Virus record (IMG/VR): IMGVR_UViG_3300032234_000384
Coordinates: 1-63,522 of that record
Origin: a virus
Taxonomy: Duplodnaviria > Caudoviricetes
Direction: 5' to 3' (one strand)
Length of the DNA stretch: 63,522 nt
Shown here in pieces: positions 1-63,522 of this stretch (positions are counted from its first letter, which is position 1; each line of letters begins with the position of its first letter). The position numbers and the translations under genes are program-made. The notes under the pieces were generated by a model. It ran no database searches and had not been told where the DNA came from. It saw only the letters and a program-made list of their open reading frames with translations.

Positions 1-252
1 ACCCATACCGGCGGTTCTTTGAACCCAACCAGCGTGTGCCATTTTTGTTGCGGCAGGTGTTACTTGTGTGTTTGATGCTTCTTGCGTATCGACACCATAA
101 ACACCAACTGCCTCAGAAAATGCTTGTGCTACGTTAGCGTTAGCGTAGATTACATTGGCGTTTGCACGTGTTGGTGCTAAGTTTAACGCAGTACCGGCAT
201 AAAGTGGTACGCCGGTGTTTGCATCGGTCATTGTCCAGAAAGCTGTTGACAT
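1..252 (-). CDS. Probable virion structural protein, partial (runs off the window)
   Basis: ATG at 252 with AAGGAG RBS; MSTAFWTMTD...HAGWVQRT, HAGWV motif common in T4-like virion proteins. Confidence 0.55.
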   Translation of the reverse strand, partial: MSTAFWTMTDANTGVPLYAGTALNLAPTRANANVIYANANVAQAFSEAVGVYGVDTQEASNTQVTPAATKMAHAGWVQRTAGMG

Positions 253-287
253 TTTTAATTTCTCCTTGAAAGAATTCTATTTACTAT

Positions 288-2315
288 TTATTGTTTCTGT
301 GAATTGGGTCTGGTCTTAAGAACCGGCTCAATCTCTACGGTATCACGTGGCTTTCCTGTCATAGTAGTGCCACCTTGCATTGTAATCTTGGCTGCGGGTT
401 TGTCATCCTTTTCCCAATCATATAAGCTCTCATTTTTACCCTTCTTTTTATAGATGGATTTAATGATACGTGCTGATTTCAGGTTCTTTTTACGTTGTTC
501 GGACTCCATAGCCTTCACAGAGTTTGTTGCTGACAATGGTGAATCTTCGATACCACCAATACCTTCTTTTACAACATCTTCTTTGACAGACTTCCAACCG
601 CCACCTTTTGACTTATACCATTTAGATGCCCAACCGTTTGCATATGCGGAAGGATAAACATCAAACTTGGAACGTGCCAGAGATTTTGCTCTGGACCAAA
701 GAGATGGATTTGTTGGACTATTTTTTTCGTCAATTTGTTCCACTTCTTCATTTTTTGGTACGCAATTAGGAACTACTTTACCACCCTTCATTTTTGTACC
801 AACTTGTTTGTGTGTATCCCAACATGCTTCATCAACGGTTTCTTCACCCAGTTTACCCTTACCATAATTCGAAACATTAATAGGTTTACCACCTTTACCT
901 GCACGGTCAGCAACAGGATCATGCTTGCGTTTAGTTGCTACTGCGGCCGCACGTTCACTCTTACTTAATTCAGCACGTTTTTCTTTTGACATGCATTTTG
1001 GTTTTGGTTCACCTGGCTCTCTGGCGCAAGGACCTGCAACTTCACCCTTTGAGTTGATTCTTTTCCAATCACCTTCAGGATCAGTTTTGCTAAACCACTT
1101 ACGTAAATCTTCACGTGTAATGCGGCTATCAAGTTCTTGATTATCGTCTTGATTTTTCAATTCGTTAATTTTTTTAGCATCATTATCAAATTGTTTTCTG
1201 GTGGCTTTCATGATACCAGAGAAACGTTTGTTACCTTTCGAATAATCACCAGCTTTGTCTGCGGCAGATGCTTGAGCACCAGCGGCTTTCTTGTATCGTC
1301 CTAGAAGGTCGGAAGAAAGTTCATCAATTTGTTCAGTTTCTTCTGAGTGGTATTGTTTTTGAATCTGACTACCATATCCGCCAATATCCAACTTCTTAGG
1401 AGTTTTGTCAGCATATGTACCTAAACGCTTGTCTGCATCGGCACGATTGATACCTTTAGAACGCTTGTTGGCTGTTGCATGGTATTCTTTACTGCTGATT
1501 TCACCAGCATGTCGAGCCACTGCATTTGCACCAAGAGATTTGTGTGCGGCAGTTTTGTAACTTTGAAGTGTGGTCGATTTCAATTCATCAATACGTTCAA
1601 TTTCTTCTTTGATTGCAACAATTTTATTGTACATGTCCATAGACAATGCACCTTCACCACGCATGTTGATTAGATTCTCAACAACTTTGTGTAGGTCCAT
1701 ATCAGTCTTTGCATCTTCACGTGCATACTCCAGAACACGAATCAACAAAGGAATATCCATTGTTACAGTGTCTTTAGCATCAACCGCTTCTTTCACTGGC
1801 TTCTTTTCTTCGTTCCAATCATCACCACGCTCACCCATACCGGATGTTTCTTTCATGTGGCGCATCTTGAAAATTCTGAATTCGGAAGAACGTGCATATG
1901 CTTTCTTTTGATTTCCATCCATGGTCAAAGGATTCAATCCTTTAGACTTAATAAAAGTCATTAGAAGACCAGTGCCGGCTTCATCAAGTTGTTCGGTTTC
2001 TTCGGAAACATCTTCTTGCTTCAAATTCTGTTTTTCACGGTCAAATGTGTGGCCAGATTTATAACGCTTAAAAGCATTTGAACGTGCATAAGAAGAACGT
2101 TGTGCAAAAGTCATAAACTCTGGATTGAATCCGAGTGAACGAATGTACTTCATCAAAAGACCATCCTCATTTAGGACTTCTTCTTTGACGGGTTGTGCAT
2201 ATTTTGCAGACCAAGGCTCCATTGGATCCTCATATGGTGAATCGCCAAGTTTGCCCATAACAGACTCTTTCTTGGCCTTCACTATGTCCTTGACTAATTT
2301 ACCAGCTTTGCTCAT
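288..2315 (-). CDS. Modular internal head protein / polyprotein
   Basis: 675 aa; small basic modules separated by repeated E-(Q/R)-(I/L/V)-D-E linkers resembling gp21 cleavage sites. Confidence 0.6.
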   Translation of the reverse strand: MSKAGKLVKDIVKAKKESVMGKLGDSPYEDPMEPWSAKYAQPVKEEVLNEDGLLMKYIRSLGFNPEFMTFAQRSSYARSNAFKRYKSGHTFDREKQNLKQEDVSEETEQLDEAGTGLLMTFIKSKGLNPLTMDGNQKKAYARSSEFRIFKMRHMKETSGMGERGDDWNEEKKPVKEAVDAKDTVTMDIPLLIRVLEYAREDAKTDMDLHKVVENLINMRGEGALSMDMYNKIVAIKEEIERIDELKSTTLQSYKTAAHKSLGANAVARHAGEISSKEYHATANKRSKGINRADADKRLGTYADKTPKKLDIGGYGSQIQKQYHSEETEQIDELSSDLLGRYKKAAGAQASAADKAGDYSKGNKRFSGIMKATRKQFDNDAKKINELKNQDDNQELDSRITREDLRKWFSKTDPEGDWKRINSKGEVAGPCAREPGEPKPKCMSKEKRAELSKSERAAAVATKRKHDPVADRAGKGGKPINVSNYGKGKLGEETVDEACWDTHKQVGTKMKGGKVVPNCVPKNEEVEQIDEKNSPTNPSLWSRAKSLARSKFDVYPSAYANGWASKWYKSKGGGWKSVKEDVVKEGIGGIEDSPLSATNSVKAMESEQRKKNLKSARIIKSIYKKKGKNESLYDWEKDDKPAAKITMQGGTTMTGKPRDTVEIEPVLKTRPNSQKQ

Positions 2316-2851
2316 TACTGATTTCCTTTTTCTTTAGGTATAATTTGACCTAATTTTTTTACTTTTCTAACATCCATATTTAGAGTGTCACAAGCCGTTT
2401 TTAAACTCTCATAAGTTTTTCCGAAAATTGTAATTTTTTTAGAAGAACCTTTTGGATGATTTATTTTTGCATTATGTATACTACCCTGTCTTTTAGACCA
2501 ATGGTTATCACCAGACATTTTCTTAACTATTTCTGGATCATGCATTGGATTTTGCTTGAAAATATTATGTGTTTTTCCTGGTCTTTTAGACCAATGGTTA
2601 TCACCAGACATTTTTTCTAATACATCAGGCCTGTACATTGGATTATTTTCTTTTAACATCGACAATCTGGCTTCTTGCACAGAAATTTGACCAGAAAGTG
2701 TTTTCCAAGCAATTTTATCTTGCCAATGTCCATATTTTTCCCAAAGTTTCTTATGTTCTTCAGCATGTTCTTCAACAGTCAAAGAAATAAGATTGGAAGG
2801 ATCATCGGATCCTCCCATGTGTTTTGGAATAATATGGTGTTTGTGAATCAT
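2315..2851 (-). CDS. HNH homing endonuclease
   Basis: HKHHIIPKHMGGSDDPSNL..LT..EH..EH motif; C-terminal repeats of NUMOD type. Confidence 0.8.
   Translation of the reverse strand: MIHKHHIIPKHMGGSDDPSNLISLTVEEHAEEHKKLWEKYGHWQDKIAWKTLSGQISVQEARLSMLKENNPMYRPDVLEKMSGDNHWSKRPGKTHNIFKQNPMHDPEIVKKMSGDNHWSKRQGSIHNAKINHPKGSSKKITIFGKTYESLKTACDTLNMDVRKVKKLGQIIPKEKGNQ
2488..2614. repeat. 34-bp direct repeat inside the HNH gene (KMSGDNHWSKR x2)
   Basis: gtcttttagaccaatggttatcaccagacatttt at 2488-2521 and 2581-2614. Confidence 0.9.
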
Positions 2852-3663
2852 TATTTCTTGGCTCTTGCTGTGGCCGTAGCGTACATTACGGATTTAGCTT
2901 TGTCGCCGTAACGTGCTTTGAAACCAGCAAGTGATTTTTTCATACCTTTTACGATACGCTCTTTTTCAGCAGTTTCACCTTTAGAAAGTTCACGTTCATC
3001 AACTTGTTCAACTTCTTCCTTTTTCATTTCACGTTCTTTTTTGTTGATTTTATCACCAACGTGAAGTGCTCTAGCAGCATAATCTCTGGCTCCTGCCTTA
3101 TTGTCATCCATATGAGCACCATATGCACGATTAGTTAGCTCTTTTTTAGCTGCCTTCATCGTGTCAACTGAAAGTTCAGCAATTTGCTCGGCTTCTTCCT
3201 TAACATTACCTGCAACGTCCATCATCACTTTTTTTGGTGCAAATGGATTAGAAGTTTTACCTTTAACACGACCAGATAATGTGTCTGTCGTTACTTTATC
3301 AGGATCAATTTCTTCTTTTTTGACCTTTTCGTCATCATGTTCTGGTTTTTCTTTTTGCTTGGAACCACCATAGCGGGAACCTTGCTTCATACCAGAACCA
3401 CCTGAAGGTTGTGGACCCGATTTAGCTTTTACAGCCTTCAACATGTCATCCCAGCCTTCTTCGACTTGTTCTTCTTCGTTGACTTTCTTTTCGCCACGGA
3501 GAATTTTAAAGTCATCAGCATCAACTTTATTGTTTTTGTTTTTATCAATTTTATGCTGATTACCCTTTAGTGCTTCCATTTTAGCTTTATAGTCAGCTTC
3601 ATTGATGCCCTTGATAAGGTCGGCGATAGGATCAGATTGGGTGAATGCGTTTTTAGTGAACAT
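2851..3663 (-). CDS. Probable internal head protein
   Basis: 270 aa; EEQVEE/EQIAE/EQVDE linkers; C-terminal ...YATATARAKK module. Confidence 0.55.
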   Translation of the reverse strand: MFTKNAFTQSDPIADLIKGINEADYKAKMEALKGNQHKIDKNKNNKVDADDFKILRGEKKVNEEEQVEEGWDDMLKAVKAKSGPQPSGGSGMKQGSRYGGSKQKEKPEHDDEKVKKEEIDPDKVTTDTLSGRVKGKTSNPFAPKKVMMDVAGNVKEEAEQIAELSVDTMKAAKKELTNRAYGAHMDDNKAGARDYAARALHVGDKINKKEREMKKEEVEQVDERELSKGETAEKERIVKGMKKSLAGFKARYGDKAKSVMYATATARAKK

Positions 3664-3680
3664 TTATTTCTCCGTTATAA

Positions 3681-4157
3681 TTAGCAGTTCCATTTGCGTA
3701 GTGATAATGCTTTTCTAGTTGGTCTGCCTTTTTCGTCCTTCATCGGACCTGGCATTCCACCCATTCTAGCACAGAATGATTTTCTTCTATTGGCCGCTTT
3801 GCTTCCAGGTTTTAATTTGGAAGGTGGTGTAGTAACAGCCATCGATAATTTCGAACCTGGATTTTCACGGCGATAAGAAGCAATACCTTTACGATTCAAA
3901 CCACCTTCAGGGTTTTTACCTGCTTTTCTTTGCCAAGCAGGTGACTTTTCTTCGTTCAGAGCATTCTTCAAGAACTCACCTTGCGTTATAGCATGGTGAT
4001 GTTTAGCCATAAATGTATGGTAGCCATCCATGTCACCCATATCTTTAAGAGAATTAGCCTTCTCAACATACTGTTTGGCAGTATCAAAAAAGCGATTCAT
4101 TTGCCTTTCAAAATCTTTTTTTTCTTGCTCTTTTGAGTATTGCAAAAATGTTTTCAT
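3681..4157 (-). CDS. DUF6321-like phage protein with a capsid-targeting-type N-terminus
   Basis: MKTFLQY start; KSPAWQRKAGKNPEGGLN...RRKSFCARM...LRKWNC. Confidence 0.6.
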   Translation of the reverse strand: MKTFLQYSKEQEKKDFERQMNRFFDTAKQYVEKANSLKDMGDMDGYHTFMAKHHHAITQGEFLKNALNEEKSPAWQRKAGKNPEGGLNRKGIASYRRENPGSKLSMAVTTPPSKLKPGSKAANRRKSFCARMGGMPGPMKDEKGRPTRKALSLRKWNC

Positions 4158-6070
4158 TTCTTTTTCTTCTTTAGAAGTGGAGGATTAACGGGTATCTTAT
4201 TCAGAGTATCCATTGGTTCTTTATTTGATGGTCCATGATAACCACCGGTGACTCCCATTTCAGTGCTAGGAGAATCAATAGATTCTTTTCTAAATTTATT
4301 AAATGATTTGCGTGTCACCTCTGCGGTACTACTATATTTATGCTCTGTCTGTTCTTTAAAGTTAACATTACTTAGACCAGCCATTGGATAAACTGTACCC
4401 TGACCACGTGTATCATACTCTGGTGATACACCGGAAGTTTTGATTACTTTTCCACTTTCGGCGTTTGAGGTTTTCTGCCTCTTGGCTTTTTGTTTGTCTG
4501 CGTCTTGTTGGAATCTGGTTTCTTTGGCTGGACTTTTGACTGTGATGGTTGGTCCACTACTTTCGTAGGTTCTGAAGGTGTAACCGGAGTTTGAGGTAAT
4601 TCCTCCGTCTTTAATGTCGTCTGGCTTGCCTTGTCTTCTGACAAGTTCACAGCTTGGACAGATGTTGTCGGCAATTCTGTAGCGTTTGTAAGAACCGCTT
4701 TTTTGGTCGGTCCGTCCAGAGGATGTGGCTTTGTCTCCACAGGAGCAACTGGGTCCTTCGGCGAGAACAGCTTTGCTAATTGTTTTAGTTTCTGAAACAT
4801 ATTTTTTGTATCCCTTTTCTAATATAGGTTTTGTTATAAAAGTTTCGAACATCTTATTGATGTTGTGTTTTTTGTGCCTTACCATCCAAGATTCGGCGAG
4901 TTCATTGTCAACAGGGGTATCAAAGAACCAGTTAGTCATTTCATAAATGATAGAAATGTCTTCCTCTTTCTCTGACGTTTCAAAATCGTTGGCTTCATTC
5001 AAGTCCACGGAGTTGTCAAACTCAAGATACTTTTTAAAATCTTGATTGAATTTTTCTGCAACTAACTGTGTGACTTCCCATCTTTGCTGACGGACAGATT
5101 CTGCCATCATTCTTTCGTGGCCTTCGTTACGCTTTCTTGATGATTCATTCGATGTATTCACAAAAATCATCATAGTTTCGTAACCAAGTTCTTCCAATTC
5201 TTCACGAATAGCAAGAATGTTATATTGTTCGTTTGTCGTACCAGTGATAATCAGGGGTTGGCGTTGACGAATAGCTTCACGGCGAGTGTCACGTGAGAAC
5301 TCATATAATTTGTGTTTATCATTCAGTATTGATACTGCCGTTGTTGAAGTGATTTCTACTGCATTCTGTTGTGCAATTGCTTCACGTATGATAATGTCTT
5401 TGCCGGAACCTGGTCCACCAGATATGAAAACGGCTTTGAACAGACCATGATTGGCACTTTCGTGTATACCCATACCTTGTCTAACATCACGGAACAATTC
5501 TTTTGCATGTTTTTCTGGAACGTGTGAAGGAATACCCTGTTTGAATGAATGAAAATCATTATTTTGAGCATGTTCACGCATCTTAGATGCAGACATACCT
5601 TCCGTACCTTCAGAATCGGGATCACGTTGGCCAGCAGACTTAACTTCAATCTTTTTGAAATTATATAATGAACCCTTTGCGGTGCCATTATATTGTTGTA
5701 ATTTCTTTTCGTATTCAGGTATTCTGTCCGAACCAGCAACCATAATTAAATGGTCATGACCCATGGCATGTAATCTTGCGGCATGTTGCAAGAATGTTGG
5801 ATGTTCCTTAGATGATGCTTCGATATTAGTATTGGGGAAGAAACGTTTTGCGTGTTTTACTTTTGAAGTAATATCAAGTGGATTCTTTTTAGCATCAACA
5901 GAGTGTGAAATAATGATGTGGTGAGGAGCGTTATGATCTTTGGCAATTTCTTTAACTTTATTGACCAACTTTTCGTGTCCCGTAGTTGGAGGATTCATGC
6001 GACCAAAGGCCATCACCACAGGTTTGTGGGTTTTAGAATTCGCTTCTAATTTTTCTAAAAATGATTTCAT
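4154..6070 (-). CDS. HIGH-type nucleotidyltransferase fused to a P-loop kinase-like domain
   Basis: FGRMNPPTTGH, VAGSDR and MSASKMR motifs; GGPGSGKD Walker A; MKSFLE start. Confidence 0.75.
   Translation of the reverse strand: MKSFLEKLEANSKTHKPVVMAFGRMNPPTTGHEKLVNKVKEIAKDHNAPHHIIISHSVDAKKNPLDITSKVKHAKRFFPNTNIEASSKEHPTFLQHAARLHAMGHDHLIMVAGSDRIPEYEKKLQQYNGTAKGSLYNFKKIEVKSAGQRDPDSEGTEGMSASKMREHAQNNDFHSFKQGIPSHVPEKHAKELFRDVRQGMGIHESANHGLFKAVFISGGPGSGKDIIIREAIAQQNAVEITSTTAVSILNDKHKLYEFSRDTRREAIRQRQPLIITGTTNEQYNILAIREELEELGYETMMIFVNTSNESSRKRNEGHERMMAESVRQQRWEVTQLVAEKFNQDFKKYLEFDNSVDLNEANDFETSEKEEDISIIYEMTNWFFDTPVDNELAESWMVRHKKHNINKMFETFITKPILEKGYKKYVSETKTISKAVLAEGPSCSCGDKATSSGRTDQKSGSYKRYRIADNICPSCELVRRQGKPDDIKDGGITSNSGYTFRTYESSGPTITVKSPAKETRFQQDADKQKAKRQKTSNAESGKVIKTSGVSPEYDTRGQGTVYPMAGLSNVNFKEQTEHKYSSTAEVTRKSFNKFRKESIDSPSTEMGVTGGYHGPSNKEPMDTLNKIPVNPPLLKKKKK
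4444..4800 (-). CDS. Possible overprinted small protein nested in 4154-6070
   Basis: 118-aa alternative frame with ATG and AAAGGGA RBS; amphipathic N-terminus, Pro/Thr-rich body, KKPRGRKP tail. Confidence 0.45.
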   Translation of the reverse strand: MFQKLKQLAKLFSPKDPVAPVETKPHPLDGPTKKAVLTNATELPTTSVQAVNLSEDKASQTTLKTEELPQTPVTPSEPTKVVDQPSQSKVQPKKPDSNKTQTNKKPRGRKPQTPKVEK

Positions 6071-7057
6071 TTAATCTTTATGTCCCAAAGTCTTTTTAAA
6101 GTTGTGTAAATCTTCATCTTTATCTAAATCATATGTACTTTTATTTAAACCAGACTTACCATCAGGATGAAATGCTACAGTCCTAGCAAATTTATTACCT
6201 TTTTGTTTTTCTCTAATTCTCCAGGCACCTTTACCTGATATGTTAGGAAGACCATGGCCAGTTTCATCTTTTTTACCAACACTATAAGTTCCGTATCCAC
6301 CAACTTGTAAAACGTGTACATGATGGTCTTGTAGGTATGCATGTGCTGGATCTAAATTTGGATGCTTTATTTCAATAGTCTTTGCTCTACCAGAACTTGT
6401 CGATTCGGCCTTGTCTGGTTCTCCATGCATTTTGTTCATGTAATGTAAAATGCCTGCCTTATCAATCTCTTTTGCGTATTCTGGTCTATTCTTTCTCGCT
6501 TTATCACCAATGTGCCAGCCTTTTTCTTTTGTGTGATGTATTGTCAATTGTCCCATGGATGCTGTAACACCGTCTTTTGTTTCTCCATTTAATAGTGAAC
6601 CGGTGACGGCACCAGGGTGAGCAACTTTTTTCTTTCTATTCTCCACAGCAAAGTCTGTACCGGCCGTTGAGCCTGCACCTGTGAGATGGTGTGGCATAAT
6701 ACCATGTTTCTTTAATCTTTCGACAAATTTATTTTCATAGTCATGACCCTTGTTTGACGGTGCCTCACCGGGTTTATACAATTTAGACAAAGGTATTAGT
6801 TGGTCATTTCCAGTTTGATCTTCCGCATGTACGTGCAGTTTATTATTAACAAGATCAAAACTTTTTAATTTAACATGAGAGCCGGCCGGTAAATCTTCAT
6901 GTTCTGCGGCCAAAGTGTGTGTATATCCTTCCGAATTTAAATGAGGTAACACATACTTCATTAAATGGTCTTCGGCAGCGGCACCAGAAGAAGCCATTCT
7001 TGCACGGCCTTCATTTAAATTATAGGAGTCGAATTGTTTAAATCTTAAAAAATTCAT
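6071..7057 (-). CDS. Hypothetical protein, PD-(D/E)XK nuclease-like
   Basis: GHDYE...TDF...GETK pattern; shares motifs with 14897-15646. Confidence 0.45.
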   Translation of the reverse strand: MNFLRFKQFDSYNLNEGRARMASSGAAAEDHLMKYVLPHLNSEGYTHTLAAEHEDLPAGSHVKLKSFDLVNNKLHVHAEDQTGNDQLIPLSKLYKPGEAPSNKGHDYENKFVERLKKHGIMPHHLTGAGSTAGTDFAVENRKKKVAHPGAVTGSLLNGETKDGVTASMGQLTIHHTKEKGWHIGDKARKNRPEYAKEIDKAGILHYMNKMHGEPDKAESTSSGRAKTIEIKHPNLDPAHAYLQDHHVHVLQVGGYGTYSVGKKDETGHGLPNISGKGAWRIREKQKGNKFARTVAFHPDGKSGLNKSTYDLDKDEDLHNFKKTLGHKD

Positions 7058-7058
7058 T

Positions 7059-8255
7059 TTAAATATTCCTTATGCCCGCAAAATTCCTACGGGAAAATTC
7101 TGCACGGTTAACAAATTTGTCAGACTCTTTGCCGTGGTGGAAGACATAACCTTCTGGATTTGCCGCTTCACCACCGTGTTCGTGCTGGAATTCTTGATGC
7201 TGGTTCATTACATTAATTAGCACGTTTTTTGCTTTCTGCAAATGCTGGTGCATTTTAAATAAATTATTGTAATGTTTTCGGTTTCTATCAATTTTACCCA
7301 ACTCGTCCTTCATTTCGGATTGTTTTGCGGTTCTATTCTTTTCAACCTTCAGTTTATCAATTTCTTTATTCTTTTTGGTTTCCAACCAATTACTGAAATT
7401 TTGGTGGTTTGGTGTTTCACCTGTACGAACGGTGTGATTCATATAAGTTTCTAAGTGACCACCAACACCATGATGTGTTTTGGTACCAGCATACATGTCA
7501 TCACCATGTGTGTCATGTACAGATTGTGCGGCCGCAATGTGTTTGTTGAACTCTGCTCGGTCTTTAGGACCAAAGTGGACTTTGGATGTGTCCATCCTTG
7601 GATCAACAGAGAATACGTCTGGGTGCTGTTTGAACTTTTCATGGTTCACTTCATGTGAAGCATTTAGGCTTCCTGCGTCCTTGCCCGAATAAGAAAGGTG
7701 TGTCACAACACCAATCTTAGACTTTTTAACAGAGGCAGCATGTGTACCATGGGCGGTGTATGTTAGACCAGATGGGTTTGGATGAAAAGAAACACCTCCA
7801 CCTTTTGCTGGTGTTTTGTCATCATGTGAGAACATCATGTCACCCTGATATACACCTTTTTCTGGTGCTACCTTAGGTAGATGCTGTAGTGCATCTTTCA
7901 GTTTCTTTACCAAACCTGGTGCGTGTCCGTGGTTCTTTTCGATATCAGCAGGTGTGTAGTTAATCTTTGGAGTCTTATTGAATGCTGATTTTGATGCTAC
8001 GAAAAACTTACCATTCTCTGGATGGTGACCATAAACAATAGCTGGTGAACCATCATATTTTGTTGTTAATTCGGAGGACTTTTTACCTTGTTGTATGTGT
8101 TGTGCGGCGGCGGTAAGTGAAGCGATAGCATGTTTAGCACCCTTCTCTCCATTCTGGAGTGGACGGTCTTCCACGTGCGTAAGATGTTTAATCTGACGGC
8201 TTGCCCCTTCTTCAGGGTCTTCTTGCTCTGTTAAAAAACGGGAAAAAGATAACAT
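7059..8255 (-). CDS. DUF6267-like protein, ligase/nucleotidyltransferase fold
   Basis: TTKYDGSP (KxDG), YQGD, EGYV and KFVNR motifs; MLSFSRFLTE start. Confidence 0.65.
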   Translation of the reverse strand: MLSFSRFLTEQEDPEEGASRQIKHLTHVEDRPLQNGEKGAKHAIASLTAAAQHIQQGKKSSELTTKYDGSPAIVYGHHPENGKFFVASKSAFNKTPKINYTPADIEKNHGHAPGLVKKLKDALQHLPKVAPEKGVYQGDMMFSHDDKTPAKGGGVSFHPNPSGLTYTAHGTHAASVKKSKIGVVTHLSYSGKDAGSLNASHEVNHEKFKQHPDVFSVDPRMDTSKVHFGPKDRAEFNKHIAAAQSVHDTHGDDMYAGTKTHHGVGGHLETYMNHTVRTGETPNHQNFSNWLETKKNKEIDKLKVEKNRTAKQSEMKDELGKIDRNRKHYNNLFKMHQHLQKAKNVLINVMNQHQEFQHEHGGEAANPEGYVFHHGKESDKFVNRAEFSRRNFAGIRNI

Positions 8256-8292
8256 TAAATCCTCGATCTAGTACACTGTGACTATGTATTAT

Positions 8293-9018
8293 TTAGTAAC
8301 CCCAAATTTTAATATCTACCCATTTGTCCATATCTTCTCTAACTAAGGAATGCTTTCCAATGTTAAATTTACCGTCTGTAAAGGGGTGGTCGATATCAAT
8401 ACGTTCAACTGGGATGGAATTTCTGGTTAGTTGTTCTTGTAACATTTCGTGACCACAAAGTGGAACACCAAGCCTTCTCAAATTCAAAAAGGTTGAAGCA
8501 TACACATTCATCGTATCCGGATCAGCAATCGCAAATTGGTCATTCAATAATGGATTGGGACCATCGGTATCTTTTGATATGTAAACTTTACCTTTTTCAA
8601 GGTTCGAAAAGTCTATAACTTTGTTGAGTGCTAGGTCAAACCTGCTTCTAATAACAAAGTCATATTTTACATCATTTAGAACTTGATGGCGAATCCTAAG
8701 GTCGTTTGCTTTATAAATTGAATAAAACATTGACGTACAGAAGTTTGCCGGATGTGAAGCATTCGGAACAAACATGTCGGAGTTTATTGTTGCCGGTAAT
8801 GGCATATCGTATGCCAAATATATTGGATCGTAGATGAAATTTATATCCTCATACATTTTCATCTGTGTTATACCACCTGGCGGCTTCCAGGTATGACAGA
8901 AAACATCTACATTGTAAACATCTAGAAGATTTTTCTTGACGTAATTTTGTGCTCGAAATAAACCTCTAGCTTGCCCCGACAGACATAGTGCTAGTTTCAG
9001 TGATGAATTTTTCGACAT
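8293..9018 (-). CDS. Glycosyltransferase-like protein
   Basis: LCLSGQAR, DVFCHTW, YDFVIRSRFD, NDQFA; paralog of 9442 and 33737. Confidence 0.6.
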   Translation of the reverse strand: MSKNSSLKLALCLSGQARGLFRAQNYVKKNLLDVYNVDVFCHTWKPPGGITQMKMYEDINFIYDPIYLAYDMPLPATINSDMFVPNASHPANFCTSMFYSIYKANDLRIRHQVLNDVKYDFVIRSRFDLALNKVIDFSNLEKGKVYISKDTDGPNPLLNDQFAIADPDTMNVYASTFLNLRRLGVPLCGHEMLQEQLTRNSIPVERIDIDHPFTDGKFNIGKHSLVREDMDKWVDIKIWGY

Positions 9019-9445
9019 AATCTGTACACACTCCAACAATATTAACAGTCTTTACATATTCCCAATACTTATCACACCTTTCAGGCATAACAGCAACTGA
9101 GTTATTAGTTAGGTGTTTTCCTGGATAGGTCCAAATAACATCATTTGAAGTTAAGGTGAAATCGTCCTCTTGATGCCAAAAATATGTATATTTAAAAGGT
9201 CGGTTTATCAATTCATGGAGTGCGTCTAAGTTTTTACAATGAAGCCAAAGACCTTGTTTACCGATGAATTCTTCTTCGACCATGTATTGTGGCTCATCAT
9301 GTCCTAACCACCATTCATCTTTGATTCTCCAAAGGTCTACTTCACAATCGTATCCTTTGTTCAGTGCCAGTAGAATTTGGCTTGGGTGATTTTCTTTTTC
9401 TTTGTCTGGTCCCTGGAAAAGACCACGGTGTGCAATCATTTTCAT
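8966..9445 (-). CDS. Glycerophosphodiester phosphodiesterase-like protein
   Basis: IAHRG...EN, EVD, LGHD, HCKN, GVCTD. Confidence 0.75.
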   Translation of the reverse strand: MKMIAHRGLFQGPDKEKENHPSQILLALNKGYDCEVDLWRIKDEWWLGHDEPQYMVEEEFIGKQGLWLHCKNLDALHELINRPFKYTYFWHQEDDFTLTSNDVIWTYPGKHLTNNSVAVMPERCDKYWEYVKTVNIVGVCTDYVEKFITETSTMSVGAS

Positions 9446-10155
9446 TGATAAAGACTCTTATGTTTGTACTCACCTAATGGTGTGTGCATAATTGTTTTGT
9501 TAATCATAAATTCTTCCCATGGTAATCCAAGCCTACGGATGAAATGCTCAGAGATAACATGTGGGCAAAGAAGTCCAGTTTCTTTGTAAAGTTGCGGCAA
9601 GTGATACAACACCTTACAGAACAAACTCATTGTAAAGAAGTTTCCAACCTGAATCATATCGGAAGTTCCTTGTCCCATGTGATTCTTGTAACCTAGTGTG
9701 TAGAATTTATTTGGAATGAATTCAGGTAGTGCCTCATTAAACATCAAATCTGGTCTCATACGAATCACCAAATCATATGTTTTACCGGATAACATCATGT
9801 GTTCTTCAATGGCAAGCATACCACGACCAACTTTGAACCACATCGAAAGCTGGTTCTTTGGAACATGGTAAAAGGTTTCAAACTGTTTTGCTCTAGTTGA
9901 AAAATTATCTTCGTATTCTTCATAATTCTCATCATTCATACAAACAGGTTTGTATGCTTGCTTTACAGCAGTAACATTCAACTTCGGTCCACCTTCTGTG
10001 ATACCTTTAGAAGAATGTGGGTCCCAATATGCCTCAGAATCCCAAGTGTCAATGAAAACATCTGGATTGTATTTGTCGATGATGTGTCGTTTGGTGTTGG
10101 GAAAAACTTGGTCCCAACACCTCATGTGACCGGTTAATAAGAGTGCTACATTCAT
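9442..10155 (-). CDS. Glycosyltransferase-like protein
   Basis: ALLLTGHMR, DVFIDTW, YDLVIRMRPD. Confidence 0.6.
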   Translation of the reverse strand: MNVALLLTGHMRCWDQVFPNTKRHIIDKYNPDVFIDTWDSEAYWDPHSSKGITEGGPKLNVTAVKQAYKPVCMNDENYEEYEDNFSTRAKQFETFYHVPKNQLSMWFKVGRGMLAIEEHMMLSGKTYDLVIRMRPDLMFNEALPEFIPNKFYTLGYKNHMGQGTSDMIQVGNFFTMSLFCKVLYHLPQLYKETGLLCPHVISEHFIRRLGLPWEEFMINKTIMHTPLGEYKHKSLYQ

Positions 10156-10763
10156 TCTTTTCTTTCGAAATAAAGATTGTCTTCATTCACCTGTGATTTT
10201 ACATCTGTGATTTTAAAATTGTTTTGTTCAAGGAATGAAAGAGCATCTTCTTTGGTGTGTTGCCCCTTGTACAGTCTAACTTCTGCCGACTGTGGAACTT
10301 CAACCACTCCAGATTTAACGATCTTAAGTTTTTCACCAAGGCCTTTGAGTACAGCCAAGTCCGAGCCTTGTGCATCAATATGAAGATGGTCAATTTGTGT
10401 AATTTCGGGAGCATAAATTGACAACCAGGTATCAAGTCGATACACATTCACCTTTTTGGAAGCACGTACAACAAAGTCTGTTCTTCCTGGCCATGTTTCA
10501 GTTAAATTATCGGAGAAAGTGTTGAGTGAGGCTGAACCAGTATCATCCTGCACCATATGGAAATCTGCTTCTCCGTCAAAATCGGAAATAGCGGTTTCAT
10601 AAACATGATAACGGTCTTTCATACCTCTCGCTTCTGCGGCAATACGTAGAAGCCTGGCAAGTTCAGGTGTAGGTTCAAACGCATAACAAATAACATTTGG
10701 ATTATGCTGTGTTACGTCCAACGAATCTTGACCCCAATGAGCACCAACATCAAATAGTATCAT
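10152..10763 (-). CDS. FkbM-family methyltransferase
   Basis: FDVGAHWG, YAFEP, LHIDAQGSD. Confidence 0.85.
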   Translation of the reverse strand: MILFDVGAHWGQDSLDVTQHNPNVICYAFEPTPELARLLRIAAEARGMKDRYHVYETAISDFDGEADFHMVQDDTGSASLNTFSDNLTETWPGRTDFVVRASKKVNVYRLDTWLSIYAPEITQIDHLHIDAQGSDLAVLKGLGEKLKIVKSGVVEVPQSAEVRLYKGQHTKEDALSFLEQNNFKITDVKSQVNEDNLYFERKE

Positions 10764-10765
10764 TT

Positions 10766-12148
10766 TTATTCCTTGTGATTGTCTAAGAAGTAATTAAGGT
10801 CTTCAGGTGTACCGATACCCCACATCTTCTCGATATTTTTAACACGAATCTTTTTACCATCACCGATGGCTTCATTGAACACGGGACAAGTATAGAATTC
10901 ACCATTTGTTCGAATGTTTTTAGAGATCATTTGTTCAGCATACTTCACATAATCTGAACCGTGACGCCAGTAGTAAATACCAACGGTTGCTTCATCTGAA
11001 ATAACTTTCTTCTCTGCAACTTCGGAAACAAAACCATCTTCATTCAGTTTTGCATATGACCATTTTGGATGTGTCGCTTTGAATGTTAGAATACCACCAT
11101 CGATAGAATCTGCTGAGAATGCATACATACATTCATTAGAGTTCCACTCAACAAATTGGTCTGAGTTAGCCATAACCAAAGGTGCATCGTTGTCGATGTG
11201 TTCTTTAGCAAGCAATGTGGTGCAGGCGGCACCATCTGTGAGTCCGTCAACTTGAACAATTTTGCAACCTGGTGCAATGAGATTCAACAAGTATTTCAGA
11301 TTATATGTTTCATAGTGTTCTTTTTGCACCAAGAAAATATAGTTTGCTTCAATGTTCAAGTTCTCAACTACAACCTGAATCATTGGCTTACCACGCACTT
11401 CAATAAGTGGTTTCGGGAAAGTGTATCCGGCTTGTGCAAAGCGTGATCCTGCGCCAGCCATTGGAATCAAAACATTCAGCTTTTTGTCTCTCCACGGTAG
11501 AGACTTTTTACTTGTACCTTCAATCGTATTCATAAGGTCATAAATCCTTTGCATCATATATTCAGAGTTAACTTCTTTTGCATTTTCGACCGCAAGCAGG
11601 TGTGCTCCAGAGTCCAATGCGCCTTGGCGTCCAATATGACTATCTTCCACAATAATTGTATTTTTGGGAAGTGCATTTAGTGCAGTCATACATTTCCAAT
11701 ACATTTCAGGATAGGGTTTCGTGCGAGACACATCCTCATTACTGACAAAATAATCAACTTCGTCCATCACACCAATACTTAGTAGAGATAATTTTACAGT
11801 CTCACGGATAGAGTTTGATGCAACAGCAATTTTGTAACCACGTGCTTTGATTTGACGGAAGATAGTCTGTAACATATACTCTTTACAGAACCCACGAACA
11901 AGATTAAAAGTTGCTTCTTGTTTATCTTTCCATATTTTGTCATATACGGATACGGGTAGATTCTTTTGCTCAGTGAGCATCTTCAGTTTTTTGGTGGTGT
12001 TCAAACCATCATACTTACTGAGATGTTCTTCACGTGTGATTACAAATTCTTCACCAACTTTACGGAGTGCATCATTCAGTGCATCATAATGAAGTTCACG
12101 GGAATCAATCAAAACTCCATCAAGGTCGAAAATAACTAACTTACTCAT
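10766..12148 (-). CDS. HAD phosphatase fused to a sugar-phosphate nucleotidyltransferase
   Basis: FDLDGVL, KPYPE, EDS; IPMAGAGSRF...PKPLI, GTPEDL. Confidence 0.85.
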   Translation of the reverse strand: MSKLVIFDLDGVLIDSRELHYDALNDALRKVGEEFVITREEHLSKYDGLNTTKKLKMLTEQKNLPVSVYDKIWKDKQEATFNLVRGFCKEYMLQTIFRQIKARGYKIAVASNSIRETVKLSLLSIGVMDEVDYFVSNEDVSRTKPYPEMYWKCMTALNALPKNTIIVEDSHIGRQGALDSGAHLLAVENAKEVNSEYMMQRIYDLMNTIEGTSKKSLPWRDKKLNVLIPMAGAGSRFAQAGYTFPKPLIEVRGKPMIQVVVENLNIEANYIFLVQKEHYETYNLKYLLNLIAPGCKIVQVDGLTDGAACTTLLAKEHIDNDAPLVMANSDQFVEWNSNECMYAFSADSIDGGILTFKATHPKWSYAKLNEDGFVSEVAEKKVISDEATVGIYYWRHGSDYVKYAEQMISKNIRTNGEFYTCPVFNEAIGDGKKIRVKNIEKMWGIGTPEDLNYFLDNHKE

Positions 12149-12971
12149 GTTTATTGAACTTTCTTAGAATAGAACGAACATCTTCAATGGGCGCATCAAG
12201 TGGCATCTTATGGAGTTCATACATATCGGGATTTTTGAAATATGCCATTAGCAATAAACCTTGGTCATCATCAACTAGACCGAGGTTCATTAGATATTCT
12301 AACGCTTCTTTCATATCGATGGCAAGAGTTCGCCACTGTTCTTTTTGTGCAACAAAGACACCACCAATAATAAACACCACATTATTTTGTACTGCCAAAG
12401 CGGCTTGTTGTTTAGCTTGTGTTAGAATTGGATCACGGTAATTAAAATAGTGCATCTTACCTGGAGTGAAATCGTATTCCCATTTTTTACTGAGTGGAAT
12501 ATGTTCATCGTCACGGCAATAACCAAAGTCTACCCATGATGCAAACTCATTTGTGATTAGACCACGTTCATATGCATCAGCAACATAGAATGCTTTGAGT
12601 GATGTAACACCAACATAGTCTTTAGACCAATATTCAGGATTACGTACTTGATAGGGATTAATTTTTTTGATGAACTCAGGTGATGTTTGAATTGCTTCAA
12701 TCTTATCACGAAGTTCTTGGTGAATATTGAAGTAGTCATACTCAACTACTTTAACATTGGGAGAAATTGCGGCTAAACGTGGTGCAATATCGGGTGATGT
12801 ATATACAATAATTTCTGTATCAATCTCACACATGCGTGTGAAGTGGTCGATGTACTTATCAACGGAACGTTGTAGATAATGTGGAAGTGGTCCGCCATTT
12901 TTCTGGACGTTCATCGACCAATCACCTCGGCCGATATCATAGAATGCAGTAACGATGCTAATTTTGCTCAT
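12141..12971 (-). CDS. HtrL/YibB-family glycosyltransferase-like protein
   Basis: IVTAFYDIGR, RNPEYW, WVDFG, DDDQ. Confidence 0.75.
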   Translation of the reverse strand: MSKISIVTAFYDIGRGDWSMNVQKNGGPLPHYLQRSVDKYIDHFTRMCEIDTEIIVYTSPDIAPRLAAISPNVKVVEYDYFNIHQELRDKIEAIQTSPEFIKKINPYQVRNPEYWSKDYVGVTSLKAFYVADAYERGLITNEFASWVDFGYCRDDEHIPLSKKWEYDFTPGKMHYFNYRDPILTQAKQQAALAVQNNVVFIIGGVFVAQKEQWRTLAIDMKEALEYLMNLGLVDDDQGLLLMAYFKNPDMYELHKMPLDAPIEDVRSILRKFNKHE

Positions 12972-13003
12972 TTCAAAGTCCCATATTTATTAAATTATAA
13001 ATT

Positions 13004-13900
13004 TTACGTATTGTACAAGAAGTATTTAGGCGAACTGCCAGTATTGGTATCTTTTGTGATGTTTGTTCCATATTTTTTAGAGAAATATTCCATCCATTCT
13101 GGAACTCTATCGTACTGGTGAACAATAACAAAAGGCTTGCCGTCAGAATTTACAACAAGACCCCCATCATTCATTGAAGGTCTTTCTTCCAATAAATATG
13201 GTCCAAATTTTTCAAGCATGTCAGGTTTGTTTGTTACATGTGCATTCACAGCCCACGCATCTTTCAATCTTGTCATGTGCGCCATAGATGACCAAAGTTT
13301 TGAACCGAGCAGTATATTATATGCGGCTTGGTCTGCAACCCAATCTGGACGATTGATTGAAAACTGATATAGATAGAAACATAATTCTTTAATCCATTTA
13401 GAACGGCCTGCTAGAACACCGACATTACAAACTTCATTCTCTTTCACTTCATTGTAGAAGTAGTCACCAAAGTTTTTACGAATGTTCTCACGGTTCCATT
13501 CTTCATCTTGAATCTTAATAGATTCTGATGATGCAATTATTCCGGGGACATACATTGGATTGACAGAATCTTCCATGAATTTGGTTGGATCAAATTGGAA
13601 GATAACATCACGCACATCAGTCGAAACGACATAACGATACACACCTTCATTCTCTTTCAAGAAATTATAGATGTGTATGAATCGTTGCATGTGAATCATC
13701 ATCTTATCATTGCGTTCAACTGGTATGACAATAACACCTTCTTCGATCAATTTCTTCACCAAGTCTGGTGTAGTTCCAATCGCAAATAGAACCGTGTCAC
13801 CTTTGAAACCGGTATCTTTGATTGATTGCACCCAAGGCTTGAGTACATCATAATCTGTATAGTTGTTAAATGCACCTATGATTAGGTCTTTTTCCGCCAT
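13004..13900 (-). CDS. GT-A fold glycosyltransferase-like protein
   Basis: TDVRDVIFQ, NVGV, DQAAYN, VHQYDR. Confidence 0.7.
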   Translation of the reverse strand: MAEKDLIIGAFNNYTDYDVLKPWVQSIKDTGFKGDTVLFAIGTTPDLVKKLIEEGVIVIPVERNDKMMIHMQRFIHIYNFLKENEGVYRYVVSTDVRDVIFQFDPTKFMEDSVNPMYVPGIIASSESIKIQDEEWNRENIRKNFGDYFYNEVKENEVCNVGVLAGRSKWIKELCFYLYQFSINRPDWVADQAAYNILLGSKLWSSMAHMTRLKDAWAVNAHVTNKPDMLEKFGPYLLEERPSMNDGGLVVNSDGKPFVIVHQYDRVPEWMEYFSKKYGTNITKDTNTGSSPKYFLYNT

Positions 13901-14610
13901 GGGTATTCTCCATTCATTTTTTGTTTCATCACTTCATTTCCTTTAATAAAGAAAACATCTTGTACCGAATCTGCTCGACTGGCTACTCTGTAGTTTACAG
14001 TATACTCACCATTCGTGTCAAATTTTGGTAGATTTTGCATCATAAATGGAGATAAAATTCTATCAACTTCTGGTTGCTCCTGTGGGTGCCTCGCACGGCG
14101 ATACCAGTAAGGAGAGAATTGAATTGCCGCCATCTTTGGAATCATAAAGCAATTCACATCAATAAATTTATCATTGATAACCGAGGTCCATTTACCAAGA
14201 GATTCACAATCGTCATTACATATGTATGTACCCTCTTGTGATACAATCTTTCTGAGTGAATATGCCCAATCGTTACCACGTTGAATAACGTCAACAAGCG
14301 ATTCGATATGATGGTCTTCATACCAGTTGTCTTGGTCAAGGAAACAAATGTAGTCACCATTTGCAATGTATGACAATGCACCATAGATTCGGTGACCATT
14401 GTATTGGCTATGACCAGTATTGTATGGAAGTTGTAGTAACAAGGCTTGTGAGCCTTCTAATATTCCACTGGATGTTTTTGCATAATCTGGTCCATCAACT
14501 ACCACAATATGCTCTATGTTGGAATAAGTCTGTTTATTTACAGAGTTCAATGCATCATATAATTGATGACTACCTGTTGTTGGGGTAATCACCGTCACCA
14601 ATGGTTTCAT
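13882..14610 (-). CDS. Family 2 glycosyltransferase
   Basis: VTVITPT, QTY..IEHIVVVDG, FLDQDN. Confidence 0.8.
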   Translation of the reverse strand: MKPLVTVITPTTGSHQLYDALNSVNKQTYSNIEHIVVVDGPDYAKTSSGILEGSQALLLQLPYNTGHSQYNGHRIYGALSYIANGDYICFLDQDNWYEDHHIESLVDVIQRGNDWAYSLRKIVSQEGTYICNDDCESLGKWTSVINDKFIDVNCFMIPKMAAIQFSPYWYRRARHPQEQPEVDRILSPFMMQNLPKFDTNGEYTVNYRVASRADSVQDVFFIKGNEVMKQKMNGEYPWRKKT

Positions 14611-14613
14611 AAT

Positions 14614-14895
14614 TTATCCTCTTGTTACTTTTAAGATTCTTTGTATTTGTGCTTCAATAACTGGACCACGATTTGGCCACTTAATGATTGGTTGATCCGC
14701 AGTTTTGAGTAATTTCATCAAAAAAGGAATAATAAGTTTTTCAGCTTCAGCTAGCCTTGCTTTATACTGTTCTACCGTATCTTCTTTTTCTGAAATGATA
14801 GAGTTGTATTCTTCTTCATCGGTGGCGGTGAAGCCGAAATCGAAATCATCTTCATACTCACTGAGAATTTTTTGTGTGTCTTTGTCTAATGGCAT
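14614..14895 (-). CDS. Hypothetical phage protein
   Basis: 93-aa ORF; DFDFGF and IKWPNR motifs. Confidence 0.6.
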   Translation of the reverse strand: MPLDKDTQKILSEYEDDFDFGFTATDEEEYNSIISEKEDTVEQYKARLAEAEKLIIPFLMKLLKTADQPIIKWPNRGPVIEAQIQRILKVTRG

Positions 14896-14896
14896 T

Positions 14897-15646
14897 TTAA
14901 ATGAAACAAGAAAGGTTTAGTTGGTCTTTTTTAATTGTAACAGATTTTCCATCAACTGGCGCTATGTTAAATGGTGATTTTTTACTTGCAGGTATGGAAA
15001 ATTGCATTTCAAAAGTAAATTGATAATTACCACCACCTTTGTACTGTACACGGGCACGATATGTAGCCTTTGCAGATTTACCAAACATTGGAACATCCTT
15101 TAGCTTCAATGGGTTTTTAGAACCCATCAAATAGAAACCATGCGTACCAACATTCACATAAAAGGTATCTTTTTTATTGTAGTATTCTTCGATCTTACTT
15201 GCCGCAATCTCACCACGAATATCGGGAAATGTATCCCTATCTCTTTCGTATCTCTGTTGGTTCGTTAACTTACCGGCAGTTGATTCCCACAACAAGTCTT
15301 TATCACGTTTGAATGGAATTTCTTTCCATTGTTTTTTTATGATATCGAATAGACCAACTTCTTCGGCTAAATCGGCAATGAATTGTTTTTCATCATCATC
15401 TTTTTTGATATCACCGAATTTCCATGGGTTCTTTTTGTCTTTACTATCATACTTCATTACAAGAGAACCAGCAGATGCGGCGGTGATTTTCAATTCACAA
15501 CCAGCCTTTTTCTTGTTATATTCAAGCATCAGGTCTGGTTGATCGTGTCCTGCACCGGCTGGAACAAAAGATTTTGGTACAAAACCCAAAGGTTTTAATA
15601 TATTTGCGGCATTCACTTCGTATTGAAAACCTTGTTGTGCGGCCAT
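14897..15646 (-). CDS. PD-(D/E)XK nuclease-like protein
   Basis: Start reassigned to MAAQQGFQYE (GGAG RBS, late promoter upstream); PDL...ELK motif. Confidence 0.55.
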   Translation of the reverse strand: MAAQQGFQYEVNAANILKPLGFVPKSFVPAGAGHDQPDLMLEYNKKKAGCELKITAASAGSLVMKYDSKDKKNPWKFGDIKKDDDEKQFIADLAEEVGLFDIIKKQWKEIPFKRDKDLLWESTAGKLTNQQRYERDRDTFPDIRGEIAASKIEEYYNKKDTFYVNVGTHGFYLMGSKNPLKLKDVPMFGKSAKATYRARVQYKGGGNYQFTFEMQFSIPASKKSPFNIAPVDGKSVTIKKDQLNLSCFI

Positions 15647-15668
15647 TTCTAAACACTCCAAATGGAAG

Positions 15669-15676
15669 TATTTATA
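15669..15676 (-). promoter_or_regulatory. T4-type late promoter TATAAATA
   Basis: Exact consensus upstream of 15646. Confidence 0.6.
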
Positions 15677-17072
15677 CTTTGAACCCTCCAAAATCTTTCT
15701 TCTTGAAGTTACCATTTTGTTGTTGTGGTGGTCTTTGTGTTGGGTTATGTCCTGCATCAGCTAAACCGGATTGTGCATCTTGTTCAACATCATACAGTTT
15801 CATCTTTGACCTGTCAATACCAAGAACGAACCTTTTATATGCTGTTGGATCGGAGTAACGGTTCTTCAACTGTTTCACCATGATCTGATTTAATGCCTCA
15901 AGTTCTTCGGAAGAAATGAGAGCAAACATCAAGTCAGCGGTTGCTGGCAAACCAAAACTTTCACTTGTATCTTCGAGTCCGGGGTCGGATGAAGTAAAAC
16001 CAGACCGTGTTGTTTGTGTAGCAGATACAATTGGGACTCCGAATTCAACTGCAAGTCCTCGCAATTCTTCTGCAATTGATTTGACATAGGTGTATGAGTT
16101 AATGTTTGCACCCGCTTTGATACGAGAAGAACAGCAAATATTAAGATAATCAATAAAAATGATATCAGGAACAAAAGATTTTTTAAGGTTAAGTTCATTC
16201 AATAGTGTTCTAAAATGTACAGCAGATGCAGATGCTGTTGGATATTCTTTAATAATCAATTTACCTGTTGTCATCTCTTTGACACGTTTGACCTTTCGGT
16301 CATACATGTCTTTAGGAAGTTTCATCAAATCATCGATGGACACATTAAGCAAATTTGCATCTATACGTTCTGCAATTTTCTCCTCAGCCATTTCCATAGT
16401 GATGTACAGTACATTTTTACCTTGTGACATAGCACCAGCGGCAACATGACACATAAAAAGAGACTTACCAACACCAGTACCAGCCAAGGCGATATTAAGG
16501 GTTTTTGTCGGAAGACCGCCCTTAGTGATTTTGTTGAAGTAATCGAGGTCGAAAGGAATTCGTTCTTCTGTTCTGTGATAGAATTCATATCGCCCATCGG
16601 AGTCCTCCAAATAATCGTGACCAACTGAATTGTCGAAACTTACTGCAAGAGCATCCGACAAAATTTTGGGAATCGCACCTTTGTCATTCGTCTTATCTTT
16701 ACCATCAAGGATGGAAATTGAATTTAAGACTGCATTATAAATGGCTTTTTCCTGGCAAAACTTTTCAGTTTTGTCGATGAGCCAATTGTTATCAGTTTTT
16801 TGTTCCGTCTTTGAAGATTGTTCAATTTCTTGTAGATAAGTTTCGCACTTTTCCACTTCTTCATTTGTGAGATTACGCCTCTCTTTGATGGCCAATGTAA
16901 TCGCTTCAACTGATGGTGTACTATTGTAAGCATTTGTAAATGATAAGATTTCATCATAAATCACCTTTTCAGTTCTATCTGTGAAATATTCATCTTTAAG
17001 GAAGGGCAAAGCCTTCCTCAAATAGTCTTCATTTTGTATCAGGTTCCTCAGAATAGTCTGTTCCAACTTCAT
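15672..17072 (-). CDS. gp41: Replicative DNA helicase gp41
   Basis: AGTGVGKS, YITMEMAEE, IDYLNIC, SATQTTR, KNRY. Confidence 0.95.
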   Translation of the reverse strand: MKLEQTILRNLIQNEDYLRKALPFLKDEYFTDRTEKVIYDEILSFTNAYNSTPSVEAITLAIKERRNLTNEEVEKCETYLQEIEQSSKTEQKTDNNWLIDKTEKFCQEKAIYNAVLNSISILDGKDKTNDKGAIPKILSDALAVSFDNSVGHDYLEDSDGRYEFYHRTEERIPFDLDYFNKITKGGLPTKTLNIALAGTGVGKSLFMCHVAAGAMSQGKNVLYITMEMAEEKIAERIDANLLNVSIDDLMKLPKDMYDRKVKRVKEMTTGKLIIKEYPTASASAVHFRTLLNELNLKKSFVPDIIFIDYLNICCSSRIKAGANINSYTYVKSIAEELRGLAVEFGVPIVSATQTTRSGFTSSDPGLEDTSESFGLPATADLMFALISSEELEALNQIMVKQLKNRYSDPTAYKRFVLGIDRSKMKLYDVEQDAQSGLADAGHNPTQRPPQQQNGNFKKKDFGGFKV

Positions 17073-17361
17073 CAATAATCCCTTTATCAATATTTTCCGA
17101 CATGATACTAACCAAAACATCACCAATGTGATTCTTGAAATTCATGTCTCTTTCGAGTTCGTCCTTCTGTAACGGAGTCTCTAACACATTATACACGAAT
17201 TGGAGATAGATGGCACCATCTTTCTCCTCCTCAAACTTCACTTTACCATATTGATAAACGGTATCAATGTATTTTCCAGATAATAGTTTGATACCAACTG
17301 TGGTGTTTTCCGATTCAGGAATCACATAATTAAAATCAACACCTTCCTTATACTGGTTCAT
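17029..17361 (-). CDS. gp40-like head vertex assembly chaperone
   Basis: Syntenic position between uvsX and gp41; YQYGKV motif. Confidence 0.5.
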   Translation of the reverse strand: MNQYKEGVDFNYVIPESENTTVGIKLLSGKYIDTVYQYGKVKFEEEKDGAIYLQFVYNVLETPLQKDELERDMNFKNHIGDVLVSIMSENIDKGIIDEVGTDYSEEPDTK

Positions 17362-18403
17362 CTTCTGCCTCGATTTCTTCTTGAATAATTTCTCCTGCCG
17401 CAACACGATATTTGTCCTCAATAAATTGACGGAACGATTCTGTCTTTAAAATTGGTAACCAAAAGTCTTTGGTGTCAGTATCTTTGATACGATACTTTTT
17501 ATCTTCTACTTCACCGGAGGATACATCCACTTTGCTATACCAACCGTTTGACGGTTTGATGACATGTCCGGACTCCAATGCAATATCAAGTAAGCCTGAC
17601 CAACGGCTAATACCACCATCAAAAGATACTGAAACAGGGATTTTAGATTTTTCTTTAACATAGCGGGATTTTTCTACGTTGATAATAAAATTGTAACCGA
17701 CAATTTCGGTACCCTCTTTTTCTTGCTGACGACCAATAATGAAGATGTTATCGGCAGAGTAATAAGAACCTGTACCACCACCAACAATGTCTTTAGGGAA
17801 CATACCAATTTCTTTGTATGTATGATTCACAACAACCATCGGAATATCTTTGAGTGAAAGATGTGGTGTCACCATACGGAACAAGGACTTAACCTGTTTA
17901 GCACGTGACATATCTGCAACAGATTTACCTTCAAGTGCATCTTCAACCTCTTTCTTAGATGCAAGGTTACCGATAGAATCGATAACAATAATCAATCTCT
18001 CACCACGTTCAAGATTGGTGAGTTGTTGCATAATATCAAACTTTAGCTGTTCAATATCTGTAAGAGGAGTATGGAGTACACGGTTAGTATCGATACCGAA
18101 GCTATCAAAATAACTCTGCGGAGTACCAAACTCAGAATCGTAAAAAAGAAGTGCGGAGTCTTCATATTTGTCCATGTAAGATTTTGCCATCAAAAGTGAG
18201 AATGCGGTCTTAAAGTGTTTTGATGGGCCTGCCCACATTGTAAGACCTGGTGTTAAACCACCATCGAGTTTACCTGATAACGCAACGTTGATGATAGGTA
18301 CGGATGTCGGAATCATATCCTTGTCCGTGAAGAATTTAGACTTTGCCAGAATGGCCGAGTCTTTAATAGAACTGTTCTTTTTAATTTTGTCCAAAATGCT
18401 CAT
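17348..18403 (-). CDS. uvsX: RecA-like recombinase UvsX
   Basis: AGPSKHFKT, YDSEFG, DSIGNLAS. Confidence 0.95.
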   Translation of the reverse strand: MSILDKIKKNSSIKDSAILAKSKFFTDKDMIPTSVPIINVALSGKLDGGLTPGLTMWAGPSKHFKTAFSLLMAKSYMDKYEDSALLFYDSEFGTPQSYFDSFGIDTNRVLHTPLTDIEQLKFDIMQQLTNLERGERLIIVIDSIGNLASKKEVEDALEGKSVADMSRAKQVKSLFRMVTPHLSLKDIPMVVVNHTYKEIGMFPKDIVGGGTGSYYSADNIFIIGRQQEKEGTEIVGYNFIINVEKSRYVKEKSKIPVSVSFDGGISRWSGLLDIALESGHVIKPSNGWYSKVDVSSGEVEDKKYRIKDTDTKDFWLPILKTESFRQFIEDKYRVAAGEIIQEEIEAEDEPV

Positions 18404-18412
18404 AATTTTCCT

Positions 18413-20947
18413 TTAATCGAATAGTGAGTTTGTTCGCTCAGTTGTCCAGTCCATACAATCAAGAATGACTTTAATTGGTTCTAAAAACGTTTTGTCAAAT
18501 TGTAGATTGTAGTCGATACAATCTTGGAGACCAAACTCAGGAGGTAATCTTCCTGGGAATGACACCACATTCTCTTTGAATATGTTTGGTGTTTTGAGAT
18601 AGGTAAATTTAATCTTTTCACCCTCTTGAATCAACGGATACTTCTTTGATAGACCTTTTTCTTCAAGGTACTTATTATATAGCAAGGCACCTCTCACATG
18701 GATTGGTGTACCTTTCGAATATATGGTAGTCTTGTTAGCGTACTCTTTCAGTCCATTGATACCACGTGGAAATGAAATGTCTTCCACATTTAACTTCTTG
18801 AATTGTGTCCGGAAGTTTTCAATGAATTTGTGCATGTCTGACTCGGTACCCTTCATCATAATCTGAAGTGCTTCTTTCATCTTCTCACGCACAGGCGCAG
18901 GCGTGGAGGACTTAATCATTTCGAGACCCATGACCTTCATGTCAGGTTCAGTGTACTGAACACCTTCATTGTTATACACGTGCATGATATAACGTTTCTT
19001 GGCAGTCCAAATACCTTTGTCAGCCAATGCTTCACGCTTCATTTGCATCTTCTGTGCATATGCATGAACATAGTCTGCTAATTCACCATAAGATTTGTCG
19101 ATGAATGGTTGAATCTTTTCTTCACAAACTTTATCCATAAATTGGATTACTTTGTCTTTTGGTAGTTTTACTTCACCGCCAGCACCATAAACCTTTTCAA
19201 CCAATTCACCAAGACGGAGATAAATGGAATCTGTGTCAGACGCAATAACATAATCTTTATCGGTCTTCAACAAACCATTCATGTAAGAATTGATCTTCTG
19301 TTCAATCCAACGAATACTCAATTGACCAGCAGTGGTGACACCCAAGGCCATACGTAGATCATAAAACCGAAAATATTGGGAACCCAAAGCGCCATAAGCA
19401 CTATTAAGTGATACTTTTTTTGCCAACTGTAGGTTGTTGTATCTGGCGATACGTTTCTCAATGTCATATTTCTTAGTATCATCTTTTTCAACCTCATAGT
19501 CTTTCTTGGCTTGAATCATCATCTTCTTGAACTTCTTACGGTCTTCATACATATCTTCCATCATTTTAGGTAAGAAGCCTTGTATATCGGTACGGAAGAA
19601 CTGACCATTCGGAGTGATTGTCACATTTTCCAAAGTAGACAAGTCAACTTCTTTTTTCAGAAGTTTATCAACAGATACACCTTGCGAAAGAATATCACGC
19701 ATATCTTGTGTGTAATTTGCAGGTTCAATCAAAGTCTCTGGCGAGATATTGTACTGCATCATCAAGTGGGGATACAGAGAGTTCAAGTCAAATGATGCAA
19801 CCCAATTGTGAAGACCAACTTGTGGTTCTTTCACATATGCACCTTCGAAAGCGGCATCTTTATCTTTGACAATACGTGGAGGAACCACAATGTTCTGATT
19901 CATCAAGTGATTGTATGTTAGAGCATCCCACATACGTGTCTGTGCAAACACATCATCATAGTTTGTCTTTGTGTCATAAGCCAGAGTGAGTGCCAGTTCC
20001 AACAACTTAAGTTTATCTTCGAGTTTGAGAATCAAGTCAACGTCTTTGATGTTGTATTCGATAAACAGTTGGTAATTCAAACGATAAAGCTGGTGCAGGT
20101 TCTCATATTCTTCATATGAAATTTTACCTTCACCGAGTTCAAATTGTGCGATTGCATCCAAACGATAGGATTCTTGCGACTTGCCGTTTGGTGAATACCA
20201 TTTGTACAGTTCAAGATAGTCGAGGTCACCAACGCCAACAAGTTCATACACCGTCATTTTACGGTTCATAACAAATGCTTGACGTTCAGAGATAATATTC
20301 CACGGAGAAAGTTTCTTAGCCTCATCTTCACCGAGAACTTTACGCATACGATTCACAAGATACGGTACGTCAAAGAACTTGGTGTTCCAGCCAGTGAGTG
20401 CATCTGGACATTTCTCTTGCCAGAGTTTGAGGAAGAACTTGAGCAGGTGATATTCATCTTTACACTTCATGTAACGTTCTTCACCCTTGACCTGATAATC
20501 ACCGCAACCGAAAACGAACATATGCCCACCGATAAAACGGAGGGCAATAGCAGTAACTGGTTCATTTGCGAGATATGGATCAGGGAAACCATTCTCTGAA
20601 CCAACCTCAATGTCAACAATAGCAATCGAGACTTTATCAAAGTCCCAATCAATCATTTCTTTGTGCTGTTCACCGATGAATGCGTACTCAAAACGGTTTT
20701 GACCATAAATTGTTTTACCTGAAACACCTTCAAACTGGCGCAGGTAATCACGTGCTTCACGCATTGTGTCAAACTTATGTGGTTGAAGATATACACCATC
20801 AAGCGAGGTGTAATTTGTAACCTTGTTTGATTTTTCATATAGTGTTGGCTGATATGGAATCTTTAACTTCGTTCTCTTACCGTCAGCGATACCACGGTAA
20901 AGAATGTTGCTACCAACAGATTGTACGTTTGTGTAGAAAAGAGACAT
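18413..20947 (-). CDS. gp43: Family B DNA polymerase gp43
   Basis: DIEV exonuclease motif, SFDLNSLYP, KVSLNSAYG, DTDS. Confidence 0.97.
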   Translation of the reverse strand: MSLFYTNVQSVGSNILYRGIADGKRTKLKIPYQPTLYEKSNKVTNYTSLDGVYLQPHKFDTMREARDYLRQFEGVSGKTIYGQNRFEYAFIGEQHKEMIDWDFDKVSIAIVDIEVGSENGFPDPYLANEPVTAIALRFIGGHMFVFGCGDYQVKGEERYMKCKDEYHLLKFFLKLWQEKCPDALTGWNTKFFDVPYLVNRMRKVLGEDEAKKLSPWNIISERQAFVMNRKMTVYELVGVGDLDYLELYKWYSPNGKSQESYRLDAIAQFELGEGKISYEEYENLHQLYRLNYQLFIEYNIKDVDLILKLEDKLKLLELALTLAYDTKTNYDDVFAQTRMWDALTYNHLMNQNIVVPPRIVKDKDAAFEGAYVKEPQVGLHNWVASFDLNSLYPHLMMQYNISPETLIEPANYTQDMRDILSQGVSVDKLLKKEVDLSTLENVTITPNGQFFRTDIQGFLPKMMEDMYEDRKKFKKMMIQAKKDYEVEKDDTKKYDIEKRIARYNNLQLAKKVSLNSAYGALGSQYFRFYDLRMALGVTTAGQLSIRWIEQKINSYMNGLLKTDKDYVIASDTDSIYLRLGELVEKVYGAGGEVKLPKDKVIQFMDKVCEEKIQPFIDKSYGELADYVHAYAQKMQMKREALADKGIWTAKKRYIMHVYNNEGVQYTEPDMKVMGLEMIKSSTPAPVREKMKEALQIMMKGTESDMHKFIENFRTQFKKLNVEDISFPRGINGLKEYANKTTIYSKGTPIHVRGALLYNKYLEEKGLSKKYPLIQEGEKIKFTYLKTPNIFKENVVSFPGRLPPEFGLQDCIDYNLQFDKTFLEPIKVILDCMDWTTERTNSLFD

Positions 20948-21261
20948 TAACCTGTAATGATTTGAGTTGGAGGAGTAATGATACCAGAACCGAACATCTG
21001 GTTGTAATTGTCAGAAATATCTGTTGCAGGTGTATAATTATACACTACATGTAAGGGTTCTACAAGAATTGTTTCACCTTCTTTTTGTTGTGAGAAGGTT
21101 GGAAAAGGAACAAAACCCATCTGAGGTGGAGCACCAGCAACTTTTGGTGGTACCATACGGAGTTGCACTGGATTTTTTAGTTGTAGTTGACCTTGCAGTG
21201 ACACGGAAATGTCGGCGATAACTTCTTCACCTGTCACCAATTTAATACCTTGAATATTCAT
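20947..21261 (-). CDS. Small Sm-like phage protein
   Basis: IKLVTGEEVIA; paralog-like to 51630-52022. Confidence 0.55.
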   Translation of the reverse strand: MNIQGIKLVTGEEVIADISVSLQGQLQLKNPVQLRMVPPKVAGAPPQMGFVPFPTFSQQKEGETILVEPLHVVYNYTPATDISDNYNQMFGSGIITPPTQIITG

Positions 21262-21263
21262 AA

Positions 21264-21833
21264 TTATACCTCTGTGTTGAAAAAGAATGTTTGGAACAAT
21301 CGTCCATTATACAATGAATCACCAAAGCCTGGCAACATACTTCTGTGGTAATATTCACCACGGTACATTACCAATCTATTGAAGATGTTGGATACCTGAA
21401 CGATTGGTTCCCATCTATCCAAATCTGTTATTTCTTCTGTATTGTTGTTGTAATCCGTTGCTGGGTTTTTTGGATCATACATCGAAATCTTTGTTTTTTT
21501 GTTCCGATAAATTGCTGTTCCAGCCTCCAACGGAGCATCCGGTGTTAGATAAAGTACCGCAGCCCAATTAGTCGGATCATGATGTATCCAAGTGGTATCA
21601 TTGGAGGTGGTGTACTGGAATGCTGTATTGTATTGTTCTGGCCACCAAGTAATTTTTTTCCTTAGTATGTCCTCAAACATCGTTTTGGCGTTGGTGTTAT
21701 GTTCTCCACGCATTACGTCTGTTCTGACACCTGGATAGTTACCAGAAACGGTGTAGGGGAGTGAAAGTGCATAATTTCTAACTTGGAGTGGATTTCCATA
21801 GAAATTATCAAAAATCATAAGTGATGGAGTCAT
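21264..21833 (-). CDS. 2OG-Fe(II) oxygenase-like protein (DUF6445 type)
   Basis: DNFY, GNYPG.RT, HHD, NRLV.Y...H, R..Q.FF. Confidence 0.75.
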   Translation of the reverse strand: MTPSLMIFDNFYGNPLQVRNYALSLPYTVSGNYPGVRTDVMRGEHNTNAKTMFEDILRKKITWWPEQYNTAFQYTTSNDTTWIHHDPTNWAAVLYLTPDAPLEAGTAIYRNKKTKISMYDPKNPATDYNNNTEEITDLDRWEPIVQVSNIFNRLVMYRGEYYHRSMLPGFGDSLYNGRLFQTFFFNTEV

Positions 21834-21891
21834 TTAAAATCCCAAATAATTATATAGTTGTCTATAAAGCTAAATACTTTTGTCAAAGTGG

Positions 21892-21920
21892 ATTTTAGCA
21901 CTTTTCTGATGGAATGTCAA
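21892..21920 (-). promoter_or_regulatory. Sigma70-type promoter
   Basis: TTGACA-17-TAAAAT. Confidence 0.7.
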
Positions 21921-21959
21921 GGGGTTAAGTGGTATGAATAATTTGGAGAAAGTAAAAAA

Positions 21960-22508
21960 ATGTTTAAAAAATTTGTTATTCACACATTATTGTTTATAAG
22001 CATTGGTGTAGTGAATGCACAACCCATAGTTACAGAATCTACTACCAAAAGCACAGTAGATTCCACATCTAATTCTGTAACAACATTAAAATCTCCACCA
22101 CCATCGGCGATCACTCCAACCATGAACATATCAAATTCTGATTTATGTACTGTTGGTGTAGCTGGTGCCGTCCAAACACAGATTCTTGGTCTTTCCGCTG
22201 GTACTACCGTTAGGGATATGAATTGTGAAAGACTAAAGCTATCCAAAACATTATTTGATATGGGTATGAAAGTTGCGGCCGTATCTACGTTATGTCAAGA
22301 TAAGCGAGTATTTGATGCTATGATGATGGCAGGCACTCCATGTCCGTATGATGGCGCCATTGGAAATGAAGCTAAACAGCAATGGAAAGTTAATGAAGCC
22401 AAGCAGCCAGGTAATAGAGAACAAACAAAGGGAGAATTGAGTGATGGCACTAAGACATTCTTTGGTGGTATGGGTATTCTTAGCCTATTGCTCCTTCTCT
22501 TACTCTGA
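21960..22508 (+). CDS. Secreted / membrane-anchored protein
   Basis: Signal peptide, S/T-rich linker, Cys-bracketed beta-hairpin, C-terminal hydrophobic tail. Confidence 0.7.
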   Translation: MFKKFVIHTLLFISIGVVNAQPIVTESTTKSTVDSTSNSVTTLKSPPPSAITPTMNISNSDLCTVGVAGAVQTQILGLSAGTTVRDMNCERLKLSKTLFDMGMKVAAVSTLCQDKRVFDAMMMAGTPCPYDGAIGNEAKQQWKVNEAKQPGNREQTKGELSDGTKTFFGGMGILSLLLLLLL

Positions 22509-23298
22509 AATCATTAGCGGCACTACACTCAATGCGGCTGGTAATGGATTAACATGGTCTATGGGCAATGTATTGCCTGCCGCCACGGGATTGACAGTTG
22601 ATGGTGTTATATATCAATATTCCGCAGTAAAGAATACCAGAGATCCAATGGTCGTTAACATACAAAATAAAGACGCTATTCGACCTGGATTTGTTTTTAG
22701 GAGTCAAGATGATTGGTCTGGTTTACCCGGTAATACCATAACAAAAGTGATGCCATTAGACAATATTCCAATTACTCGTTGGGGTGCTGGAAGCATTACC
22801 GTGGATGGTATTGGAGAGGTGAGAAATCCATCAGTAATTTATAAATACAAATATGATACCTGTGTTGATCCATTGAGTAGTCCAACCTGTCCAGGATATG
22901 CAGAGGCAATGGCGAAAAAATTGACTGAAAAACCAGCTGAAATATATGATCCCCTATCAGATCAAAATATACGAAATGTATTAGATGCAAAGTATGTAGA
23001 TGAAGAAGAAAAAAGAGTTCCAGTATCTTCCGTTACAAGAAGAAATGATAAACCTATCGATAGAAAATCAATAGCTTCACCATTGAGTCCAGATGATGCT
23101 GATAAAGCATTGCAATTAGAAATGTTGAATAACATACCAGGAATTGAATTGTATAGAGTGAGTATTCCTGGTGGAGTTTATAATGATGTACTTCGTTATC
23201 CTGATAAAAAATTACCGGATAGTAGAAATGCAAGAAGATTTGGCTTCGCCCAAGAAAGTTTGCATAATGCTATGATGGATTTACAATATAAAAAGTAA
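22444..23298 (+). CDS. Secreted beta-rich protein (adhesin-like)
   Basis: Signal peptide, beta-rich N-domain, CVDPLSSPTCPGY motif. Confidence 0.65.
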   Translation: MALRHSLVVWVFLAYCSFSYSEIISGTTLNAAGNGLTWSMGNVLPAATGLTVDGVIYQYSAVKNTRDPMVVNIQNKDAIRPGFVFRSQDDWSGLPGNTITKVMPLDNIPITRWGAGSITVDGIGEVRNPSVIYKYKYDTCVDPLSSPTCPGYAEAMAKKLTEKPAEIYDPLSDQNIRNVLDAKYVDEEEKRVPVSSVTRRNDKPIDRKSIASPLSPDDADKALQLEMLNNIPGIELYRVSIPGGVYNDVLRYPDKKLPDSRNARRFGFAQESLHNAMMDLQYKK

Positions 23299-23313
23299 AA
23301 AAGGAAAACAGAA

Positions 23314-23811
23314 ATGTTTAAAAAAATCGTATTAGCAAGTTTGCTTGCTACTCCGCTATTATCAATAGCACAAGACGTTCCAATCACTGGTGTGGTTTCT
23401 TCTAAGTGTATCATCTACACTGAAACGCCTGGTGTATATGGTAACCCATCACCAAACGTGTTAAGCACTTTACCAGCCGATGGTGGTGTTCAACCAATAA
23501 TCAGATATGATGTACTTCAATCTGGTTTCTACAAGGCTGTTATTACAACACCAAACAGTTTTTCATCTTCACCATCATTATCCGATAATGTAACATGGAC
23601 CGGAAGTGTTGATGTGAGTAGAGTAACTAATGCTGCCATGTCGGCGTATTCAACTAATAAAATAACATACAACAACACCACAGAAATTGTTTTATCTGTT
23701 CCTGGTACAGTTTGGTTCAAAGCAGAATCAAAGGCTGAGTATGGATACAATAAAGCATTTCCTGCTGGAACTTATAGGGCTATGGTAACAGCAAGCTGTA
23801 TAGCAATATAA
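23314..23811 (+). CDS. Chaperone-usher-type pilin-like protein
   Basis: Signal peptide; ITGVVSSKC near the N-terminus and AGTYRAMVTASC at the C-terminus. Confidence 0.55.
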   Translation: MFKKIVLASLLATPLLSIAQDVPITGVVSSKCIIYTETPGVYGNPSPNVLSTLPADGGVQPIIRYDVLQSGFYKAVITTPNSFSSSPSLSDNVTWTGSVDVSRVTNAAMSAYSTNKITYNNTTEIVLSVPGTVWFKAESKAEYGYNKAFPAGTYRAMVTASCIAI

Positions 23812-23815
23812 GATT

Positions 23816-24190
23816 ATGTTTCGTTATGTTTTTATGGTAATGGCTTTAATCGGTGGCTATGCAAATGCCCACCAATTTTTGCCAACTTATCCCAAGTTTG
23901 AACATTCGTTTATTACTGGTGTCATGCAAACTAAAATGGAATTGTTTAACAAACGGAGTGATGTTGAATACTATGAATTGGGTGTTTACGATAAAGACTG
24001 GAATGCATTGCCTTTTGCATCAGAAAGCAAAATAATTCAAGTCAATTATCTGCAAACAAAGCCTGTCAATGTTTATATCAAGCGAGAGGATTTGATAAGA
24101 GTTACTTATATTTGTACTGAATCTAAGCATAAAAGAGAAGGTAGTCGAAATACAGTAATATCAACTCAAATTTGCTCCAAAATAAAATGA
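23816..24190 (+). CDS. Secreted protein, PapD-like chaperone N-domain candidate
   Basis: Signal peptide; P-x-Y, L-F-N, YICT...C pattern; follows the pilin-like gene. Confidence 0.45.
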   Translation: MFRYVFMVMALIGGYANAHQFLPTYPKFEHSFITGVMQTKMELFNKRSDVEYYELGVYDKDWNALPFASESKIIQVNYLQTKPVNVYIKREDLIRVTYICTESKHKREGSRNTVISTQICSKIK

Positions 24191-24582
24191 AATATTTTGT
24201 TGCTATTGTCTTATTATTTTTGAGCACTTTAAGTAATGCACAAAATGGTTCAATGACTCTTTCAATGCCTAGTGCGCCTGGTAGTTTTCAATCTGATAGA
24301 TTTAGGGCTGGTGATTTAGATTGTTCCATGGCAATAGGTTCGGCGACTAATCTTGAATTTGGTGTACTTGGAGTAATTAACAATAACCAGCAAATAACTA
24401 ACGGAGCACCACAAAATAGAGATGTTGGTGTATATGGAAGAATCATTATACCCATTGGCGCACCAAAGGGACGTGTTGATTGTAATAGATTATATGAGAT
24501 GGAATTAAAAAAGAGAGCAATGGAAATCCAAAAATTAGAAAGTGAACTTAATAATTTAAGAAACCTGAGATTCGAAAAATAA
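24187..24582 (+). CDS. Secreted protein with amphipathic beta-hairpin and coiled coil
   Basis: Signal peptide; C..LEFGVLG..VGVYGRIIIPIG..C followed by heptad repeats. Confidence 0.6.
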   Translation: MKYFVAIVLLFLSTLSNAQNGSMTLSMPSAPGSFQSDRFRAGDLDCSMAIGSATNLEFGVLGVINNNQQITNGAPQNRDVGVYGRIIIPIGAPKGRVDCNRLYEMELKKRAMEIQKLESELNNLRNLRFEK

Positions 24583-24615
24583 AATTTTTGGCATATCCGT
24601 ATAACGGAGAATAAA

Positions 24616-25224
24616 ATGCCAGATATAGATAAAAAAATAGATCAGTTAGAAGAAGCTAAACAAAAATACGCCAGTAAAGACACTGTAATTAGCATTGGTG
24701 GTTATGAGTTTACCCCCGCAAAACTAATGGTTGCGTTCACATTAGTTTCATCGATACTTGGTGGTTTATACGGTGCATTTGAAGTCTATAAAGACTATCA
24801 AAGCATGAAGAAAAAGATTGCTGAATATGAAGCACCTGATTTATCAGAGTTTGATAAACGTTTGGCCGTCATTGAAGAAAATTCTGGTAAAACCAGTGAC
24901 TATACACGTGATATCAAAAACGATTTAAAGAATGATATTCGCCGTAATGAATCTGTTACGGAACAAATTGAACGTAGTGTAAAGCAAGCCCAACGTGAGA
25001 CTGAATCAGAAATGCGTGATATGCGTAAAGCTGTACGTGAAGATTTGGAAAGAGCCAGAGTTGAAGCCAACCAAATACGCAAGGATATGGAACTGACACG
25101 TAAAGAAATCAATTCAGAATTTAACAGTGCCCGTAGGGAAATTTCCAGAGAAGTGGAAACACTTAAAAAGGAAGTCGATAACAAGATACAAAAGGCTATC
25201 GACAATCCACTAGCAGGTAAATAA
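24616..25224 (+). CDS. Single-pass membrane protein with long coiled coil
   Basis: TM segment LMVAFTLVSSILGGLYGAF; ~140-aa helical repeat. Confidence 0.7.
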   Translation: MPDIDKKIDQLEEAKQKYASKDTVISIGGYEFTPAKLMVAFTLVSSILGGLYGAFEVYKDYQSMKKKIAEYEAPDLSEFDKRLAVIEENSGKTSDYTRDIKNDLKNDIRRNESVTEQIERSVKQAQRETESEMRDMRKAVREDLERARVEANQIRKDMELTRKEINSEFNSARREISREVETLKKEVDNKIQKAIDNPLAGK

Positions 25225-25299
25225 TGGTGCGACCGGGGAATTCCGACATCCCGACCAAGGGATTATGAGTCCCCTGCTCTACCTCTGAGCTACGGTCGC
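25225..25299 (-). tRNA. tRNA-CAT (Ile2 or Met)
   Basis: Cloverleaf, loop CTCATAA, CCA encoded, atypical T-loop. Confidence 0.8.
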
Positions 25300-25302
25300 A
25301 TC

Positions 25303-25384
25303 TGGTGCGGGTAGCCGGACTCGAACCAGCACGCCGAAGCGGGAGATTTTAAGTCTCCTGTGTCTACCATTCCACCATACCCGC
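25303..25384 (-). tRNA. tRNA-Leu(TAA)
   Basis: Cloverleaf with variable arm, CTTAAAA, CCA. Confidence 0.92.
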
Positions 25385-25387
25385 ATA

Positions 25388-25476
25388 TCCATTTTTAACC
25401 ACATTTAAACCGTTCTTCAGCGTTTAGTCGCTATCTCCCTTACTAATCGGGCGTAGGGTATGTGGTTAAAAATGGA
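25388..25476 (-). ncRNA. Long-terminal-stem ncRNA (family B)
   Basis: 17-bp perfect inverted repeat at 25388-25404 / 25460-25476 enclosing a structured loop. Confidence 0.55.
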
Positions 25477-25498
25477 CACCTTTCGGTGCCCATAGCCG

Positions 25499-26920
25499 TT
25501 ACAGCACTTTGTAACGGTCATCCATGATGGTCTTAAGCATCACAGATTCTGGTGTGAAGGTTTCAATGTCACCAGCAAGGAGTGGCTTAACCACGGCTGG
25601 AGAGAAACCAGACACCAGTGCAGTACCAGACTTGTCAAACTTCACAGGCGCATTGCCATATGAAGCGTTCAAGTTCCAGAATACAACCTTTGGAAGGGTG
25701 TAGCCTGCGGCTTCGTACTTACGTGCAATCATTTCGATTGCAGAGTCATCATGCTTGACACATTGGTCAAATTGCATGTCTGACAGAATCAACACCATTC
25801 CTGGCATATCTTCTTGTGCTACGTTACCTTTTACAGCAACGTCTAGGATTTTTGCAAAGGCCTTGTTCAGGTCAGTGTTCATATCCCAGTTGGACTTAAC
25901 CATTTGGTCAATCTTAGAATTGATACCACCCTTTAGGTGCATCAATTCTGGCTTACCAGAGAAGGTCAAGAATGTGTCCTTGAACGCACCCTTGTTCTTG
26001 TCAGCAAGGTACAATCCCAAAGAGACTGCAACTTCCAAACAGGTCAACTTACCAGTCTTGCCTGCGGTGCAGGTCATAGAACCAGATACGTCAACCAGAG
26101 GCAGAATGTTTGCATCACCAACATAGTTAGGCAATGCATTCCATTGTGCTTCAATCAAGTCCATTTCGGTCTTGTTGTATGTAACTCCATAGTTGGAGAT
26201 ACGACCCTTCAACACATCATATGGAAATACCGCAGATGCGTTAACCTTAACTTCAGGGTTATCACCCTTCACCAAAGATGCAACATATGCCGCATACTTT
26301 TCAGTGTTACGGTTGAAAGCCTTTTTGTAACGTGCAGACGCTACGGAAGGAACATGTGAGAAGTTAATGGAATCCCAGTCCTTTGCACACATGTTGGTTT
26401 CAACGACCTTGGTCATTTCGACCAAAGACTTACGGTAGAACTTTGGTGACATTCCGAAGAATGTACGGATTTCTGCCGCAATTGGACCTTGGCGAGGTGT
26501 CCACTTAGCCGCAAGTCCATTCTTTTCACGCAAAGCGTTACCGAGCATGGTGTATGCGGCTTCTTTCAGTGCCTTGGTCTTGAAGACAAACAAGTCATCC
26601 CAACGACCCAATTCTGGCACTTTAGCCAACAGAGCCTTAGCGGCTTCTGTATCAGTCTTTTCCAGATATACTAGGATATCACGGAAAAGTTGACGTTCAC
26701 CGGCACCACCACGTGCGTCACGTAGCCATGCGGCAACTCGTAGAGCCAATTCACGGTTCTCTGCCAAGGCAGCCGCAAATGCAGGCTTAATATCTTTTCC
26801 ACGGGATGCACCCGCATTGTAAAACAAATCTACCACCGCATTGGCAGTTGACTTGCGAGCCTTCATACCGTTTGTGGTACGGGCTTCTTGGTTCTTAACA
26901 GCTTCGACAAATGTTGACAT
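25499..26920 (-). CDS. DUF2828-type TROVE/Ro60-like protein with C-terminal vWA domain
   Basis: AAAAGGAG RBS; LRDARGGAGER, GRWDDL, AAKWTPR helical region; MIDAS DVSGSM and SDMQFD, VFWNL, SGFS. Confidence 0.8.
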   Translation of the reverse strand: MSTFVEAVKNQEARTTNGMKARKSTANAVVDLFYNAGASRGKDIKPAFAAALAENRELALRVAAWLRDARGGAGERQLFRDILVYLEKTDTEAAKALLAKVPELGRWDDLFVFKTKALKEAAYTMLGNALREKNGLAAKWTPRQGPIAAEIRTFFGMSPKFYRKSLVEMTKVVETNMCAKDWDSINFSHVPSVASARYKKAFNRNTEKYAAYVASLVKGDNPEVKVNASAVFPYDVLKGRISNYGVTYNKTEMDLIEAQWNALPNYVGDANILPLVDVSGSMTCTAGKTGKLTCLEVAVSLGLYLADKNKGAFKDTFLTFSGKPELMHLKGGINSKIDQMVKSNWDMNTDLNKAFAKILDVAVKGNVAQEDMPGMVLILSDMQFDQCVKHDDSAIEMIARKYEAAGYTLPKVVFWNLNASYGNAPVKFDKSGTALVSGFSPAVVKPLLAGDIETFTPESVMLKTIMDDRYKVL

Positions 26921-26939
26921 AATGAACTCCTTTTCAATC

Positions 26940-27060
26940 AACAGGTTAAACTTTTTGCATCCCCTATGCTACCATTACATTAGACACCCATTCGGGTGAG
27001 CCGGAATCGAACCGGTCTCGGGGTTTTCAGTTGCATTAAAATTGTTGCGGAACTTAACCT
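26940..27060 (-). ncRNA. Y-RNA-like RNA A1 containing a circularly permuted tRNA-Phe
   Basis: AGGTTAAG/TTTAACCT terminal stem, CCGCAA motif, then CTGAAAA, T-arm, closed acceptor stem, D-arm. Confidence 0.75.
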
Positions 27061-27068
27061 AAAAAAAC

Positions 27069-27168
27069 AACAGAATAGTTTTCTACTTTTTGATTTAAGT
27101 GAGAACTCGAAACTCACTATCTTATGATACGGGTATGAATCCGTGATAAGTGTTGCTGAAACTATTCT
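27069..27168 (-). ncRNA. Y-RNA-like RNA A2
   Basis: AGAATAG/CTATTCT stem, TTTCAGCAA; CAT-loop hairpin and T-arm-like hairpin. Confidence 0.7.
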
Positions 27169-27187
27169 AAAAATCTCCAAAAAAAAC

Positions 27188-27284
27188 AACAGAGTAGTTT
27201 GATTGCCACCTTGGCGATCACGCTAGTTTTGGTGCGTAACATAGGAATCGAACCTACAAATTTTGATTTTGCTGAACCTACTCT
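27188..27284 (-). ncRNA. Y-RNA-like RNA A3 with permuted tRNA domain
   Basis: AGAGTAG/CTACTCT stem, GTTCAGCAA; GTAGG-TTCGATT-CCTAT, GTTACGC-ACCA-loop-GCGTGAT, short D-arm. Confidence 0.75.
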
Positions 27285-27300
27285 AAAACTTTCAAAAAAT

Positions 27301-27522
27301 AACAGGATGGTCGGTTTGTATTTTAACTTGGTTCTTAAACCACAGAGTACCCTTACGGCAAATGCAACCCTCTGAAATCATATGGTTTACCATAATCTTT
27401 TCTGTCTTTCCAGAGTCCAATTTAGTTCAGGTTATTTCCCTAGCTTCGTAATTACACCTTACGGTGGTTCTCCTATAGAAGCACTTCAGCTTTAGTACGT
27501 TTAAACTTGCTGTATCCATCCT
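27301..27522 (-). ncRNA. Y-RNA-like RNA A4 (long)
   Basis: AGGATGG/CCATCCT stem, ATACAGCAA; ~200-nt multi-hairpin insert. Confidence 0.65.
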
Positions 27523-27550
27523 AAAAAACTTTAATAATCTCCATATAAAG

Positions 27551-27579
27551 ATTATATCACGTTAAGTGTAATTTGTCAA
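27551..27579 (-). promoter_or_regulatory. Consensus sigma70 promoter for the A4-A1 / DUF2828 operon
   Basis: TTGACA-17-TATAAT. Confidence 0.85.
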
Positions 27580-27611
27580 GTCTTTTTTAGCATTGTTGCC
27601 AAAAAACAACA

Positions 27612-27686
27612 TGGTGTCCTCAACAGGAATCGAACCTGTATCCAGAACTTAGGAGGTTCTTATTCTATCCGTTGAACTATAAGGAC
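27612..27686 (-). tRNA. tRNA-Arg(CCT)
   Basis: Cloverleaf, CTCCTAA, CCA. Confidence 0.9.
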
Positions 27687-27688
27687 GG

Positions 27689-27778
27689 TGGAGGAAGAAG
27701 GAGGAATTGAACCCCGACCAGCATCAGCCAGTCTTCCGCTTTCCAGGCGGACGTAGGAACCATCCTACTGCATCTTCC
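27689..27778 (-). tRNA. tRNA-Ser(GGA), apparent 8/4 fold
   Basis: CTGGAAA loop, long variable arm, 6-bp D stem, CCA. Confidence 0.8.
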
Positions 27779-27779
27779 G

Positions 27780-27856
27780 TGGTGCCTCAGGGGGGATTCG
27801 AGCCCCCAAAATCCAGTGTTTGAGACTGGCACGTATACCGATTCCGTCACCGAGGC
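27780..27856 (-). tRNA. tRNA-Leu(CAA), short variable loop
   Basis: CTCAAAC loop, CCA. Confidence 0.85.
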
Positions 27857-27857
27857 G

Positions 27858-28052
27858 TTATGTCATTTGATCTATGTTATTACCGATTTTTTGTGTCGAA
27901 TCTATTTGACCATTTTTCGTGTACGTTTGATACGTAAACTCTACCACATCTTTAATTTTTACTCCGGCATCATCAACAATGGTTTTCCTTTTTGTCGTGC
28001 GGATTAAATCGTAGTATATATGTGTTTGTGTTGATACAGAAGACACGTGCAT
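27858..28052 (-). CDS. Small hypothetical protein
   Basis: 64 aa, AAAGGAG RBS, fills the gap between tRNAs. Confidence 0.6.
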   Translation of the reverse strand: MHVSSVSTQTHIYYDLIRTTKRKTIVDDAGVKIKDVVEFTYQTYTKNGQIDSTQKIGNNIDQMT

Positions 28053-28068
28053 ATAGAAAACTCCTTTA

Positions 28069-28142
28069 TGGTGCTCTCAACAAGAATTGAACTTGTGTTT
28101 CACCCTTACCAAGGGTGTGTAATGCCATTATACTATGAGAGC
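28069..28142 (-). tRNA. tRNA-Thr(GGT)
   Basis: TTGGTAA loop, CCA. Confidence 0.9.
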
Positions 28143-28147
28143 GAAAT

Positions 28148-28275
28148 TGGTGGAGATGGTGGGATTCGAACCGCACACAAGAACTTTTACAGAGTTATAG
28201 CTTAGGTTGTTGCAGAACTTATCCTTTACAGGATAATTTTTTTGCTTTGCTATGCTACCATTACATCACATCTCC
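28148..28275 (-). ncRNA. tRNA-Tyr-like / Y-motif hybrid RNA A5
   Basis: GGAGATG/CATCTCC-ACCA acceptor, D-arm, inserted TTATCCT-GTAA-AGGATAA-GTTCTGCAA, CTGTAAA loop, T-arm. Confidence 0.75.
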
Positions 28276-28280
28276 AAAAT

Positions 28281-28355
28281 TGGTGGGGTGCCGCAGATTC
28301 AAACTGCGTTCTCTCGGCTTAAGAGGCCGGACTTCATCATCAAAGTTTGCTCCCC
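28281..28355 (-). tRNA. tRNA-Lys(CTT), atypical
   Basis: CTCTTAA loop, CCA; D-loop lacks GG. Confidence 0.75.
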
Positions 28356-28453
28356 ATATAGAAACACACTAACGAACCTGGTTGTGGGATTCGAACCCAC
28401 GTTTTCCCGTAGCACCAGCGGCACTGCTACTTACCGATCAATGTATTTCTATA
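28356..28453 (-). ncRNA. Long-terminal-stem ncRNA (family B) with internal T-arm
   Basis: TATAGAAATACATT/AGTGTGTTTCTATA stem; GTGGG-TTCGAAT-CCCAC inside. Confidence 0.6.
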
Positions 28454-28529
28454 TGGTGCGTCCTAGAGGGATCGAACCTCTTTCCACGGTGCTTCAAACC
28501 GTTGCTATGACCACATCAGCTAAAGACGC
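28454..28529 (-). tRNA. tRNA-Phe(GAA)
   Basis: TTGAAGC loop, CCA. Confidence 0.85.
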
Positions 28530-28581
28530 AAATGACACACTACTTATCTCATTGTACGCCGAGTGTCATGGCGATATTGAA

Positions 28582-28783
28582 TTTGTAAGTAGTTCCACCA
28601 CGTTATTGGAACCATTCAGCCGATTATACAAGTCCGGACGGCAGTCGGTACGCCACTTGGAATACTCGTCAGAGGAAACCCAAACGTTACTAAGATGGGA
28701 TACGAGCCCATACCTCTTTTTACACTGAAAGGTCCTTCGAAGTAACCTAGACAATGTGACTTTCTCTTGCTGACACTTACAAA
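28582..28783 (-). ncRNA. Probable divergent long member of the CAGCAA RNA family
   Basis: TTTGTAAGT/ACTTACAAA terminal stem followed by GTCAGCAA. Confidence 0.5.
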
Positions 28784-28786
28784 ACT

Positions 28787-28862
28787 TGGTACCTGGTGTT
28801 GGACTCGAACCAACATCGCTCTCCTTGTAAGGGAGACGTATCACCTCTCTACGCAACCAGGC
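28787..28862 (-). tRNA. tRNA-Val(TAC)
   Basis: CTTACAA loop, CCA. Confidence 0.88.
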
Positions 28863-28863
28863 A

Positions 28864-29106
28864 TTAATCTTCAAATACTGCAATCACATCATCAATGTGA
28901 ATGCGATACATTTCTTTCTCTATTTTATACGCTTTATTCCAATTTAGCAATAGTTCTTCACCAATCTTTACCGAATCAACGGAAGTGGCAACAACAATTG
29001 CACGATCCGGTTCCATTGAACTTTGTAAAATAATACCACCAGAAGAAACTTTCTCAGGTGCTTTTCGTTCAATGATAACACCATTATTCAATGGAACATA
29101 CGTCAT
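28864..29106 (-). CDS. groES: GroES-like co-chaperonin
   Basis: PL...VII, SSGGIIL, A.VVA, DDVIAV. Confidence 0.8.
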   Translation of the reverse strand: MTYVPLNNGVIIERKAPEKVSSGGIILQSSMEPDRAIVVATSVDSVKIGEELLLNWNKAYKIEKEMYRIHIDDVIAVFED

Positions 29107-29127
29107 AAAATATCCTTTTTAAAAAAT

Positions 29128-29202
29128 TGGGGTAACTAATGGGTATCGATCCCATGCTACGACTTTCACAGAGTCGGGTGCTACCATTACACCATAGCCA
29201 CC
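29128..29202 (-). tRNA. tRNA-His(GTG)
   Basis: CTGTGAA loop, G-1/C73, CCA. Confidence 0.88.
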
Positions 29203-29210
29203 ATAAAAAC

Positions 29211-29284
29211 TGGAGCGGGTAGAGAGAATCGAACTCTCACATTAACCTTGGCAAGGTCATAAGCTACCATTACATCATACCCGC
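29211..29284 (-). tRNA. tRNA-Gly(GCC)
   Basis: TTGCCAA loop, TCCA. Confidence 0.9.
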
Positions 29285-29290
29285 AACAAC

Positions 29291-29776
29291 TTAATCCGCC
29301 ATTTCTTGTTCTGCAAGAATCCGCTTTAGACGGTCTGCACAGAAAGAAGCGGCTGGTGCATCTGGTTTAACCATTGGTGTCATGTTACATGTACCTTTGA
29401 TATAACCAATTGCTTGTTGAACAACACAAGAAGAACCGTGTTCATCAGACTTGTTAAGGTCTAGGTGAACTTCAACATGACGGTCTTCTAGCACATCTTG
29501 CATTTCCTGAAACAACTCGGAAACTTTATATACTTCTGTCATCAGACGCATAGCAGGCTTGGACTTCTTGTGGTCATAATCCAATTCACGGTCAACAAAT
29601 CCGAAGATTTTACAACCGTGGCGACCATCGATATGAACAACGACAGCCAAAGCGTAATCTGCATACCAAACACCGTTAACACGCATACGTTCGGAATCTG
29701 CACCAAGGTAAACACGTGTGTCTGGACCTTGAGCCATAATAAAGTCTTTTACTTTTTGGATATCGAAATTTTTCAT
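29291..29776 (-). CDS. RNase H-like YkuK-family protein
   Basis: YLGADS, RL..E, EVHLDLN, KP.A.AAS..AD. Confidence 0.75.
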   Translation of the reverse strand: MKNFDIQKVKDFIMAQGPDTRVYLGADSERMRVNGVWYADYALAVVVHIDGRHGCKIFGFVDRELDYDHKKSKPAMRLMTEVYKVSELFQEMQDVLEDRHVEVHLDLNKSDEHGSSCVVQQAIGYIKGTCNMTPMVKPDAPAASFCADRLKRILAEQEMAD

Positions 29777-29791
29777 ATCATTTCCTTAAAT

Positions 29792-29865
29792 TGGCATCCC
29801 GCCAGGGACTCGAACCCCGACCAACAGTTTTGGAGACTGGTATGCTGCCATTACACTAGCGAGAT
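29792..29865 (-). tRNA. tRNA-Trp(CCA)
   Basis: CTCCAAA loop, GCCA. Confidence 0.9.
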
Positions 29866-29873
29866 ATTATTTT

Positions 29874-30047
29874 TCAACTACTTTTTTCAGAATTGGAATT
29901 AGCAAGTCTTACAAACTCCTCATCTTCAATTTTTTGATCTTCTTCTTCTTTCAAATCACGACTAAAGATTGCATCCCAACGTTTTGAGTATTCGTCATTT
30001 GCAATGCTGAATGGTCGTGGTCTTGAACCTTTTCCACCATCACTCAT
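29874..30047 (-). CDS. Small hypothetical protein
   Basis: MSDGGKGSRPRP...WDAIF; AAGGA RBS. Confidence 0.6.
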   Translation of the reverse strand: MSDGGKGSRPRPFSIANDEYSKRWDAIFSRDLKEEEDQKIEDEEFVRLANSNSEKSS

Positions 30048-30174
30048 ATAATCTTCCTTTAATGTCTTTTTGTTGAGCCTTGCGTTCTGTTTTCCAGAAC
30101 ACACGTTTAAAATCTCTTAGGTGTTTCCACCACTGTGGAGCACCAGTCAGATTGCCTTTTTTAACATTAGCCAT
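30040..30174 (-). CDS. Small basic hypothetical protein (44 aa, absent from ORF track)
   Basis: AGGAG RBS; MANVKKGNLTGAPQWWKHLRDFKRVFWKTER. Confidence 0.55.
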   Translation of the reverse strand: MANVKKGNLTGAPQWWKHLRDFKRVFWKTERKAQQKDIKGRLYE

Positions 30175-30191
30175 TTGGAACTCCTAAAAAT

Positions 30192-30266
30192 TGGCCGGTC
30201 CTGAGAGAATCAAACTCCCACTTCTAGGTTCGTAGCCTAGTGTAATATTCATTTTACTAAGGACCG
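30192..30266 (-). tRNA. tRNA-Arg(ACG)
   Basis: CTACGAA loop, GCCA. Confidence 0.85.
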
Positions 30267-30269
30267 AAT

Positions 30270-30344
30270 TGGTGGTGCTAGAAGGTACCGAGCCTTCCTC
30301 ATCGGCTTATGAAACCGTTACGCATCCGTCTACGTCATAGCACC
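30270..30344 (-). tRNA. tRNA-Met(CAT), atypical T-loop
   Basis: TTCATAA loop, ACCA. Confidence 0.75.
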
Positions 30345-30447
30345 ATATAGAAACACACTGATGTTTTGAGGCTCTTAAACTAGGCACGTGGACTTAATTT
30401 GCCAAATGCCACGGACTTCCCGGTCCTGATCTCAATGTGTTTTTATA
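30345..30447 (-). ncRNA. Long-terminal-stem ncRNA (family B)
   Basis: TATAAAAACACATTGA/TCAGTGTGTTTCTATA stem, near-identical to the ends of 28356-28453. Confidence 0.6.
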
Positions 30448-30522
30448 TGGTGGAATCACGGGGAATCGAACCCCGAACTGTAACTTGCAAGGCTACTGCG
30501 TTCCCAATTACGCCATGACCCC
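30448..30522 (-). tRNA. tRNA-Ala(TGC)
   Basis: CTTGCAA loop, G3-U70, ACCA. Confidence 0.92.
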
Positions 30523-30528
30523 ATATAC

Positions 30529-30591
30529 AACAGAATAGTTTTTGCGTTTTCAATTACAAGTTGAATGCTTTATATTTGCTGAACCTATTCT
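30529..30591 (-). ncRNA. Y-RNA-like RNA A6 displaying a Thr(TGT) anticodon arm
   Basis: AGAATAG/CTATTCT, GTTCAGCAA; TTCAA-CTTGTAA-TTGAA. Confidence 0.72.
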
Positions 30592-30596
30592 AAATC

Positions 30597-30755
30597 TTAC
30601 TTCTTGCTTGAAGGCTGACGGATATCAGACTTCAAAATATCAACGAAACTTTTAATAACCGATCCACGCTTATGTGCATCAAGTTCCGATGCGGCCAAAC
30701 GTTTCACACTCTTAGGCACTTTTACTGCCTTTGCATCATAACCACGACAAGTCAT
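30597..30755 (-). CDS. Small basic hypothetical protein (52 aa, absent from ORF track)
   Basis: AAGGAG RBS; MTCRGYDAKAVKVPKSVKRLAA. Confidence 0.55.
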   Translation of the reverse strand: MTCRGYDAKAVKVPKSVKRLAASELDAHKRGSVIKSFVDILKSDIRQPSSKK

Positions 30756-30776
30756 AAAAACTCCTTTTAATAAAAA

Positions 30777-30851
30777 TGGCTCCAGTGGCAGGGATCGAAC
30801 CTACGACCAATTGATTAACAGTCAACTGCACTACCGCTGTGCTACACTGGA
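30777..30851 (-). tRNA. tRNA-Asn(GTT)
   Basis: CTGTTAA loop, GCCA. Confidence 0.92.
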
Positions 30852-30859
30852 ATAAAAAC

Positions 30860-30925
30860 AACAGGATGATTTTTGTCGCTAGACAACCAAAAAGTTTAGC
30901 TAATTTTATTTGCTGTACTCATCCT
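30860..30925 (-). ncRNA. Y-RNA-like RNA A7
   Basis: AGGATGA/TCATCCT, GTACAGCAA; hairpin with TTTTGGT loop. Confidence 0.68.
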
Positions 30926-30931
30926 AAAAAC

Positions 30932-31005
30932 TGGTCTCGATGGCAAGAATCGAACTTGCGCCACATGCTCCCAAAGCACGGATGATACCATTTCACCACA
31001 CCGAG
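30932..31005 (-). tRNA. tRNA-Pro(TGG)
   Basis: TTTGGGA loop, ACCA. Confidence 0.9.
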
Positions 31006-31010
31006 AAAAC

Positions 31011-31076
31011 TGGAGCAGTCACTACGATTCCCACGTAGATGATGGGTGGACCCCATCACGGTTAATATCCGACTGC
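31011..31076 (-). ncRNA. Minimised tRNA-Gly-like RNA
   Basis: GCAGTC/GACTGC-TCCA acceptor, GGTCCAC loop, non-canonical D and T loops; 66 nt. Confidence 0.6.
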
Positions 31077-31084
31077 ATAAAAAC

Positions 31085-31158
31085 TGGAGCGGAGTGAGAG
31101 AATCGAACTCTCAACAACAGATTGGAAATCTGTAGTTTTACCATTAAACTAACCCCGC
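31085..31158 (-). tRNA. tRNA-Gly(TCC)
   Basis: TTTCCAA loop, TCCA. Confidence 0.92.
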
Positions 31159-31166
31159 AAAATACT

Positions 31167-31240
31167 TGGTGCCCCATGACAGAATCGAACTGCCGTAACC
31201 GCGTTACAAAGGCGGTGTAATACCATTATACTAATAGGGC
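31167..31240 (-). tRNA. tRNA-Thr(TGT)
   Basis: TTTGTAA loop, ACCA. Confidence 0.88.
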
Positions 31241-31245
31241 AAAAT

Positions 31246-31319
31246 TGGGAGCAGGTGACAGATTCGAACTGCCGATGCACCTGGCTTATGAGACCGGTGT
31301 GGTGACCACCCTACCTGCA
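31246..31319 (-). tRNA. tRNA-CAT with truncated D-arm (initiator-like 1:72 mismatch)
   Basis: CTCATAA loop, T-arm, CCA; D region only GGTGGTCACC. Confidence 0.6.
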
Positions 31320-31325
31320 AAACTT

Positions 31326-31354
31326 ATTATAACATACTTTATATATGTTGGCAA
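31326..31354 (-). promoter_or_regulatory. Sigma70-type promoter
   Basis: TTGCCA-17-TATAAT with TGn extension. Confidence 0.7.
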
Positions 31355-31355
31355 C

Positions 31356-31443
31356 TGGTGGAGCCTGAAGGAATCGAACCATCCGCCAACCACCCCTCAA
31401 TTAAAGGCAACGGATTTACAGTCCGCTGAGAGGAACAGGCTCC
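31356..31443 (-). tRNA. tRNA-Tyr(GTA) lacking a normal D-arm
   Basis: GCGGA-CTGTAAA-TCCGT, T-arm, ACCA; 10-nt D region and 25-nt variable region. Confidence 0.65.
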
Positions 31444-31451
31444 AAAAATAC

Positions 31452-31511
31452 AACAGAATCCGCTTTTAGTTTCATTTTCAGTGAAAGTTTTTTATTTGCT
31501 GAATGGATTCT
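31452..31511 (-). ncRNA. Y-RNA-like RNA A8 displaying a Phe(GAA) anticodon arm
   Basis: AGAATCC/GGATTCT, ATTCAGCAA; TTTCA-CTGAAAA-TGAAA. Confidence 0.72.
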
Positions 31512-31517
31512 AAAACT

Positions 31518-31591
31518 TGGTCCTCTCGACAAGAATTGAACTTGTGATAACCGCTTATCAAGCGGACGTTATACCATTTAACTACAAGAGG
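31518..31591 (-). tRNA. tRNA-Ile(GAT)
   Basis: TTGATAA loop, ACCA. Confidence 0.88.
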
Positions 31592-31600
31592 AAAACTAAC

Positions 31601-31675
31601 TGGCGGTCCTAAGGGGTAACGATCCCCTTCTTTTGGCGTGACAAGCCAACGTGCGTCCATGAACACTTTAGAACC
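31601..31675 (-). tRNA. tRNA-Asp(GTC)
   Basis: TTGTCAC loop, GCCA. Confidence 0.85.
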
Positions 31676-31682
31676 TAAAACA

Positions 31683-31758
31683 TGGTGCCCTAGGAGAGAC
31701 TCGAACTCTCAGAACCTGGTTTCTAAGACCAGTACGTATACCATTCCGTCACCAGGGC
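31683..31758 (-). tRNA. tRNA-Leu(TAG), short variable loop
   Basis: CTTAGAA loop, ACCA. Confidence 0.88.
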
Positions 31759-31768
31759 AAAAATCATT

Positions 31769-31842
31769 TGGTAGGGCTGGAGAGAATCGAACTCTCGTTG
31801 ACCGGTTAAAAGCCGGATATTCTGCCATTGAATTACAACCCC
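31769..31842 (-). tRNA. tRNA-Lys(TTT)
   Basis: CTTTTAA loop, ACCA. Confidence 0.9.
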
Positions 31843-31847
31843 ATACT

Positions 31848-32000
31848 ACCATTTGTTTAGTGTTATCGTGCCCATTTGCCAACAAAGGTGCTTCCTCTGG
31901 CAAGCGACTAGCGGTTATATTAGGACCTGTTCCTCGCACAGTTAGGCCCGCATAGCTATAGCGTCCTATAGCGATACCCTGATAACACTAAACAAATGGT
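31848..32000 (-). ncRNA. Long-terminal-stem ncRNA (family B-like)
   Basis: 20-bp perfect inverted repeat ACCATTTGTTTAGTGTTATC enclosing a GC-rich multi-hairpin core. Confidence 0.6.
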
Positions 32001-32071
32001 ACACCGTACGGGTAACGATCCCGTCTAGTCACCTTGAAAGGGTGATGACCTCACCTGAAGTCGAACGGTGT
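31997..32071 (-). tRNA. tRNA-Glu(TTC)
   Basis: CTTTCAA loop, ACCA. Confidence 0.85.
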
Positions 32072-32077
32072 ACAAAA

Positions 32078-32183
32078 AATTACACTTAACTTTTTAAAGA
32101 ACATTTGATTGATTTCTCAATTCATGGATGAATTATATCACAACCAGAATCTTTGTCAACCATGTTGTTGTAATTTAACAACA
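32078..32183 (-). promoter_or_regulatory. rrn-like promoter with boxB-boxA leader and upstream palindrome
   Basis: TTGACA-16-TATAAT (32159-32132); ATTGA-GAAA-TCAAT; TGTTCTTTAAAAA; TGTTG-N8-CAACA. Confidence 0.7.
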
Positions 32184-32191
32184 ACTAAATT

Positions 32192-32267
32192 TGGAGTCGG
32201 TAACAGGATTCGAACCTGCATGTAACGGATTTGCAATCCGCTCCCTAGCCTTTCGGGTCACACCGAC
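32192..32267 (-). tRNA. tRNA-Cys(GCA)
   Basis: TTGCAAA loop, TCCA. Confidence 0.9.
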
Positions 32268-32455
32268 ATATCTTTCTTGCGAGATATCCATCCATTATAC
32301 AACGGATCTTTTACCTCGTCAACACCAAACTTACCAACAATTTCAAAGTCCGGACCCTTGATGGTCACAAACTCATTCATATGTTTAGCAAGATTCATTG
32401 CTTCGGCAAGTGTAAGAACCTTGAACGATTCTTCTTTTCCTATCACTTTAAACAT
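32258..32455 (-). CDS. Small hypothetical protein
   Basis: AAGGTGAG RBS; FVTI...FEIVGKFGVD. Confidence 0.55.
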   Translation of the reverse strand: MFKVIGKEESFKVLTLAEAMNLAKHMNEFVTIKGPDFEIVGKFGVDEVKDPLYNGWISRKKDMSV

Positions 32456-32469
32456 ACTCACCTTTCATT

Positions 32470-32561
32470 TGGTACCTCGACTGAGAATCGAACTCAGATG
32501 AACCAATTATCTGTTGCTTACGGGATATAAATCCGCCGTTTTACCATTAAACTACCGAGGC
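32470..32561 (-). tRNA. tRNA-Ile(TAT) with an extra arm
   Basis: TTTATAT loop; extra hairpin AAGCAA-CAGATAA-TTGGTT; ACCA. Confidence 0.7.
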
Positions 32562-32562
32562 A

Positions 32563-32654
32563 TGGTGGTGAGTGTGGGATTTGAACCCACGGACCCAATT
32601 TCTTGAGCCAACACCTTAGCAGGGTGCCGATTTAAACCACTCATCCAACTCACC
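32563..32654 (-). tRNA. tRNA-Ser(GCT)
   Basis: CTGCTAA loop, long variable arm. Confidence 0.9.
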
Positions 32655-32662
32655 ATATTAAT

Positions 32663-32749
32663 TGGAGGAAGGTAACAGAATCGAACTGTCACCCCGTCAA
32701 GGATGGACCGGATTTCAAGTCCAGTTAGCTTCCAAAGCATCTACCTTCC
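32663..32749 (-). tRNA. tRNA-Ser(TGA)
   Basis: CTTGAAA loop, long variable arm, TCCA. Confidence 0.82.
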
Positions 32750-32751
32750 AA

Positions 32752-33165
32752 TTATGTTCCACGATAATACTTTGCCCTAGGTCTTCCTTGTTTCTTGTTT
32801 GCACCTTTCCAGGTTGCAGTCAATGAGTGACAATTTGGACATAAAAGTTTTAGATTATCTTCTTTGTTGTTGGTGTAATCACCATCAACATGTTCTAATT
32901 CTAATGGTATTTTGTCAGTAAATATGTTTGTTTTAGACCAACCACATTCACAACATTTGTTTTCATACTTCTCAAAAAGATAACGGCGTATATGATATGA
33001 TGTTGCGGTTTTACCTCGCATTCCATCATGTTCGTCGTTTTTCCATTGTTTGATGAATTCTTTATATTGATAGTCATTTTGACATTTAACATCACAATAT
33101 TTTTTATTCTGTGATGGATAAGCATCAAATTCTTTATTGCAACATAAACACTTATAAGTTTCCAT
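32752..33165 (-). CDS. HNH endonuclease
   Basis: CxxC pairs, LELEHVDG...N...NL.LLCPNCHS. Confidence 0.85.
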   Translation of the reverse strand: METYKCLCCNKEFDAYPSQNKKYCDVKCQNDYQYKEFIKQWKNDEHDGMRGKTATSYHIRRYLFEKYENKCCECGWSKTNIFTDKIPLELEHVDGDYTNNKEDNLKLLCPNCHSLTATWKGANKKQGRPRAKYYRGT

Positions 33166-33220
33166 AAAAATCTCCTTCAATATTATTTATACCGATAGTG
33201 ATTTATACAGTCGCTCATTA

Positions 33221-33317
33221 CCATATTAAAACACATTACCTTCACTCACTTACGATTGACGTAACCAGCGGAAGTTAATGACCTGCTCATGTGTCACTAT
33301 AACATGTTTTAATATGG
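33221..33317 (-). ncRNA. Long-terminal-stem ncRNA (family B)
   Basis: CCATATTAAAACATGTTA/TAATGTGTTTTAATATGG. Confidence 0.55.
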
Positions 33318-33388
33318 CACCCGAGGTAGGAATCGAACCTACAATAACAGAGTCAAAGTCTGGTGTGTTACCACTACACTACTCGGGA
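33315..33388 (-). tRNA. tRNA-Gln(TTG)
   Basis: CTTTGAC loop, GCCA. Confidence 0.9.
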
Positions 33389-33391
33389 TCA

Positions 33392-33497
33392 AATTACACT
33401 TAACTTTTTAAAGAACGTTGTTGATTTCTCAACTGAAGATACGTATTGTACAGGCTTTTTAAACTTTGTCAACACATGTTGTTGTAAGATTACAACA
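33392..33497 (-). promoter_or_regulatory. rrn-like promoter with boxB-boxA leader and upstream palindrome
   Basis: TTGACA-16-TACAAT (33472-33445); GTTGA-GAAA-TCAAC; CGTTCTTTAAAAA; TGTTG-N8-CAACA. Confidence 0.7.
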
Positions 33498-33502
33498 TCT
33501 CC

Positions 33503-33538
33503 AAACAAAAACCCTCAGATTTTTTAGGTCTGAGGGTT
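33503..33538 (-). terminator. Intrinsic terminator of the leader/attenuator
   Basis: AACCCTCAGA-loop-TCTGAGGGTT followed by a U-tract. Confidence 0.8.
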
Positions 33539-33565
33539 GTGAAACTTTGGTTTACTTTTATAGAT

Positions 33566-33682
33566 TTACCGTGTTCCACTACCCCCTACGTGCGCCCATG
33601 ACTGATTATCGCTACCAATAAACGGTGTGCGATACTCAACCTTTGAGGCTGTTATGGAGAGGGGTGTGTATAAATTTGTCAT
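33566..33682 (-). CDS. Leaderless 38-aa attenuator leader peptide
   Basis: MTNLYTPLSITASKVEYRTPFIGSDNQSWAHVGGSGTR; ATG 6 nt after the -10 box; 3' end overlaps the antiterminator strand. Confidence 0.65.
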   Translation of the reverse strand: MTNLYTPLSITASKVEYRTPFIGSDNQSWAHVGGSGTR

Positions 33683-33688
33683 AGTGCT

Positions 33689-33717
33689 ATTATATAGGCA
33701 TTTTTTTCTTTTGGCAA
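33689..33717 (-). promoter_or_regulatory. Sigma70-type promoter
   Basis: TTGCCA-17-TATAAT. Confidence 0.75.
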
Positions 33718-33736
33718 CACATTTTTAAAAATATTT

Positions 33737-34462
33737 TTAAATTTCTTTCCACTTACCATGTTCGATAGGTACCCAATGTTGTGGGTCACGGAGAATTTCA
33801 AACGTTGTCGGTGGCCATGTGATACCGTGGCTTGCAAGATGCGTTTGCACCAAATGTTCTGGATTGTATTTGACACCACGATTATACATCTGGTCAAAAT
33901 AATCTACTGCATCGGTATAAATTGACATGGCATGTGGAAGTCCAATGGCAAATTGGTCATTGAAGTTTGGTTCATAACCATATCGCTGATTGTTTGGAAT
34001 GTATATTGTACCTGGTGATTCCAATAAACATCTGTGTGCCAATTTCAAATCAATCGGCTCAGATAAACCTAAATCTGTACGTGAACGAATTACCAAATCG
34101 TATGCGTCAAGTTCTCTACGCCACATATCACAATACTGGAGGCACTTGTATTGTTGCCAAACGTTTGCTGGTGTACTGTTATATGGTTCATACTCTTTAG
34201 GTATTTCTCCTAATGCAGAAGGATCAAGAACCTCAATGAATTTGATTTTGTACCAAGGTGGTAGATGTGCTTGGAGTTTGTCTCTGACTTGACCGGCAGA
34301 TTTTAAATCACACCAATTCTCGGAGAGTTTTGGGTCCCATCCAAAATCTCTACGCCAAAATACGATGTAAACATCGATTGCTGATTTGGTTAGATTTTGT
34401 AATTGCGAATCAAAGTCTGCTGAGAATCGGGGATTACCCGTTAGTAGTAATGCGGTTTTCAT
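33737..34462 (-). CDS. Glycosyltransferase-like protein
   Basis: ALLLTGNPR, YDLVIRSRTD, NDQFA; paralog of 8293 and 9442. Confidence 0.6.
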   Translation of the reverse strand: MKTALLLTGNPRFSADFDSQLQNLTKSAIDVYIVFWRRDFGWDPKLSENWCDLKSAGQVRDKLQAHLPPWYKIKFIEVLDPSALGEIPKEYEPYNSTPANVWQQYKCLQYCDMWRRELDAYDLVIRSRTDLGLSEPIDLKLAHRCLLESPGTIYIPNNQRYGYEPNFNDQFAIGLPHAMSIYTDAVDYFDQMYNRGVKYNPEHLVQTHLASHGITWPPTTFEILRDPQHWVPIEHGKWKEI

Positions 34463-34973
34463 CGTTCACATGTTTCCATTTTATATCTTCTTTAACAATC
34501 GGAGCATCTGGATTAGATATACCCTCAAAAATATTCCAAAGTTCCTCTTTGACGGCAAATTTTGTCCAGAGTCCAGTTTCGAGACTGTATGCTTCTAGTT
34601 CCCAGGGGTGGTGATAGTAATCGATTGAATCGGCATCAACTGTTATACCTTTCCATTTCGAAAGTGTTTCATTTGTTTCACCATTAACGAATTGTTTTAT
34701 ATGCACCATTTCGTGTGCAAGTGTTTTGAATATCTCTGCGGCACCAATCCAAGGATGAATTTCAATTAAAAATTCTCTTGCTTTGTTTGATGCATTATAT
34801 TCTTCTATTGATGCTAGAGCCCAAACTTGCAGTTTGTCGTCAAATTTTATTGTGAGGAAAATGTTATCTCTTAGTCTTTTTGAAGGTATAAGATTTTCAG
34901 CATAAAAATCTACTGCCCTTTTCACGAAGGGTTTAAAATCTTTGTCTGGACAATTTATGACCTTGACTTGCAT
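34434..34973 (-). CDS. Zinc metallopeptidase-like protein
   Basis: TLAHEMVH..Q, PWELEA. Confidence 0.75.
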   Translation of the reverse strand: MQVKVINCPDKDFKPFVKRAVDFYAENLIPSKRLRDNIFLTIKFDDKLQVWALASIEEYNASNKAREFLIEIHPWIGAAEIFKTLAHEMVHIKQFVNGETNETLSKWKGITVDADSIDYYHHPWELEAYSLETGLWTKFAVKEELWNIFEGISNPDAPIVKEDIKWKHVNDENRITTNG

Positions 34974-35027
34974 TTTGACTCCAGTTTCTATTCATATTTA
35001 TCTACTGGAAAATTTCATATTATGAAA

Positions 35028-35459
35028 TTAAACTTGAGTCACCAGAACTCCTGCTTTCTCCAGGAATTGAAGGCCATCATCATTACGATAAGAATTACGA
35101 TAATACACAGAACTGATACCACTTTGATAAACAAGTTTGGCGCAATCAAGACAAGGGGCATGAGTAATAAAGATAGAAGCACCGTCACCAGATTCAGTTG
35201 ATCTAGCCAACTTAGCAATAGCGTTTGTTTCTGCATGTAGCACCTCCGGCTTTGTTACCAATGTTCGTTTACCTTTAAGATCAAGTCCAAAATCATTTTC
35301 ACAAGTATTGTCCCATCCAGATGGCATTCCATTGTAACCAATAGAAATGATGCGATCATCTTTTACGACAATAGCACCAACATGAAGTCTCACAGCAGAT
35401 GAAAGTTCCGCAAATGTTTCTGCGGTTTTCATATATGCTTCAATAAATTTTTGTTTCAT
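35028..35459 (-). CDS. cd: dCMP deaminase
   Basis: GYNG, HAE.NAI, PCLDC. Confidence 0.92.
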   Translation of the reverse strand: MKQKFIEAYMKTAETFAELSSAVRLHVGAIVVKDDRIISIGYNGMPSGWDNTCENDFGLDLKGKRTLVTKPEVLHAETNAIAKLARSTESGDGASIFITHAPCLDCAKLVYQSGISSVYYRNSYRNDDGLQFLEKAGVLVTQV

Positions 35460-35869
35460 TTAGTTTGTTCGGCTAGTATCTTATAACCCTTACCTGTCGG
35501 ATGAACACCATCAGCACTCATGTTATTGGTAGGTCTTGGAATTACAACGTCACCATATTCCTTGGCAAGTGTCATTATAGCTTCATGCGGAATAGGCTTA
35601 CGATCTTTTCCTGGATCAATCCAAAAGACACGTTTACCTTTAATGGCTTCACGCATCTTTCTCAGTTCTTGTTCCGTTTTCACGCCTTTGTGGTCATTCG
35701 CACCAAGACTGATGATGATTGTTTCGTATGATTTTGTAGTTGCAGAAGAAAGATAATCTTTATTCCAAGCCCAACTATTCCAACCATTTTTAGAATATGA
35801 TACGCATTCTTTTCGGTACATTGCTGTACCAACCGCAATGCTGTCACCAATCACCATACAATCAATCAT
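35456..35869 (-). CDS. SGNH/GDSL hydrolase-like protein
   Basis: GDSI, LGAND, DGVHP. Confidence 0.8.
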   Translation of the reverse strand: MIDCMVIGDSIAVGTAMYRKECVSYSKNGWNSWAWNKDYLSSATTKSYETIIISLGANDHKGVKTEQELRKMREAIKGKRVFWIDPGKDRKPIPHEAIMTLAKEYGDVVIPRPTNNMSADGVHPTGKGYKILAEQTK

Positions 35870-36000
35870 AGCGTTTCGTATTCGTCTTTACCAACACCAC
35901 ATTCTGGACAAGTAAAATCATCAGGCAACGTATTCCACGCACCTTCGGTTGCTTCATCGTGTTCGTGGCCACAGACCACACATACATGTACTTCACTCAT
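35866..36000 (-). CDS. Rubredoxin (44 aa, absent from ORF track)
   Basis: CVVCG...LPDDFTCPECGVGK. Confidence 0.88.
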   Translation of the reverse strand: MSEVHVCVVCGHEHDEATEGAWNTLPDDFTCPECGVGKDEYETL

Positions 36001-36461
36001 TATAATGTCTCCCAAATTTCTTTATATGCATATGCATGACGTTCTTCAACTTTCTTCAAAGCATTGAAACGCTTTTCAGCTTTTTCTAGGATCGCTTTGA
36101 ATGCTTGAGCATGTTCATTAGATTCGCGACCTTGTTCATTGAATTCTTTTACGGCTTCAATGTTTTGTTCAGCTTTGGCAATTCGTTCAAACTGTGGATA
36201 CATTTCTGTAAACTCATAGGTCTCACCTTCGATGGCAAGTTCTAAGCATTCTTTAGTAGTTGGTTTACCAACCAACAATTCCAAATGACCCCATGCATGT
36301 TTGATTTCTTGGTCCGCAGTGTGTTCAAAATGTTTTGCAACATCTTCAAAACCCTCAGCACGTGCAAGTTTCGCAAAATAGCGGTACTTGATGTGTGCCA
36401 TCGACTCACCGGCCAATGCACTCTCAAGATTTTTTAACGTAACAGAATTTTGTTCTTTCAT
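36000..36461 (-). CDS. Rubrerythrin-family protein
   Basis: AGESMA...Y, E..HA, GETYE...MYP, E..HA. Confidence 0.88.
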   Translation of the reverse strand: MKEQNSVTLKNLESALAGESMAHIKYRYFAKLARAEGFEDVAKHFEHTADQEIKHAWGHLELLVGKPTTKECLELAIEGETYEFTEMYPQFERIAKAEQNIEAVKEFNEQGRESNEHAQAFKAILEKAEKRFNALKKVEERHAYAYKEIWETL

Positions 36462-36477
36462 ATGGTTCCTTATTAAT

Positions 36478-36552
36478 TGGTCCGGCGTGCAGGAATCGAA
36501 CCCACATTCAAGGTGTAGAAGACCTTTGTATTGTCCATTATACGAACGCCGG
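36478..36552 (-). tRNA. tRNA-Arg(TCT)
   Basis: CTTCTAC loop, ACCA. Confidence 0.88.
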
Positions 36553-36557
36553 AGTTT

Positions 36558-36839
36558 TTATTTAGTGTAATCAATCTTATGTATAAGTTTATCTTCCATC
36601 CAGTAAGAACAGAGTTCAGACTTATCATCTTTCAAACGATCAATCATTTTAGCAACTTCTTCACGTGTAGTCTCACGACCCTCGATGATTTGCTCACCGA
36701 GGAACTTCTGAGTTACTTCATCAAATTCACGATTATGCTCAGTCATTACCAATTCGTCATATGCATGTTCAAGGCTTTCAGCCTCAATAATATACTTATT
36801 ACGAAAAGAAACCAACACATCAACTTCAAATAATGCCAT
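36558..36839 (-). CDS. Hypothetical protein
   Basis: ORF in operon context. Confidence 0.6.
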   Translation of the reverse strand: MALFEVDVLVSFRNKYIIEAESLEHAYDELVMTEHNREFDEVTQKFLGEQIIEGRETTREEVAKMIDRLKDDKSELCSYWMEDKLIHKIDYTK

Positions 36840-37032
36840 AATCAAATTCTTTCAATAGTTTAGTAATCACATCTTCACGTTTAACACCCATCACTTCGTC
36901 CAACATACGTTTCAACAAATCAATTTGACCTTGTTTCCACTTACGGTCTTCTAAACTAAAAGACGAATTCATAATATCGGTATGCCAAAGGATTTCAAAC
37001 TCAAGATAATTGAGAATAACATCCTTCGACAT
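36826..37032 (-). CDS. Hypothetical protein
   Basis: ORF in operon context, GAGG RBS. Confidence 0.5.
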   Translation of the reverse strand: MSKDVILNYLEFEILWHTDIMNSSFSLEDRKWKQGQIDLLKRMLDEVMGVKREDVITKLLKEFDYGII

Positions 37033-37033
37033 A

Positions 37034-37936
37034 TCAAACCTCAATAAATTGCAATTGGAAAATATCGGCTTGATGTTCATAATTATGATAACCACGTGGG
37101 TTAGCAACAATACGTGTTGAGCCAATCATGTAATCAAAATTGTGATGTGTGTGGCCATGCGTCCACAGTTTGATTTGTGGATGATCCAAAATGAATTCAG
37201 ACAAATCAGAACTGTAAGCACCGTTCACCATAACATCTTTTTCATACTGTGGCTTCGTTGATTGCTTAGAAGGAGCGTGATGACCTACGACAATCCAGTT
37301 TTTAAGTGGCTGTGCGGTAATTGCTTCATTCAATGCAACCAAAGTAGCTTTGTGTTCACGTACAGATTTTTCCGGAGAAAATTTACCAGTACGTGTGTGA
37401 AACTCTTGACTTACAATGTTATTGTAGTCCGTACTTCCATCTTCTTTGGCACCATAAACAGGTACTTTGTAATGAACTACTTCATCACTATCTTCAATGA
37501 TACGATAATCGTTCATGTAACCTTTGATACCATACAAGGTGTGTGGGTCTTCCTTGTTCATATCGGTCCATAGTGAAGCGCCAAAAAACATTGTGCCATT
37601 GATATCAACACATTCTTTTTCTAGAATATGAAGATTGACCAGATAACCAAGGTTAGTACGGAGAGTTGTAAGAGACTTAGCAAAGTCACCGTGATAATGT
37701 TCATGGTTTCCGAGAATGTAAATGACATGAGGAAATCTTGCACAACATTCTTGGAAGAATGTATGAATTTTATTAGACCTATCATGCTCACCTCGGAGGT
37801 TATAAGCATCATGAGCAAAGACTTCCTTGGCAATACAAATGTCACCAGAGAGAATTAATACCTCGGCATTTTCGGTGTTCTCCAAGGAAATTGTACCGAA
37901 TTCCAGGTGAACATCGGAACAGAGAGCAACTTTCAT
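37034..37936 (-). CDS. Calcineurin-like metallophosphoesterase
   Basis: SDVHLE, GDI, GNHE, HH.P, GHTH, NPRGY. Confidence 0.9.
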   Translation of the reverse strand: MKVALCSDVHLEFGTISLENTENAEVLILSGDICIAKEVFAHDAYNLRGEHDRSNKIHTFFQECCARFPHVIYILGNHEHYHGDFAKSLTTLRTNLGYLVNLHILEKECVDINGTMFFGASLWTDMNKEDPHTLYGIKGYMNDYRIIEDSDEVVHYKVPVYGAKEDGSTDYNNIVSQEFHTRTGKFSPEKSVREHKATLVALNEAITAQPLKNWIVVGHHAPSKQSTKPQYEKDVMVNGAYSSDLSEFILDHPQIKLWTHGHTHHNFDYMIGSTRIVANPRGYHNYEHQADIFQLQFIEV

Positions 37937-38048
37937 TTTAATCTTTCTTCGTCTTAATACTTAACATGCAACCAAGCGCCAACAAAAACCACCAAGGTGA
38001 CCAATCATAAAATTGGACCAAACAAGCGGTACCTGAAAGAACAGCCAA

Positions 38049-38077
38049 ATTATAACACAAAACCATTGCAATGTCAA
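38049..38077 (-). promoter_or_regulatory. Consensus sigma70 promoter
   Basis: TTGACA-17-TATAAT. Confidence 0.8.
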
Positions 38078-38092
38078 GCGAATTTTTATTCA

Positions 38093-38287
38093 TTATGCTT
38101 TGACCTTTTCCAAGGAATCTTTCCGCATATAGTGAATATTTTGTGTCATTGATTGTGAGGGTGGTTGTTTTACAACCGGCAAAAATTCAACACCATCTAT
38201 ATTTTTAGATGGCCAATGTGAATATGTGTAATATACTTCTGTTTGAGAAATTCTATTACGCATTTTAATGGGGTTATGCATTTTCAT
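38093..38287 (-). CDS. Small hypothetical protein
   Basis: IDGVEFLPV...MRKDSLEKV. Confidence 0.6.
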   Translation of the reverse strand: MKMHNPIKMRNRISQTEVYYTYSHWPSKNIDGVEFLPVVKQPPSQSMTQNIHYMRKDSLEKVKA

Positions 38288-38451
38288 AATCTAATCAACA
38301 TAATCAAAAAACAAACGGCAAGAATTCCAAAAGTAAATGTTCGACCCAACAGTGCGCCTAGGAATGCACCTAAAACAAAAAGACTATATGAGGATAAGAA
38401 GATTTCCATGTTAGAATCCAAGTAACTTACAAGGATTCTAACAGACTCACG

Positions 38452-38922
38452 TTACTTTGTCAAGGCTTCTGTTGTATTTTTGCTACAACCAATCTCGATT
38501 TTTCGTGGTTTCTTTTCTTCTGGGATGATGTTTACCAGATTGATGACCAATAAACCGTCAACGATATCAGCATCCTTAACAACAACGGTGTCGGAGAGTA
38601 CAAATTTATGGGAAAAATCCCTTGTACCGATACCACGGTGTAGATACTTATCAGAGGTTCTTGCGGTCTTGATAGCCCCATTCACGTAAAGTTTTCCACC
38701 TTCCGAAGTGATTTCGATTTCATCACGCTTGAAGCCAGAAACGGCAATTTCAATCGTGTAATGTTCATCATCTTCTTTAAGAATGTTGTATGGTGGATAG
38801 CTTTGTGCCTTAGCACCTTGGCCGAGAAGATTGTCGAATTCCTCGAAAGTGCTTAGTAGTCGGTCGAAACCAACTGTGGAAGGAAGCAAAGTTTTGCCGT
38901 ATGGCAGAGATAGATGTGTCAT
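38452..38922 (-). CDS. Small heat-shock protein (Hsp20/IbpA family)
   Basis: GFD, YPPYNI, YLHRGI..RDF, DGLL.I.L, PEEKKPR. Confidence 0.92.
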   Translation of the reverse strand: MTHLSLPYGKTLLPSTVGFDRLLSTFEEFDNLLGQGAKAQSYPPYNILKEDDEHYTIEIAVSGFKRDEIEITSEGGKLYVNGAIKTARTSDKYLHRGIGTRDFSHKFVLSDTVVVKDADIVDGLLVINLVNIIPEEKKPRKIEIGCSKNTTEALTK

Positions 38923-38929
38923 AGTTTTC

Positions 38930-39190
38930 TCCTAAAAGCGAGTTAATTAAAGTTGATACCCCGAAGGCATATCATCCAGCTTACCTTATACTGGTCCGAA
39001 CTATCGTGTCGGAGGTGTAATTACACGGACGCCTTAAACCGTAGCATCAAACGGCCCTAAGGTGGGCAAACCCTTCGCACACTGCTTGAAATCACCTAGC
39101 TAGTAGGGAGCGCAATTGCAGTAGACTTCAATTGGCACCGCTGGACATTTTACTACCCTTCAGCGGCATGGTAGTTCCCATCCCGAGTGA
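38930..39190 (-). ncRNA. Structured leader with tandem pseudoknots upstream of hsp20
   Basis: GC-rich 260-nt intergenic region with several stem-plus-loop-pairing blocks. Confidence 0.5.
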
Positions 39191-39197
39191 GATACTT

Positions 39198-39611
39198 TTA
39201 TTTATCCACGGATTGTGGTTTTTTGCTACCAATATTATACTTGGGTACAAGTTGCCAATCGTTCTTCTCTTTGTGAGACAGAATCTTAACTTGAGATAGT
39301 GACACCGTTGGCTCCACAGTCTGGTCTTTTTTGACAATCTTAATAAGTTCCCAATCTTCCAATAGATTAGTTACCGTGTTTCTCCGAGCAATATCATTCT
39401 CTGTAAGGTCGGTTGGTTTACCGTCCAAAGAGAATAGTTCTTTGAAATGTACAATATAATACTTGCCTTGCTTATGCAAGATATGGCAAGATTGATACAG
39501 AATTTTTTCTTTTTTTGATGCTACACCAATACGTGTGAGTGTTTCTCGGACCTTTAGGAAATCATCCTTTTCATTCAAGGTCACCTCTACCATGTCTTCT
39601 ATTTTAATCAT
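39198..39611 (-). CDS. regA: Translational repressor RegA
   Basis: DFLKVRETLTRIG, LYQSCHILHKQG.YYIVHFKE. Confidence 0.95.
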   Translation of the reverse strand: MIKIEDMVEVTLNEKDDFLKVRETLTRIGVASKKEKILYQSCHILHKQGKYYIVHFKELFSLDGKPTDLTENDIARRNTVTNLLEDWELIKIVKKDQTVEPTVSLSQVKILSHKEKNDWQLVPKYNIGSKKPQSVDK

Positions 39612-39994
39612 TATTTTTTCACTCCGCCTTTTTCTAGTTTTTCTTTTATCAAAGCGATTTGTTGATCCGATAGAATGCGTAGGGCTTCTTTTGCTTTTTC
39701 ATCAGAATAACCAAAATACTCCTTAACACAATCTAAATCTTTAATGACCGCTTGCTTTTGCCAAGATTGAAACTTGCGTTTCATCGGTCTAATTGTATTT
39801 AGAAAATATTGGTATTGTAGTGTTTTGGGTACACTGTGACTCTTATTCAATTCATTTACATATAGAATGCAATCAGGTTGATATGAAAGGGAACGATTAA
39901 CAAGAAAGGGTTTGTATGCATCAAAATCCAATTCTTCTTCAGCAAACTTATTACGTTTGCTTAGTATAATTTCTACAAAATCAAAAGGACTCAT
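39611..39994 (-). CDS. gp62: Clamp loader small subunit gp62
   Basis: Y.PFLVNRSLS, EYFGYS; synteny. Confidence 0.9.
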   Translation of the reverse strand: MSPFDFVEIILSKRNKFAEEELDFDAYKPFLVNRSLSYQPDCILYVNELNKSHSVPKTLQYQYFLNTIRPMKRKFQSWQKQAVIKDLDCVKEYFGYSDEKAKEALRILSDQQIALIKEKLEKGGVKK

Positions 39995-40001
39995 TTTAAC
40001 C

Positions 40002-40943
40002 TCACTTGAAAGTGCAATCGGCCATGAGTTCCGTTAAGAATGCCATCAAATTAATTTCTTGATCCGCAACGAATGCGGCTTGGTACTGATACTTGGCTAG
40101 ATGCAGAACAGCCTGTGGAATGCTGTCCCGTGTCATTGTATCGTAAAGAGATTCATAAATCTTTCTGAAGATTGAGGCTGAATCCGAATCGATATTGTTA
40201 ATGACCCATTTACGTGCAGTACCAAAGTCTTTCTCTTTAACAGCTTTGATTAAGTCGGAAACTTGCAAATCGGATACTGCGGCAAGAATACCTTTGTCAA
40301 TTGTACCACCAATAGAATAACGCTGGAGTTCATTGAGAACACGGCGGTTATCTGGAAAATGTTTGGTGATTACTGAGGCGACAACTTGTTTGTCATATGC
40401 AATGTTTTCTTGTTCAAGAATCCACTCCACACGCTTGAAAAATTGTGCGGCCATCTTTGCTTTTTGACCATTTTGAATCTTAAATTCAACCACGGAACAA
40501 CGAGAGTGTAGTGGGTCAATGATACGATTCTTAAAGTTACAAGTAAAGATGAAAGAACAGTTAACTGCAAATTCTTCCATTGCACCACGAAGTGCAGGCT
40601 GAGTAGAATTTGGATTTAGATAATCAGCTTCATCGATAATGATGACCTTGCGGCCACCAGAAAGGCTCATTGATGATGCGTAGTTTTTGATTTTGTTTCG
40701 GAATGTGTCAATACCGCTTTCGTCCGAGCCGTTGATGACGATGTAGTCACACCCGACTTCCTCGCATAATGCCTTTGCAATCGTTGTTTTACCGACCCCA
40801 GCGGATCCAGCAAGTAACAAATTTGGGATTTCTTTTCTGTTAACATATTCCTGAAACGTTGATTTAATAGAATCCGGAAGAATACAGTCCTCAATTTTGT
40901 GAGGACGATACTTTTCCACCCATAGCATTTGGTTGCTTTCCAT
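40002..40943 (-). CDS. gp44: Clamp loader large subunit gp44
   Basis: WVEKYRP, GVGKTT, DEAD, SRC. Confidence 0.95.
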   Translation of the reverse strand: MESNQMLWVEKYRPHKIEDCILPDSIKSTFQEYVNRKEIPNLLLAGSAGVGKTTIAKALCEEVGCDYIVINGSDESGIDTFRNKIKNYASSMSLSGGRKVIIIDEADYLNPNSTQPALRGAMEEFAVNCSFIFTCNFKNRIIDPLHSRCSVVEFKIQNGQKAKMAAQFFKRVEWILEQENIAYDKQVVASVITKHFPDNRRVLNELQRYSIGGTIDKGILAAVSDLQVSDLIKAVKEKDFGTARKWVINNIDSDSASIFRKIYESLYDTMTRDSIPQAVLHLAKYQYQAAFVADQEINLMAFLTELMADCTFK

Positions 40944-40974
40944 TCACATACTCCATCATAAAAAAATTATTATA

Positions 40975-41322
40975 TCACATCTTACGCCAAGTGTCATTCT
41001 CTTTGACGTAAAGTTTACCATCGGGACCTGGTACAATATTTACCGAAACACGTTTCTCAGTTCCAGGTTTGTAATTTGGTCCTGTACCAATAATAAAATA
41101 GTTTCCATAACTACTCTGTTGTGGTGGTAATTCTTCACCGTATGTTGCTTGTAGTTGCAACACTGGTTTTCCTTCAAGTTGTTTTTCTAACTCGGCAGTT
41201 GGTAGTTCATCTTGCTTATAAACAATACGTTCTTTGACTTGTTTATAACCTTCAACACCAACTGCGAGTAAACCAACCAGCCCTAGACTTTTTGCAAAAC
41301 TTCTACGGCTTGTTGGGTTCAT
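40975..41322 (-). CDS. Hypothetical protein with twin-arginine signal
   Basis: SRRSFAK followed by a hydrophobic stretch. Confidence 0.6.
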   Translation of the reverse strand: MNPTSRRSFAKSLGLVGLLAVGVEGYKQVKERIVYKQDELPTAELEKQLEGKPVLQLQATYGEELPPQQSSYGNYFIIGTGPNYKPGTEKRVSVNIVPGPDGKLYVKENDTWRKM

Positions 41323-41594
41323 TTTGTTTCAGTCATTCCGATGTAGAGTGCTTCAAACTCATTATCTTCTGTAACTTCTTCCTGGAAAGATTGTTTGTGG
41401 TGTGTCTTTGCCATACGGCGAAGAACCTTTTTTGGAATTTTGAAGTTATCATAGAGTGCATCGATAACATCTTTGATAGCTTCTTTGTGTGAATCAATTA
41501 CCGACATTTCATTTGAAATTTCAGAGAGTGCATCACGAATAGATTTCAGTTGGTTCTCATCGAAAGAACCGTAGAGTGTAGTCACAGCAGTCAT
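41319..41594 (-). CDS. T4 DsbA-like dsDNA-binding protein
   Basis: IKD......F.IPKK..RRMAK..HKQ helical pattern. Confidence 0.6.
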   Translation of the reverse strand: MTAVTTLYGSFDENQLKSIRDALSEISNEMSVIDSHKEAIKDVIDALYDNFKIPKKVLRRMAKTHHKQSFQEEVTEDNEFEALYIGMTETK

Positions 41595-41596
41595 AA

Positions 41597-42280
41597 TTAT
41601 TCTCCGTACTTAGAACCAGTTTCAGTAGTCACCCAGTATTCAACAGGAACAGTTGTGTTCTTGAAATGACCAATACCTTTAGAAGCAATAGTAACTTCAT
41701 ATGCACCAGGAACAAAACGTAGGTTTTCAGTTGCAAAGACCATACGATATACTGAGCCGTTTCCTGTTACATTCAAGGTCGTTGAGTTGACATGTGAAGC
41801 ATCATCTTTTGCATCGAATGTTTCGATTGTGACATTTTGACCGTCAGAAACGAATGCAATGTTTGGTGAACCAAGTGCAGATGCAACTTTAGAAATCCAC
41901 TCAAGGTCTTGTGCATCAAGTGAGAATTTAATCTCTGCATTGTCCATAGAGATAGTTTTATCAGGTGGGACAAGAATAGTTTCTTTAGCTGCCTTACGAT
42001 ACTTGGTGCTTGAACGACCACCAAGGCTTTTGATAACAATATTCTTTTCTTCAATTTCAATCTCTGGTTGTGCATCACGTGCGAGAGTGAGTGTACCCAA
42101 GAAATTGTTGAGATCGTGAATACCGAATTCGGTATCGAATGTATCGGTTAATTCTGCTTTAGCAAGAATGTTTTTTTGCTTAGAGATAGTTTCAATAACA
42201 TTTCCAGGTTTAACGAAGATACCCTCATTAATCGTTGCAAAGTTTTTCAAAATACTCATTGTGTTTGTGGAAAGTTTCAT
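41597..42280 (-). CDS. gp45: Sliding clamp gp45
   Basis: MKLS..T..ILKNFATIN, FGIHDL..FL. Confidence 0.95.
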   Translation of the reverse strand: MKLSTNTMSILKNFATINEGIFVKPGNVIETISKQKNILAKAELTDTFDTEFGIHDLNNFLGTLTLARDAQPEIEIEEKNIVIKSLGGRSSTKYRKAAKETILVPPDKTISMDNAEIKFSLDAQDLEWISKVASALGSPNIAFVSDGQNVTIETFDAKDDASHVNSTTLNVTGNGSVYRMVFATENLRFVPGAYEVTIASKGIGHFKNTTVPVEYWVTTETGSKYGE

Positions 42281-42942
42281 TACAATACTCCTTTAGTAGA
42301 TTCACGAATTGTATCAGTTCCAAAAGAACTAATCAAGCAATTCGTCAAGTTTTTTTTCAAATCTTCCAGACTTCCATCATTATCGATTGTGTGGTCAATA
42401 TTACCACCAATCCATTTCCATTCCGATTCGTGAACACCAGACTGCTCAAGCATAAATGCTTCTGCTTTATAATCTCCACGATTCGCTTTTAACGCAATAT
42501 CATACCAATGAGGTGTAATACCACGTTTAATTTCAATTAGTGTACCACCATTTTTATTAATGAAGTCGATCTCATTTTGAAATCTAACATCGGTGATAAC
42601 GTAATTCTGTTCAGGTGAGTTATCGATATAATTTTTAAGTTTGATTACCCAAAAATCTTTATGAAATACATCACGACCAACTTCTGTGCCCATTAATTGT
42701 AGAGCATAACGAGGTGTAAAATCTTTTCCGAATTCTTTGGACCAAAAGTTGTCAGGTTGCTCTCGCCAGTCACGTGAGTGTTGTGTATCACCCTCAAGTA
42801 AGTGACGAGGCCAACCGAACATTTCTGCTGTGACATCCTTAACTCCTTTTGCAAAAGAGATGGGTGTGAAACCCATATCTTTAAGAATGTCACCTGCTGT
42901 GCCTTTACCTGAACCAATAAATCCAAGTAAACCAACAATCAT
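42280..42942 (-). CDS. dNMP kinase (gp1-like)
   Basis: GFIGSGKGT, LQLMGTE.GR, ITDVRFQNE, HESE. Confidence 0.88.
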   Translation of the reverse strand: MIVGLLGFIGSGKGTAGDILKDMGFTPISFAKGVKDVTAEMFGWPRHLLEGDTQHSRDWREQPDNFWSKEFGKDFTPRYALQLMGTEVGRDVFHKDFWVIKLKNYIDNSPEQNYVITDVRFQNEIDFINKNGGTLIEIKRGITPHWYDIALKANRGDYKAEAFMLEQSGVHESEWKWIGGNIDHTIDNDGSLEDLKKNLTNCLISSFGTDTIRESTKGVL

Positions 42943-43739
42943 TACATTTCCCCAACGAAATTCGCAACGGCAGGCATATCGCCTTGGAAGTGATAAGTTC
43001 CAATGTGTGTAGTACGCATCCAAGGGCATAGCCAAATTTGACCACCCATGTTACGCCACCATTGACAGAACATATAATCTTCAGAAAGATAACGTTCAGA
43101 CTTTGGATCAATCACGGTGTCAAAGTATGCATGAATGTAGCGGGAGCCATCAAAGTGTGCTTGGCCAACGTGGTCTGGCTTGTACTTGAGATGTGGATAT
43201 TGTTCCGCAAACTTAGGGAACACTTCACGTTTAATCATCATAAAACCGGTACCGATTTCCATGACTTCAAGTGGTTCAGAAACAGAGAACTGTGCAGTAC
43301 CTTTAACTGGATTGAAAACATAATCACCAGTAACTTTCTCAAGATTATGCGGTTCAATGTCGGGATGCATCTGAACAGCTTTCTTTACGTTAGCCCACTT
43401 AATTGCTTTCTTAGGGTAAGGACCACCGATAACATCTTTATTGAGAGCCAACATCGCAATCACATCTTGTGGATTGAAATTGATATCGGAATCGATAAAC
43501 AACATATGTGTGCAGTCAGAACGGTGGAGGAATTCATCCACCAAATAGTTTCTTGCACGTGTAATCAAAGACTCATTAAACAAGAATGAGAATTTGACTT
43601 CGATTCCATATTGAATACACATACCTTGTAGATCAAGACATGCTTTCATATAGAGTCCATGGTTTTGCCCACCATACATCGGTGTGGCTACAAACAGTTT
43701 ATGTTTTCTTAATTCTTCTGTTTTGATTGAAATTTCCAT
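42942..43739 (-). CDS. GT-A fold glycosyltransferase-like protein
   Basis: ATPMYGG, ESLITRARN, FIDSDI, LSEDY.FC. Confidence 0.65.
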   Translation of the reverse strand: MEISIKTEELRKHKLFVATPMYGGQNHGLYMKACLDLQGMCIQYGIEVKFSFLFNESLITRARNYLVDEFLHRSDCTHMLFIDSDINFNPQDVIAMLALNKDVIGGPYPKKAIKWANVKKAVQMHPDIEPHNLEKVTGDYVFNPVKGTAQFSVSEPLEVMEIGTGFMMIKREVFPKFAEQYPHLKYKPDHVGQAHFDGSRYIHAYFDTVIDPKSERYLSEDYMFCQWWRNMGGQIWLCPWMRTTHIGTYHFQGDMPAVANFVGEM

Positions 43740-43806
43740 TTGCGCTCCAAAAATAAAAAAAAGGAGAGACCATTAGGAAATGGTACTCTCCTGTGTCAAA
43801 CCAAAA

Positions 43807-44079
43807 TTAAGCGGTTTGTGGACGAACGCCCATAGCACGGCATTGTGCTTTGAAAGACTTGGAAGGAGTTCCAAGACGATAAACAGCAACCTTAGAGCCA
43901 TCAGCACGTGACTTAATGTTTGTGTAGATAGCATAACCTTCATTACGCAACTCAGCAATACGAGCGGCAACGTTGGTGATACCAAAGCGTGAGCGAGCCT
44001 GTGCTACGCTGAATGTGTTGTAACCAGTCTTCTTGGTCAAGGTTTGCAACATTTTTTCCTTAGCGGATAATTTTTTCAT
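43807..44079 (-). CDS. Small winged-helix DNA-binding protein
   Basis: A..RFGITN.AARI.ELR.EGY.IY. Confidence 0.65.
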   Translation of the reverse strand: MKKLSAKEKMLQTLTKKTGYNTFSVAQARSRFGITNVAARIAELRNEGYAIYTNIKSRADGSKVAVYRLGTPSKSFKAQCRAMGVRPQTA

Positions 44080-44128
44080 AATAAACTCCATTTTAAAGTT
44101 AAGAACACTGCTCATATGAGCAAATCAC

Positions 44129-44157
44129 AGTATACAATTATGTAGGATAAAAGTCAA
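44129..44157 (-). promoter_or_regulatory. Sigma70-type promoter
   Basis: TTGACT-17-TATACT. Confidence 0.65.
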
Positions 44158-44271
44158 GTGTTTTAGTGGCACACTTGAGTATATGCCAAAATAATAGCAG
44201 ATTTGGATAAATAGGTGTGAGTCGCCGGACTGGCATCCGCACTCACTCTAATAAGAAAGTACCTTATCAGC

Positions 44272-44742
44272 ATGACTATTTATCACAAACATCATATAAT
44301 ACCCAAGCATATGGGTGGTACGGATGACTCATCAAACTTGGTGAAACTTACCGTAGAACAACATGCAGAGGCACATCGTTTATTATACGAACAATATGGA
44401 CATTGGCAAGATTATTCCGCTTGGATGGGGTTATCTAAACAAATGTCCATATCAGAAACAATTCGATATGTTCAACGAATGGCTATGTTGGGAAAGAAAG
44501 CGTGGAATAAAGGCATCCCAAACACAGACGAACAAAAACAAAAAATATCCGAAAAGTTATCGAAATCTTGGGAAATTGTTTATCCGGATGGTAAAATTAT
44601 ACAAATAAAAAATATGGATAAATTCTGTAGGGAAAATGGCTTATTTAAAAGCAATATGTATAAGGTAGCTTATGGACAACAAAAACACCACAGAGGTTTT
44701 ACTTGTAAAGAAGTTACCTACCGACTTGACCAAGGTACTTAG
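44272..44742 (+). CDS. HNH homing endonuclease with NUMOD3-like tail
   Basis: HKHHIIPKHMGGTDD..NL, WNKG, K.KIS; opposite strand to its neighbours. Confidence 0.8.
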   Translation: MTIYHKHHIIPKHMGGTDDSSNLVKLTVEQHAEAHRLLYEQYGHWQDYSAWMGLSKQMSISETIRYVQRMAMLGKKAWNKGIPNTDEQKQKISEKLSKSWEIVYPDGKIIQIKNMDKFCRENGLFKSNMYKVAYGQQKHHRGFTCKEVTYRLDQGT

Positions 44743-46069
44743 ATTTCGTTTCTTCCCAAGTCATGTAGACCAGGTCGTCATAGAAAAGAGTTTCGTATGA
44801 AACATTGTTCTTCTTTTGTAGTTGACGAATACGACCTTTGGCATACTTGGTCTTCCAAAGTTCCGAAAGTGCTTCTTCGGATGTATCGAAAGATTTAACG
44901 AGTTGGTCTTCCGTGATTTCTCCACGGAGAAACTCATTGGTATTATTGTAGAGTGGTGAGAAGTAGATACCACGTTGGTGTGCAGTACGTGTCAACTCTT
45001 TTGGAATACCAAGTTTCGGATACAAGAAGTGTAGCGAACGATTCTTGTGGTCACGTTTGAAAGGAAGACCTTTATCATTCTTAGCTTCCCACCATTCAAA
45101 ATACTTTTCTGTATGGTTCTCTTTCAGCCAAGCCCATAGCATATTCAGTGTCGATTTACGAGGCTCAAAAGCAACCGAACCAGATGAGAAACCCATTTTA
45201 TTCCAGTGTTCAAGACCATCGTACTGAGATAGACCACCAGATTTAGTATTTCCATAAAGAGAAGTAGTGGTAACACCAGCTAGAACGTCACCATACTTTT
45301 CTTTCCACAGACGTTGAACTGTATCAGACAGGCAAAGCAATGCAAGTAGTTTACCACCCATGTAATTGAAACCGAGTGGCTGAAGTGGAACAATAGATGA
45401 ACCGATTGCAGTATGGTTAATCATACCACCTTGTGTTTTCTTTTCACGTTCCCAACCAATGGCAGTATCACGTGGTGTCAAGTCCAAGAAATCGGAAGAA
45501 ATACAAATGACACCAAGATACTTACCAGTCACATCATCTTTCACAATAAAGTTAAGATTACGACCAATGTTTGAGTTGTTCTTCATCGTAGAGATAAAGG
45601 TACGTGTCGTGTTCCACAATATAGGAAGGTCTTTGGTACGCTTCTTGTCGCTTTTTATGGTCGTACCGTCAAGTCCTGTCGTGATTTTGTGTCCGGAGTC
45701 ATCGGTGAATTCCATAACTGGACGCAGGTCCATAAAGTCATCAGGTGATTTTGGTATCCAGATATTGCTCTTGGCAATGTCGATGTACTTACCCTGTTCT
45801 TCATCAACAAGAACCTTCTCATCACCCCAAAAGGTGTTATTGGTTTTTGTTGGGAACTTTTCCTGCACTTCACACCATTTTTGGTAGAGTGTATATTCTT
45901 TAACGTCCATGTTGGACGCATATGTCAAGTCTTCCGTCAGAACTTTCTTCAGTTCTTCGGTATCAATATGTTCAAACGAACTTTTAGGATTCTTTTCGGA
46001 CCATTCTTCCCATTGTTTCTGCACATGTGCAGGCCACTTTTCATTTTCAATATCAGAATCGTTTGACAT
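44714..46069 (-). CDS. DruA/DUF4338-like protein
   Basis: GRNL.F.V.D, LG.I, P.QPLGFNY.GGKLLA, TTTSLYG...SQY. Confidence 0.65.
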   Translation of the reverse strand: MSNDSDIENEKWPAHVQKQWEEWSEKNPKSSFEHIDTEELKKVLTEDLTYASNMDVKEYTLYQKWCEVQEKFPTKTNNTFWGDEKVLVDEEQGKYIDIAKSNIWIPKSPDDFMDLRPVMEFTDDSGHKITTGLDGTTIKSDKKRTKDLPILWNTTRTFISTMKNNSNIGRNLNFIVKDDVTGKYLGVICISSDFLDLTPRDTAIGWEREKKTQGGMINHTAIGSSIVPLQPLGFNYMGGKLLALLCLSDTVQRLWKEKYGDVLAGVTTTSLYGNTKSGGLSQYDGLEHWNKMGFSSGSVAFEPRKSTLNMLWAWLKENHTEKYFEWWEAKNDKGLPFKRDHKNRSLHFLYPKLGIPKELTRTAHQRGIYFSPLYNNTNEFLRGEITEDQLVKSFDTSEEALSELWKTKYAKGRIRQLQKKNNVSYETLFYDDLVYMTWEETKSKYLGQVGR

Positions 46070-46691
46070 TAAATTGTTCTTTCACCTTTTTAATCATTTG
46101 TTTCTGTAACTTACGTCTTTGGTCAGCAAGTTTGAAACGTTTCTTCTGTGCCAATTGCATAGCCAATGGCTTCACATGCATAGTATACACTATTCCGTTC
46201 ATGTGGTCAAGTTCATGTTGGAAACAACGAGCAGTTAATCCGGCAAACTTGGTTGTTTTGGTAGTACCCGTGAAATCTTGGTACTCAACTTCGATGGTAG
46301 CGGGACGCTCAATGTTCAGGAACAAATCCATATATGAAAGGCAACCTTCTTCCATTTTTGTTTTTTCTTCCGAAAAAGAAATAATTTTTGGATTGAAGAA
46401 CGCAACATATTCCTCACCTGAACCCATTACGAATACACGATAGTTGTATCCACATTGGTTGGCAGAAAGTCCAATACCATTATGCTTCTTGCAAGTCTCA
46501 ACTAAAGAACTTGCAAACTCTGATGGATTCACAGGAGGATTGGCAAAATCAAAATCTGGTAATCTAGACTTTAATGCAGGATGGGTTTCAGGTACAAGTG
46601 GAAAAATTTCAATCTGTTTTGAGATTGCAGGTAAGTCCTTTTTCCACGCATCGGTATCAAATACTAAAACATCATTTTTCATTTCATTCAT
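46053..46691 (-). CDS. def: Peptide deformylase
   Basis: GIGLSANQ, EGCLS, QHELDH. Confidence 0.93.
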   Translation of the reverse strand: MNEMKNDVLVFDTDAWKKDLPAISKQIEIFPLVPETHPALKSRLPDFDFANPPVNPSEFASSLVETCKKHNGIGLSANQCGYNYRVFVMGSGEEYVAFFNPKIISFSEEKTKMEEGCLSYMDLFLNIERPATIEVEYQDFTGTTKTTKFAGLTARCFQHELDHMNGIVYTMHVKPLAMQLAQKKRFKLADQRRKLQKQMIKKVKEQFNVKRF

Positions 46692-47146
46692 TTAGTCACC
46701 TCTTTTAAATATTTCTCAAACAAATCTTTTCTTTTTTCATATACACCCAAACCATTGTTACATGGAATACAAAGTATACCCCTATATTTACCTGTATTAT
46801 GGTCATGGTCCACTTGAGGTCTAGTCATATCACAATCACATATTTTACATTTATTATTTTGAATTTTCAATTCTTCAACATATTTTCCATAAGTCATATC
46901 AATGATTCCACGGGACTTCCATTGATTTTCAGCTAAAATTTCTTTATTTTCTTCTCTATATTTCTGATGCGTTTTTTTATACTTATTGTATTGGTCACTA
47001 TAGTGATTTGGATTTTTCTCTAATTGTTCCACTCTATATTGTTTACCATGTTCCCTTAATTTCTGTTTGTTCTTTTCCGCATACAATTTCATGTAGTTCG
47101 GATCGGACCTTTCAGGTAAGTCTGGATATTTCTTTTTTCTAGCCAT
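46688..47146 (-). CDS. Endonuclease VII-like homing endonuclease
   Basis: QNNKCKIC, VDHDH.TG..RG.LC..CN..LG. Confidence 0.8.
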   Translation of the reverse strand: MARKKKYPDLPERSDPNYMKLYAEKNKQKLREHGKQYRVEQLEKNPNHYSDQYNKYKKTHQKYREENKEILAENQWKSRGIIDMTYGKYVEELKIQNNKCKICDCDMTRPQVDHDHNTGKYRGILCIPCNNGLGVYEKRKDLFEKYLKEVTK

Positions 47147-47171
47147 AAGTATTCTCCTAAGTTATTTTTAG

Positions 47172-47179
47172 TATTTATA
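47172..47179 (-). promoter_or_regulatory. T4-type late promoter TATAAATA
   Basis: Exact consensus. Confidence 0.6.
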
Positions 47180-47197
47180 AAAATAACGAATTACAAC

Positions 47198-48913
47198 TTA
47201 TTTTTCTATCTGACTAAAGTTATTCTTTTTAGTGAAACGAATTATACTCCTGAACTTGTCAAAAAGTTGGTCACCTTTATGTGATATCACAAACACATTC
47301 GTACTATTATCTAGGCTGTTCAGAAGTTTCAAGAATTCTTCTGTACCAACACCGTCAAGAGAAGAATCAAATACTTCATCTAGAATCAACAGATTGGTAT
47401 TCACCGAGTTCTTCATCTTTGCAATCTGACGCCATGTAAACAATAGCGCCAAATCAATACGCATCTTCTCTCCCTCAGAGAAGGATGCATACGAGAATTC
47501 ATCACGATGCCTTGACTTGATAGTTTCTTCAAACGATTCATTCAAATTGAAGTTAACAAAGAAGTCCATTGAAGTGAGGTATTTGTTAATCAGTTTGTTC
47601 ATAACTGGCAAATACTGTTTGATAATCTTAGTTTTGATACCAGTATCTTTAAGAAGTGTTGCCGCAAATTCGTGATACTGTTTATCTAAAGAAAGATTTT
47701 CAGCAAGAGTTTCTGCTTCTTGGAGTTCAGCATTCAACACTCTCAACTTTTCATCATCATTTTCCGTTGAAACTGTACGTGTTCTAAGTTCATCAATCTC
47801 TTTCAGTAGCTTTGTATTGTACGTATTGATGCTTGTTACTTGTGTGTTCAACTTAACGATTTCGGAGTTATGTGCATTGATATGTTTTTGCACACCTTCA
47901 ATTTCATTCAAACGGTCATAAACATTTTGTAGTTCTTGCTCCAGCTTTGTCGTGGCGGTTGTTATTTCTGTAATCTTAAGTTGTTTGCTTGCTACTTGAC
48001 TTTCTTTTGTTTCGGATGCAATAGTTTGTTGGCATGTCGGACAGTTATCATTGTTCTCATAAAAAGAAATTTCTTTGTTTAACTTTCTAACATTGTCTTC
48101 GAACTTAGATTGTAGGGTTATCAGCTTTGTGCTTCTAGATGCTACAGTGGTTTTATCCGAAATTCTATCAGTCAACTGCTTGATATGTTTTTGTACCAAT
48201 ACAATATCTTTGGAAACCTTTTCCAGATATGTGTCGTTATCAGAAACTTCTTTGACCTTTTTGTTGATTTCAACAAGATGATTCTTTTTGTTTTCTTCCA
48301 GATTTTGCTTCTGTAGATTTATTTTTTCATTGGTCAACTTAATAGTGTAGTCAACCGTTTTTTGTTCATCTTTGATTGAAGTGATTCTATTCTTAACGAT
48401 TGAATTCATTGAAGAAAATATTTGAATGTCGAGGAGGTCTTCAATGATTGCTCTGCGGTCAGCAGGCGATAGTTGCATGAACGGAACAAAAGATGCGGAC
48501 CCAAGAATCACAACTTGCGTAAACGATTTATAATTGAGTTTAAGAATGAACTTTTCGAAGTGTTCTTGATAGTCTTTTGCCTTTGCGTCCTGATTAACCA
48601 GTACAGCGTCACAATAAATTTCAAACGCATTTGGTTTAATACTCCGAATGACTTTGTATTGTTTTTTACCAATCTTAAACTCAATCTCAACCACACAATC
48701 CGAATTGTTGATTGTGTTCATCAATTGTGGTTTATTGATTTTACGGAATGGCTTACCAAAAAGACCAAACGTGAGTGCATCCAAAATAGTGGACTTACCC
48801 GCACCGTTATGACCAACAATGAGTGTATTTGTTGACCGTGTTAGGTCAATTTCAGTGAATGCGTTTCCTGTTGAAAGAAAATTCTTCCAACGAACTTTTT
48901 CGAAAGTAATCAT
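47198..48913 (-). CDS. gp46: Recombination endonuclease subunit gp46 (Rad50/SbcC-like)
   Basis: GHNGAGKS, CPTC, FSEGE, LDEVFD. Confidence 0.95.
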   Translation of the reverse strand: MITFEKVRWKNFLSTGNAFTEIDLTRSTNTLIVGHNGAGKSTILDALTFGLFGKPFRKINKPQLMNTINNSDCVVEIEFKIGKKQYKVIRSIKPNAFEIYCDAVLVNQDAKAKDYQEHFEKFILKLNYKSFTQVVILGSASFVPFMQLSPADRRAIIEDLLDIQIFSSMNSIVKNRITSIKDEQKTVDYTIKLTNEKINLQKQNLEENKKNHLVEINKKVKEVSDNDTYLEKVSKDIVLVQKHIKQLTDRISDKTTVASRSTKLITLQSKFEDNVRKLNKEISFYENNDNCPTCQQTIASETKESQVASKQLKITEITTATTKLEQELQNVYDRLNEIEGVQKHINAHNSEIVKLNTQVTSINTYNTKLLKEIDELRTRTVSTENDDEKLRVLNAELQEAETLAENLSLDKQYHEFAATLLKDTGIKTKIIKQYLPVMNKLINKYLTSMDFFVNFNLNESFEETIKSRHRDEFSYASFSEGEKMRIDLALLFTWRQIAKMKNSVNTNLLILDEVFDSSLDGVGTEEFLKLLNSLDNSTNVFVISHKGDQLFDKFRSIIRFTKKNNFSQIEK

Positions 48914-49545
48914 TATCTAAACTTAGGTCCTACTGGCCAGATTGCTATTGATTCTCTAACACCAGAAATAACAGGTGCAACTCTATGTAATAGGAAAGAT
49001 GGGAAAAGTAAAACGTTACCTTTTTTAAGATTGGCATTCCATGGATATTGTTCCGAGAAATGGTTGATTTGAAACTCTCCACCTTCAAAGTCAACACCAG
49101 GTTCACCAAGCAGAAGAATTACCGTCATCTTTCGCAAATTTTCTAAAAGATTGTATTGTATAGTTTTTCCGTCCAATGGCAAGTCCATATGAAACTCATG
49201 TTTGCCACCTGGTTCATATTTTGCGTATTGTAGATAGTTGAAACCATACAAATCAAAATTATAATACTTGTCGTTATAGAATGCAATAAGATTGTTAAAC
49301 TTTTCCCACATCCATGCCAAATTGGGTTCTACACGGTCTAACAATACAACTTCAGCTTTTCTCTGTTGTGGTATAGAGTAGTCTTTATACTCACCACCAT
49401 TCACGGTTTTATAGTTATTGCGAAAATAATCTCTGATGAAATCACATTCACCCGGAGAAAACATCTCCGTGTCCACAACAAACCGTGGAATAAAAAACAT
49501 TTTTTCGGCTAACTCATCATTTACCATTTTTGTAGGTGAACTCAT
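48913..49545 (-). CDS. 2OG-Fe(II) oxygenase
   Basis: HMD, FEGG, FPSF..HRV.PV.SG.R.S. Confidence 0.85.
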   Translation of the reverse strand: MSSPTKMVNDELAEKMFFIPRFVVDTEMFSPGECDFIRDYFRNNYKTVNGGEYKDYSIPQQRKAEVVLLDRVEPNLAWMWEKFNNLIAFYNDKYYNFDLYGFNYLQYAKYEPGGKHEFHMDLPLDGKTIQYNLLENLRKMTVILLLGEPGVDFEGGEFQINHFSEQYPWNANLKKGNVLLFPSFLLHRVAPVISGVRESIAIWPVGPKFR

Positions 49546-50606
49546 TCTGAATCCTCATTCAATGCTTCAACATAAACCTCTTTCAAAAGATTCTTTATTT
49601 TATCTTTTTGTAGGTCAGTTGTCAAGTTATCAACATACTTATTTAAGATTGTTGTCGTATCTTCTGCTTGATCCACATCATCGTCCTGCATGTCTTCTTG
49701 TTCTGTGAAGTCCTCGGCAATGCTTAGGTCAATCGGTGAAATTTGATATAGTCTATTGATGAGTGTGTCGAACAAATATGGATTAGTTTTGTTTACAACC
49801 ACAACCTTCACGTAGCTAGACTTTAAGTGTGACAGGTCCATGGAAGTTATGGTCTTAATGTCATCCACTTTATCATCGTATATCAGTTTCTTAAAAATTT
49901 TATTTGGATTCTGTACGAATTCCAATTGATGTGTTTTCAAATCGAACAGGTGAAAACCTCTAGGGTCATCATAGTCTTGCCATGTCAACTCATATGGATT
50001 GCCAAGATAGTGAATATTTCCACGGCTAGACTTGTGGTGGTAATGTCCAGAAAACACCGTATCGAACTTATCGAACATCTTTGGTTCCAAACCTTCATGT
50101 GAAGGTGCACCACGATACATCTGGAAACCTTCAATTTCAAAGTGACCCATACAGATTGTTGCTTCTGTAAGTTTCAGAGTGGACATAGAATGTTCATAGT
50201 TCTCTGGACAAATCCACGGCATCATGCAAATTGAAGTGTCATCAATTCGTATTGTATCCGGATTCTTTATGATATTGATGTTATCGTATTCTTCCAGTAC
50301 CAGCTTTGGTGAATTAACTTCGTTTGTGTTTTTGTAGTAGGTGTCGTGGTTACCAACCAACATATGAACACGAATACCACGGTTTTGAAGTTTATCAAAG
50401 AACATCTTCTTCGCACGTTGAAGCGAATAGAAGTTTACATACTTACGCCTATCAAACGTGTCACCAAGAATAAGGAGAGTATTAATTCCGGCAGAATCAA
50501 TAGTAGGAAAAAATGTTTCATCATAAAATTTTTCATAAAAATCCAAAAAGTGTAGTGAATCATTTCTTGCACCAAAGTGTTGGTCAGTTATTATTGCGAC
50601 TTTCAA
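49542..50606 (-). CDS. gp47: Recombination endonuclease subunit gp47 (Mre11/SbcD-like)
   Basis: TDQHFG, GD.FD.R, GNHD, SGHYH. Confidence 0.95.
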   Translation of the reverse strand: MKVAIITDQHFGARNDSLHFLDFYEKFYDETFFPTIDSAGINTLLILGDTFDRRKYVNFYSLQRAKKMFFDKLQNRGIRVHMLVGNHDTYYKNTNEVNSPKLVLEEYDNINIIKNPDTIRIDDTSICMMPWICPENYEHSMSTLKLTEATICMGHFEIEGFQMYRGAPSHEGLEPKMFDKFDTVFSGHYHHKSSRGNIHYLGNPYELTWQDYDDPRGFHLFDLKTHQLEFVQNPNKIFKKLIYDDKVDDIKTITSMDLSHLKSSYVKVVVVNKTNPYLFDTLINRLYQISPIDLSIAEDFTEQEDMQDDDVDQAEDTTTILNKYVDNLTTDLQKDKIKNLLKEVYVEALNEDSE

Positions 50607-50988
50607 TTCGTTTCCTCAATTCGGTACTACTATACGTATGTGGACGGGAGTTGTAATAAAACTCCTTGTCTAGATGTTTGCCAGTAAAAGGTTTGATCCT
50701 ATACTCCTCACCCAGTATCCTAACATCATAGTTCACGGTTGTCAATAGGTTCAACAGGTCTTCTTCAGTGGAATACGGTATGATTTCATCTACGTACTTG
50801 CATCCTTTCAGTTGTACATACCGTTCGTAAACAGTTTGTACCGGTTTGTTTTTCTCCGGTCTGTCTATAGTTGGGTCTGTCTGTAGTCCTACAATCAAGT
50901 AGTCACATTGTGTCTTTGCTTCTTCAAGCATGAGAACGTGACCTGCATGGAACAAATCAAAGCATGAACATGTGAAACCGATTTTCAT
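50584..50988 (-). CDS. TagD-like cytidylyltransferase
   Basis: FDLFHAGH, KNKP, SST.LR. Confidence 0.85.
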   Translation of the reverse strand: MKIGFTCSCFDLFHAGHVLMLEEAKTQCDYLIVGLQTDPTIDRPEKNKPVQTVYERYVQLKGCKYVDEIIPYSTEEDLLNLLTTVNYDVRILGEEYRIKPFTGKHLDKEFYYNSRPHTYSSTELRKRIESRNNN

Positions 50989-50989
50989 A

Positions 50990-51553
50990 TTATTCTTCCA
51001 AAAACTTCTCGATACCTTTGTTCTTCTTTATTTCCTTTTTCTTCTTCTTTGTTTCTTCAAATGTTTCAATGAAATCGGAAATATTATCGTACAACTCGAA
51101 AGGTTTTGCTGGTGTATCATCGTATCCCATGAGTTCAGATTCATTGAAGATGCCGAACTGCTCAGTTGCTTTGTACTTTACATACAGTTGTTTCTTCTCT
51201 TTTTGAATTCTGCGGAGAAAAGCGTAGTAGATGATTTGTGTGAAGTATGCAAAAGGATTATTTGATTTCGAAACGTCAAAGTTCTCAAAGTACATCAGGC
51301 AGTTCTCAATGCCATCGGCAACCATTTCATCTCTGTACGTATAGTTGATGAAGTTAGGTTTGTGTGATAGACCTTCAGCAATCTTCATAAAGCATTCACC
51401 GATGTAATTGGGAATCTTTGGTTTTGGTTTGCCATTCTTTTTTGCTTCAGCTACTGCTGTTTGATACTCAATGAGTGCCTGACAAAAATCAGCGTTGTTG
51501 ATGTAATGCTTTTTTGGTTTTGACACCGGCATTGGTATTGTTTGTTCTTCCAT
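50990..51553 (-). CDS. gp55: Late sigma factor gp55
   Basis: HYINN, NF.NYTYR.EM..DG.E, NPFAYFTQI. Confidence 0.93.
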   Translation of the reverse strand: MEEQTIPMPVSKPKKHYINNADFCQALIEYQTAVAEAKKNGKPKPKIPNYIGECFMKIAEGLSHKPNFINYTYRDEMVADGIENCLMYFENFDVSKSNNPFAYFTQIIYYAFLRRIQKEKKQLYVKYKATEQFGIFNESELMGYDDTPAKPFELYDNISDFIETFEETKKKKKEIKKNKGIEKFLEE

Positions 51554-51629
51554 GATATATGTACCTTTTTAATGCTTGACTACCACTTGACAAAGGTCTA
51601 CACTCCAGTATGTAGCCTCTGCATGTTAA

Positions 51630-52022
51630 TTAATGAACTATGGATATATCTGGACCAACCTGATCCAGCATCATAGTCATCAAATCTTGACTCATTTCTT
51701 CTTCATTTGATTCGGACGATTCCTCCACCATAGACTTAGCTTTGTGGATAGAATTCACAGCATTCTCAAAGTACTCAGAGAATTCCGAAGTAGGGTCCAA
51801 AATAGTAACAATCTCATTCTCAGCAAGGAATGCCTCATTGTGCTTTAGAAGTGGTGCAGGCAACCAATGATCCATCATAACAATATCCTTACCTGTTTTA
51901 GGGTTAGTTTTAACCATAAAAACCATAGGTTCTCTTACAATAAAATTCAATTTATCTACTTGTTCTAGATATGTTATAATATCTTCACCTGATTTAAGAC
52001 GTAATACTTTTACTGCTTCCAT
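51630..52022 (-). CDS. Small Sm-like phage protein
   Basis: LRLKSGEDII; conserved position between uvsW and gp55. Confidence 0.6.
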   Translation of the reverse strand: MEAVKVLRLKSGEDIITYLEQVDKLNFIVREPMVFMVKTNPKTGKDIVMMDHWLPAPLLKHNEAFLAENEIVTILDPTSEFSEYFENAVNSIHKAKSMVEESSESNEEEMSQDLMTMMLDQVGPDISIVH

Positions 52023-53520
52023 TTTTTAATCCTATCTTGTAGAGTTTATAGGTGAACTTCTCCTCATTATATATCTTAGTTCTTTCTACAAAATGTTTCA
52101 GAGTAAAATTCATATAATTCTTGTAGCGGAGGTCATCTGCTATATCGTAAAGAACCGCTTTAGTCTTGTTGTCACCGATTCGTAAACCACGTCCAATAGA
52201 TTGGAGATTTCGAACTCTTGATTTGGACGGAGATGCGAATATAATATTATGGAGATTCCTAATATTAATTCCAGTACTAAAGGTACCATAACTAGCCACA
52301 ATAATAGCGTCATTTTCTTCTTCAGTGATCCGTCTTACTTCTTCCCTTGTTTCTGTGTCTGTTTTTCCGTAAACAAAGAAGACCTTCCTAGTACCAATTT
52401 TCTCGGTATTAGTTATCATATCATACAATATTTTACCGTGTTTGTCAACATATTGGTAAAGAATAAGTGTATTTCCATTCAAAGATACCGCAAGGTTTTT
52501 GATAAATTTGTTGCGTAACTCATTCAAGATTAAATATTCAATTTCTTCCTGATACGTTTTACCCTTCATTAACTGACACACTTCATCATCATGTTTCAGT
52601 ACCAAACATTTGATTGTGAAATCTGCAATCTGTTTATTGTCCATCAGTTCTTTGGTAGTTGTTACCTTTTGAACAGGACCAAAAAGACCCTCAAGCACCA
52701 ATTTGTGTGTCTTTGTACCGTCAAGTGTACCAGTTAGACCAATGCGATATTTTGCATTGATGCAGTTCGACATAATTGAGACAAGTGATTGTGCTTTGAA
52801 CAGGTGTGCTTCGTCACCAATGATAAAATCGAACTGATGAAAGTATTCTTCTGGTTGCGTGTACAACGATTGCCATGTAGATATCGTGAGTGGTAAGTCT
52901 GTGTGTTTATCCTTACCTTGATAAATTTTATGTACATTCTCTTGTACATCCCAACCGTTCTTGGTTGAGTAATCAGCAAAGTCTGAATACAACTGTTCAA
53001 CAAGAGAAGTTGTTGGAACAATAATCAATCCCTTCTTACACTTGTATGTCAATAGTTGACGCACTGTAAGGTAAATGATGAGAGATTTACCTGATGATGT
53101 TGGTGAGAGTAGAAGGCACCGATTGTTACGCATAGCATGTACGTATGCATTTTTTTGGTAATCTCTAACATCTATGTCTGTATTTCTTGACTGCAACTCC
53201 AAGTCTGTGATAAACTTATCAGCATGATATACAGGATAATCTTCAGTCAAATCTGGTCTAGGGTCTCCGTACTCCAGTACATACTCACGTTCTTCACAGA
53301 AGTTTTCAATGTACGGAAGAAGACCGTGGTAGACCTGAAACGTTCTAAGGTCAAAGAGCCTTATCTTACCGTCCCAAATTTTATTTCGAAATGCCGGAGT
53401 AAATTGATGACCGGGTACATAGAAGGTAAAAAACTCCGACAACTCTTGTGCTGTCGAACGTTCACACTTTACCTTAACATACGCTTCGTTTCGTTTCGTT
53501 ACTATTAGTTTAGTTTCCAC
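51994..53520 (-). CDS. uvsW: SF2 helicase UvsW
   Basis: WDGKIRL, PTSSGKS, DEAH, QSIGR.LR. Confidence 0.95.
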   Translation of the reverse strand: METKLIVTKRNEAYVKVKCERSTAQELSEFFTFYVPGHQFTPAFRNKIWDGKIRLFDLRTFQVYHGLLPYIENFCEEREYVLEYGDPRPDLTEDYPVYHADKFITDLELQSRNTDIDVRDYQKNAYVHAMRNNRCLLLSPTSSGKSLIIYLTVRQLLTYKCKKGLIIVPTTSLVEQLYSDFADYSTKNGWDVQENVHKIYQGKDKHTDLPLTISTWQSLYTQPEEYFHQFDFIIGDEAHLFKAQSLVSIMSNCINAKYRIGLTGTLDGTKTHKLVLEGLFGPVQKVTTTKELMDNKQIADFTIKCLVLKHDDEVCQLMKGKTYQEEIEYLILNELRNKFIKNLAVSLNGNTLILYQYVDKHGKILYDMITNTEKIGTRKVFFVYGKTDTETREEVRRITEEENDAIIVASYGTFSTGINIRNLHNIIFASPSKSRVRNLQSIGRGLRIGDNKTKAVLYDIADDLRYKNYMNFTLKHFVERTKIYNEEKFTYKLYKIGLKNGSSKSITS

Positions 53521-53950
53521 CGATGAATCTTTCCCATGCAATATAATCTTTTAGTTGGAAAGTCCTACTCTTTAATTCTTGCATGATAGATTCACAAACA
53601 GCAATCGCTTCATCATGGTACATTTTCTTTTCTAACAGTCGTATCAACTCAGTGTCAGATTCCATGTAGCGTTCGATACCCTGTTTAGTTTTCACATTCA
53701 AGAGGAAGGGTTCCCAACCGTATTCATCTAGTTCTTCTTGTGATAGAGAACCGTTATAATATTCTTCTTTGATTTTACGCATACGTGCATAGTCAAAGTT
53801 CACACGCTTCATAGCAAGCCTGTGGTTCACAAGAATCTTTAGATACTTATTATGTAGTGTAGGTATTTTTAGCAGTTCTTTGCCTGGTTCCGTGGAATCA
53901 ATAACAGAATCCTTTTCCCACTCTTTCAATATTTCTTCAAGTTTACTCAT
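53510..53950 (-). CDS. uvsY: Recombination mediator UvsY
   Basis: W..DS.ID, P.LH.KY, R.FQ.K..I.W..F; synteny. Confidence 0.85.
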   Translation of the reverse strand: MSKLEEILKEWEKDSVIDSTEPGKELLKIPTLHNKYLKILVNHRLAMKRVNFDYARMRKIKEEYYNGSLSQEELDEYGWEPFLLNVKTKQGIERYMESDTELIRLLEKKMYHDEAIAVCESIMQELKSRTFQLKDYIAWERFIGGN

Positions 53951-53979
53951 TATAATCTCCATTGCAAAATTACATTATA

Positions 53980-54477
53980 TCACGAAATATTTTCTAGGTC
54001 AAACCAATCGTACCTAAAAGTTGCAGTTGCCATTATATGTTCTTCTGCCGAAAGTGTAGTATCAAATTCCAAATCACTCAATGAAAGTGGAAAAATATTA
54101 GTAAACTTCACTCTCATTTTTGGATTGTTTAAGTTAGACATTACGGTAAGTATTGCCTGTTTTTTACTTTCTTTCCTTTGCGTGTAGGAATTGTCAACGG
54201 ATGATAGGTCTCTCATCCAGTTATATATTGTTGTCCATGCCGACAAGTCCTCATTCACCATGAACGTTATGTCAAAGGTGTTGTACTCTATTTTAGTGCC
54301 AGAGTGGTACAAATCTAGATTCGGTGTAACTTGCAAAGCGGGATTCAATGTAACACCAGGAATATTTGCTTTCTGGCAAAAATACATTGTTTCAGATATT
54401 TCTGGAAATGCAACCACATATTTTGTTGGTTGCAATAGATTTGTTGTACTTGGGTGAGTTATGATTGCTCCACTCAT
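53980..54477 (-). CDS. Tail tube terminator gp3-like
   Basis: FCQ.ANIPG, F.VNEDL, FP.SLS.L.F. Confidence 0.8.
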   Translation of the reverse strand: MSGAIITHPSTTNLLQPTKYVVAFPEISETMYFCQKANIPGVTLNPALQVTPNLDLYHSGTKIEYNTFDITFMVNEDLSAWTTIYNWMRDLSSVDNSYTQRKESKKQAILTVMSNLNNPKMRVKFTNIFPLSLSDLEFDTTLSAEEHIMATATFRYDWFDLENIS

Positions 54478-54503
54478 ATTATCTCCTTAATGACACATAG
54501 TAT

Positions 54504-54899
54504 TTAGGAACCAACTTTTATGCATTTCCAACCTTTGTTTTGTTTGATTCTTCCTTGGGAAACTTTGACCATATTGCCTTGGTCCAATCCATTTTCTAAA
54601 CAAAATTGTCTAAGGTTAACAATATTAATTTGTTTACCTTCTGGTGTTGTCAACAACCAAGCGCACTCTAAACTTTCTTTGGCTCTTTGTTTTTGGTGAT
54701 TCGTTTGTGGTTTACCTATTCTAGATTGGCGCACCTTTTCAATGTGTTCGGGTGTTTGTTTATGACCTTTTTTCATTTCACTTATTAATCTTTTAGTTTC
54801 TTCTGAGTGTTCTTTGACATAAAATCTGTGTACAACGCTTGATTCGTTTTTGTCAAATTCATATTTGAAATTTTTTAATGATTCTAATATATCGTCCAT
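54504..54899 (-). CDS. NUMOD3-containing protein (homing endonuclease remnant)
   Basis: HSEETKRLIS, KG.KQT.EH; no catalytic domain visible. Confidence 0.6.
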   Translation of the reverse strand: MDDILESLKNFKYEFDKNESSVVHRFYVKEHSEETKRLISEMKKGHKQTPEHIEKVRQSRIGKPQTNHQKQRAKESLECAWLLTTPEGKQINIVNLRQFCLENGLDQGNMVKVSQGRIKQNKGWKCIKVGS

Positions 54900-54925
54900 T
54901 TGTTAACTTAATGTAATGGTTATAC

Positions 54926-54951
54926 AAAAAGAGGAACCCGAAGGTTCCTCT
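54926..54951 (-). terminator. Intrinsic terminator after gp23
   Basis: GAGGAACC-TTCG-GGTTCCTC plus U-tract. Confidence 0.85.
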
Positions 54952-54989
54952 AAAAGTGCCACTCTTAATGGTGGCTCTGTATCACAGAA

Positions 54990-56342
54990 TCACATTAGGT
55001 TGGCGACTCTGAAAATACGGTAGTAAGTGTTACGCTTGGAGTACAACTGACCTAGGTCAACGTTTGAACCGCCTGCGAATGGGTTTGCAACCATGCCGTA
55101 ACGAGTCTTGAAACCAATCTTTGGTTGGAATGTGTACTGGTCAACTGCACGAACCATTTGTAGAGGAACGTATGGGCAGTAGAATAGACCAGCGTCATAA
55201 GGAGAAGAACCCTTATAACCGATTGTTACCAATTCTTGGTTACCTGTGTAACCACCGAAGTATGGGTCGATGTAGACCTTGATACGACCGTGCAACAGAC
55301 CAGCGAATGTGTTACCAGTGTCATCAACTTGCAAGTCAGCAGACAATGCAGGAGTGTACTGTAGAACACCAGCCATAGCCATAGCAGAAGCAACGTCAGA
55401 TGATACGATCATCACGTTACCTTTACCACGACGAGTTTCTTTAGCAATAACGTTAGCGTCACGCTCAACTTGGAAAATCAAGCCTTTGAAACGCTCAACA
55501 GACCAACGGCCGTTAGAGTCAGTGTCAAGGTCGAAAGTACCTGGAGTTGTTGTACCGAATTGAGCACCGTTCTTAGCAACTGCATAGATTGTATGGATAA
55601 CTTCACGGTTGATTTCAGCTAGAATTTCTGTAGACAGAATGTTAGACAATTCTGTTTCAGCGTCAAGACCGTGGATAGCCTTCAAGTCTTGAGCAAGTTC
55701 TAGTGAGTACTCAGCCTTCAACGCACGGCTTTGAGCAGTAACAGTAACCTTCTCGATAGAGAAAGCCATTTGACCGAAAGCGGTGTTTTGCTCTGAACCT
55801 AGGTATTCAGCGGTAGCTGTTGGCATACCGATACCAGTTGTGAATGTGTTAGCTGTTGTGAAACCGTTGCCAACTGGGTTGGTAATTGTGTCACCAGTGG
55901 TGTTGTTAGCGAAACCGAAACGGTTTGTGTCGGAACCAATACCAGCGAACTGTGTGTTAGCTTCGTTGTAGAACGCTTCACGTCCAGAAGCAACCATGTT
56001 CTCACCGTATTTGGCACGCATTGCAAAAATCAAACCGGTAGGACCAGTCATTGGCTGAACGCCAGCAACGTCATAAGCGATAAGATTTGGTAATGCACGG
56101 CGAACCAAGCTGATTAAGATTGGGTCAAAGTTCTGAACACCAGCACCAGTAACGTTGGAAGGACCACCGGAAGTAGTCTCATTCAACATACCCATTTGGG
56201 CACGGTCTGACGCCATAGCTTGAGATTGGTTTTCAAGGACCATGGCTGTAACAGCCTTCTTGTATGGATCCTTAATAGCTTCTAGTTCTGGGTGCTCCAG
56301 AACAGGTTGCCATTTTTGTTTTAGTTCTTCAGATAAAAACAT
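54990..56342 (-). CDS. gp23: Major capsid protein gp23
   Basis: LVRRA.P.LIA.D..GVQPM.GPTG, SRALKAEY..ELAQDL. Confidence 0.97.
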   Translation of the reverse strand: MFLSEELKQKWQPVLEHPELEAIKDPYKKAVTAMVLENQSQAMASDRAQMGMLNETTSGGPSNVTGAGVQNFDPILISLVRRALPNLIAYDVAGVQPMTGPTGLIFAMRAKYGENMVASGREAFYNEANTQFAGIGSDTNRFGFANNTTGDTITNPVGNGFTTANTFTTGIGMPTATAEYLGSEQNTAFGQMAFSIEKVTVTAQSRALKAEYSLELAQDLKAIHGLDAETELSNILSTEILAEINREVIHTIYAVAKNGAQFGTTTPGTFDLDTDSNGRWSVERFKGLIFQVERDANVIAKETRRGKGNVMIVSSDVASAMAMAGVLQYTPALSADLQVDDTGNTFAGLLHGRIKVYIDPYFGGYTGNQELVTIGYKGSSPYDAGLFYCPYVPLQMVRAVDQYTFQPKIGFKTRYGMVANPFAGGSNVDLGQLYSKRNTYYRIFRVANLM

Positions 56343-56377
56343 TTAAAATACTCCTGTTTTAATTAAATGTGGTTTAT

Positions 56378-57589
56378 TTATTTTGCCACAGATTTTGAGA
56401 TTGAATTAACAACGGCGTTAATCAGTGGATCAGCAGATGCTTTTGTTGGCTTATCTTCTGGCACTTCAACACCTTCTTCTAGGGCAGATTTTTCAGCAGG
56501 CTTAACAGACTTAGAAGGAGCATATGCTTCTTTCAATGTGCCAAGTTTTTCTGTGAATTCTTCCTCAGTTGTGAACTCAACACTCTCTGCGAGTGATTTA
56601 AGTTTTTCTACCTGAGTCTGCGTTAGGCCTTCGCAAACTGCTTGCACGGCCTGAATTTTCTTCTGTTCGTTTAGTTCTTTACGAACTTGAATTGAATTTT
56701 GGATTTCTTCGTTCAATTTGGCTTCTAGTTCTTCAACTTTGTCTGCCATTTCTTGAACAACATCAACTTTTTCTTCTGGAATGTCGATGTAGTGTTCTGC
56801 GAATAGATTCTTTAGACCACCAATAAAATCTTCTACGATTTCAGCACGTAGACCAGACTCGATAGCTAGTTCGTTTTCTTTCATCCATTCTTCTACCATG
56901 TAGTTTAGGTAGTCATCGATCTTAGATGCAAAGTCTTCTTTGAGTTCTTCAACTGCTTGTTCGAATTGTTCGTGAAGTTGTGCTTCTACTTCTTCTGCAA
57001 TTTCTTCTACACGTGACATAACGGCAGCTTCGAAAATTGTGGTAGCTTTAGAAACGAATTCTTCTGATAGGTCTTCACCTTGAAGCAATGCATCAATGTC
57101 TTCCTTCAGACCTTTCTTAGCCATCATTTTCTTCATCATGGCTTTATCATGCTTTTCATCTTCGTGGCCTTCTTTGTCTTCTGCTTCAGAAACGACTTCG
57201 CCGTCTTCTTCTACTTCTTCATTCTTTTGGCCACCATAAGATTGGATGCCAACGCCATTTTTGTTTTTGTCCATCATTTGTTTACCAGGCTTGCCTTCAG
57301 GTGCTTCAACAGAACCGTGTTCAGCAGGTTGACCTGATAGCTTCTTAGCTGGCTCAGCACCTACTGGAGGTGTAGCGCCTGGAGGTGTAGCTGTTGCAAC
57401 ACCTTTAGTGGCATCTGGACCACCATCTGTTGTTTTGGTAACTTCTGTACCAATTTCACCAACGTCTTTTTGACCTGCAACTACGGATGTAGGCAGTTTA
57501 GAAGGACCTTCGGTTCCTTTTTTTGCTGAAGAAATGCTTTTATTTAGAATTTCAGCGGCAGCTTCAGATAAATTAAACTTCTTAACCAT
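56378..57589 (-). CDS. gp22: Prohead core scaffold gp22
   Basis: LSEEF..KA.TIFEAAV, DDYL.Y.VEEW..EN. Confidence 0.9.
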   Translation of the reverse strand: MVKKFNLSEAAAEILNKSISSAKKGTEGPSKLPTSVVAGQKDVGEIGTEVTKTTDGGPDATKGVATATPPGATPPVGAEPAKKLSGQPAEHGSVEAPEGKPGKQMMDKNKNGVGIQSYGGQKNEEVEEDGEVVSEAEDKEGHEDEKHDKAMMKKMMAKKGLKEDIDALLQGEDLSEEFVSKATTIFEAAVMSRVEEIAEEVEAQLHEQFEQAVEELKEDFASKIDDYLNYMVEEWMKENELAIESGLRAEIVEDFIGGLKNLFAEHYIDIPEEKVDVVQEMADKVEELEAKLNEEIQNSIQVRKELNEQKKIQAVQAVCEGLTQTQVEKLKSLAESVEFTTEEEFTEKLGTLKEAYAPSKSVKPAEKSALEEGVEVPEDKPTKASADPLINAVVNSISKSVAK

Positions 57590-57618
57590 TTAAAACTCTC
57601 CTTGGTTTTGTATGTGGA

Positions 57619-57626
57619 TATTTATA
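57619..57626 (-). promoter_or_regulatory. T4-type late promoter TATAAATA
   Basis: Exact consensus upstream of gp22. Confidence 0.75.
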
Positions 57627-57629
57627 ATA

Positions 57630-58274
57630 TTATAGTTTTCTAAGGAAGTTTTCGAAAATTTGCAAACTTACTTGCTCGATCTCTTTACGAGATGCTTTGC
57701 GTACTTGTTGAATCGCTTCTTCAAGATGCATTTCAGTCCACTTACCATCTACTAACATCCATTCTTTGCCTTCCATAATTCCCTGTACGAATGCACCAGG
57801 TGCAGAAGGATCGGCCACAATATCTGCCGCTGTGGCAAGATAGAAATCGGGTTGCACAACGTTCACACCGTTGACCATTTTTAAAGAACCCATACCACGG
57901 GAAGACACACCTAATTGTGCGCCACCTTCGATAAGGCTTCTTGCAATGTTACCCATGGGTGTATCAAGAATCTTTGCTTTACCAATCCACTGGTTACCGT
58001 CTTCACGGAGACCAACAATCATGTGAGACACACGATCCAAGTTGATTGATGGTGAATCAGGATGACCTAATTCACCAAAAGCACGATTCTTATTGATATA
58101 ATCTTCGGTGTATCTGTGAACTTCTTTACGTAGTGTATTGAATTCGTAGATACGGCCGTTTTTGTTTTTCTTTTCGGCAACAAGGAAAGGCCCTTCAATA
58201 TGAAGGATCTTTTTACCATCAGCTTCTTCTGTGAGATAGCTGACTGTTTCGGTAATTTCTTTAATAAGTTTCAT
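57630..58274 (-). CDS. gp21: Prohead protease gp21
   Basis: N.NGR.Y, GELGHP, GVSSRG.GS, D.VADPSAP. Confidence 0.95.
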   Translation of the reverse strand: MKLIKEITETVSYLTEEADGKKILHIEGPFLVAEKKNKNGRIYEFNTLRKEVHRYTEDYINKNRAFGELGHPDSPSINLDRVSHMIVGLREDGNQWIGKAKILDTPMGNIARSLIEGGAQLGVSSRGMGSLKMVNGVNVVQPDFYLATAADIVADPSAPGAFVQGIMEGKEWMLVDGKWTEMHLEEAIQQVRKASRKEIEQVSLQIFENFLRKL

Positions 58275-58681
58275 TTTAGACCCATTGCCTTTCGTTTTCT
58301 TAACGATATTTTTCTTTTTCGTAAGATTTGATTCTTCTTACTTCTAAGTTTAATCTTTGCCCTACGTGCCCCCATCATACGATGACGGCGTTCTTGTGAA
58401 GACATTCTTACGACTTTGCCTCCACGTATTGTATAACCAGGTACAGTTGAGAATTTCTTCCTTCTCTGTACTTTGCCAGCACGTATACGTACACGTACTA
58501 ACTTTGTTCTGCCCATTTTTAGGATGTTTGCCTCATCCAAGCCTAATTTCTCGGCTTCTTCCACAACTATTCGTTGTTTAATTATTTCTAATTTTTGTTC
58601 GAATAGTTCTTTAATTCTTTCGTCTATTAACTTTCTGGCTTCCGTTAAGTTACCAGAAAGAAAACAATCAACAAGTGACAT
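58271..58681 (-). CDS. Prohead core protein gp68-like
   Basis: Highly basic C-terminus; synteny. Confidence 0.65.
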   Translation of the reverse strand: MSLVDCFLSGNLTEARKLIDERIKELFEQKLEIIKQRIVVEEAEKLGLDEANILKMGRTKLVRVRIRAGKVQRRKKFSTVPGYTIRGGKVVRMSSQERRHRMMGARRAKIKLRSKKNQILRKRKISLRKRKAMGLK

Positions 58682-59217
58682 TATGGTCTCAAACTAAAAT
58701 TAGGACCATAGTTGAATGCCGCAGGATCATTGAATTGACCACGCTGATAATGTGCATTATCTTTACGTAGTTCCAAAATAATTGTGTAACTATCACCGTT
58801 CACCATACCACGTGTGGTGATACCAATGTTTCCGTTTGAGCCTGCCGCACCTGCTGTTGGGTTTGGAATTGTGATCCAGTTACCTGCACCATCATATTCA
58901 CCATTACCATTCAAGAAGAATGCTGTGTTGGATGCTGTTGCTGTCCAATACAATTCAACATCAGCATTTGCAGTTGCAGAGCAATCATACCACAGACGAT
59001 TGATAGCCAAACCGTAATATGATAACGTGGTGTTTGCAGAACCACCTTGTGTGTTAGCCACAAGAAAACCATTTGTTGCTAAAGCACCAGAAAGTGTGTT
59101 AGCAACGATACGTGCTGTGTTAGACTCTTGACCTGTACCATCAAATTTAGCTGTTAGTTTAATCACAGCATGTTGTGTGTCATCTTTTAGTACGTTAATT
59201 CCATATACGTTTGCCAT
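58681..59217 (-). CDS. Probable virion structural protein
   Basis: Beta-rich; YTIILELRK; within the head operon. Confidence 0.6.
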   Translation of the reverse strand: MANVYGINVLKDDTQHAVIKLTAKFDGTGQESNTARIVANTLSGALATNGFLVANTQGGSANTTLSYYGLAINRLWYDCSATANADVELYWTATASNTAFFLNGNGEYDGAGNWITIPNPTAGAAGSNGNIGITTRGMVNGDSYTIILELRKDNAHYQRGQFNDPAAFNYGPNFSLRP

Positions 59218-59219
59218 TT

Positions 59220-59927
59220 TTATTCCTTAGAAAACTTAGCGATAGTTTGAAAATGTTTTGCAGAGGCTTCCAACATATCCAACATCTTCGCTTTATTAGC
59301 CTCATTAATTTTTTTGTGTAACTCTATCATTTGTTTTGCCATTTGAGGAGTTATTTCTGATGTAGAGCCATCCAAATGTTCTACAACAATGGTTTTTCTG
59401 TCTTCATTTACCTGTTTAATCTTATCGAAAACAGTTTCCTCATTAGCCGACCATTGCATATCTTCATATGGAACAGTAACATATTTGTTAATTTTATCTA
59501 CGTAATAAAGAGCAACACGTTGACCGTTTGGAAATTGACGCACAGATTTTCTACGCATAATTAAAACGGCAGGTGGATCCAATTCACGTGCTTGAGAAGT
59601 TTTACCTTCCATAACTGGAGTTGAAGTTGCCATTAAAGCTGAATTGTTTTTCAACTTAGAAAGAACAGGATCGTGTGCGTTTATTTCATGACCAGCCGCA
59701 TGTAATCTCTGAATATCATTAAACTTCTCCATAACTGGAGCAAGATATTCTGGATGGTGTGCATGAAACATAACGTGTGCCGCATAATCAGCAAGGTCAA
59801 CAATACCACGTTTTTGAATATCTAAATGATGGTGCAATTCTGTCGGCGACAGTACACCATCTCCATTCTCATCTGGAGATCCGTCTTCTTTAATTTCTCT
59901 CTGAAGAAAATCTTTTAGACTTTTCAT
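59220..59927 (-). CDS. Head-operon protein with EF-hand-like motif
   Basis: MKSLKDFL start; DENGDGVLSPTE; DPP.VL.MRRK. Confidence 0.6.
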   Translation of the reverse strand: MKSLKDFLQREIKEDGSPDENGDGVLSPTELHHHLDIQKRGIVDLADYAAHVMFHAHHPEYLAPVMEKFNDIQRLHAAGHEINAHDPVLSKLKNNSALMATSTPVMEGKTSQARELDPPAVLIMRRKSVRQFPNGQRVALYYVDKINKYVTVPYEDMQWSANEETVFDKIKQVNEDRKTIVVEHLDGSTSEITPQMAKQMIELHKKINEANKAKMLDMLEASAKHFQTIAKFSKE

Positions 59928-60103
59928 TCTTCTGTTTCGGTTTCAGGTTGATGTTGTGCAATTAAATTTTGTGCAATAACTTGTTTTCTTTGCTCAATAG
60001 CGGCAAAGATTTTATCATTGATTTCATTGTACAATGCATCACGCATCTGTGTTGCGTTATCTGTAAATGCATTGTCAACTACTGCTCTAAGATTATCATT
60101 CAT
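59924..60103 (-). CDS. Prohead core protein gp67-like
   Basis: Small acidic ORF directly after the portal. Confidence 0.6.
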   Translation of the reverse strand: MNDNLRAVVDNAFTDNATQMRDALYNEINDKIFAAIEQRKQVIAQNLIAQHQPETETEE

Positions 60104-60129
60104 ATTATTCTCCATTAAACATCAAATAT

Positions 60130-61827
60130 TTATAACACTCTCTGTAGCATACGCATCGTAGGTGTATACTCATTATTTAAGCTAAGGTCACCTCTAGGTG
60201 TTTGTGCGTTATCTTGTGGTGATGGATTTGGAGCAGGCACTGGTGCACCACCACCTCCGCCACCTCCGCCACCGCCACCAGCACCATCAGGATTCATTAA
60301 CTCTTGTTGACCTTGTTGTGCGATTTGCATTGGATCCATAATTAGACCGGCTGCTTTTTCTTTGTCAATTTGTTTTTGCATCTCTTTAATGTCATCGTCA
60401 GATAGACGTAGAACATTACGTTGAATCCATTCCATAGAATAGTAACGACCAACATATGGATCAACTGAGCCAAGCAAAGATAGACGTTCACGTACCAACT
60501 CTGCTTCTTTAAGTTCGGCAAAGTTATTATCTTTTAAGAAATCGAAATAAATGTTTTCTCTGAATTCATCGAATTCTTCTGATGTACAAATACCTTTTAA
60601 AACACACTGTACACGGAGTGCTTGTGAAAAAATCTCAGAAAACTTTTGACGTTGACGGTCAACAAACTTACCAAACTTAACTTCATCACGTGTTATTTCA
60701 CCAACACGACCTAAAGAAAAGCCTGATTGATTTGGGTCTAAACGTGAAACAGGTACGTTGAGTGACTTGTATAGTTTCTTTTCGAAATACTTAACGTCTT
60801 CAAGTTCACCAAGGTTTTGACCACCAGGAAGTGTAGTGATTTCGGTACCTTTACCACCTTCACGGCGAGGTAACCAAAAGTCTTCCATCATAGAAAGGAA
60901 TTTACGGTCATCACGTACTTCACCTGTCTGTGCATCATACACCAACTTGTTTTTGTACTTGACCATAATATCACGGAGATATTGTTCCGCTTTTAACTTT
61001 GGTAGATTACCAACGTCAATGTAGAAAATTCTACGTTCTGGCGCACGTGAGATACGGTAAATAACCGTAGCGTCTTCAATCATGCGGAGTTGGTTTAGAG
61101 GTTTGATTGCCTTGTGTAGATAAGAAAGAACAACTGCACGGCGAGAGTCCATCAAACCAGAATTGATATTAATGATTGCATCTTTAGCGATACGAACACC
61201 AACTGGTCCGTAGCTTGAAGATGTTCCAGAAACTACCTTATCATTATAGATGTAGTATTCGTTGACTGTCTGTACAACATCGACCGATGTTCCAGTGTCT
61301 TTGTCTTTTTTGATTTCACGTACCTTACGTATCTTACGTGGATCAATATATCTGAGTGCTTTAATACCGTCTTGTGGTCTTTCTTCATCAAGAATAATGT
61401 GGTAAAAAAGTCTACCATCGACATAGAATCTACGGAAAGTATCTGTAGACATGTTTTGGTAATTCAACAATCTAAGAACGATAGTGAATTCTTCTTCGAT
61501 TGCTTTTTTAATTTTCTCGGGTTGCCTCAAATCGTCCATGATAATACGAACAGATTTTCCGTCATCGTTCTGTACAATCGCTTCATTGACAATATCATCA
61601 ATCGCAGATTCAATTTCTGGTTGCATTGCCATTTCACGATATCGGGAAATCAACTCGACTTCGTTTTTTGCTGTGCCATCTAAATCAACATATGTGCCGT
61701 AATAAGCGGCTGACGAAATGGTTAAAGCTCCATCTTCGTTAGAAGGTGGTGCAAAGGTTTTCTCCGACTGCTGTTCAATATCAGTCTTTTGTCGAGAGAT
61801 TTGGAAACCGAAAAGATTTAGTGCCAT
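60130..61827 (-). CDS. gp20: Portal protein gp20
   Basis: YRISRAPERRIFYIDVGN, EDFWLPRREGG.GTEI. Confidence 0.97.
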   Translation of the reverse strand: MALNLFGFQISRQKTDIEQQSEKTFAPPSNEDGALTISSAAYYGTYVDLDGTAKNEVELISRYREMAMQPEIESAIDDIVNEAIVQNDDGKSVRIIMDDLRQPEKIKKAIEEEFTIVLRLLNYQNMSTDTFRRFYVDGRLFYHIILDEERPQDGIKALRYIDPRKIRKVREIKKDKDTGTSVDVVQTVNEYYIYNDKVVSGTSSSYGPVGVRIAKDAIININSGLMDSRRAVVLSYLHKAIKPLNQLRMIEDATVIYRISRAPERRIFYIDVGNLPKLKAEQYLRDIMVKYKNKLVYDAQTGEVRDDRKFLSMMEDFWLPRREGGKGTEITTLPGGQNLGELEDVKYFEKKLYKSLNVPVSRLDPNQSGFSLGRVGEITRDEVKFGKFVDRQRQKFSEIFSQALRVQCVLKGICTSEEFDEFRENIYFDFLKDNNFAELKEAELVRERLSLLGSVDPYVGRYYSMEWIQRNVLRLSDDDIKEMQKQIDKEKAAGLIMDPMQIAQQGQQELMNPDGAGGGGGGGGGGGAPVPAPNPSPQDNAQTPRGDLSLNNEYTPTMRMLQRVL

Positions 61828-61884
61828 GTTTGTTTATTTCCAATTCAAGTAAACATAAAGGGGGGAATTAATCCCCCCATATAA

Positions 61885-62427
61885 TTAGGAAGTTGTGTCA
61901 GATTCCCACCACTGATATGCTAGGGTCGTTGAGAATTCTTCGATAGAATCATTTGAACCCCAATCTAAATCAATTGGTGACAAGTCCACTGGGAATGCTC
62001 CGACAAATTTATATGTCTTTATAATATTGCCAGCTTTGTCATATTGGTCAACCTTAGCGTCAACTGAGTAGCCTGTTGGGCTACCAGCAGTTGCAGTACG
62101 CAGGTTACCACCGTGGGAATTAATACCGTTCATCCACGATTCGAATGCTCTACGCACTTTGAAGTTTTCATCGTTGATAATGGTAATTGTCCAGTCAGCA
62201 AAGTTTCTGTTTCCAGCAAACTTCAACTCACGACCAAAATAATACAGTGGAACAGTACCAACAGTTGAACCTGGCAATTGTGCAGTCTTGCAAAGGAATG
62301 TTAGTGCTTGTCCAGAATTTACTGGGTCGTTAGCGAATACTGGGAAAGTCATTGTGACTTGGAACAGGTTGGGACGAGCACCATCTCCGATGAGATTTGC
62401 ACGAAACTCTGTTACGTTGAAAGCCAT
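61885..62427 (-). CDS. gp19: Tail tube protein gp19
   Basis: GARPNLF, AG.R.F.DWT.T..ND, F.G.FP. Confidence 0.92.
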   Translation of the reverse strand: MAFNVTEFRANLIGDGARPNLFQVTMTFPVFANDPVNSGQALTFLCKTAQLPGSTVGTVPLYYFGRELKFAGNRNFADWTITIINDENFKVRRAFESWMNGINSHGGNLRTATAGSPTGYSVDAKVDQYDKAGNIIKTYKFVGAFPVDLSPIDLDWGSNDSIEEFSTTLAYQWWESDTTS

Positions 62428-62453
62428 TGTTTTCTCCTATTTCTTATTATTTA

Positions 62454-63522
62454 TTACACAGAGCCAACGATTTCACTGAAACTTACACCTGTGCGTACAG
62501 CAACAAAGTTCAACTGAATATAGTTGATAGAGCGTGCAGGCTTAATGTAAATGTCACCAACAAACCTGTTAGCATCAATAACGTCACCTGTGTTATTTGT
62601 TGTATCACAAACAACACGATAGTCATAGATACCACGGCGACCTTTAACGTCACGTAGGAATGGTTCAACTAGAGCAACAAATTGAGCACGTGTAAACTCA
62701 TCATTCAATTCGAATAGAGAATACTTAGATGCTGTTGAAATGGCTTTTTCTAGCACAATAAACAATCTACGTACATTGATACGGCTAAACGCTGATGGTT
62801 GTGTTATCAGAGTCTTATCACCGTACAACATTGTACCTTGACCAGGGAAGGAAACAACTGGGTTAACACCAACGGAGTAAATTGCATCACGTTGAGCTTC
62901 TGATGGATTCCATGCCAATTTAACAACGTTCTTGATTGCACCACGGTTTACACCTGCTGGAGAGAACCAAGGATCACGTGTTTGATCTGTACGTACACAT
63001 AGACCGGCAATATCACCATTCAATGGAATCCAACGGTATACGTTGTTATACTTGTCGAATTGGTATTTCCAGCCAGAGTCTGCAACCGCATATGTTGAAG
63101 CACGTGATAGTGTTGTTACCCATGAAGTAACTGCTGTTTCAGGTGTTGCACCACCAACAATACCAGATTGTGGAGGAGACACAAAAGCGATACAATCTTT
63201 ACGTGCAGAAGAAATGGAATCAATTGCATATTGTTGAACTGTTGTGAAGTTGGAAGCACCACCTGCATCACCAGTAACAACTAGAGAAATGTCAACAATA
63301 TCTGGATTGGTAAACTCACTATAAGCTATTGTGTAGTCTGCCGCTGTCAAAGCTAGGTCTGAACCAGAAGCAAGAGATACTGTTGAACCAACGTTAGCAG
63401 AAGCCATGAAGCAACCAGAGAACGATGTATTTGCTGTTTGACCCCAAGTACCAGATGTATTTGCATTGTCTACTGGACCAAGTGCGTAAACATATTTTGA
63501 TTGATTGCGTAGAACTGTTCTG
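62454..63522 (-). CDS. gp18: Tail sheath protein gp18, partial (5' end outside the window)
   Basis: PWFSPAG..RG, GDKT, RINVRRLF, IKPARSINYI. Confidence 0.95.
   Translation of the reverse strand, partial: RTVLRNQSKYVYALGPVDNANTSGTWGQTANTSFSGCFMASANVGSTVSLASGSDLALTAADYTIAYSEFTNPDIVDISLVVTGDAGGASNFTTVQQYAIDSISSARKDCIAFVSPPQSGIVGGATPETAVTSWVTTLSRASTYAVADSGWKYQFDKYNNVYRWIPLNGDIAGLCVRTDQTRDPWFSPAGVNRGAIKNVVKLAWNPSEAQRDAIYSVGVNPVVSFPGQGTMLYGDKTLITQPSAFSRINVRRLFIVLEKAISTASKYSLFELNDEFTRAQFVALVEPFLRDVKGRRGIYDYRVVCDTTNNTGDVIDANRFVGDIYIKPARSINYIQLNFVAVRTGVSFSEIVGSV

What the first reader, a model, noticed from the sequence alone, without database searches (positions are those of the whole stretch)
26940..27284. 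Circularly permuted tRNAs inside RNAs A1 and A3
Seen in A1 (minus strand): handle 5' strand, CTGAAAA (Phe anticodon loop), CCCC, GAGA, CCGG-TTCGATT-CCGG (T-arm), CTCACCC-GAAT-GGGTGTC (acceptor closed by a loop), TA-ATGT-AATGGTA-GCAT-A (D-arm), GGGG, handle 3' strand. This is a whole tRNA-Phe opened next to the anticodon loop. A3 shows a T-arm, then GTTACGC-ACCA joined by a short loop to GCGTGAT, then a reduced D-arm, so even the ACCA survives inside the loop. Known: T-arm, acceptor, D-arm is the YrlA order. Retention of the anticodon loop and CCA suggests recent and independent derivation from tRNAs (inference).
Basis: partly seen in the sequence, partly recalled or inferred. Interest (0 to 1): 0.82.

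Follow-up and report, generated by a model that had tools for sequence, protein, structure and literature searches.

The report
Rotated tRNA mimics in phage Y-RNAs
Two small RNAs encoded just upstream of a phage gene for a Ro60-like RNA-binding ring protein each contain a tRNA whose parts are in rotated order; this is the design of bacterial "Y RNAs", found here in a separate, unannotated RNA family that occurs in many phages.

Summary
On the minus strand, A1 (27060..26943) and A3 (27284..27191) each hold T-arm, closed acceptor hairpin and D-arm in that order, enclosed by a 5'/3' "handle" helix.

- **tRNA test:** ARAGORN in circular mode calls tRNAs only in A1 and A3: 116 of 22,122 circles, against 0 of 1,637,028 in controls.
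- **Conservation:** Both RNA classes recur in related phage contigs with compensatory changes (5 and 8 pairs).
- **Partner gene:** The downstream gene is Pfam DUF2828/DUF7788, not TROVE. Its model has the Ro60 fold (pLDDT 93; the top 12 PDB matches are all Ro60).
- **Classification:** These are YrlA-like Y RNAs. They miss the Rfam YrlA model and carry CMGCAA instead of the GNCGAA motif.
- **Spread:** The same handle-CAGCAA RNAs flank this gene in 7 of 10 named phages sampled. Four of the ten have permuted tRNA modules.

The "tRNA-Phe" identity depends on where the circle is closed, and C-T-G-A-A-A-A occurs in 1 of 13 homologues. No donor tRNA was found, so "recent" is unsupported.

A3's encoded ACC(A) is conserved (9 of 10). 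That fits the published dimeric-tRNA origin and predicts RNase P cleavage.

A conserved unpermuted tRNA-Tyr-like gene carries the same handle as an extra arm.

This scan has reported YrlA-type mimics before, on other DNA. Verdict: a new variant of a known kind.

The parts
26943..27060 (-). A1 RNA. A 10-bp handle (27060-27051 with 26952-26943) and the GTTCCGCAA motif (27053-27045) enclose a permuted tRNA-like core.
   Evidence: Sequence. ARAGORN circle scan, 100 calls. Class alignment of 13 sequences: 93.9% of cells paired, 8 pairs with compensatory change.
26961..27030 (-). A1 tRNA-like core, in this order: A-rich strand CTGAAAA, anticodon-stem 3' strand, variable region, T-arm, acceptor hairpin (GAAT loop), D-arm, anticodon-stem 5' strand.
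   Evidence: As a circle it is called tRNA-Phe(gaa), 69 nt; as linear sequence nothing is called.
27191..27284 (-). A3 RNA. A 7-bp handle and the GTTCAGCAA motif enclose a T-arm (27257-27241), a 7-bp acceptor whose loop is ACCA plus AAACTA (27240-27217), and a reduced D-arm with GG in a 3-nt loop (27215-27205). There is no anticodon stem.
   Evidence: Sequence. 16 circle calls. Alignment of 10 sequences: 97.8% paired, 5 compensatory pairs (2 in the T stem, 3 in the acceptor), 0 of 500 shuffles reach the score.
27072..27168 (-). A2 RNA. Same handle and CAGCAA scaffold. Its insert has a T-arm-like hairpin with a 9-nt loop and is not called tRNA-like.
   Evidence: No circle call.
27304..27522 (-). 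A4 RNA. Same scaffold around a 219-nt structured insert. The class is conserved in relatives.
27551..27579 (-). Sigma-70-type promoter with TTGACA, a 17-nt spacer, TG and TATAAT (12 of 12 positions), just upstream of A4. It probably drives A4-A3-A2-A1 and the Ro60-like gene as one transcript (inference).
25499..26920 (-). Gene for a Ro60-fold protein of 473 aa (Pfam DUF2828 plus DUF7788, phrog_850). The ribosome-binding site AAGGAG lies at 26932-26927, 11 nt after the end of A1.
28150..28275 (-). Unpermuted counterpart: a tRNA-Tyr(gta)-like gene ending in ACCA. A 53-nt insertion between D-arm and anticodon arm consists of handle 3' strand, GTAA loop, handle 5' strand and GTTCTGCAA.
30532..30591 (-). 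Minimal handle-CAGCAA RNA (60 nt) between tRNA genes.
30863..30925 (-). Minimal handle-CAGCAA RNA (63 nt) between tRNA genes.
31455..31511 (-). Minimal handle-CAGCAA RNA (57 nt) between tRNA genes.

Best explanation
A1 and A3 are two members of a set of at least seven Y-RNA-like small RNAs of a T4-like phage.

Each RNA has two modules.
- A constant module: a helix formed by the 5' and 3' ends, a C(A/C)GCAA motif just after the 5' strand, and a GTT-rich tail.
- A variable inner module.

I infer that the constant module is the docking site for the Ro60-fold protein encoded directly downstream. In A1 and A3 the inner module is an L-shaped tRNA mimic built as a circularly permuted tRNA (T-arm, closed acceptor hairpin, D-arm). 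As in bacterial YrlA, it would present a tRNA elbow to a tRNA-binding partner and so tether that partner to the Ro60-like ring, or act as a decoy for it.

A1 has a short 5-bp acceptor hairpin with a tetraloop, so it probably stays closed, like Salmonella YrlA.

A3 has a 7-bp acceptor followed by a conserved encoded ACC(A) and a spacer. It is therefore predicted to be cut by RNase P and trimmed to a CCA end, giving a two-piece RNA like Mycobacterium smegmatis YrlA.

Shown here:
- the anatomy and its conservation with covariation
- the Ro60 fold of the neighbouring protein's model
- the recurrent linkage of gene and RNAs across phage families

Inferred, not shown: protein binding to the handle, co-transcription, RNase P processing, and the identity of the partner.
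For: tRNA-like cores:
- Circular-mode ARAGORN calls are confined to A1 and A3: 116 of 22,122 circles against 0 of 1,637,028 in controls.
- A3 class: 97.8% of cells paired and 5 compensatory pairs. A1 class: 93.9% paired and 8 compensatory pairs. In both, 0 of 500 shuffles reach the covariation score, and structures slid by 1-3 columns pair only 19-51%.

Ro60-like partner:
- AlphaFold2 model with pLDDT 93.1 and pTM 0.91.
- The top 12 Foldseek PDB matches are all Ro60: frog, human, Deinococcus and Thermus phage phiLo, over the full length, E down to 3e-9, TM up to 0.67.
- The vWA metal-site residues D277, S279 and S281 are invariant in 133 sequences.

Scaffold:
- A strict handle + CMGCAA + closing strand + GTT pattern occurs 7 times on the gene's strand and 0 times on the other. 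Dinucleotide shuffles give a mean of 0.34 and a maximum of 3 in 50.
- At the gene-proximal position the handle sequence differs between related contigs while staying complementary.

Linkage elsewhere:
- 21 of 77 related contigs with enough upstream DNA have permuted-tRNA calls between the last tRNA and the gene, all on the gene strand.
- Among 10 named phages with this gene, 7 have handle-CAGCAA units beside it on the gene strand (raw counts 31 against 4 on the other strand). These 7 include Felixounavirus, Listeria, Enterococcus and Campylobacter phages, a cyanophage and a mycobacteriophage.
- 4 of the 10 have permuted-tRNA calls.

Processing prediction for A3:
- The 7-bp acceptor is kept by CGC/GCG, CCA/TGG and TCC/GGA swaps. 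ACC follows it in 9 of 10 homologues.
- All 29 ordinary tRNA genes of the window encode CCA.
- M. smegmatis YrlA, which has a 7-bp acceptor, is cut by RNase P and gains CCA (passages of PMC4201824).

Precedent:
- Most YrlA RNAs "resemble circularly permuted tRNAs" (passages and Discussion of preprint 10.1101/312249).
- Preprint 10.1101/2024.10.10.617714 (passages) reports that gp130 of the E. coli phage Bas63 is Ro60-like by structure, lies next to the phage's tRNA genes and counters the Ppl defence. It guesses that some of those "tRNA genes" are Y RNAs. I did not check that gp130 belongs to the DUF2828 family studied here.
Against: - No match to Rfam YrlA (RF02553). The best hit in the window is 17.5 bits against a cut-off of 69, and it lies at a tRNA junction, not at A1 or A3. 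No Y-RNA family appears at E up to 10.
- The YrlA hallmark GNCGAAN0-1G is absent from the 5' parts of A1-A4 (sequence).
- The protein has no Pfam TROVE hit even at E up to 10 and no sequence match to any PDB chain at E up to 10.
- Folding energies are not better than shuffles: z = -0.47 for A1 and -1.74 for A3.
- There are no expression, end-mapping or binding data.
- 6 of 10 named phages with the gene show no permuted-tRNA call within 1.5-3 kb, and 3 of 10 show no handle unit. In many relatives the A1 position holds only a 49-62-nt hairpin RNA. The tRNA-like module is therefore dispensable for whatever the scaffold does.
Confidence: 0.75

Rival explanations
1. They are true permuted or split tRNA genes. 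After RNase P and 3' trimming open the acceptor loop, the two pieces work as a chargeable tRNA, either held together by the handle or after the handle is excised and the ends ligated.
For: - In relatives the same scaffold holds whole tRNAs with an intact 7-nt anticodon loop on its own stem, permuted between D-arm and anticodon arm. L021-type units gave 594 of 1,386 circles called, mostly Ile(tat). Units of this kind also occur in L055 and in Enterococcus phage PEF1.
- A3 keeps a 7-bp acceptor plus ACCA.
- The only Tyr-anticodon tRNA-like gene seen in this tRNA cluster carries the handle as an extra arm, with an invariant anticodon arm in 5 loci.
- RNA ligase genes lie near the Ro60-like gene in Serratia phage BF and Listeria phage LMSP-25.
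Against: - A3 has no anticodon arm at all. A1 has only a 4-bp stem and an opened loop.
- The anticodon differs (TAT against TTG) between two otherwise almost identical units, L021 and L022.
- The Discussion of 10.1101/312249 states that no splicing-type endonuclease has been reported in bacteria.
- The conserved part of the family is the handle, not the tRNA part.
Confidence: 0.1
2. They are cis-acting leader structures of the Ro60-like mRNA, for example sites where the protein represses its own translation, and not free-standing RNAs.
For: - A4-A1 lie between a consensus promoter and the gene. A1 ends 11 nt before the ribosome-binding site.
- No terminator-like site separates them from the gene.
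Against: - Three further units of the same scaffold lie 3.6-4.6 kb away among tRNA genes.
- In Felixounavirus GEP101 and the mycobacteriophage OhShagHennessy the units lie downstream of the gene.
- Each unit ends in the same GTT-rich tail, which suggests processing into separate RNAs.
Confidence: 0.07
3. They are decayed tRNA gene debris left by rearrangement in a tRNA cluster, with no function.
For: - They sit in a cluster of 30 tRNA genes.
- Other odd tRNA-like pieces occur nearby.
Against: - Compensatory changes keep the T, D, acceptor and anticodon-like stems.
- The ACC in the A3 loop is conserved.
- Orthologous classes persist in contigs whose partner protein is 81-96% identical.
- The same design recurs in phages of three host phyla.
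Confidence: 0.03

Closest known systems
YrlA, the tRNA-like Y RNA of Salmonella Typhimurium and Mycobacterium smegmatis (Rfam RF02553; Chen et al. 2014, PMC4201824; structure preprint 10.1101/312249)
   Same: - Encoded beside, and on the strand of, a gene for a Ro60-fold protein.
- A 5'/3' stem plus an inner tRNA mimic in the order T-arm, acceptor hairpin, D-arm.
- Several different Y RNAs per locus.
- A 7-bp acceptor variant that RNase P can open (M. smegmatis), which A3 resembles.
   Different: - No match to the Rfam model.
- CMGCAA motif instead of GNCGAAN0-1G.
- The partner is Pfam DUF2828/DUF7788, not TROVE.
- A3 encodes ACC(A) in the loop, whereas in M. smegmatis YrlA the CA is added after cleavage.
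- Relatives carry full anticodon arms, whereas the preprint says YrlA lacks the anticodon loop.
- Unpermuted tRNA-handle chimeras coexist with the permuted forms.
Thermus phage phiLo Ro60 with Yrl1 and Yrl2 (PMC12135203; PDB 9KOP, 9L5Y)
   Same: - A phage Ro60-fold protein with two Y-like RNAs just upstream of its gene.
- Its structure is among the top matches of the model made here.
   Different: - The phiLo RNAs were picked by a CGAA motif and are described as stem-bulge-stem. The passages read describe no tRNA-like module.
- The aligned proteins are only 17% identical.
Circularly permuted tRNA genes of Cyanidioschyzon merolae and Thermofilum pendens (cited in 10.1101/312249; primary papers not read)
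   Same: - The 3' half precedes the 5' half.
- The acceptor is first a closed loop.
- The ends pair in an extended anticodon stem.
   Different: - Those RNAs are matured into ordinary tRNAs through a splicing endonuclease and a circular intermediate.
- Here no such enzyme is known, A3 lacks an anticodon arm, and the end-helix is a conserved motif shared with RNAs that are not tRNA-like.
Dimeric-tRNA origin model for YrlA (Sim and Wolin 2018, as summarised in 10.1101/312249)
   Same: The A3 loop is what the model predicts: acceptor 3' strand, encoded CCA, short spacer, acceptor 5' strand. All 29 tRNA genes of this phage encode CCA.
   Different: - The model is a proposal and names no extant intermediates.
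- This locus family also offers handle-bearing unpermuted tRNAs. A tandem duplication of such a gene would give the permuted units directly (inference).

Membership tests
YrlA (Rfam RF02553; Chen et al. 2014) | Scores at or above the Rfam gathering threshold (69 bits) with the YrlA covariance model | tested here: not met
   The best hit in the whole window is 17.5 bits at 25276-25331, a tRNA junction, and nothing lies at A1 or A3. No Y-RNA family matches at E up to 10 in 26800-27620.
YrlA (Rfam RF02553; Chen et al. 2014) | GNCGAAN0-1G motif near the 5' end | tested here: not met
   By reading, the 5' parts of A1-A4 carry GTTCCGCAA, TTTCAGCAA, GTTCAGCAA and ATACAGCAA. No GNCGAA is present.
YrlA (Rfam RF02553; Chen et al. 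2014) | Inner domain with T-arm, acceptor-like hairpin and D-arm in that 5'-to-3' order, keeping the tRNA elbow nucleotides | tested here: met
   ARAGORN circular calls. TTCGATT T-loops and GG in the D-loops. Covariation in the stems.
YrlA (Rfam RF02553; Chen et al. 2014) | Encoded within a few kb of a Ro60 orthologue, on the same strand | tested here: met
   A1 ends 22 nt before the start codon of a protein whose model has the Ro60 fold. By Pfam the protein is DUF2828/DUF7788, not TROVE.
YrlA (Rfam RF02553; Chen et al. 2014) | Bound by the Ro60 orthologue in vivo; modified by TruB and DusA | not testable with these tools
   Needs immunoprecipitation and modification mapping.
Canonical tRNA | Contiguous cloverleaf found by tRNA finders on the linear sequence | tested here: not met
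   No ARAGORN call and no Rfam tRNA hit, even at E up to 10.
Canonical tRNA | Closed 7-nt anticodon loop on a 5-bp stem | tested here: not met
   A1 has a 4-bp stem and an opened loop that continues into a further helix. A3 has none.
Ro60 / TROVE proteins (the neighbouring gene) | HEAT-repeat ring plus vWA domain with a DxSxS metal site | tested here: met
   Full-length Foldseek matches to 12 Ro60 chains. D277, S279 and S281 are invariant.
Ro60 / TROVE proteins (the neighbouring gene) | Pfam TROVE domain (PF05731; accession recalled, from no call) detectable by sequence | tested here: not met
   Only DUF7788 and DUF2828 appear, even at E up to 10. No PDB sequence match at E up to 10.
Permuted tRNA genes matured through a circular intermediate | Bulge-helix-bulge motif at the junction of the paired ends, and a splicing endonuclease | not tested
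   I did not search for the motif or the enzyme. The window covers an estimated 38% of the genome.

The most novel reading that the evidence does not exclude
These phages run a graded series of tRNA/Y-RNA chimeras on one protein-binding handle.
- Working tRNAs, such as the conserved tRNA-Tyr-like gene at 28275..28150, carry the handle as an extra arm between D-arm and anticodon arm.
- Whole tRNAs are permuted at that same junction.
- Stripped-down mimics such as A1 and A3 complete the series.

On this reading the Ro60-like ring binds real phage tRNAs as well as mimics. It would act either as a shield and repair platform for phage tRNAs or as a decoy against host enzymes that attack tRNA. The permuted units would have arisen as junctions of tandemly duplicated handle-bearing tRNA genes, which would make this locus family a living record of how Y RNAs evolved from tRNAs.
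Probability: 0.25. Interest if true: 0.85.

Novelty: new variant of a known kind. Interest (0 to 1): 0.62.

Why it matters
- Y RNAs that mimic tRNA are known only beside TROVE-type Ro60 genes.
- The same design appears here beside a protein family that sequence methods file as domains of unknown function. That family occurs in 700 of 50,697 phage records, including Felixounavirus, Listeria, Enterococcus and Campylobacter phages and mycobacteriophages.
- The RNAs are unannotated, or in Cronobacter phage S13 annotated as over-long tRNAs.
- A 2024 preprint reports that a Ro60-like protein of the E. coli phage Bas63 counters the Ppl defence and guesses that Y RNAs hide among the neighbouring tRNA genes. 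The handle-CAGCAA motif gives concrete candidates to test.
- The encoded CCA plus spacer in A3, and the unpermuted handle-bearing tRNAs, make the tRNA origin of Y RNAs directly testable.

Tried and rejected
- **Rfam.** At gathering and at E up to 10 there was no Y-RNA or YrlA hit. Only weak chance hits appeared (TMV pseudoknot, RAGATH-34, a plastid UTR) and I set them aside.
- **Near-identical DNA.** A megablast of the locus against the phage collection found no match.
- **Donor tRNA for A1.** The phage's tRNA-Phe is not the nearest tRNA. tRNA-Leu(taa) is, at a level ordinary between tRNAs: score 22 against a median of 19. A wider search against 435 distinct tRNAs found no donor for any module type.
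- **ARAGORN with introns allowed.** It did not call the Tyr-like element. Only removing the insertion did: 11 of 5,467 deletions, against 0 of 218,680 in controls. Its weak Rfam tmRNA hit (18.3 bits against a cut-off of 47) reflects the tRNA-like ends, and I rejected it.
- **Homologue search.** The search for homologous proteins listed only close relatives (its best 120, all 82% identical or more). I used the representative library for the fold alignment instead.
- **Literature.** No paper links DUF2828 with Y RNA; all 5 DUF2828 papers are plant or tardigrade genomics by title. Ro-like + bacteriophage + Y RNA gave 0 papers. "Permuted tRNA" + phage gave 9 papers, none on phage-encoded permuted tRNA mimics by title. 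Two reviews by Sim and Wolin were not held.
- **Supplements.** They are closed, so I could not see which 22 phages are in Supplemental Table S2 of Chen et al. 2014. Some phage groups named here might be listed there, although that study started from TROVE-annotated proteins.
- **Earlier scan notes.** Nothing on this genome or on look-alike sequence.
Full report
**Setting**

The window is a 63.5-kb fragment of an uncultured virus record, estimated 38% complete. PHROG matches mark it as a T4-like myovirus: UvsX, UvsY, DNA polymerase, clamp and clamp loader, RegA-like repressor, late sigma factor, major head, portal, sheath and tube.

All genes around the finding are on the minus strand. ARAGORN finds 29 tRNA genes between 25.3 and 36.6 kb. 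Rfam adds a third CAT tRNA at 25228-25299.

The finding lies in the one large gap of this cluster, between tRNA-Arg(cct) and a 473-aa open reading frame at 26920..25499.

**The observation**

A1 (27060..26943) reads 5' to 3':
1. a handle strand and a GTTCCGCAA motif
2. a short helix and an A-rich stretch, CTGAAAA
3. CCCC and a 4-nt linker
4. a T-arm with loop TTCGATT
5. an acceptor-like hairpin closed by GAAT
6. a D-arm with loop AATGGTA
7. GGGG and the closing handle strand

A3 (27284..27191) reads:
1. handle and GTTCAGCAA
2. a 5-bp T-arm
3. a 7-bp acceptor whose two strands are joined by ACCA plus six bases
4. a 4-bp D stem with a 3-nt loop that keeps GG
5. handle

To test this without choosing the cut myself, I gave ARAGORN every 60-95-nt subsequence of 26921-27611 as a circle.
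- 116 of 22,122 circles were called tRNA.
- All calls were on the minus strand: 100 in A1 and 16 in or overlapping A3. None fell in A2 or A4.
- The same scan of 74 tiles outside the tRNA block gave 0 of 1,637,028.

The same stretch read as linear gives nothing.

**What the "anticodon loop" is worth**

The anticodon that ARAGORN names depends on where the circle is closed. Only 4 of the 100 A1 calls are Phe(gaa).

In the RNA itself the loop is open. GGGG pairs with CCCC, then a further TGCA/TGCA helix and the handle follow.

Among 13 distinct A1-class homologues, six have TGAAAA, and the preceding C occurs only in the window.

The re-permuted A1 is no closer to the phage's tRNA-Phe (45 of 65 identical, seventh of 29) than to other tRNAs. 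The nearest is tRNA-Leu(taa) at 54 of 66, an ordinary level between tRNAs of this phage.

I therefore keep "tRNA-like core opened in the anticodon loop" and drop "tRNA-Phe".

**Conservation**

A protein-guided scan of viral contigs gave 80 related loci, 68-96% identical in the protein.

Upstream of the gene these carry up to four orthologous RNA classes that match A4, A3, A2 and A1.

| Class | Distinct sequences | Cells paired | Pairs with compensatory change | Shuffles reaching the covariation score | Paired when slid 1-3 columns |
|---|---|---|---|---|---|
| A3 | 10 | 97.8% | 5 (2 T stem, 3 acceptor) | 0 of 500 | 27-51% |
| A1, tRNA-like members | 13 | 93.9% | 8 (T, D and anticodon-like stems) | 0 of 500 | 19-51% |

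Handle pairs in these two alignments never vary, so they say nothing there.

ARAGORN's circular test is conservative. It called permuted tRNAs in 21 of the 77 loci that had enough upstream DNA, all on the gene strand. It missed some loci, such as L006 and L009, whose A1 homologue is plain by eye.

**The scaffold is the constant part**

At the gene-proximal position the ends are always a handle, a CMGCAA motif, an A-rich 3' strand and a GTT tail. The handle letters differ between lineages yet remain complementary.

The insert varies. It is one of the following:
- a 49-62-nt minimal hairpin, in many loci
- an A1-type core
- a different core with a 6-7-bp acceptor (L028, L060)
- a whole tRNA with an intact anticodon hairpin, permuted between D-arm and anticodon arm (L021, L022, L026, L033, L053; 594 of 1,386 circles called for L021)
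- another whole tRNA (L055)

In the window a strict version of the scaffold pattern occurs 7 times on the minus strand and never on the plus strand. Dinucleotide shuffles give a mean of 0.34. The seven are A1-A4 and three minimal units among tRNA genes at 30.5, 30.9 and 31.5 kb.

**The neighbouring protein**

- Pfam finds DUF7788 and DUF2828 and no TROVE domain, even at E up to 10.
- PHROGs calls it "RNA-binding protein", phrog_850.
- No PDB chain matches by sequence at E up to 10.
- An AlphaFold2 model built on 133 diverse sequences is confident: pLDDT 93.1, pTM 0.91.
- Its 12 best Foldseek matches in the PDB are all Ro60 over the full length. They include frog Ro60 with RNA, human Ro60, Deinococcus Rsr and the Ro60 of Thermus phage phiLo.
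- The vWA metal-site residues are invariant.

The gene occurs in 700 of 50,697 phage records. Some mycobacteriophage records annotate it "Ro-like RNA binding protein", and one such protein is also DUF2828/DUF7788 by Pfam.

**Other phages**

I sampled ten named phages with the gene.

Seven have handle-CAGCAA units next to it on the same strand: Cronobacter S13, Campylobacter NCTC12673, Listeria LMSP-25, Enterococcus PEF1, Synechococcus phage BUCT-ZZ01, E. coli GEP101 and Mycobacterium phage OhShagHennessy. Raw counts are 31 on the gene strand and 4 on the other.

Four have permuted-tRNA calls: S13, PEF1, GEP101 and OhShagHennessy.

Vibrio nt-1 and a Staphylococcus Twort-like phage showed nothing within 3 kb. 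Serratia BF showed only a match inside a coding region.

The mycobacteriophage unit shares the A1 layout, including an A-rich strand before a 5-bp anticodon-like stem.

**An unpermuted counterpart**

A similarity search inside the window linked the 3' half of A1 to 28266..28228.

That stretch belongs to a 126-nt element at 28275..28150 with a 7-bp acceptor ending in ACCA, a D-arm nearly identical to A1's, an anticodon arm with loop CTGTAAA and a T-arm. A 53-nt insertion sits between D-arm and anticodon arm. The insertion is the scaffold turned inside out: handle 3' strand, a GTAA loop, handle 5' strand and GTTCTGCAA.

ARAGORN calls it tRNA-Tyr(gta) only when the insertion is removed: 11 of 5,467 deletions, against 0 of 218,680 in controls.

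It is conserved in four related loci. In those the handle hairpin covaries, the loops are GNRA-type and the anticodon arm is invariant.

None of the 30 ordinary tRNAs of the window has a Tyr anticodon, but the record is incomplete.

Cronobacter phage S13 has two such elements, annotated as a 121-nt tRNA-Ser and a 113-nt "tRNA-OTHER". Next to them lies a permuted unit whose acceptor loop again starts with ACCA.

**Origin**

All 29 ARAGORN tRNA genes of the window encode CCA. A3's loop, ACCA plus a short spacer, is therefore what the end of one tRNA gene and the start of the next would leave.

That is the dimeric-tRNA origin proposed for YrlA (Discussion of 10.1101/312249).

A tandem duplication of a handle-bearing tRNA would give the permuted units directly. 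This is my inference.

ACC is kept in 9 of 10 A3 homologues while the rest of the loop varies from 5 to 21 nt. This points to function, most simply recognition by RNase P and protection of a CCA end. M. smegmatis YrlA is a precedent.

"Recent" derivation is not supported. No module resembles any of 435 distinct tRNAs from these loci better than unrelated tRNAs resemble each other.

**Comparison with the known**

The design and the genomic setting are those of YrlA. The preprint already describes most YrlA RNAs as resembling circularly permuted tRNAs.

Membership fails on three tested features: the Rfam model, the GNCGAA motif and the TROVE domain of the partner.

I therefore file the RNAs as working like YrlA but forming a separate family, tied to the DUF2828-type Ro60-like proteins of phages.

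A 2024 preprint found that gp130 of the E. coli phage Bas63 is Ro60-like by structure, lies next to tRNA genes and counters the Ppl defence. It guessed that Y RNAs hide among those tRNA genes. I did not check that gp130 is of the DUF2828 family. I found no paper that describes these RNAs. Supplements were closed, and two reviews were not held.

Earlier notes of this scan report YrlA-type mimics on other DNA, several in phages "without Ro60". Those were not checked here and may deserve a look for DUF2828-type genes.

**Verdict**

- The kind is known, and the variant is new and widespread.
- Protein binding, processing and function are all still inferred.

Noticed in passing
window 28150-28275 (-): A tRNA-Tyr(gta)-like gene ending in ACCA, with a 53-nt handle hairpin (GTAA loop, GTTCTGCAA motif) inserted between D-arm and anticodon arm. 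It is conserved in L004, L013, L060 and L061 with covariation. No ordinary tRNA-Tyr occurs among the 30 tRNAs of the window.
   Followed up: yes
window 28281-28355 (-): A 75-nt tRNA-sized element ending in ACCA, with a 6-of-7-pair acceptor, an anticodon-like loop CTCTTAA (CTT), a T-arm with loop TTTGAAT and no recognisable D-arm. Neither ARAGORN nor Rfam calls it.
   Followed up: no
window 28380-28450 (-): A lone T-arm (GTGGG-TTCGAAT-CCCAC) with flanking hairpins, just after tRNA-Phe. Rfam gives only a 16-bit tmRNA-end hit.
   Followed up: no
window 28590-28765 (-): A possible further scaffold RNA with a 6-nt handle (GTAAGT...ACTTAC) and GTCAGCAAG, between tRNA-Val and tRNA-Phe. It lacks the GTT tail and was missed by the strict pattern.
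   Followed up: no
window 27304-27522 (-) and the A4-class units in L004, L005, L006, L015, L019, L064, L071, L081: A large (about 210-260 nt) conserved RNA on the same handle, with a recurrent GGACCACCG-NAAG-GTGTA hairpin. It matches no Rfam family and its function is unknown.
   Followed up: partly
L021:2361-2475 versus L022:621-735: Two almost identical whole-tRNA permuted units differ at four positions, two of them in the anticodon (TAT against TTG). This may hint at selection on the anticodon, or it may be chance.
   Followed up: no
L093 (Cronobacter phage S13) 4896-5016, 5026-5138, 5154-5288: RefSeq annotates a 121-nt tRNA-Ser and a 113-nt tRNA-OTHER. Both are tRNA-like genes with a handle hairpin plus TTCAGCA inserted. 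The next unit is a permuted one with ACCA in its acceptor loop.
   Followed up: partly
L095 (Serratia phage BF) 1319-2578; L097 (Listeria phage LMSP-25) 5850-7061: RNA ligase genes (one annotated "RNA ligase", one "tRNA-splicing ligase") lie within 1.5 kb of the Ro60-like gene. This recalls the rsr-rtcB linkage in bacteria.
   Followed up: no
window 25228-25299 (-): A third CAT-anticodon tRNA found by Rfam (52.8 bits) but not by ARAGORN.
   Followed up: partly
window 32755-33180 (-) and 2318-2851 (-): HNH or homing endonuclease genes, one of them inside the tRNA cluster.
   Followed up: no

Follow-up and report, generated by a model that had tools for sequence, protein, structure and literature searches.

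A tRNA-Tyr-shaped RNA with an internal hairpin handle, encoded near a predicted Ro-like protein in a T4-like phage, suggests a new form of Y RNA

The window, the whole 63,522-nt stretch of DNA analysed here, comes from a T4-like phage. At 28148..28275 on the minus strand, within the phage tRNA array, lies a 128-nt gene for a tRNA-Tyr-like RNA bearing an internal hairpin and motif, which we termed the handle. As a whole, this element matches our covariance model at 162.6 bits. Its neighbours in the array, each beyond a 5-nt spacer, are upstream a tRNA-Lys(CUU)-like gene (28281-28355) and downstream tRNA-Thr(GGU) (28069-28142). The element is located 1.2 kb upstream of a DUF2828/DUF7788 gene on the same strand (25499..26920, minus strand; PHROG 850, ‘RNA-binding protein’), whose product has a predicted Ro60 fold. 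Between them, also on the minus strand, a permuted tRNA-like RNA, unit 4 (26943..27060; A1 in the original prediction), ends within the 5′ UTR of the DUF2828 gene. Three more handle-closed units are found on this strand at 27072-27168, 27191-27284 and 27304-27522, and a perfect sigma-70-type promoter (27551-27579) lies upstream of these three, which span 27072..27522. Small handle-closed units sit between tRNA genes at 30532-30591, 30863-30925 and 31455-31511, again on the minus strand.

The element contains every part that had been predicted for it, all on the minus strand: acceptor, D arm, hairpin with motif, anticodon arm and T arm. The 5′ strand of the acceptor stem, GGAGAUG (28269..28275), pairs with 28152-28158; all 16 distinct sequences of the element keep the 7 pairs, 5 of which show changes on both sides. 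The 3′ strand, CAUCUCC, runs into the discriminator A and a genome-encoded CCA (28148..28158). The D arm, AUGU-AAUGGUA-GCAU (28252..28266), is invariant across relatives and the same as that of unit 4. It is followed by a possible position-27 G and the A-rich 5′ linker of the handle, CAAAGCAAAAAAA (28237..28250), nearly invariant in relatives, and then by the handle hairpin UUAUCCU-GUAA-AGGAUAA (28219..28236), whose 7 pairs are kept in all 16 sequences with 3 compensatory changes. The single-stranded motif GUUCUGCAACAA (28207..28218) has the core C-N-G-C-A-A common to all the stand-alone units. The T arm GUG(C)GG-UUCGAAU-CCCAC (28159..28176) keeps 5 of 5 pairs, two of them compensatory; its stem, GUG(C)GG/CCCAC, has one bulged nucleotide, a C or U, in every relative (16/16). 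The anticodon arm U-AACU-CUGUAAA-AGUU-C (28181..28197) carries the anticodon GUA (Tyr) and is invariant in 16/16 sequences, which suggests a role for the anticodon itself, one that a plain tether model of this RNA leaves unexplained.

The A-rich tract, the 7-bp hairpin and the GUUCUGCAACAA motif together form an insert of about 52 nt, which interrupts the anticodon stem in its 5′ strand. This stem has 4 contiguous base pairs, and 5 only if read across the insert: the G after position 26 may pair with the C after AGUU, which would place the insert inside the 5′ strand of a 5-bp stem. Because both bases are invariant, the 5-bp reading stays inferred. A GCAA/UUGU helix closing the insert was considered and rejected, as most relatives have GCAU, with one pair lost. 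When the insert is taken out, a cloverleaf of exactly 75 nt is left. The element has the 7-bp acceptor, the discriminator with CCA, the D arm with GG and the UUCGAAU-type T loop of a canonical tRNA, and at 128 nt is longer than the canonical range (about 70-95 nt). Judged from sequence, its body is complete, tRNA-shaped and related to tRNA-Tyr.

With bacterial-type (class II) tRNA-Tyr the element has in common the GGAG acceptor start, A73, the CUGUAAA anticodon loop and the encoded CCA. It differs in its variable loop of 4 nt, the insert in the anticodon stem, the bulged T stem and its length, class II tRNA-Tyr being 84-93 nt long. Relatives have canonical phage tRNA-Tyr genes that likewise show G1-C72, A73 and GUA, together with a long variable arm that the element lacks. 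That arm is the site cut by the Septu and retron PtuAB nucleases. Of two complete relatives, one (G001) has the element and one canonical tRNA-Tyr gene, and the other (G002) the element and two; the element is thus not needed as the only Tyr decoder. ARAGORN found no canonical tRNA-Tyr in the window.

A covariance model made from 5 copies was scanned against 100 sources, in which it detects 23 full copies of the element at 133-163 bits; ordinary tRNAs score 35 bits or less. We compared 16 distinct sequences, taken from phages whose Ro-like proteins share 68-96% identity with that of the window: 432 of 432 pair cells are paired, 10 of the 27 pairs show changes on both sides, and none shows a change on one side only. 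This pairing was reached by 0 of 500 shuffles. The element is under selection, its structure kept with compensatory changes. The hairpin loop of the handle is GUAA, GACA, GAUA or a 6-nt loop in relatives. The original prediction would have failed had homologs lost the motif; these sequences keep it. The minimum-free-energy fold of the element alone (−29 kcal/mol, z = −2.05) yields the acceptor, D and handle helices and misses the T arm, and 8 of 200 shuffles folded as well; single-sequence folding is therefore weak evidence here.

Standard searches largely pass the element by. ARAGORN, run on the window, calls it neither as a tRNA nor as a tmRNA, and RF00005 of Rfam does not match it at E-values up to 10. 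The only Rfam family with any match is tmRNA, at 18.3 bits, below the gathering score of 47. tmRNA and the element have in common a tRNA-like acceptor and T arm and a large internal insert; the element differs from tmRNA in having a D arm and an anticodon arm and in lacking a tag reading frame and pseudoknots. In the phage collection, a 2-kb query of the region returned no close DNA relatives and a 128-nt query just a T-arm match.

The handle follows a simple grammar: an A-rich tract; a 7-bp stem whose 5′ strand starts with AG and whose 3′ strand ends with CU, followed by G; and the motif N-Y-H-C-N-G-C-A-A. The closing pairs of the stem are U-A and C-G, and the element has all features of this grammar. 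Seven Y-RNA-like units with perfect stems closed by the handle are found in the tRNA region of the window, against 3.44 looser hits in each shuffled window; for the hairpin-plus-motif pattern, shuffles give an expectation of 0.1 per window on both strands. The pattern by which we collected 32 distinct handle instances from 10 phages demanded C-N-G-C-A, a stem of 7 perfect base pairs and a G following the 3′ strand, so these three features are invariant across the instances by design. It left free the A-rich tract, the AG/CU closing pairs and the final A; the tract precedes the 3′ strand in 23-26 of the 32 instances. In the window, GUUG and a U-rich run follow the 3′ strand of each unit; outside the lineage of the window this U-rich tail is not kept. 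A pairing of the motif with the GUUGUU tail in one unit was rejected on geometric reasoning, as it would form a pseudoknot with no loop spanning the 7-bp stem.

Unit 4 is composed, in order, of the handle 5′ strand with GUUCCGCAACAA, the T arm, a closed acceptor hairpin, the D arm, the A-rich tract and the handle 3′ strand. The 5′ half of the element aligns with the 3′ half of unit 4, including a 17-nt D-arm stretch identical in the two (26965-26981 of the window). The 3′ half of the element aligns to two parts of the 5′ half of unit 4, namely its first 19 nt and its T loop. Opposite halves thus correspond, which bears out the prediction that the element is the topological inverse of this unit. 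By this alignment, the element and the YrlA-like unit adjoining the DUF2828 gene are circular permutations of each other. The comparison indicates a permutation relationship and carries no order of events, and so gives no direction to the earlier idea of an evolutionary intermediate between tRNA and Y RNA.

The protein encoded next to these units had been proposed to be Ro-like. Its model (pLDDT 77.8, pTM 0.80) has as its 13 best fold matches only Ro60/Rsr/TROVE chains, including phage Ro60, with E-values of 2.9e-7 to 4.7e-5 and moderate query-normalised TM-scores of 0.38-0.57, consistent with that proposal. By sequence, neither the single protein nor an 18-sequence profile significantly matched any solved structure, and Pfam at E-values up to 10 assigned no TROVE or vWA family; the predicted relation to Ro60 is seen by fold only. 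The DUF2828 family (PHROG 850) has 700 matching records in the phage collection and occurs in T4-like, FelixO1-like, Campylobacter, Listeria and mycobacterial phages.

Within the flanks fetched, a handle is found near the DUF2828 gene in 8 of the 9 cultured phages examined; the exception is Serratia phage BF, with no handle within 2.5 kb of the gene. Together with the seven stand-alone units that it closes in the window, this agrees with the earlier idea of the motif as a portable module. Across six loci from cultured phages (50.4 kb), 11 perfect-stem handle hits lie on the strand of the DUF2828 gene and 0 on the opposite strand. Units are positioned about 40-350 nt from the gene in Campylobacter phage NCTC12673, Listeria phage LP-083-2, Mycobacterium phage Rumpelstiltskin and Stenotrophomonas phage DLP_6, and a unit overlaps the DUF2828 5′ UTR both in the window and in DLP_6. 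The 7.4-kb locus of Rumpelstiltskin gave zero tRNA hits, and handles flank its DUF2828 gene, which links the handle to that gene and not to tRNA arrays. Rfam matches in the six loci were of tRNA type, with no Y RNA family, in a library that may lack a YrlA model. The handle is also found in 3 of 3 relatives with a DUF2828 gene (G001-G003). The Tyr-type element lies within 4 kb of the gene in only 5 of the 80 loci fetched around DUF2828 genes; in complete relatives the two are 6.8 to about 10 kb apart. T4 lacks a DUF2828 homolog and has, in its tRNA region, no convincing handle beyond one stray pattern match of another form. We considered the T4 stable RNAs rnaC and rnaD as relatives and rejected them, as no handle was seen and T4 is without the gene.

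The same design, a native-end tRNA with an internal handle, is encoded by five cultured T4-like phages, there with different anticodon-like loops: Cronobacter S13, Citrobacter Ci1, Synechococcus BUCT-ZZ01, Vibrio KVP40 and Vibrio nt-1. It is also present in L050. RNAs whose loops are Asp-, Gly-, Glu- or Met-like also carry the insert, and in S13 RNA 1 and KVP40 Pseudo-4 and Pseudo-5 the handle substitutes for the anticodon loop entirely. Related RNAs of S13, KVP40 and BUCT-ZZ01 pass RF00005 at 40.9-56.9 bits. Oversize genes labelled ‘tRNA-Pseudo’, ‘tRNA-OTHER’ or ‘tRNA-Ser’ are on record for KVP40, phi-pp2, S13, Ci1 and Aeromonas phage Ahp1. The genes of KVP40, S13, Ci1 and nt-1 resemble the element in acceptor, D arm, A-rich linker, T arm and CCA, and in a 7-bp hairpin with a G-started tetraloop (GACA, GAUA, GAAA or GUUA) followed by the C-N-G-C-A motif; unlike the element, S13 has a Gly UCC and Ci1 a Glu UUC anticodon-like loop. 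The oversize tRNA genes of phi-pp2 and Aeromonas phage Ahp1 are known here by similarity hits and labels alone. In phage records such genes are treated as tRNAs or pseudogenes, KVP40 and Ci1 using the label tRNA-Pseudo. We found no paper linking oversize phage tRNA-Pseudo genes to a DUF2828 gene. Nor did we find a description of the handle-bearing RNA class in the literature on DUF2828, phage tRNA-like RNAs, KVP40 pseudo-tRNAs or phage Y RNAs; the supplementary tables on YrlA in phages of PMC4201824 may name some of these phages.

Ro60 and Y RNAs constitute an RNA quality-control system that is much studied and poorly understood. The known bacterial partners of Ro60, the YrlA RNAs, are permuted tRNA mimics. 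YrlA mimics tRNA, and the M. smegmatis form is cleaved by RNase P and has CCA added (Chen et al., 2014; PMC4201824). A motif, GNCGAAN0-1G, lies near the 5′ end of YrlA (PMC4201824). Compared with this description, the element likewise lies near a Ro60-fold gene on the same strand and has tRNA-like D and T arms, an acceptor stem and a short motif beside a stem. It differs in topology: in YrlA the Ro-binding stem is built from the two ends and the acceptor is closed into a hairpin, whereas the element has native acceptor ends with an encoded CCA, holds the handle as an internal hairpin and, unlike YrlA as described there, has a full anticodon arm (GUA). The motifs also differ, (G/U)UUCNGCAA with C-N-G-C-A-A in the element versus GNCGAAN0-1G in YrlA (PMC4201824), as do the proteins, that of the window belonging to DUF2828/DUF7788 with no TROVE match, unlike the partner in the YrlA system described. 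The second comparison is Thermus phage phiLo, whose Ro60, as reported in the relevant passages of PMC12135203, binds two upstream Y-like RNAs (Yrl1/Yrl2) and host PNPase. The window resembles that arrangement in having a phage-encoded Ro60-fold protein with Y-like RNAs upstream (PMC12135203), and the solved phiLo protein (9l5y, 9kop) is among the best fold matches of the window protein. In those passages Yrl1/Yrl2 are stem-bulge-stem RNAs with a CGAA motif; they are not described there as tRNA-like, and no native-end tRNA form is mentioned (PMC12135203).

Our favoured explanation, which we hold to be somewhat probable, is that the phage Ro-like protein has in the element a partner of Y-RNA type, circularly permuted with respect to YrlA-like RNAs, with the handle as candidate binding site. 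Its tethering to the protein is proposed from genomic association and by analogy with Ro60 and Y RNA. According to this model, the element would be co-transcribed with the tRNA array and released like any tRNA by RNase P and 3′ trimming, giving native ends with CCA. The handle would be the putative site bound by the DUF2828 Ro-like protein; if such binding occurs, the product would be a Y-RNA-type ribonucleoprotein. The tRNA body may remain exposed for tRNA-recognising proteins, as proposed for the YrlA tRNA-like domain. The likeliest setting, and a speculative one, would be a conflict over tRNAs, involving damage, repair or quality control. Counted against this explanation are a handle motif that differs from the GNCGAA/CGAA described for known Ro60 partners in the sources cited above, Serratia phage BF without a handle, the 5 of 80 loci and the moderate fold match.

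We also asked whether the element could be a working, chargeable tRNA-Tyr used in translation, its inserted arm being tolerated or replacing the long variable arm. Its core is complete (U8, D-loop GG, UUCGAAU T loop, a possible A15-U48, G1-C72, A73, GUA and CCA), the acceptor starts with GGAG like the canonical tRNA-Tyr of relatives, the anticodon arm does not change, and ARAGORN calls no canonical tRNA-Tyr in the window. A corollary would be that the 4-nt variable loop confers immunity to nucleases that cut the tRNA-Tyr variable arm. We nevertheless consider this unlikely: complete relatives have canonical tRNA-Tyr besides, the insert is also carried by Asp-, Gly-, Glu- and Met-like (class I) RNAs, and the handle replaces the anticodon loop in S13 RNA 1 and KVP40 Pseudo-4/Pseudo-5. 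Furthermore, the contiguous anticodon stem is just 4 bp and AU-rich, the T stem is bulged, and the ribosome may not accommodate a branch of about 52 nt at the D/anticodon hinge. A related and quite unlikely reading combines the two functions, the RNAs being “armoured” tRNAs, truly chargeable and equipped with a docking site for the phage Ro-like protein. If so, the Ro-like partner would shield the element, check its quality or recruit repair, and the Tyr member, without the long variable arm, would escape the cut site of Septu and retron PtuAB. Different phages would then have a defence-proof supply of chosen tRNAs in the Tyr, Asp, Gly, Glu and Met forms.

The position of small handle units between tRNA genes, the GUUG and U-rich run after the 3′ strands of units in the window, and the unit overlapping the DUF2828 5′ UTR in the window and in DLP_6 would fit a signal for processing or regulating the tRNA operon (an RNase site or attenuator), trapped in a tRNA and unrelated to the DUF2828 protein. 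We regard this as improbable, since in Rumpelstiltskin handles flank the DUF2828 gene in a locus with no tRNA hit, the U-rich tail is not kept in other lineages, and the hairpin within the element is kept by compensatory changes although no end is needed there. A 7-bp stem is a short substrate for RNase III, which also argues against such a signal. Very improbable in our view is an intron-like insert, excised by some endonuclease and its flanking halves rejoined by a phage RNA ligase into a 75-nt class-I-like tRNA-Tyr. The exact cloverleaf left after removal is compatible with such splicing, as are the RNA ligase or RtcB genes adjoining DUF2828 genes in Serratia BF and Listeria LP-083-2. The insert, however, is much too short for a group I intron and lies outside the anticodon loop, no Rfam intron family matches at E-values up to 10, inspection by eye showed no bulge-helix-bulge motif, and the same module occurs as stem-closed stand-alone units. 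Bacteria are not known to have the enzyme that cuts bulge-helix-bulge motifs. That the element represents a tRNA pseudogene in decay, its insert a product of chance, as the tRNA-Pseudo labels of the related KVP40 and Ci1 genes and the missing ARAGORN and Rfam calls in the window might imply, is barely credible and is refuted by the covariation (100% pairing and 10 compensatory pairs in 16 distinct sequences), the design being kept in distant phages as well.

The quite unlikely “armoured” reading has a further corollary, which concerns tandem YrlA-like units. If RNase P cuts the closed acceptor loops of such units, the RNA between two cuts would have exactly the architecture of the element; a single repeating array would then be read in two phases, one giving Y RNAs and the other handle-bearing tRNAs. 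More generally, the handle design would account for a set of oversize “pseudo-tRNA” annotations in phages such as KVP40 and S13, and its conserved motif is a candidate ligand for the large DUF2828 family (PHROG 850). A Ro-type handle can sit in an otherwise complete tRNA with native ends, encoded CCA and an anticodon arm, making the question of whether Y RNAs act as tRNAs directly testable. The element would thereby tie Ro-like proteins to the conflict between phage and host over tRNAs, tRNA-Tyr especially.

The RNA gene at 28148–28275 on the minus strand reads, as the original prediction had described it, as a 128-nt tRNA-like gene (the element). Its 5′ part runs from the 7-bp acceptor stem through U8, G9 and a D arm containing GG to A26. 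Next comes an insert of ~52 nt. Beyond it, the loop of the anticodon arm, CUGUAAA, presents the anticodon GUA, and the variable loop measures 4 nt; the T arm, whose loop is UUCGAAU, leads into the 3′ acceptor strand and ACCA. The T stem carries one bulged nucleotide, an addition to the earlier description. In the insert, an A-rich stretch precedes the hairpin UUAUCCU-GUAA-AGGAUAA, which is followed by the motif GUUCUGCAACAA and by a short linker; we term the combination of A-rich tract, 7-bp stem and C-N-G-C-A-A motif the handle. The G right after A26 is able to pair with the C behind the AGUU strand, a possible pairing that may extend the anticodon stem to 5 bp, with the insert breaking its 5′ strand after position 27. 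Related RNAs could form equivalent pairs (C27-G43 in locus L050; CGU then CC in BUCT-ZZ01; CG then AGC in Ci1). The position-27 pairing is beyond the reach of covariation, because both bases are invariant in the Tyr type. Neither ARAGORN nor Rfam detected the element in the window; the only Rfam family to match it was tmRNA, at 18.3 bits, far under the threshold of 47.

The 63.5-kb window comes from an uncultured virus record estimated to be ~38% complete. Its gene content is that of a T4-like myovirus: DNA polymerase, UvsX, UvsY, clamp, clamp loader, RegA, late sigma factor, major head protein, portal and tail sheath. The tRNA array lies on the minus strand from ~25.2 to 36.6 kb, with 29 tRNAs called by ARAGORN, and includes a DUF2828/DUF7788 gene (25499–26920, minus strand; 473 aa; Pfam domains; PHROG 850, "RNA-binding protein"). 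The element is spaced as the neighboring tRNA genes are: 5 nt separate it from its upstream neighbor, a tRNA-Lys(CUU)-like gene, and 5 nt from the downstream tRNA-Thr. The Lys-like gene (28281–28355, minus strand) combines an A-A mismatched acceptor stem with an unusual D loop and was not called in the window by ARAGORN or Rfam; ARAGORN calls a tRNA-Lys(ctt) at the equivalent position in L003, L004 and L038. Between it and tRNA-Phe, with no spacer on either side, is a 98-nt RNA (28356–28453, minus strand) that is closed by a stem of ~10 bp and contains an internal hairpin as well as a perfect T arm (GUGGG-UUCGAAU-CCCAC). It has no C-N-G-C-A-A motif and may be another sort of tRNA-like RNA. Elsewhere in the array, a 91–92-nt tRNA with a long extra arm (32470–32561, minus strand) has the anticodon UAU, unusual on a tRNA of class II size, and is called tRNA-Ile by ARAGORN; it is conserved among relatives (L024 549–639, L032 2221–2312, L108 7755–7846). 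ARAGORN also calls candidate suppressor tRNAs in complete relatives, UUA (ochre) in G003 (L110 3602–3678) and CUA (amber) in G002 (L109 7856–7930).

Is the element simply the phage's tRNA-Tyr? No tRNA-Tyr is among the 29 ARAGORN calls, and a canonical one is missing from the window's own lineage. Two complete relatives have canonical tRNA-Tyr genes in addition to the element, one in G001 and two in G002; the DUF2828 gene is present in 3/3 complete relatives. These genes (86–93 nt) share with the element the GGAG acceptor start, A73 and the anticodon loop, but have long variable arms where the element has a 4-nt loop. That the element may be a tRNA-Tyr without the variable arm is an attractive idea. 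The window also encodes a second tRNA-Tyr(GUA)-like gene (31356–31443, minus strand; 88 nt), missed by ARAGORN and Rfam and preceded by a small handle unit (31455–31511). Its acceptor is normal, and an anticodon arm, CCA and a bulged T stem are present, but a D arm is missing; CCUCU after position 9 is able to pair with AGGGG, found 3′ of the anticodon arm, and the L029 counterpart, CCCUU and GAGGG, is compensatory. The element is thus not necessarily the phage's tRNA-Tyr, and we regard a decoding tRNA-Tyr carrying an extra arm as unlikely, though the likeliest of the alternatives.

The arrangement of the insert also closes seven stand-alone RNAs, or units, all encoded on the minus strand in the tRNA region of the window. 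In all seven, the 5′ strand starts with AG, followed by N-U-U/A-C-N-G-C-A-A, and the partner strand ends with CU, followed by G. Shuffled windows gave 3.44 looser unit-type matches and 0.1 hairpin-type matches per window. Three small units lie among tRNA genes at 30.5–31.5 kb. The other four lie between a perfect sigma-70-type promoter (27551–27579, minus strand; 12/12 matches, 17-nt spacer, TG extension) and the DUF2828 start codon, the promoter itself sitting between tRNA-Arg(CCU) and these units. Unit 4 (26943–27060, minus strand), directly upstream of the DUF2828 gene, is a permuted form of tRNA: the handle 5′ strand with its motif, T arm, closed acceptor hairpin, D arm, A-rich tract, handle 3′ strand. 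The 5′ half of the element aligns with the 3′ half of unit 4, including an identical 17-nt D-arm stretch; the 3′ half starts as the 5′ half of unit 4 does (17 of the first 19 nt agree) and has the T loop in common with it. A single design, circularly permuted, therefore underlies both RNAs, in the inverse topology that had been proposed. Junctions between tandem units in relatives are sometimes near-hairpins of the handle type, which suggests one possible origin of the internal form. Only ~20 nt separate the 3′ strand of the last unit from the downstream start codon of DUF2828 (26921–26949, minus strand), and the ribosome-binding site directly follows that strand, an arrangement also present in Stenotrophomonas phage DLP_6 (L116 3950–4000). 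This abutment suggests that the DUF2828 protein may regulate its own translation.

Native-end tRNAs with an internal handle recur as a class. When we scanned for long tRNA frames (T arm, 7-bp acceptor, length 96–149 nt, internal C-N-G-C-A), the Tyr type and several others emerged. L050 has one copy with the loop AUGUCAA (Asp-like GUC). Two copies occur in Cronobacter S13, the first with a Gly-like UCC loop and a T stem bulged as in the element, the second with the handle in place of the loop of a closed anticodon stem. Citrobacter Ci1 has two copies, one with a Glu-like UUC loop; BUCT-ZZ01 two, one with a Met-like CAU loop; nt-1 three; and KVP40 four in tandem, two of them annotated tRNA-Pseudo-4 and tRNA-Pseudo-5. 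One hairpin pair changes from C-G to G-C between S13 and Ci1. Several of these RNAs pass the Rfam tRNA model with 41–57 bits, the insert being read as an insertion. Since loops differ or are missing among members, the anticodon-like hairpin is variable or absent across the class; inside the Tyr lineage it is frozen.

Full-length relatives of the DUF2828 protein occur in 700 records of the phage collection. We fetched the surroundings of the gene in nine cultured phages and found handles on the gene strand, inside the fetched flanks, in eight: Cronobacter S13, Synechococcus BUCT-ZZ01, Escherichia GEP101 (a Felixounavirus), Vibrio nt-1, Stenotrophomonas DLP_6, Campylobacter NCTC12673, Listeria LP-083-2 and Mycobacterium phage Rumpelstiltskin, where the closing pairs are UGG/CCA. 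In Serratia BF no handle was found within 2.5 kb of the gene. The first six loci (50.4 kb) gave 11 perfect-stem matches on the gene strand and 0 on the opposite strand. Units lie within a few hundred nt of the gene in the Campylobacter, Listeria, DLP_6 and Rumpelstiltskin phages. Recurrence in these phages, together with the seven units of the window, bears out the proposal of a portable module. No tRNA was found in the fetched Rumpelstiltskin locus; the association of the handle is therefore with the gene rather than with arrays of tRNAs. In T4, which lacks a DUF2828 homolog, the tRNA region gave no convincing handle, and the one stray pattern match there is of another form. The stable RNA species 1 of T4, one of rnaC and rnaD (L121 2409–2672, minus strand), has a perfect tRNA-like T arm near the 3′ end; neither RNA contains the handle. 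Given the association with the gene, we think it improbable that the handle is a processing or regulatory signal without relation to the DUF2828 protein. Among 32 distinct instances, C-N-G-C-A, the perfect stem and the G are invariant by construction, as the search pattern demanded them. Features that it did not demand are also frequent: closing pairs A-U (27/32) and G-C (31/32) and the final A of the motif (27/32). In the A-rich tract ahead of the 3′ strand, A occurs in 23–26 of the 32 at each of four positions.

To follow the element itself, 80 loci around relatives of the DUF2828 gene were fetched from IMG/VR, and 25 more by the exact 21-nt anticodon-arm string. A covariance model from five copies, run over 100 sources, found 23 full-length copies (133–163 bits), one copy truncated at a contig end, a copy with a replaced 5′ half (L100, 61 bits) and a single divergent relative, L050 (60 bits); no ordinary tRNA exceeded 35 bits. 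The L100 copy (372–544, minus strand) is broken, intact from the anticodon arm to CCA, with unrelated sequence as its 5′ half. The full copies comprise 16 distinct sequences; a 17th, L107, came from pattern scans outside the covariance-model search. In a MAFFT alignment of the 16 with a 27-pair structure, 432/432 pair cells are standard pairs. Both sides change in 10 pairs (5 in the acceptor stem, 3 in the handle hairpin, 2 in the T stem), and no one-sided changes were found. None of 500 shuffles matched the observed pairing or covariation score, and sliding the partner columns reduced pairing to 51% or less. The homologs for which the original prediction had proposed a search thus keep the handle hairpin, with 3 compensatory pairs. 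The D arm, A-rich linker and entire anticodon arm are invariant, which is silent on pairing but indicates a constraint on the sequence itself. These data show that the element is a conserved, structured, tRNA-shaped RNA under structural selection. That the insert is intron-like and excised appears more doubtful still than an unrelated signal. A pseudogene, the least credible reading, is rejected on the covariation in the paired stems.

The DUF2828 protein has no match in the PDB by sequence methods, and no TROVE family was found in it in Pfam. In an AlphaFold2 model from an 18-sequence alignment (pLDDT 77.8, pTM 0.80), a helical repeat domain leads into an alpha/beta domain. Foldseek placed Ro60, Rsr or TROVE chains in all of the first 13 ranks, a Thermus phage Ro60 included (499–558 alignment columns, E-values 2.9e-7 to 4.7e-5, query-normalised TM-scores 0.38–0.57); isolated vWA domains come next. 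As modeled, the protein has the Ro60 fold, in line with its original description as Ro-like. A bacterial Ro60–RtcB operon reportedly exists, and is echoed by an RtcB-like ligase 1.3 kb downstream of the DUF2828 gene in Listeria phage LP-083-2 (L119 5357–6509) and an RNA ligase directly upstream of it in Serratia phage BF (L120 819–2078). In the parts of the literature consulted, YrlA RNAs are permuted tRNA mimics encoded beside Ro60, with the motif GNCGAAN0-1G near the 5′ end, and that of M. smegmatis is cleaved by RNase P and gains CCA (PMC4201824); Thermus phage Ro60 is described as binding two Y-like RNAs that are encoded upstream and contain a CGAA motif, and as forming a complex with host PNPase (PMC12135203).

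The insert of the element is a module that closes Y-like units and accompanies Ro-fold DUF2828 genes in many phages. We suggest that the element would be co-transcribed with the tRNA array and excised from the transcript by RNase P and 3′ trimming, and that the DUF2828 protein would bind the handle. This would yield a particle of the Y-RNA type that exposes a complete tRNA, and the tRNA part might recruit or mimic a synthetase, repair ligase, PNPase or defence nuclease, all speculative candidates. As a whole, this reading, with the element as a Y-RNA-type partner whose handle is bound by the DUF2828 protein, is the one we favor, with moderate confidence. Ro-type proteins with tRNA-like Y RNAs are already known, phages included. 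In the literature searched, which did not extend to the supplementary tables of PMC4201824, we found no description of the inverse topology (native acceptor ends, CCA, real anticodon arm), of the C-N-G-C-A-A handle as apparent partner of the DUF2828 branch, or of a link between handle RNAs and "pseudo-tRNA" annotations. The element is of clear interest for research on Ro60, tRNA and phage defence.
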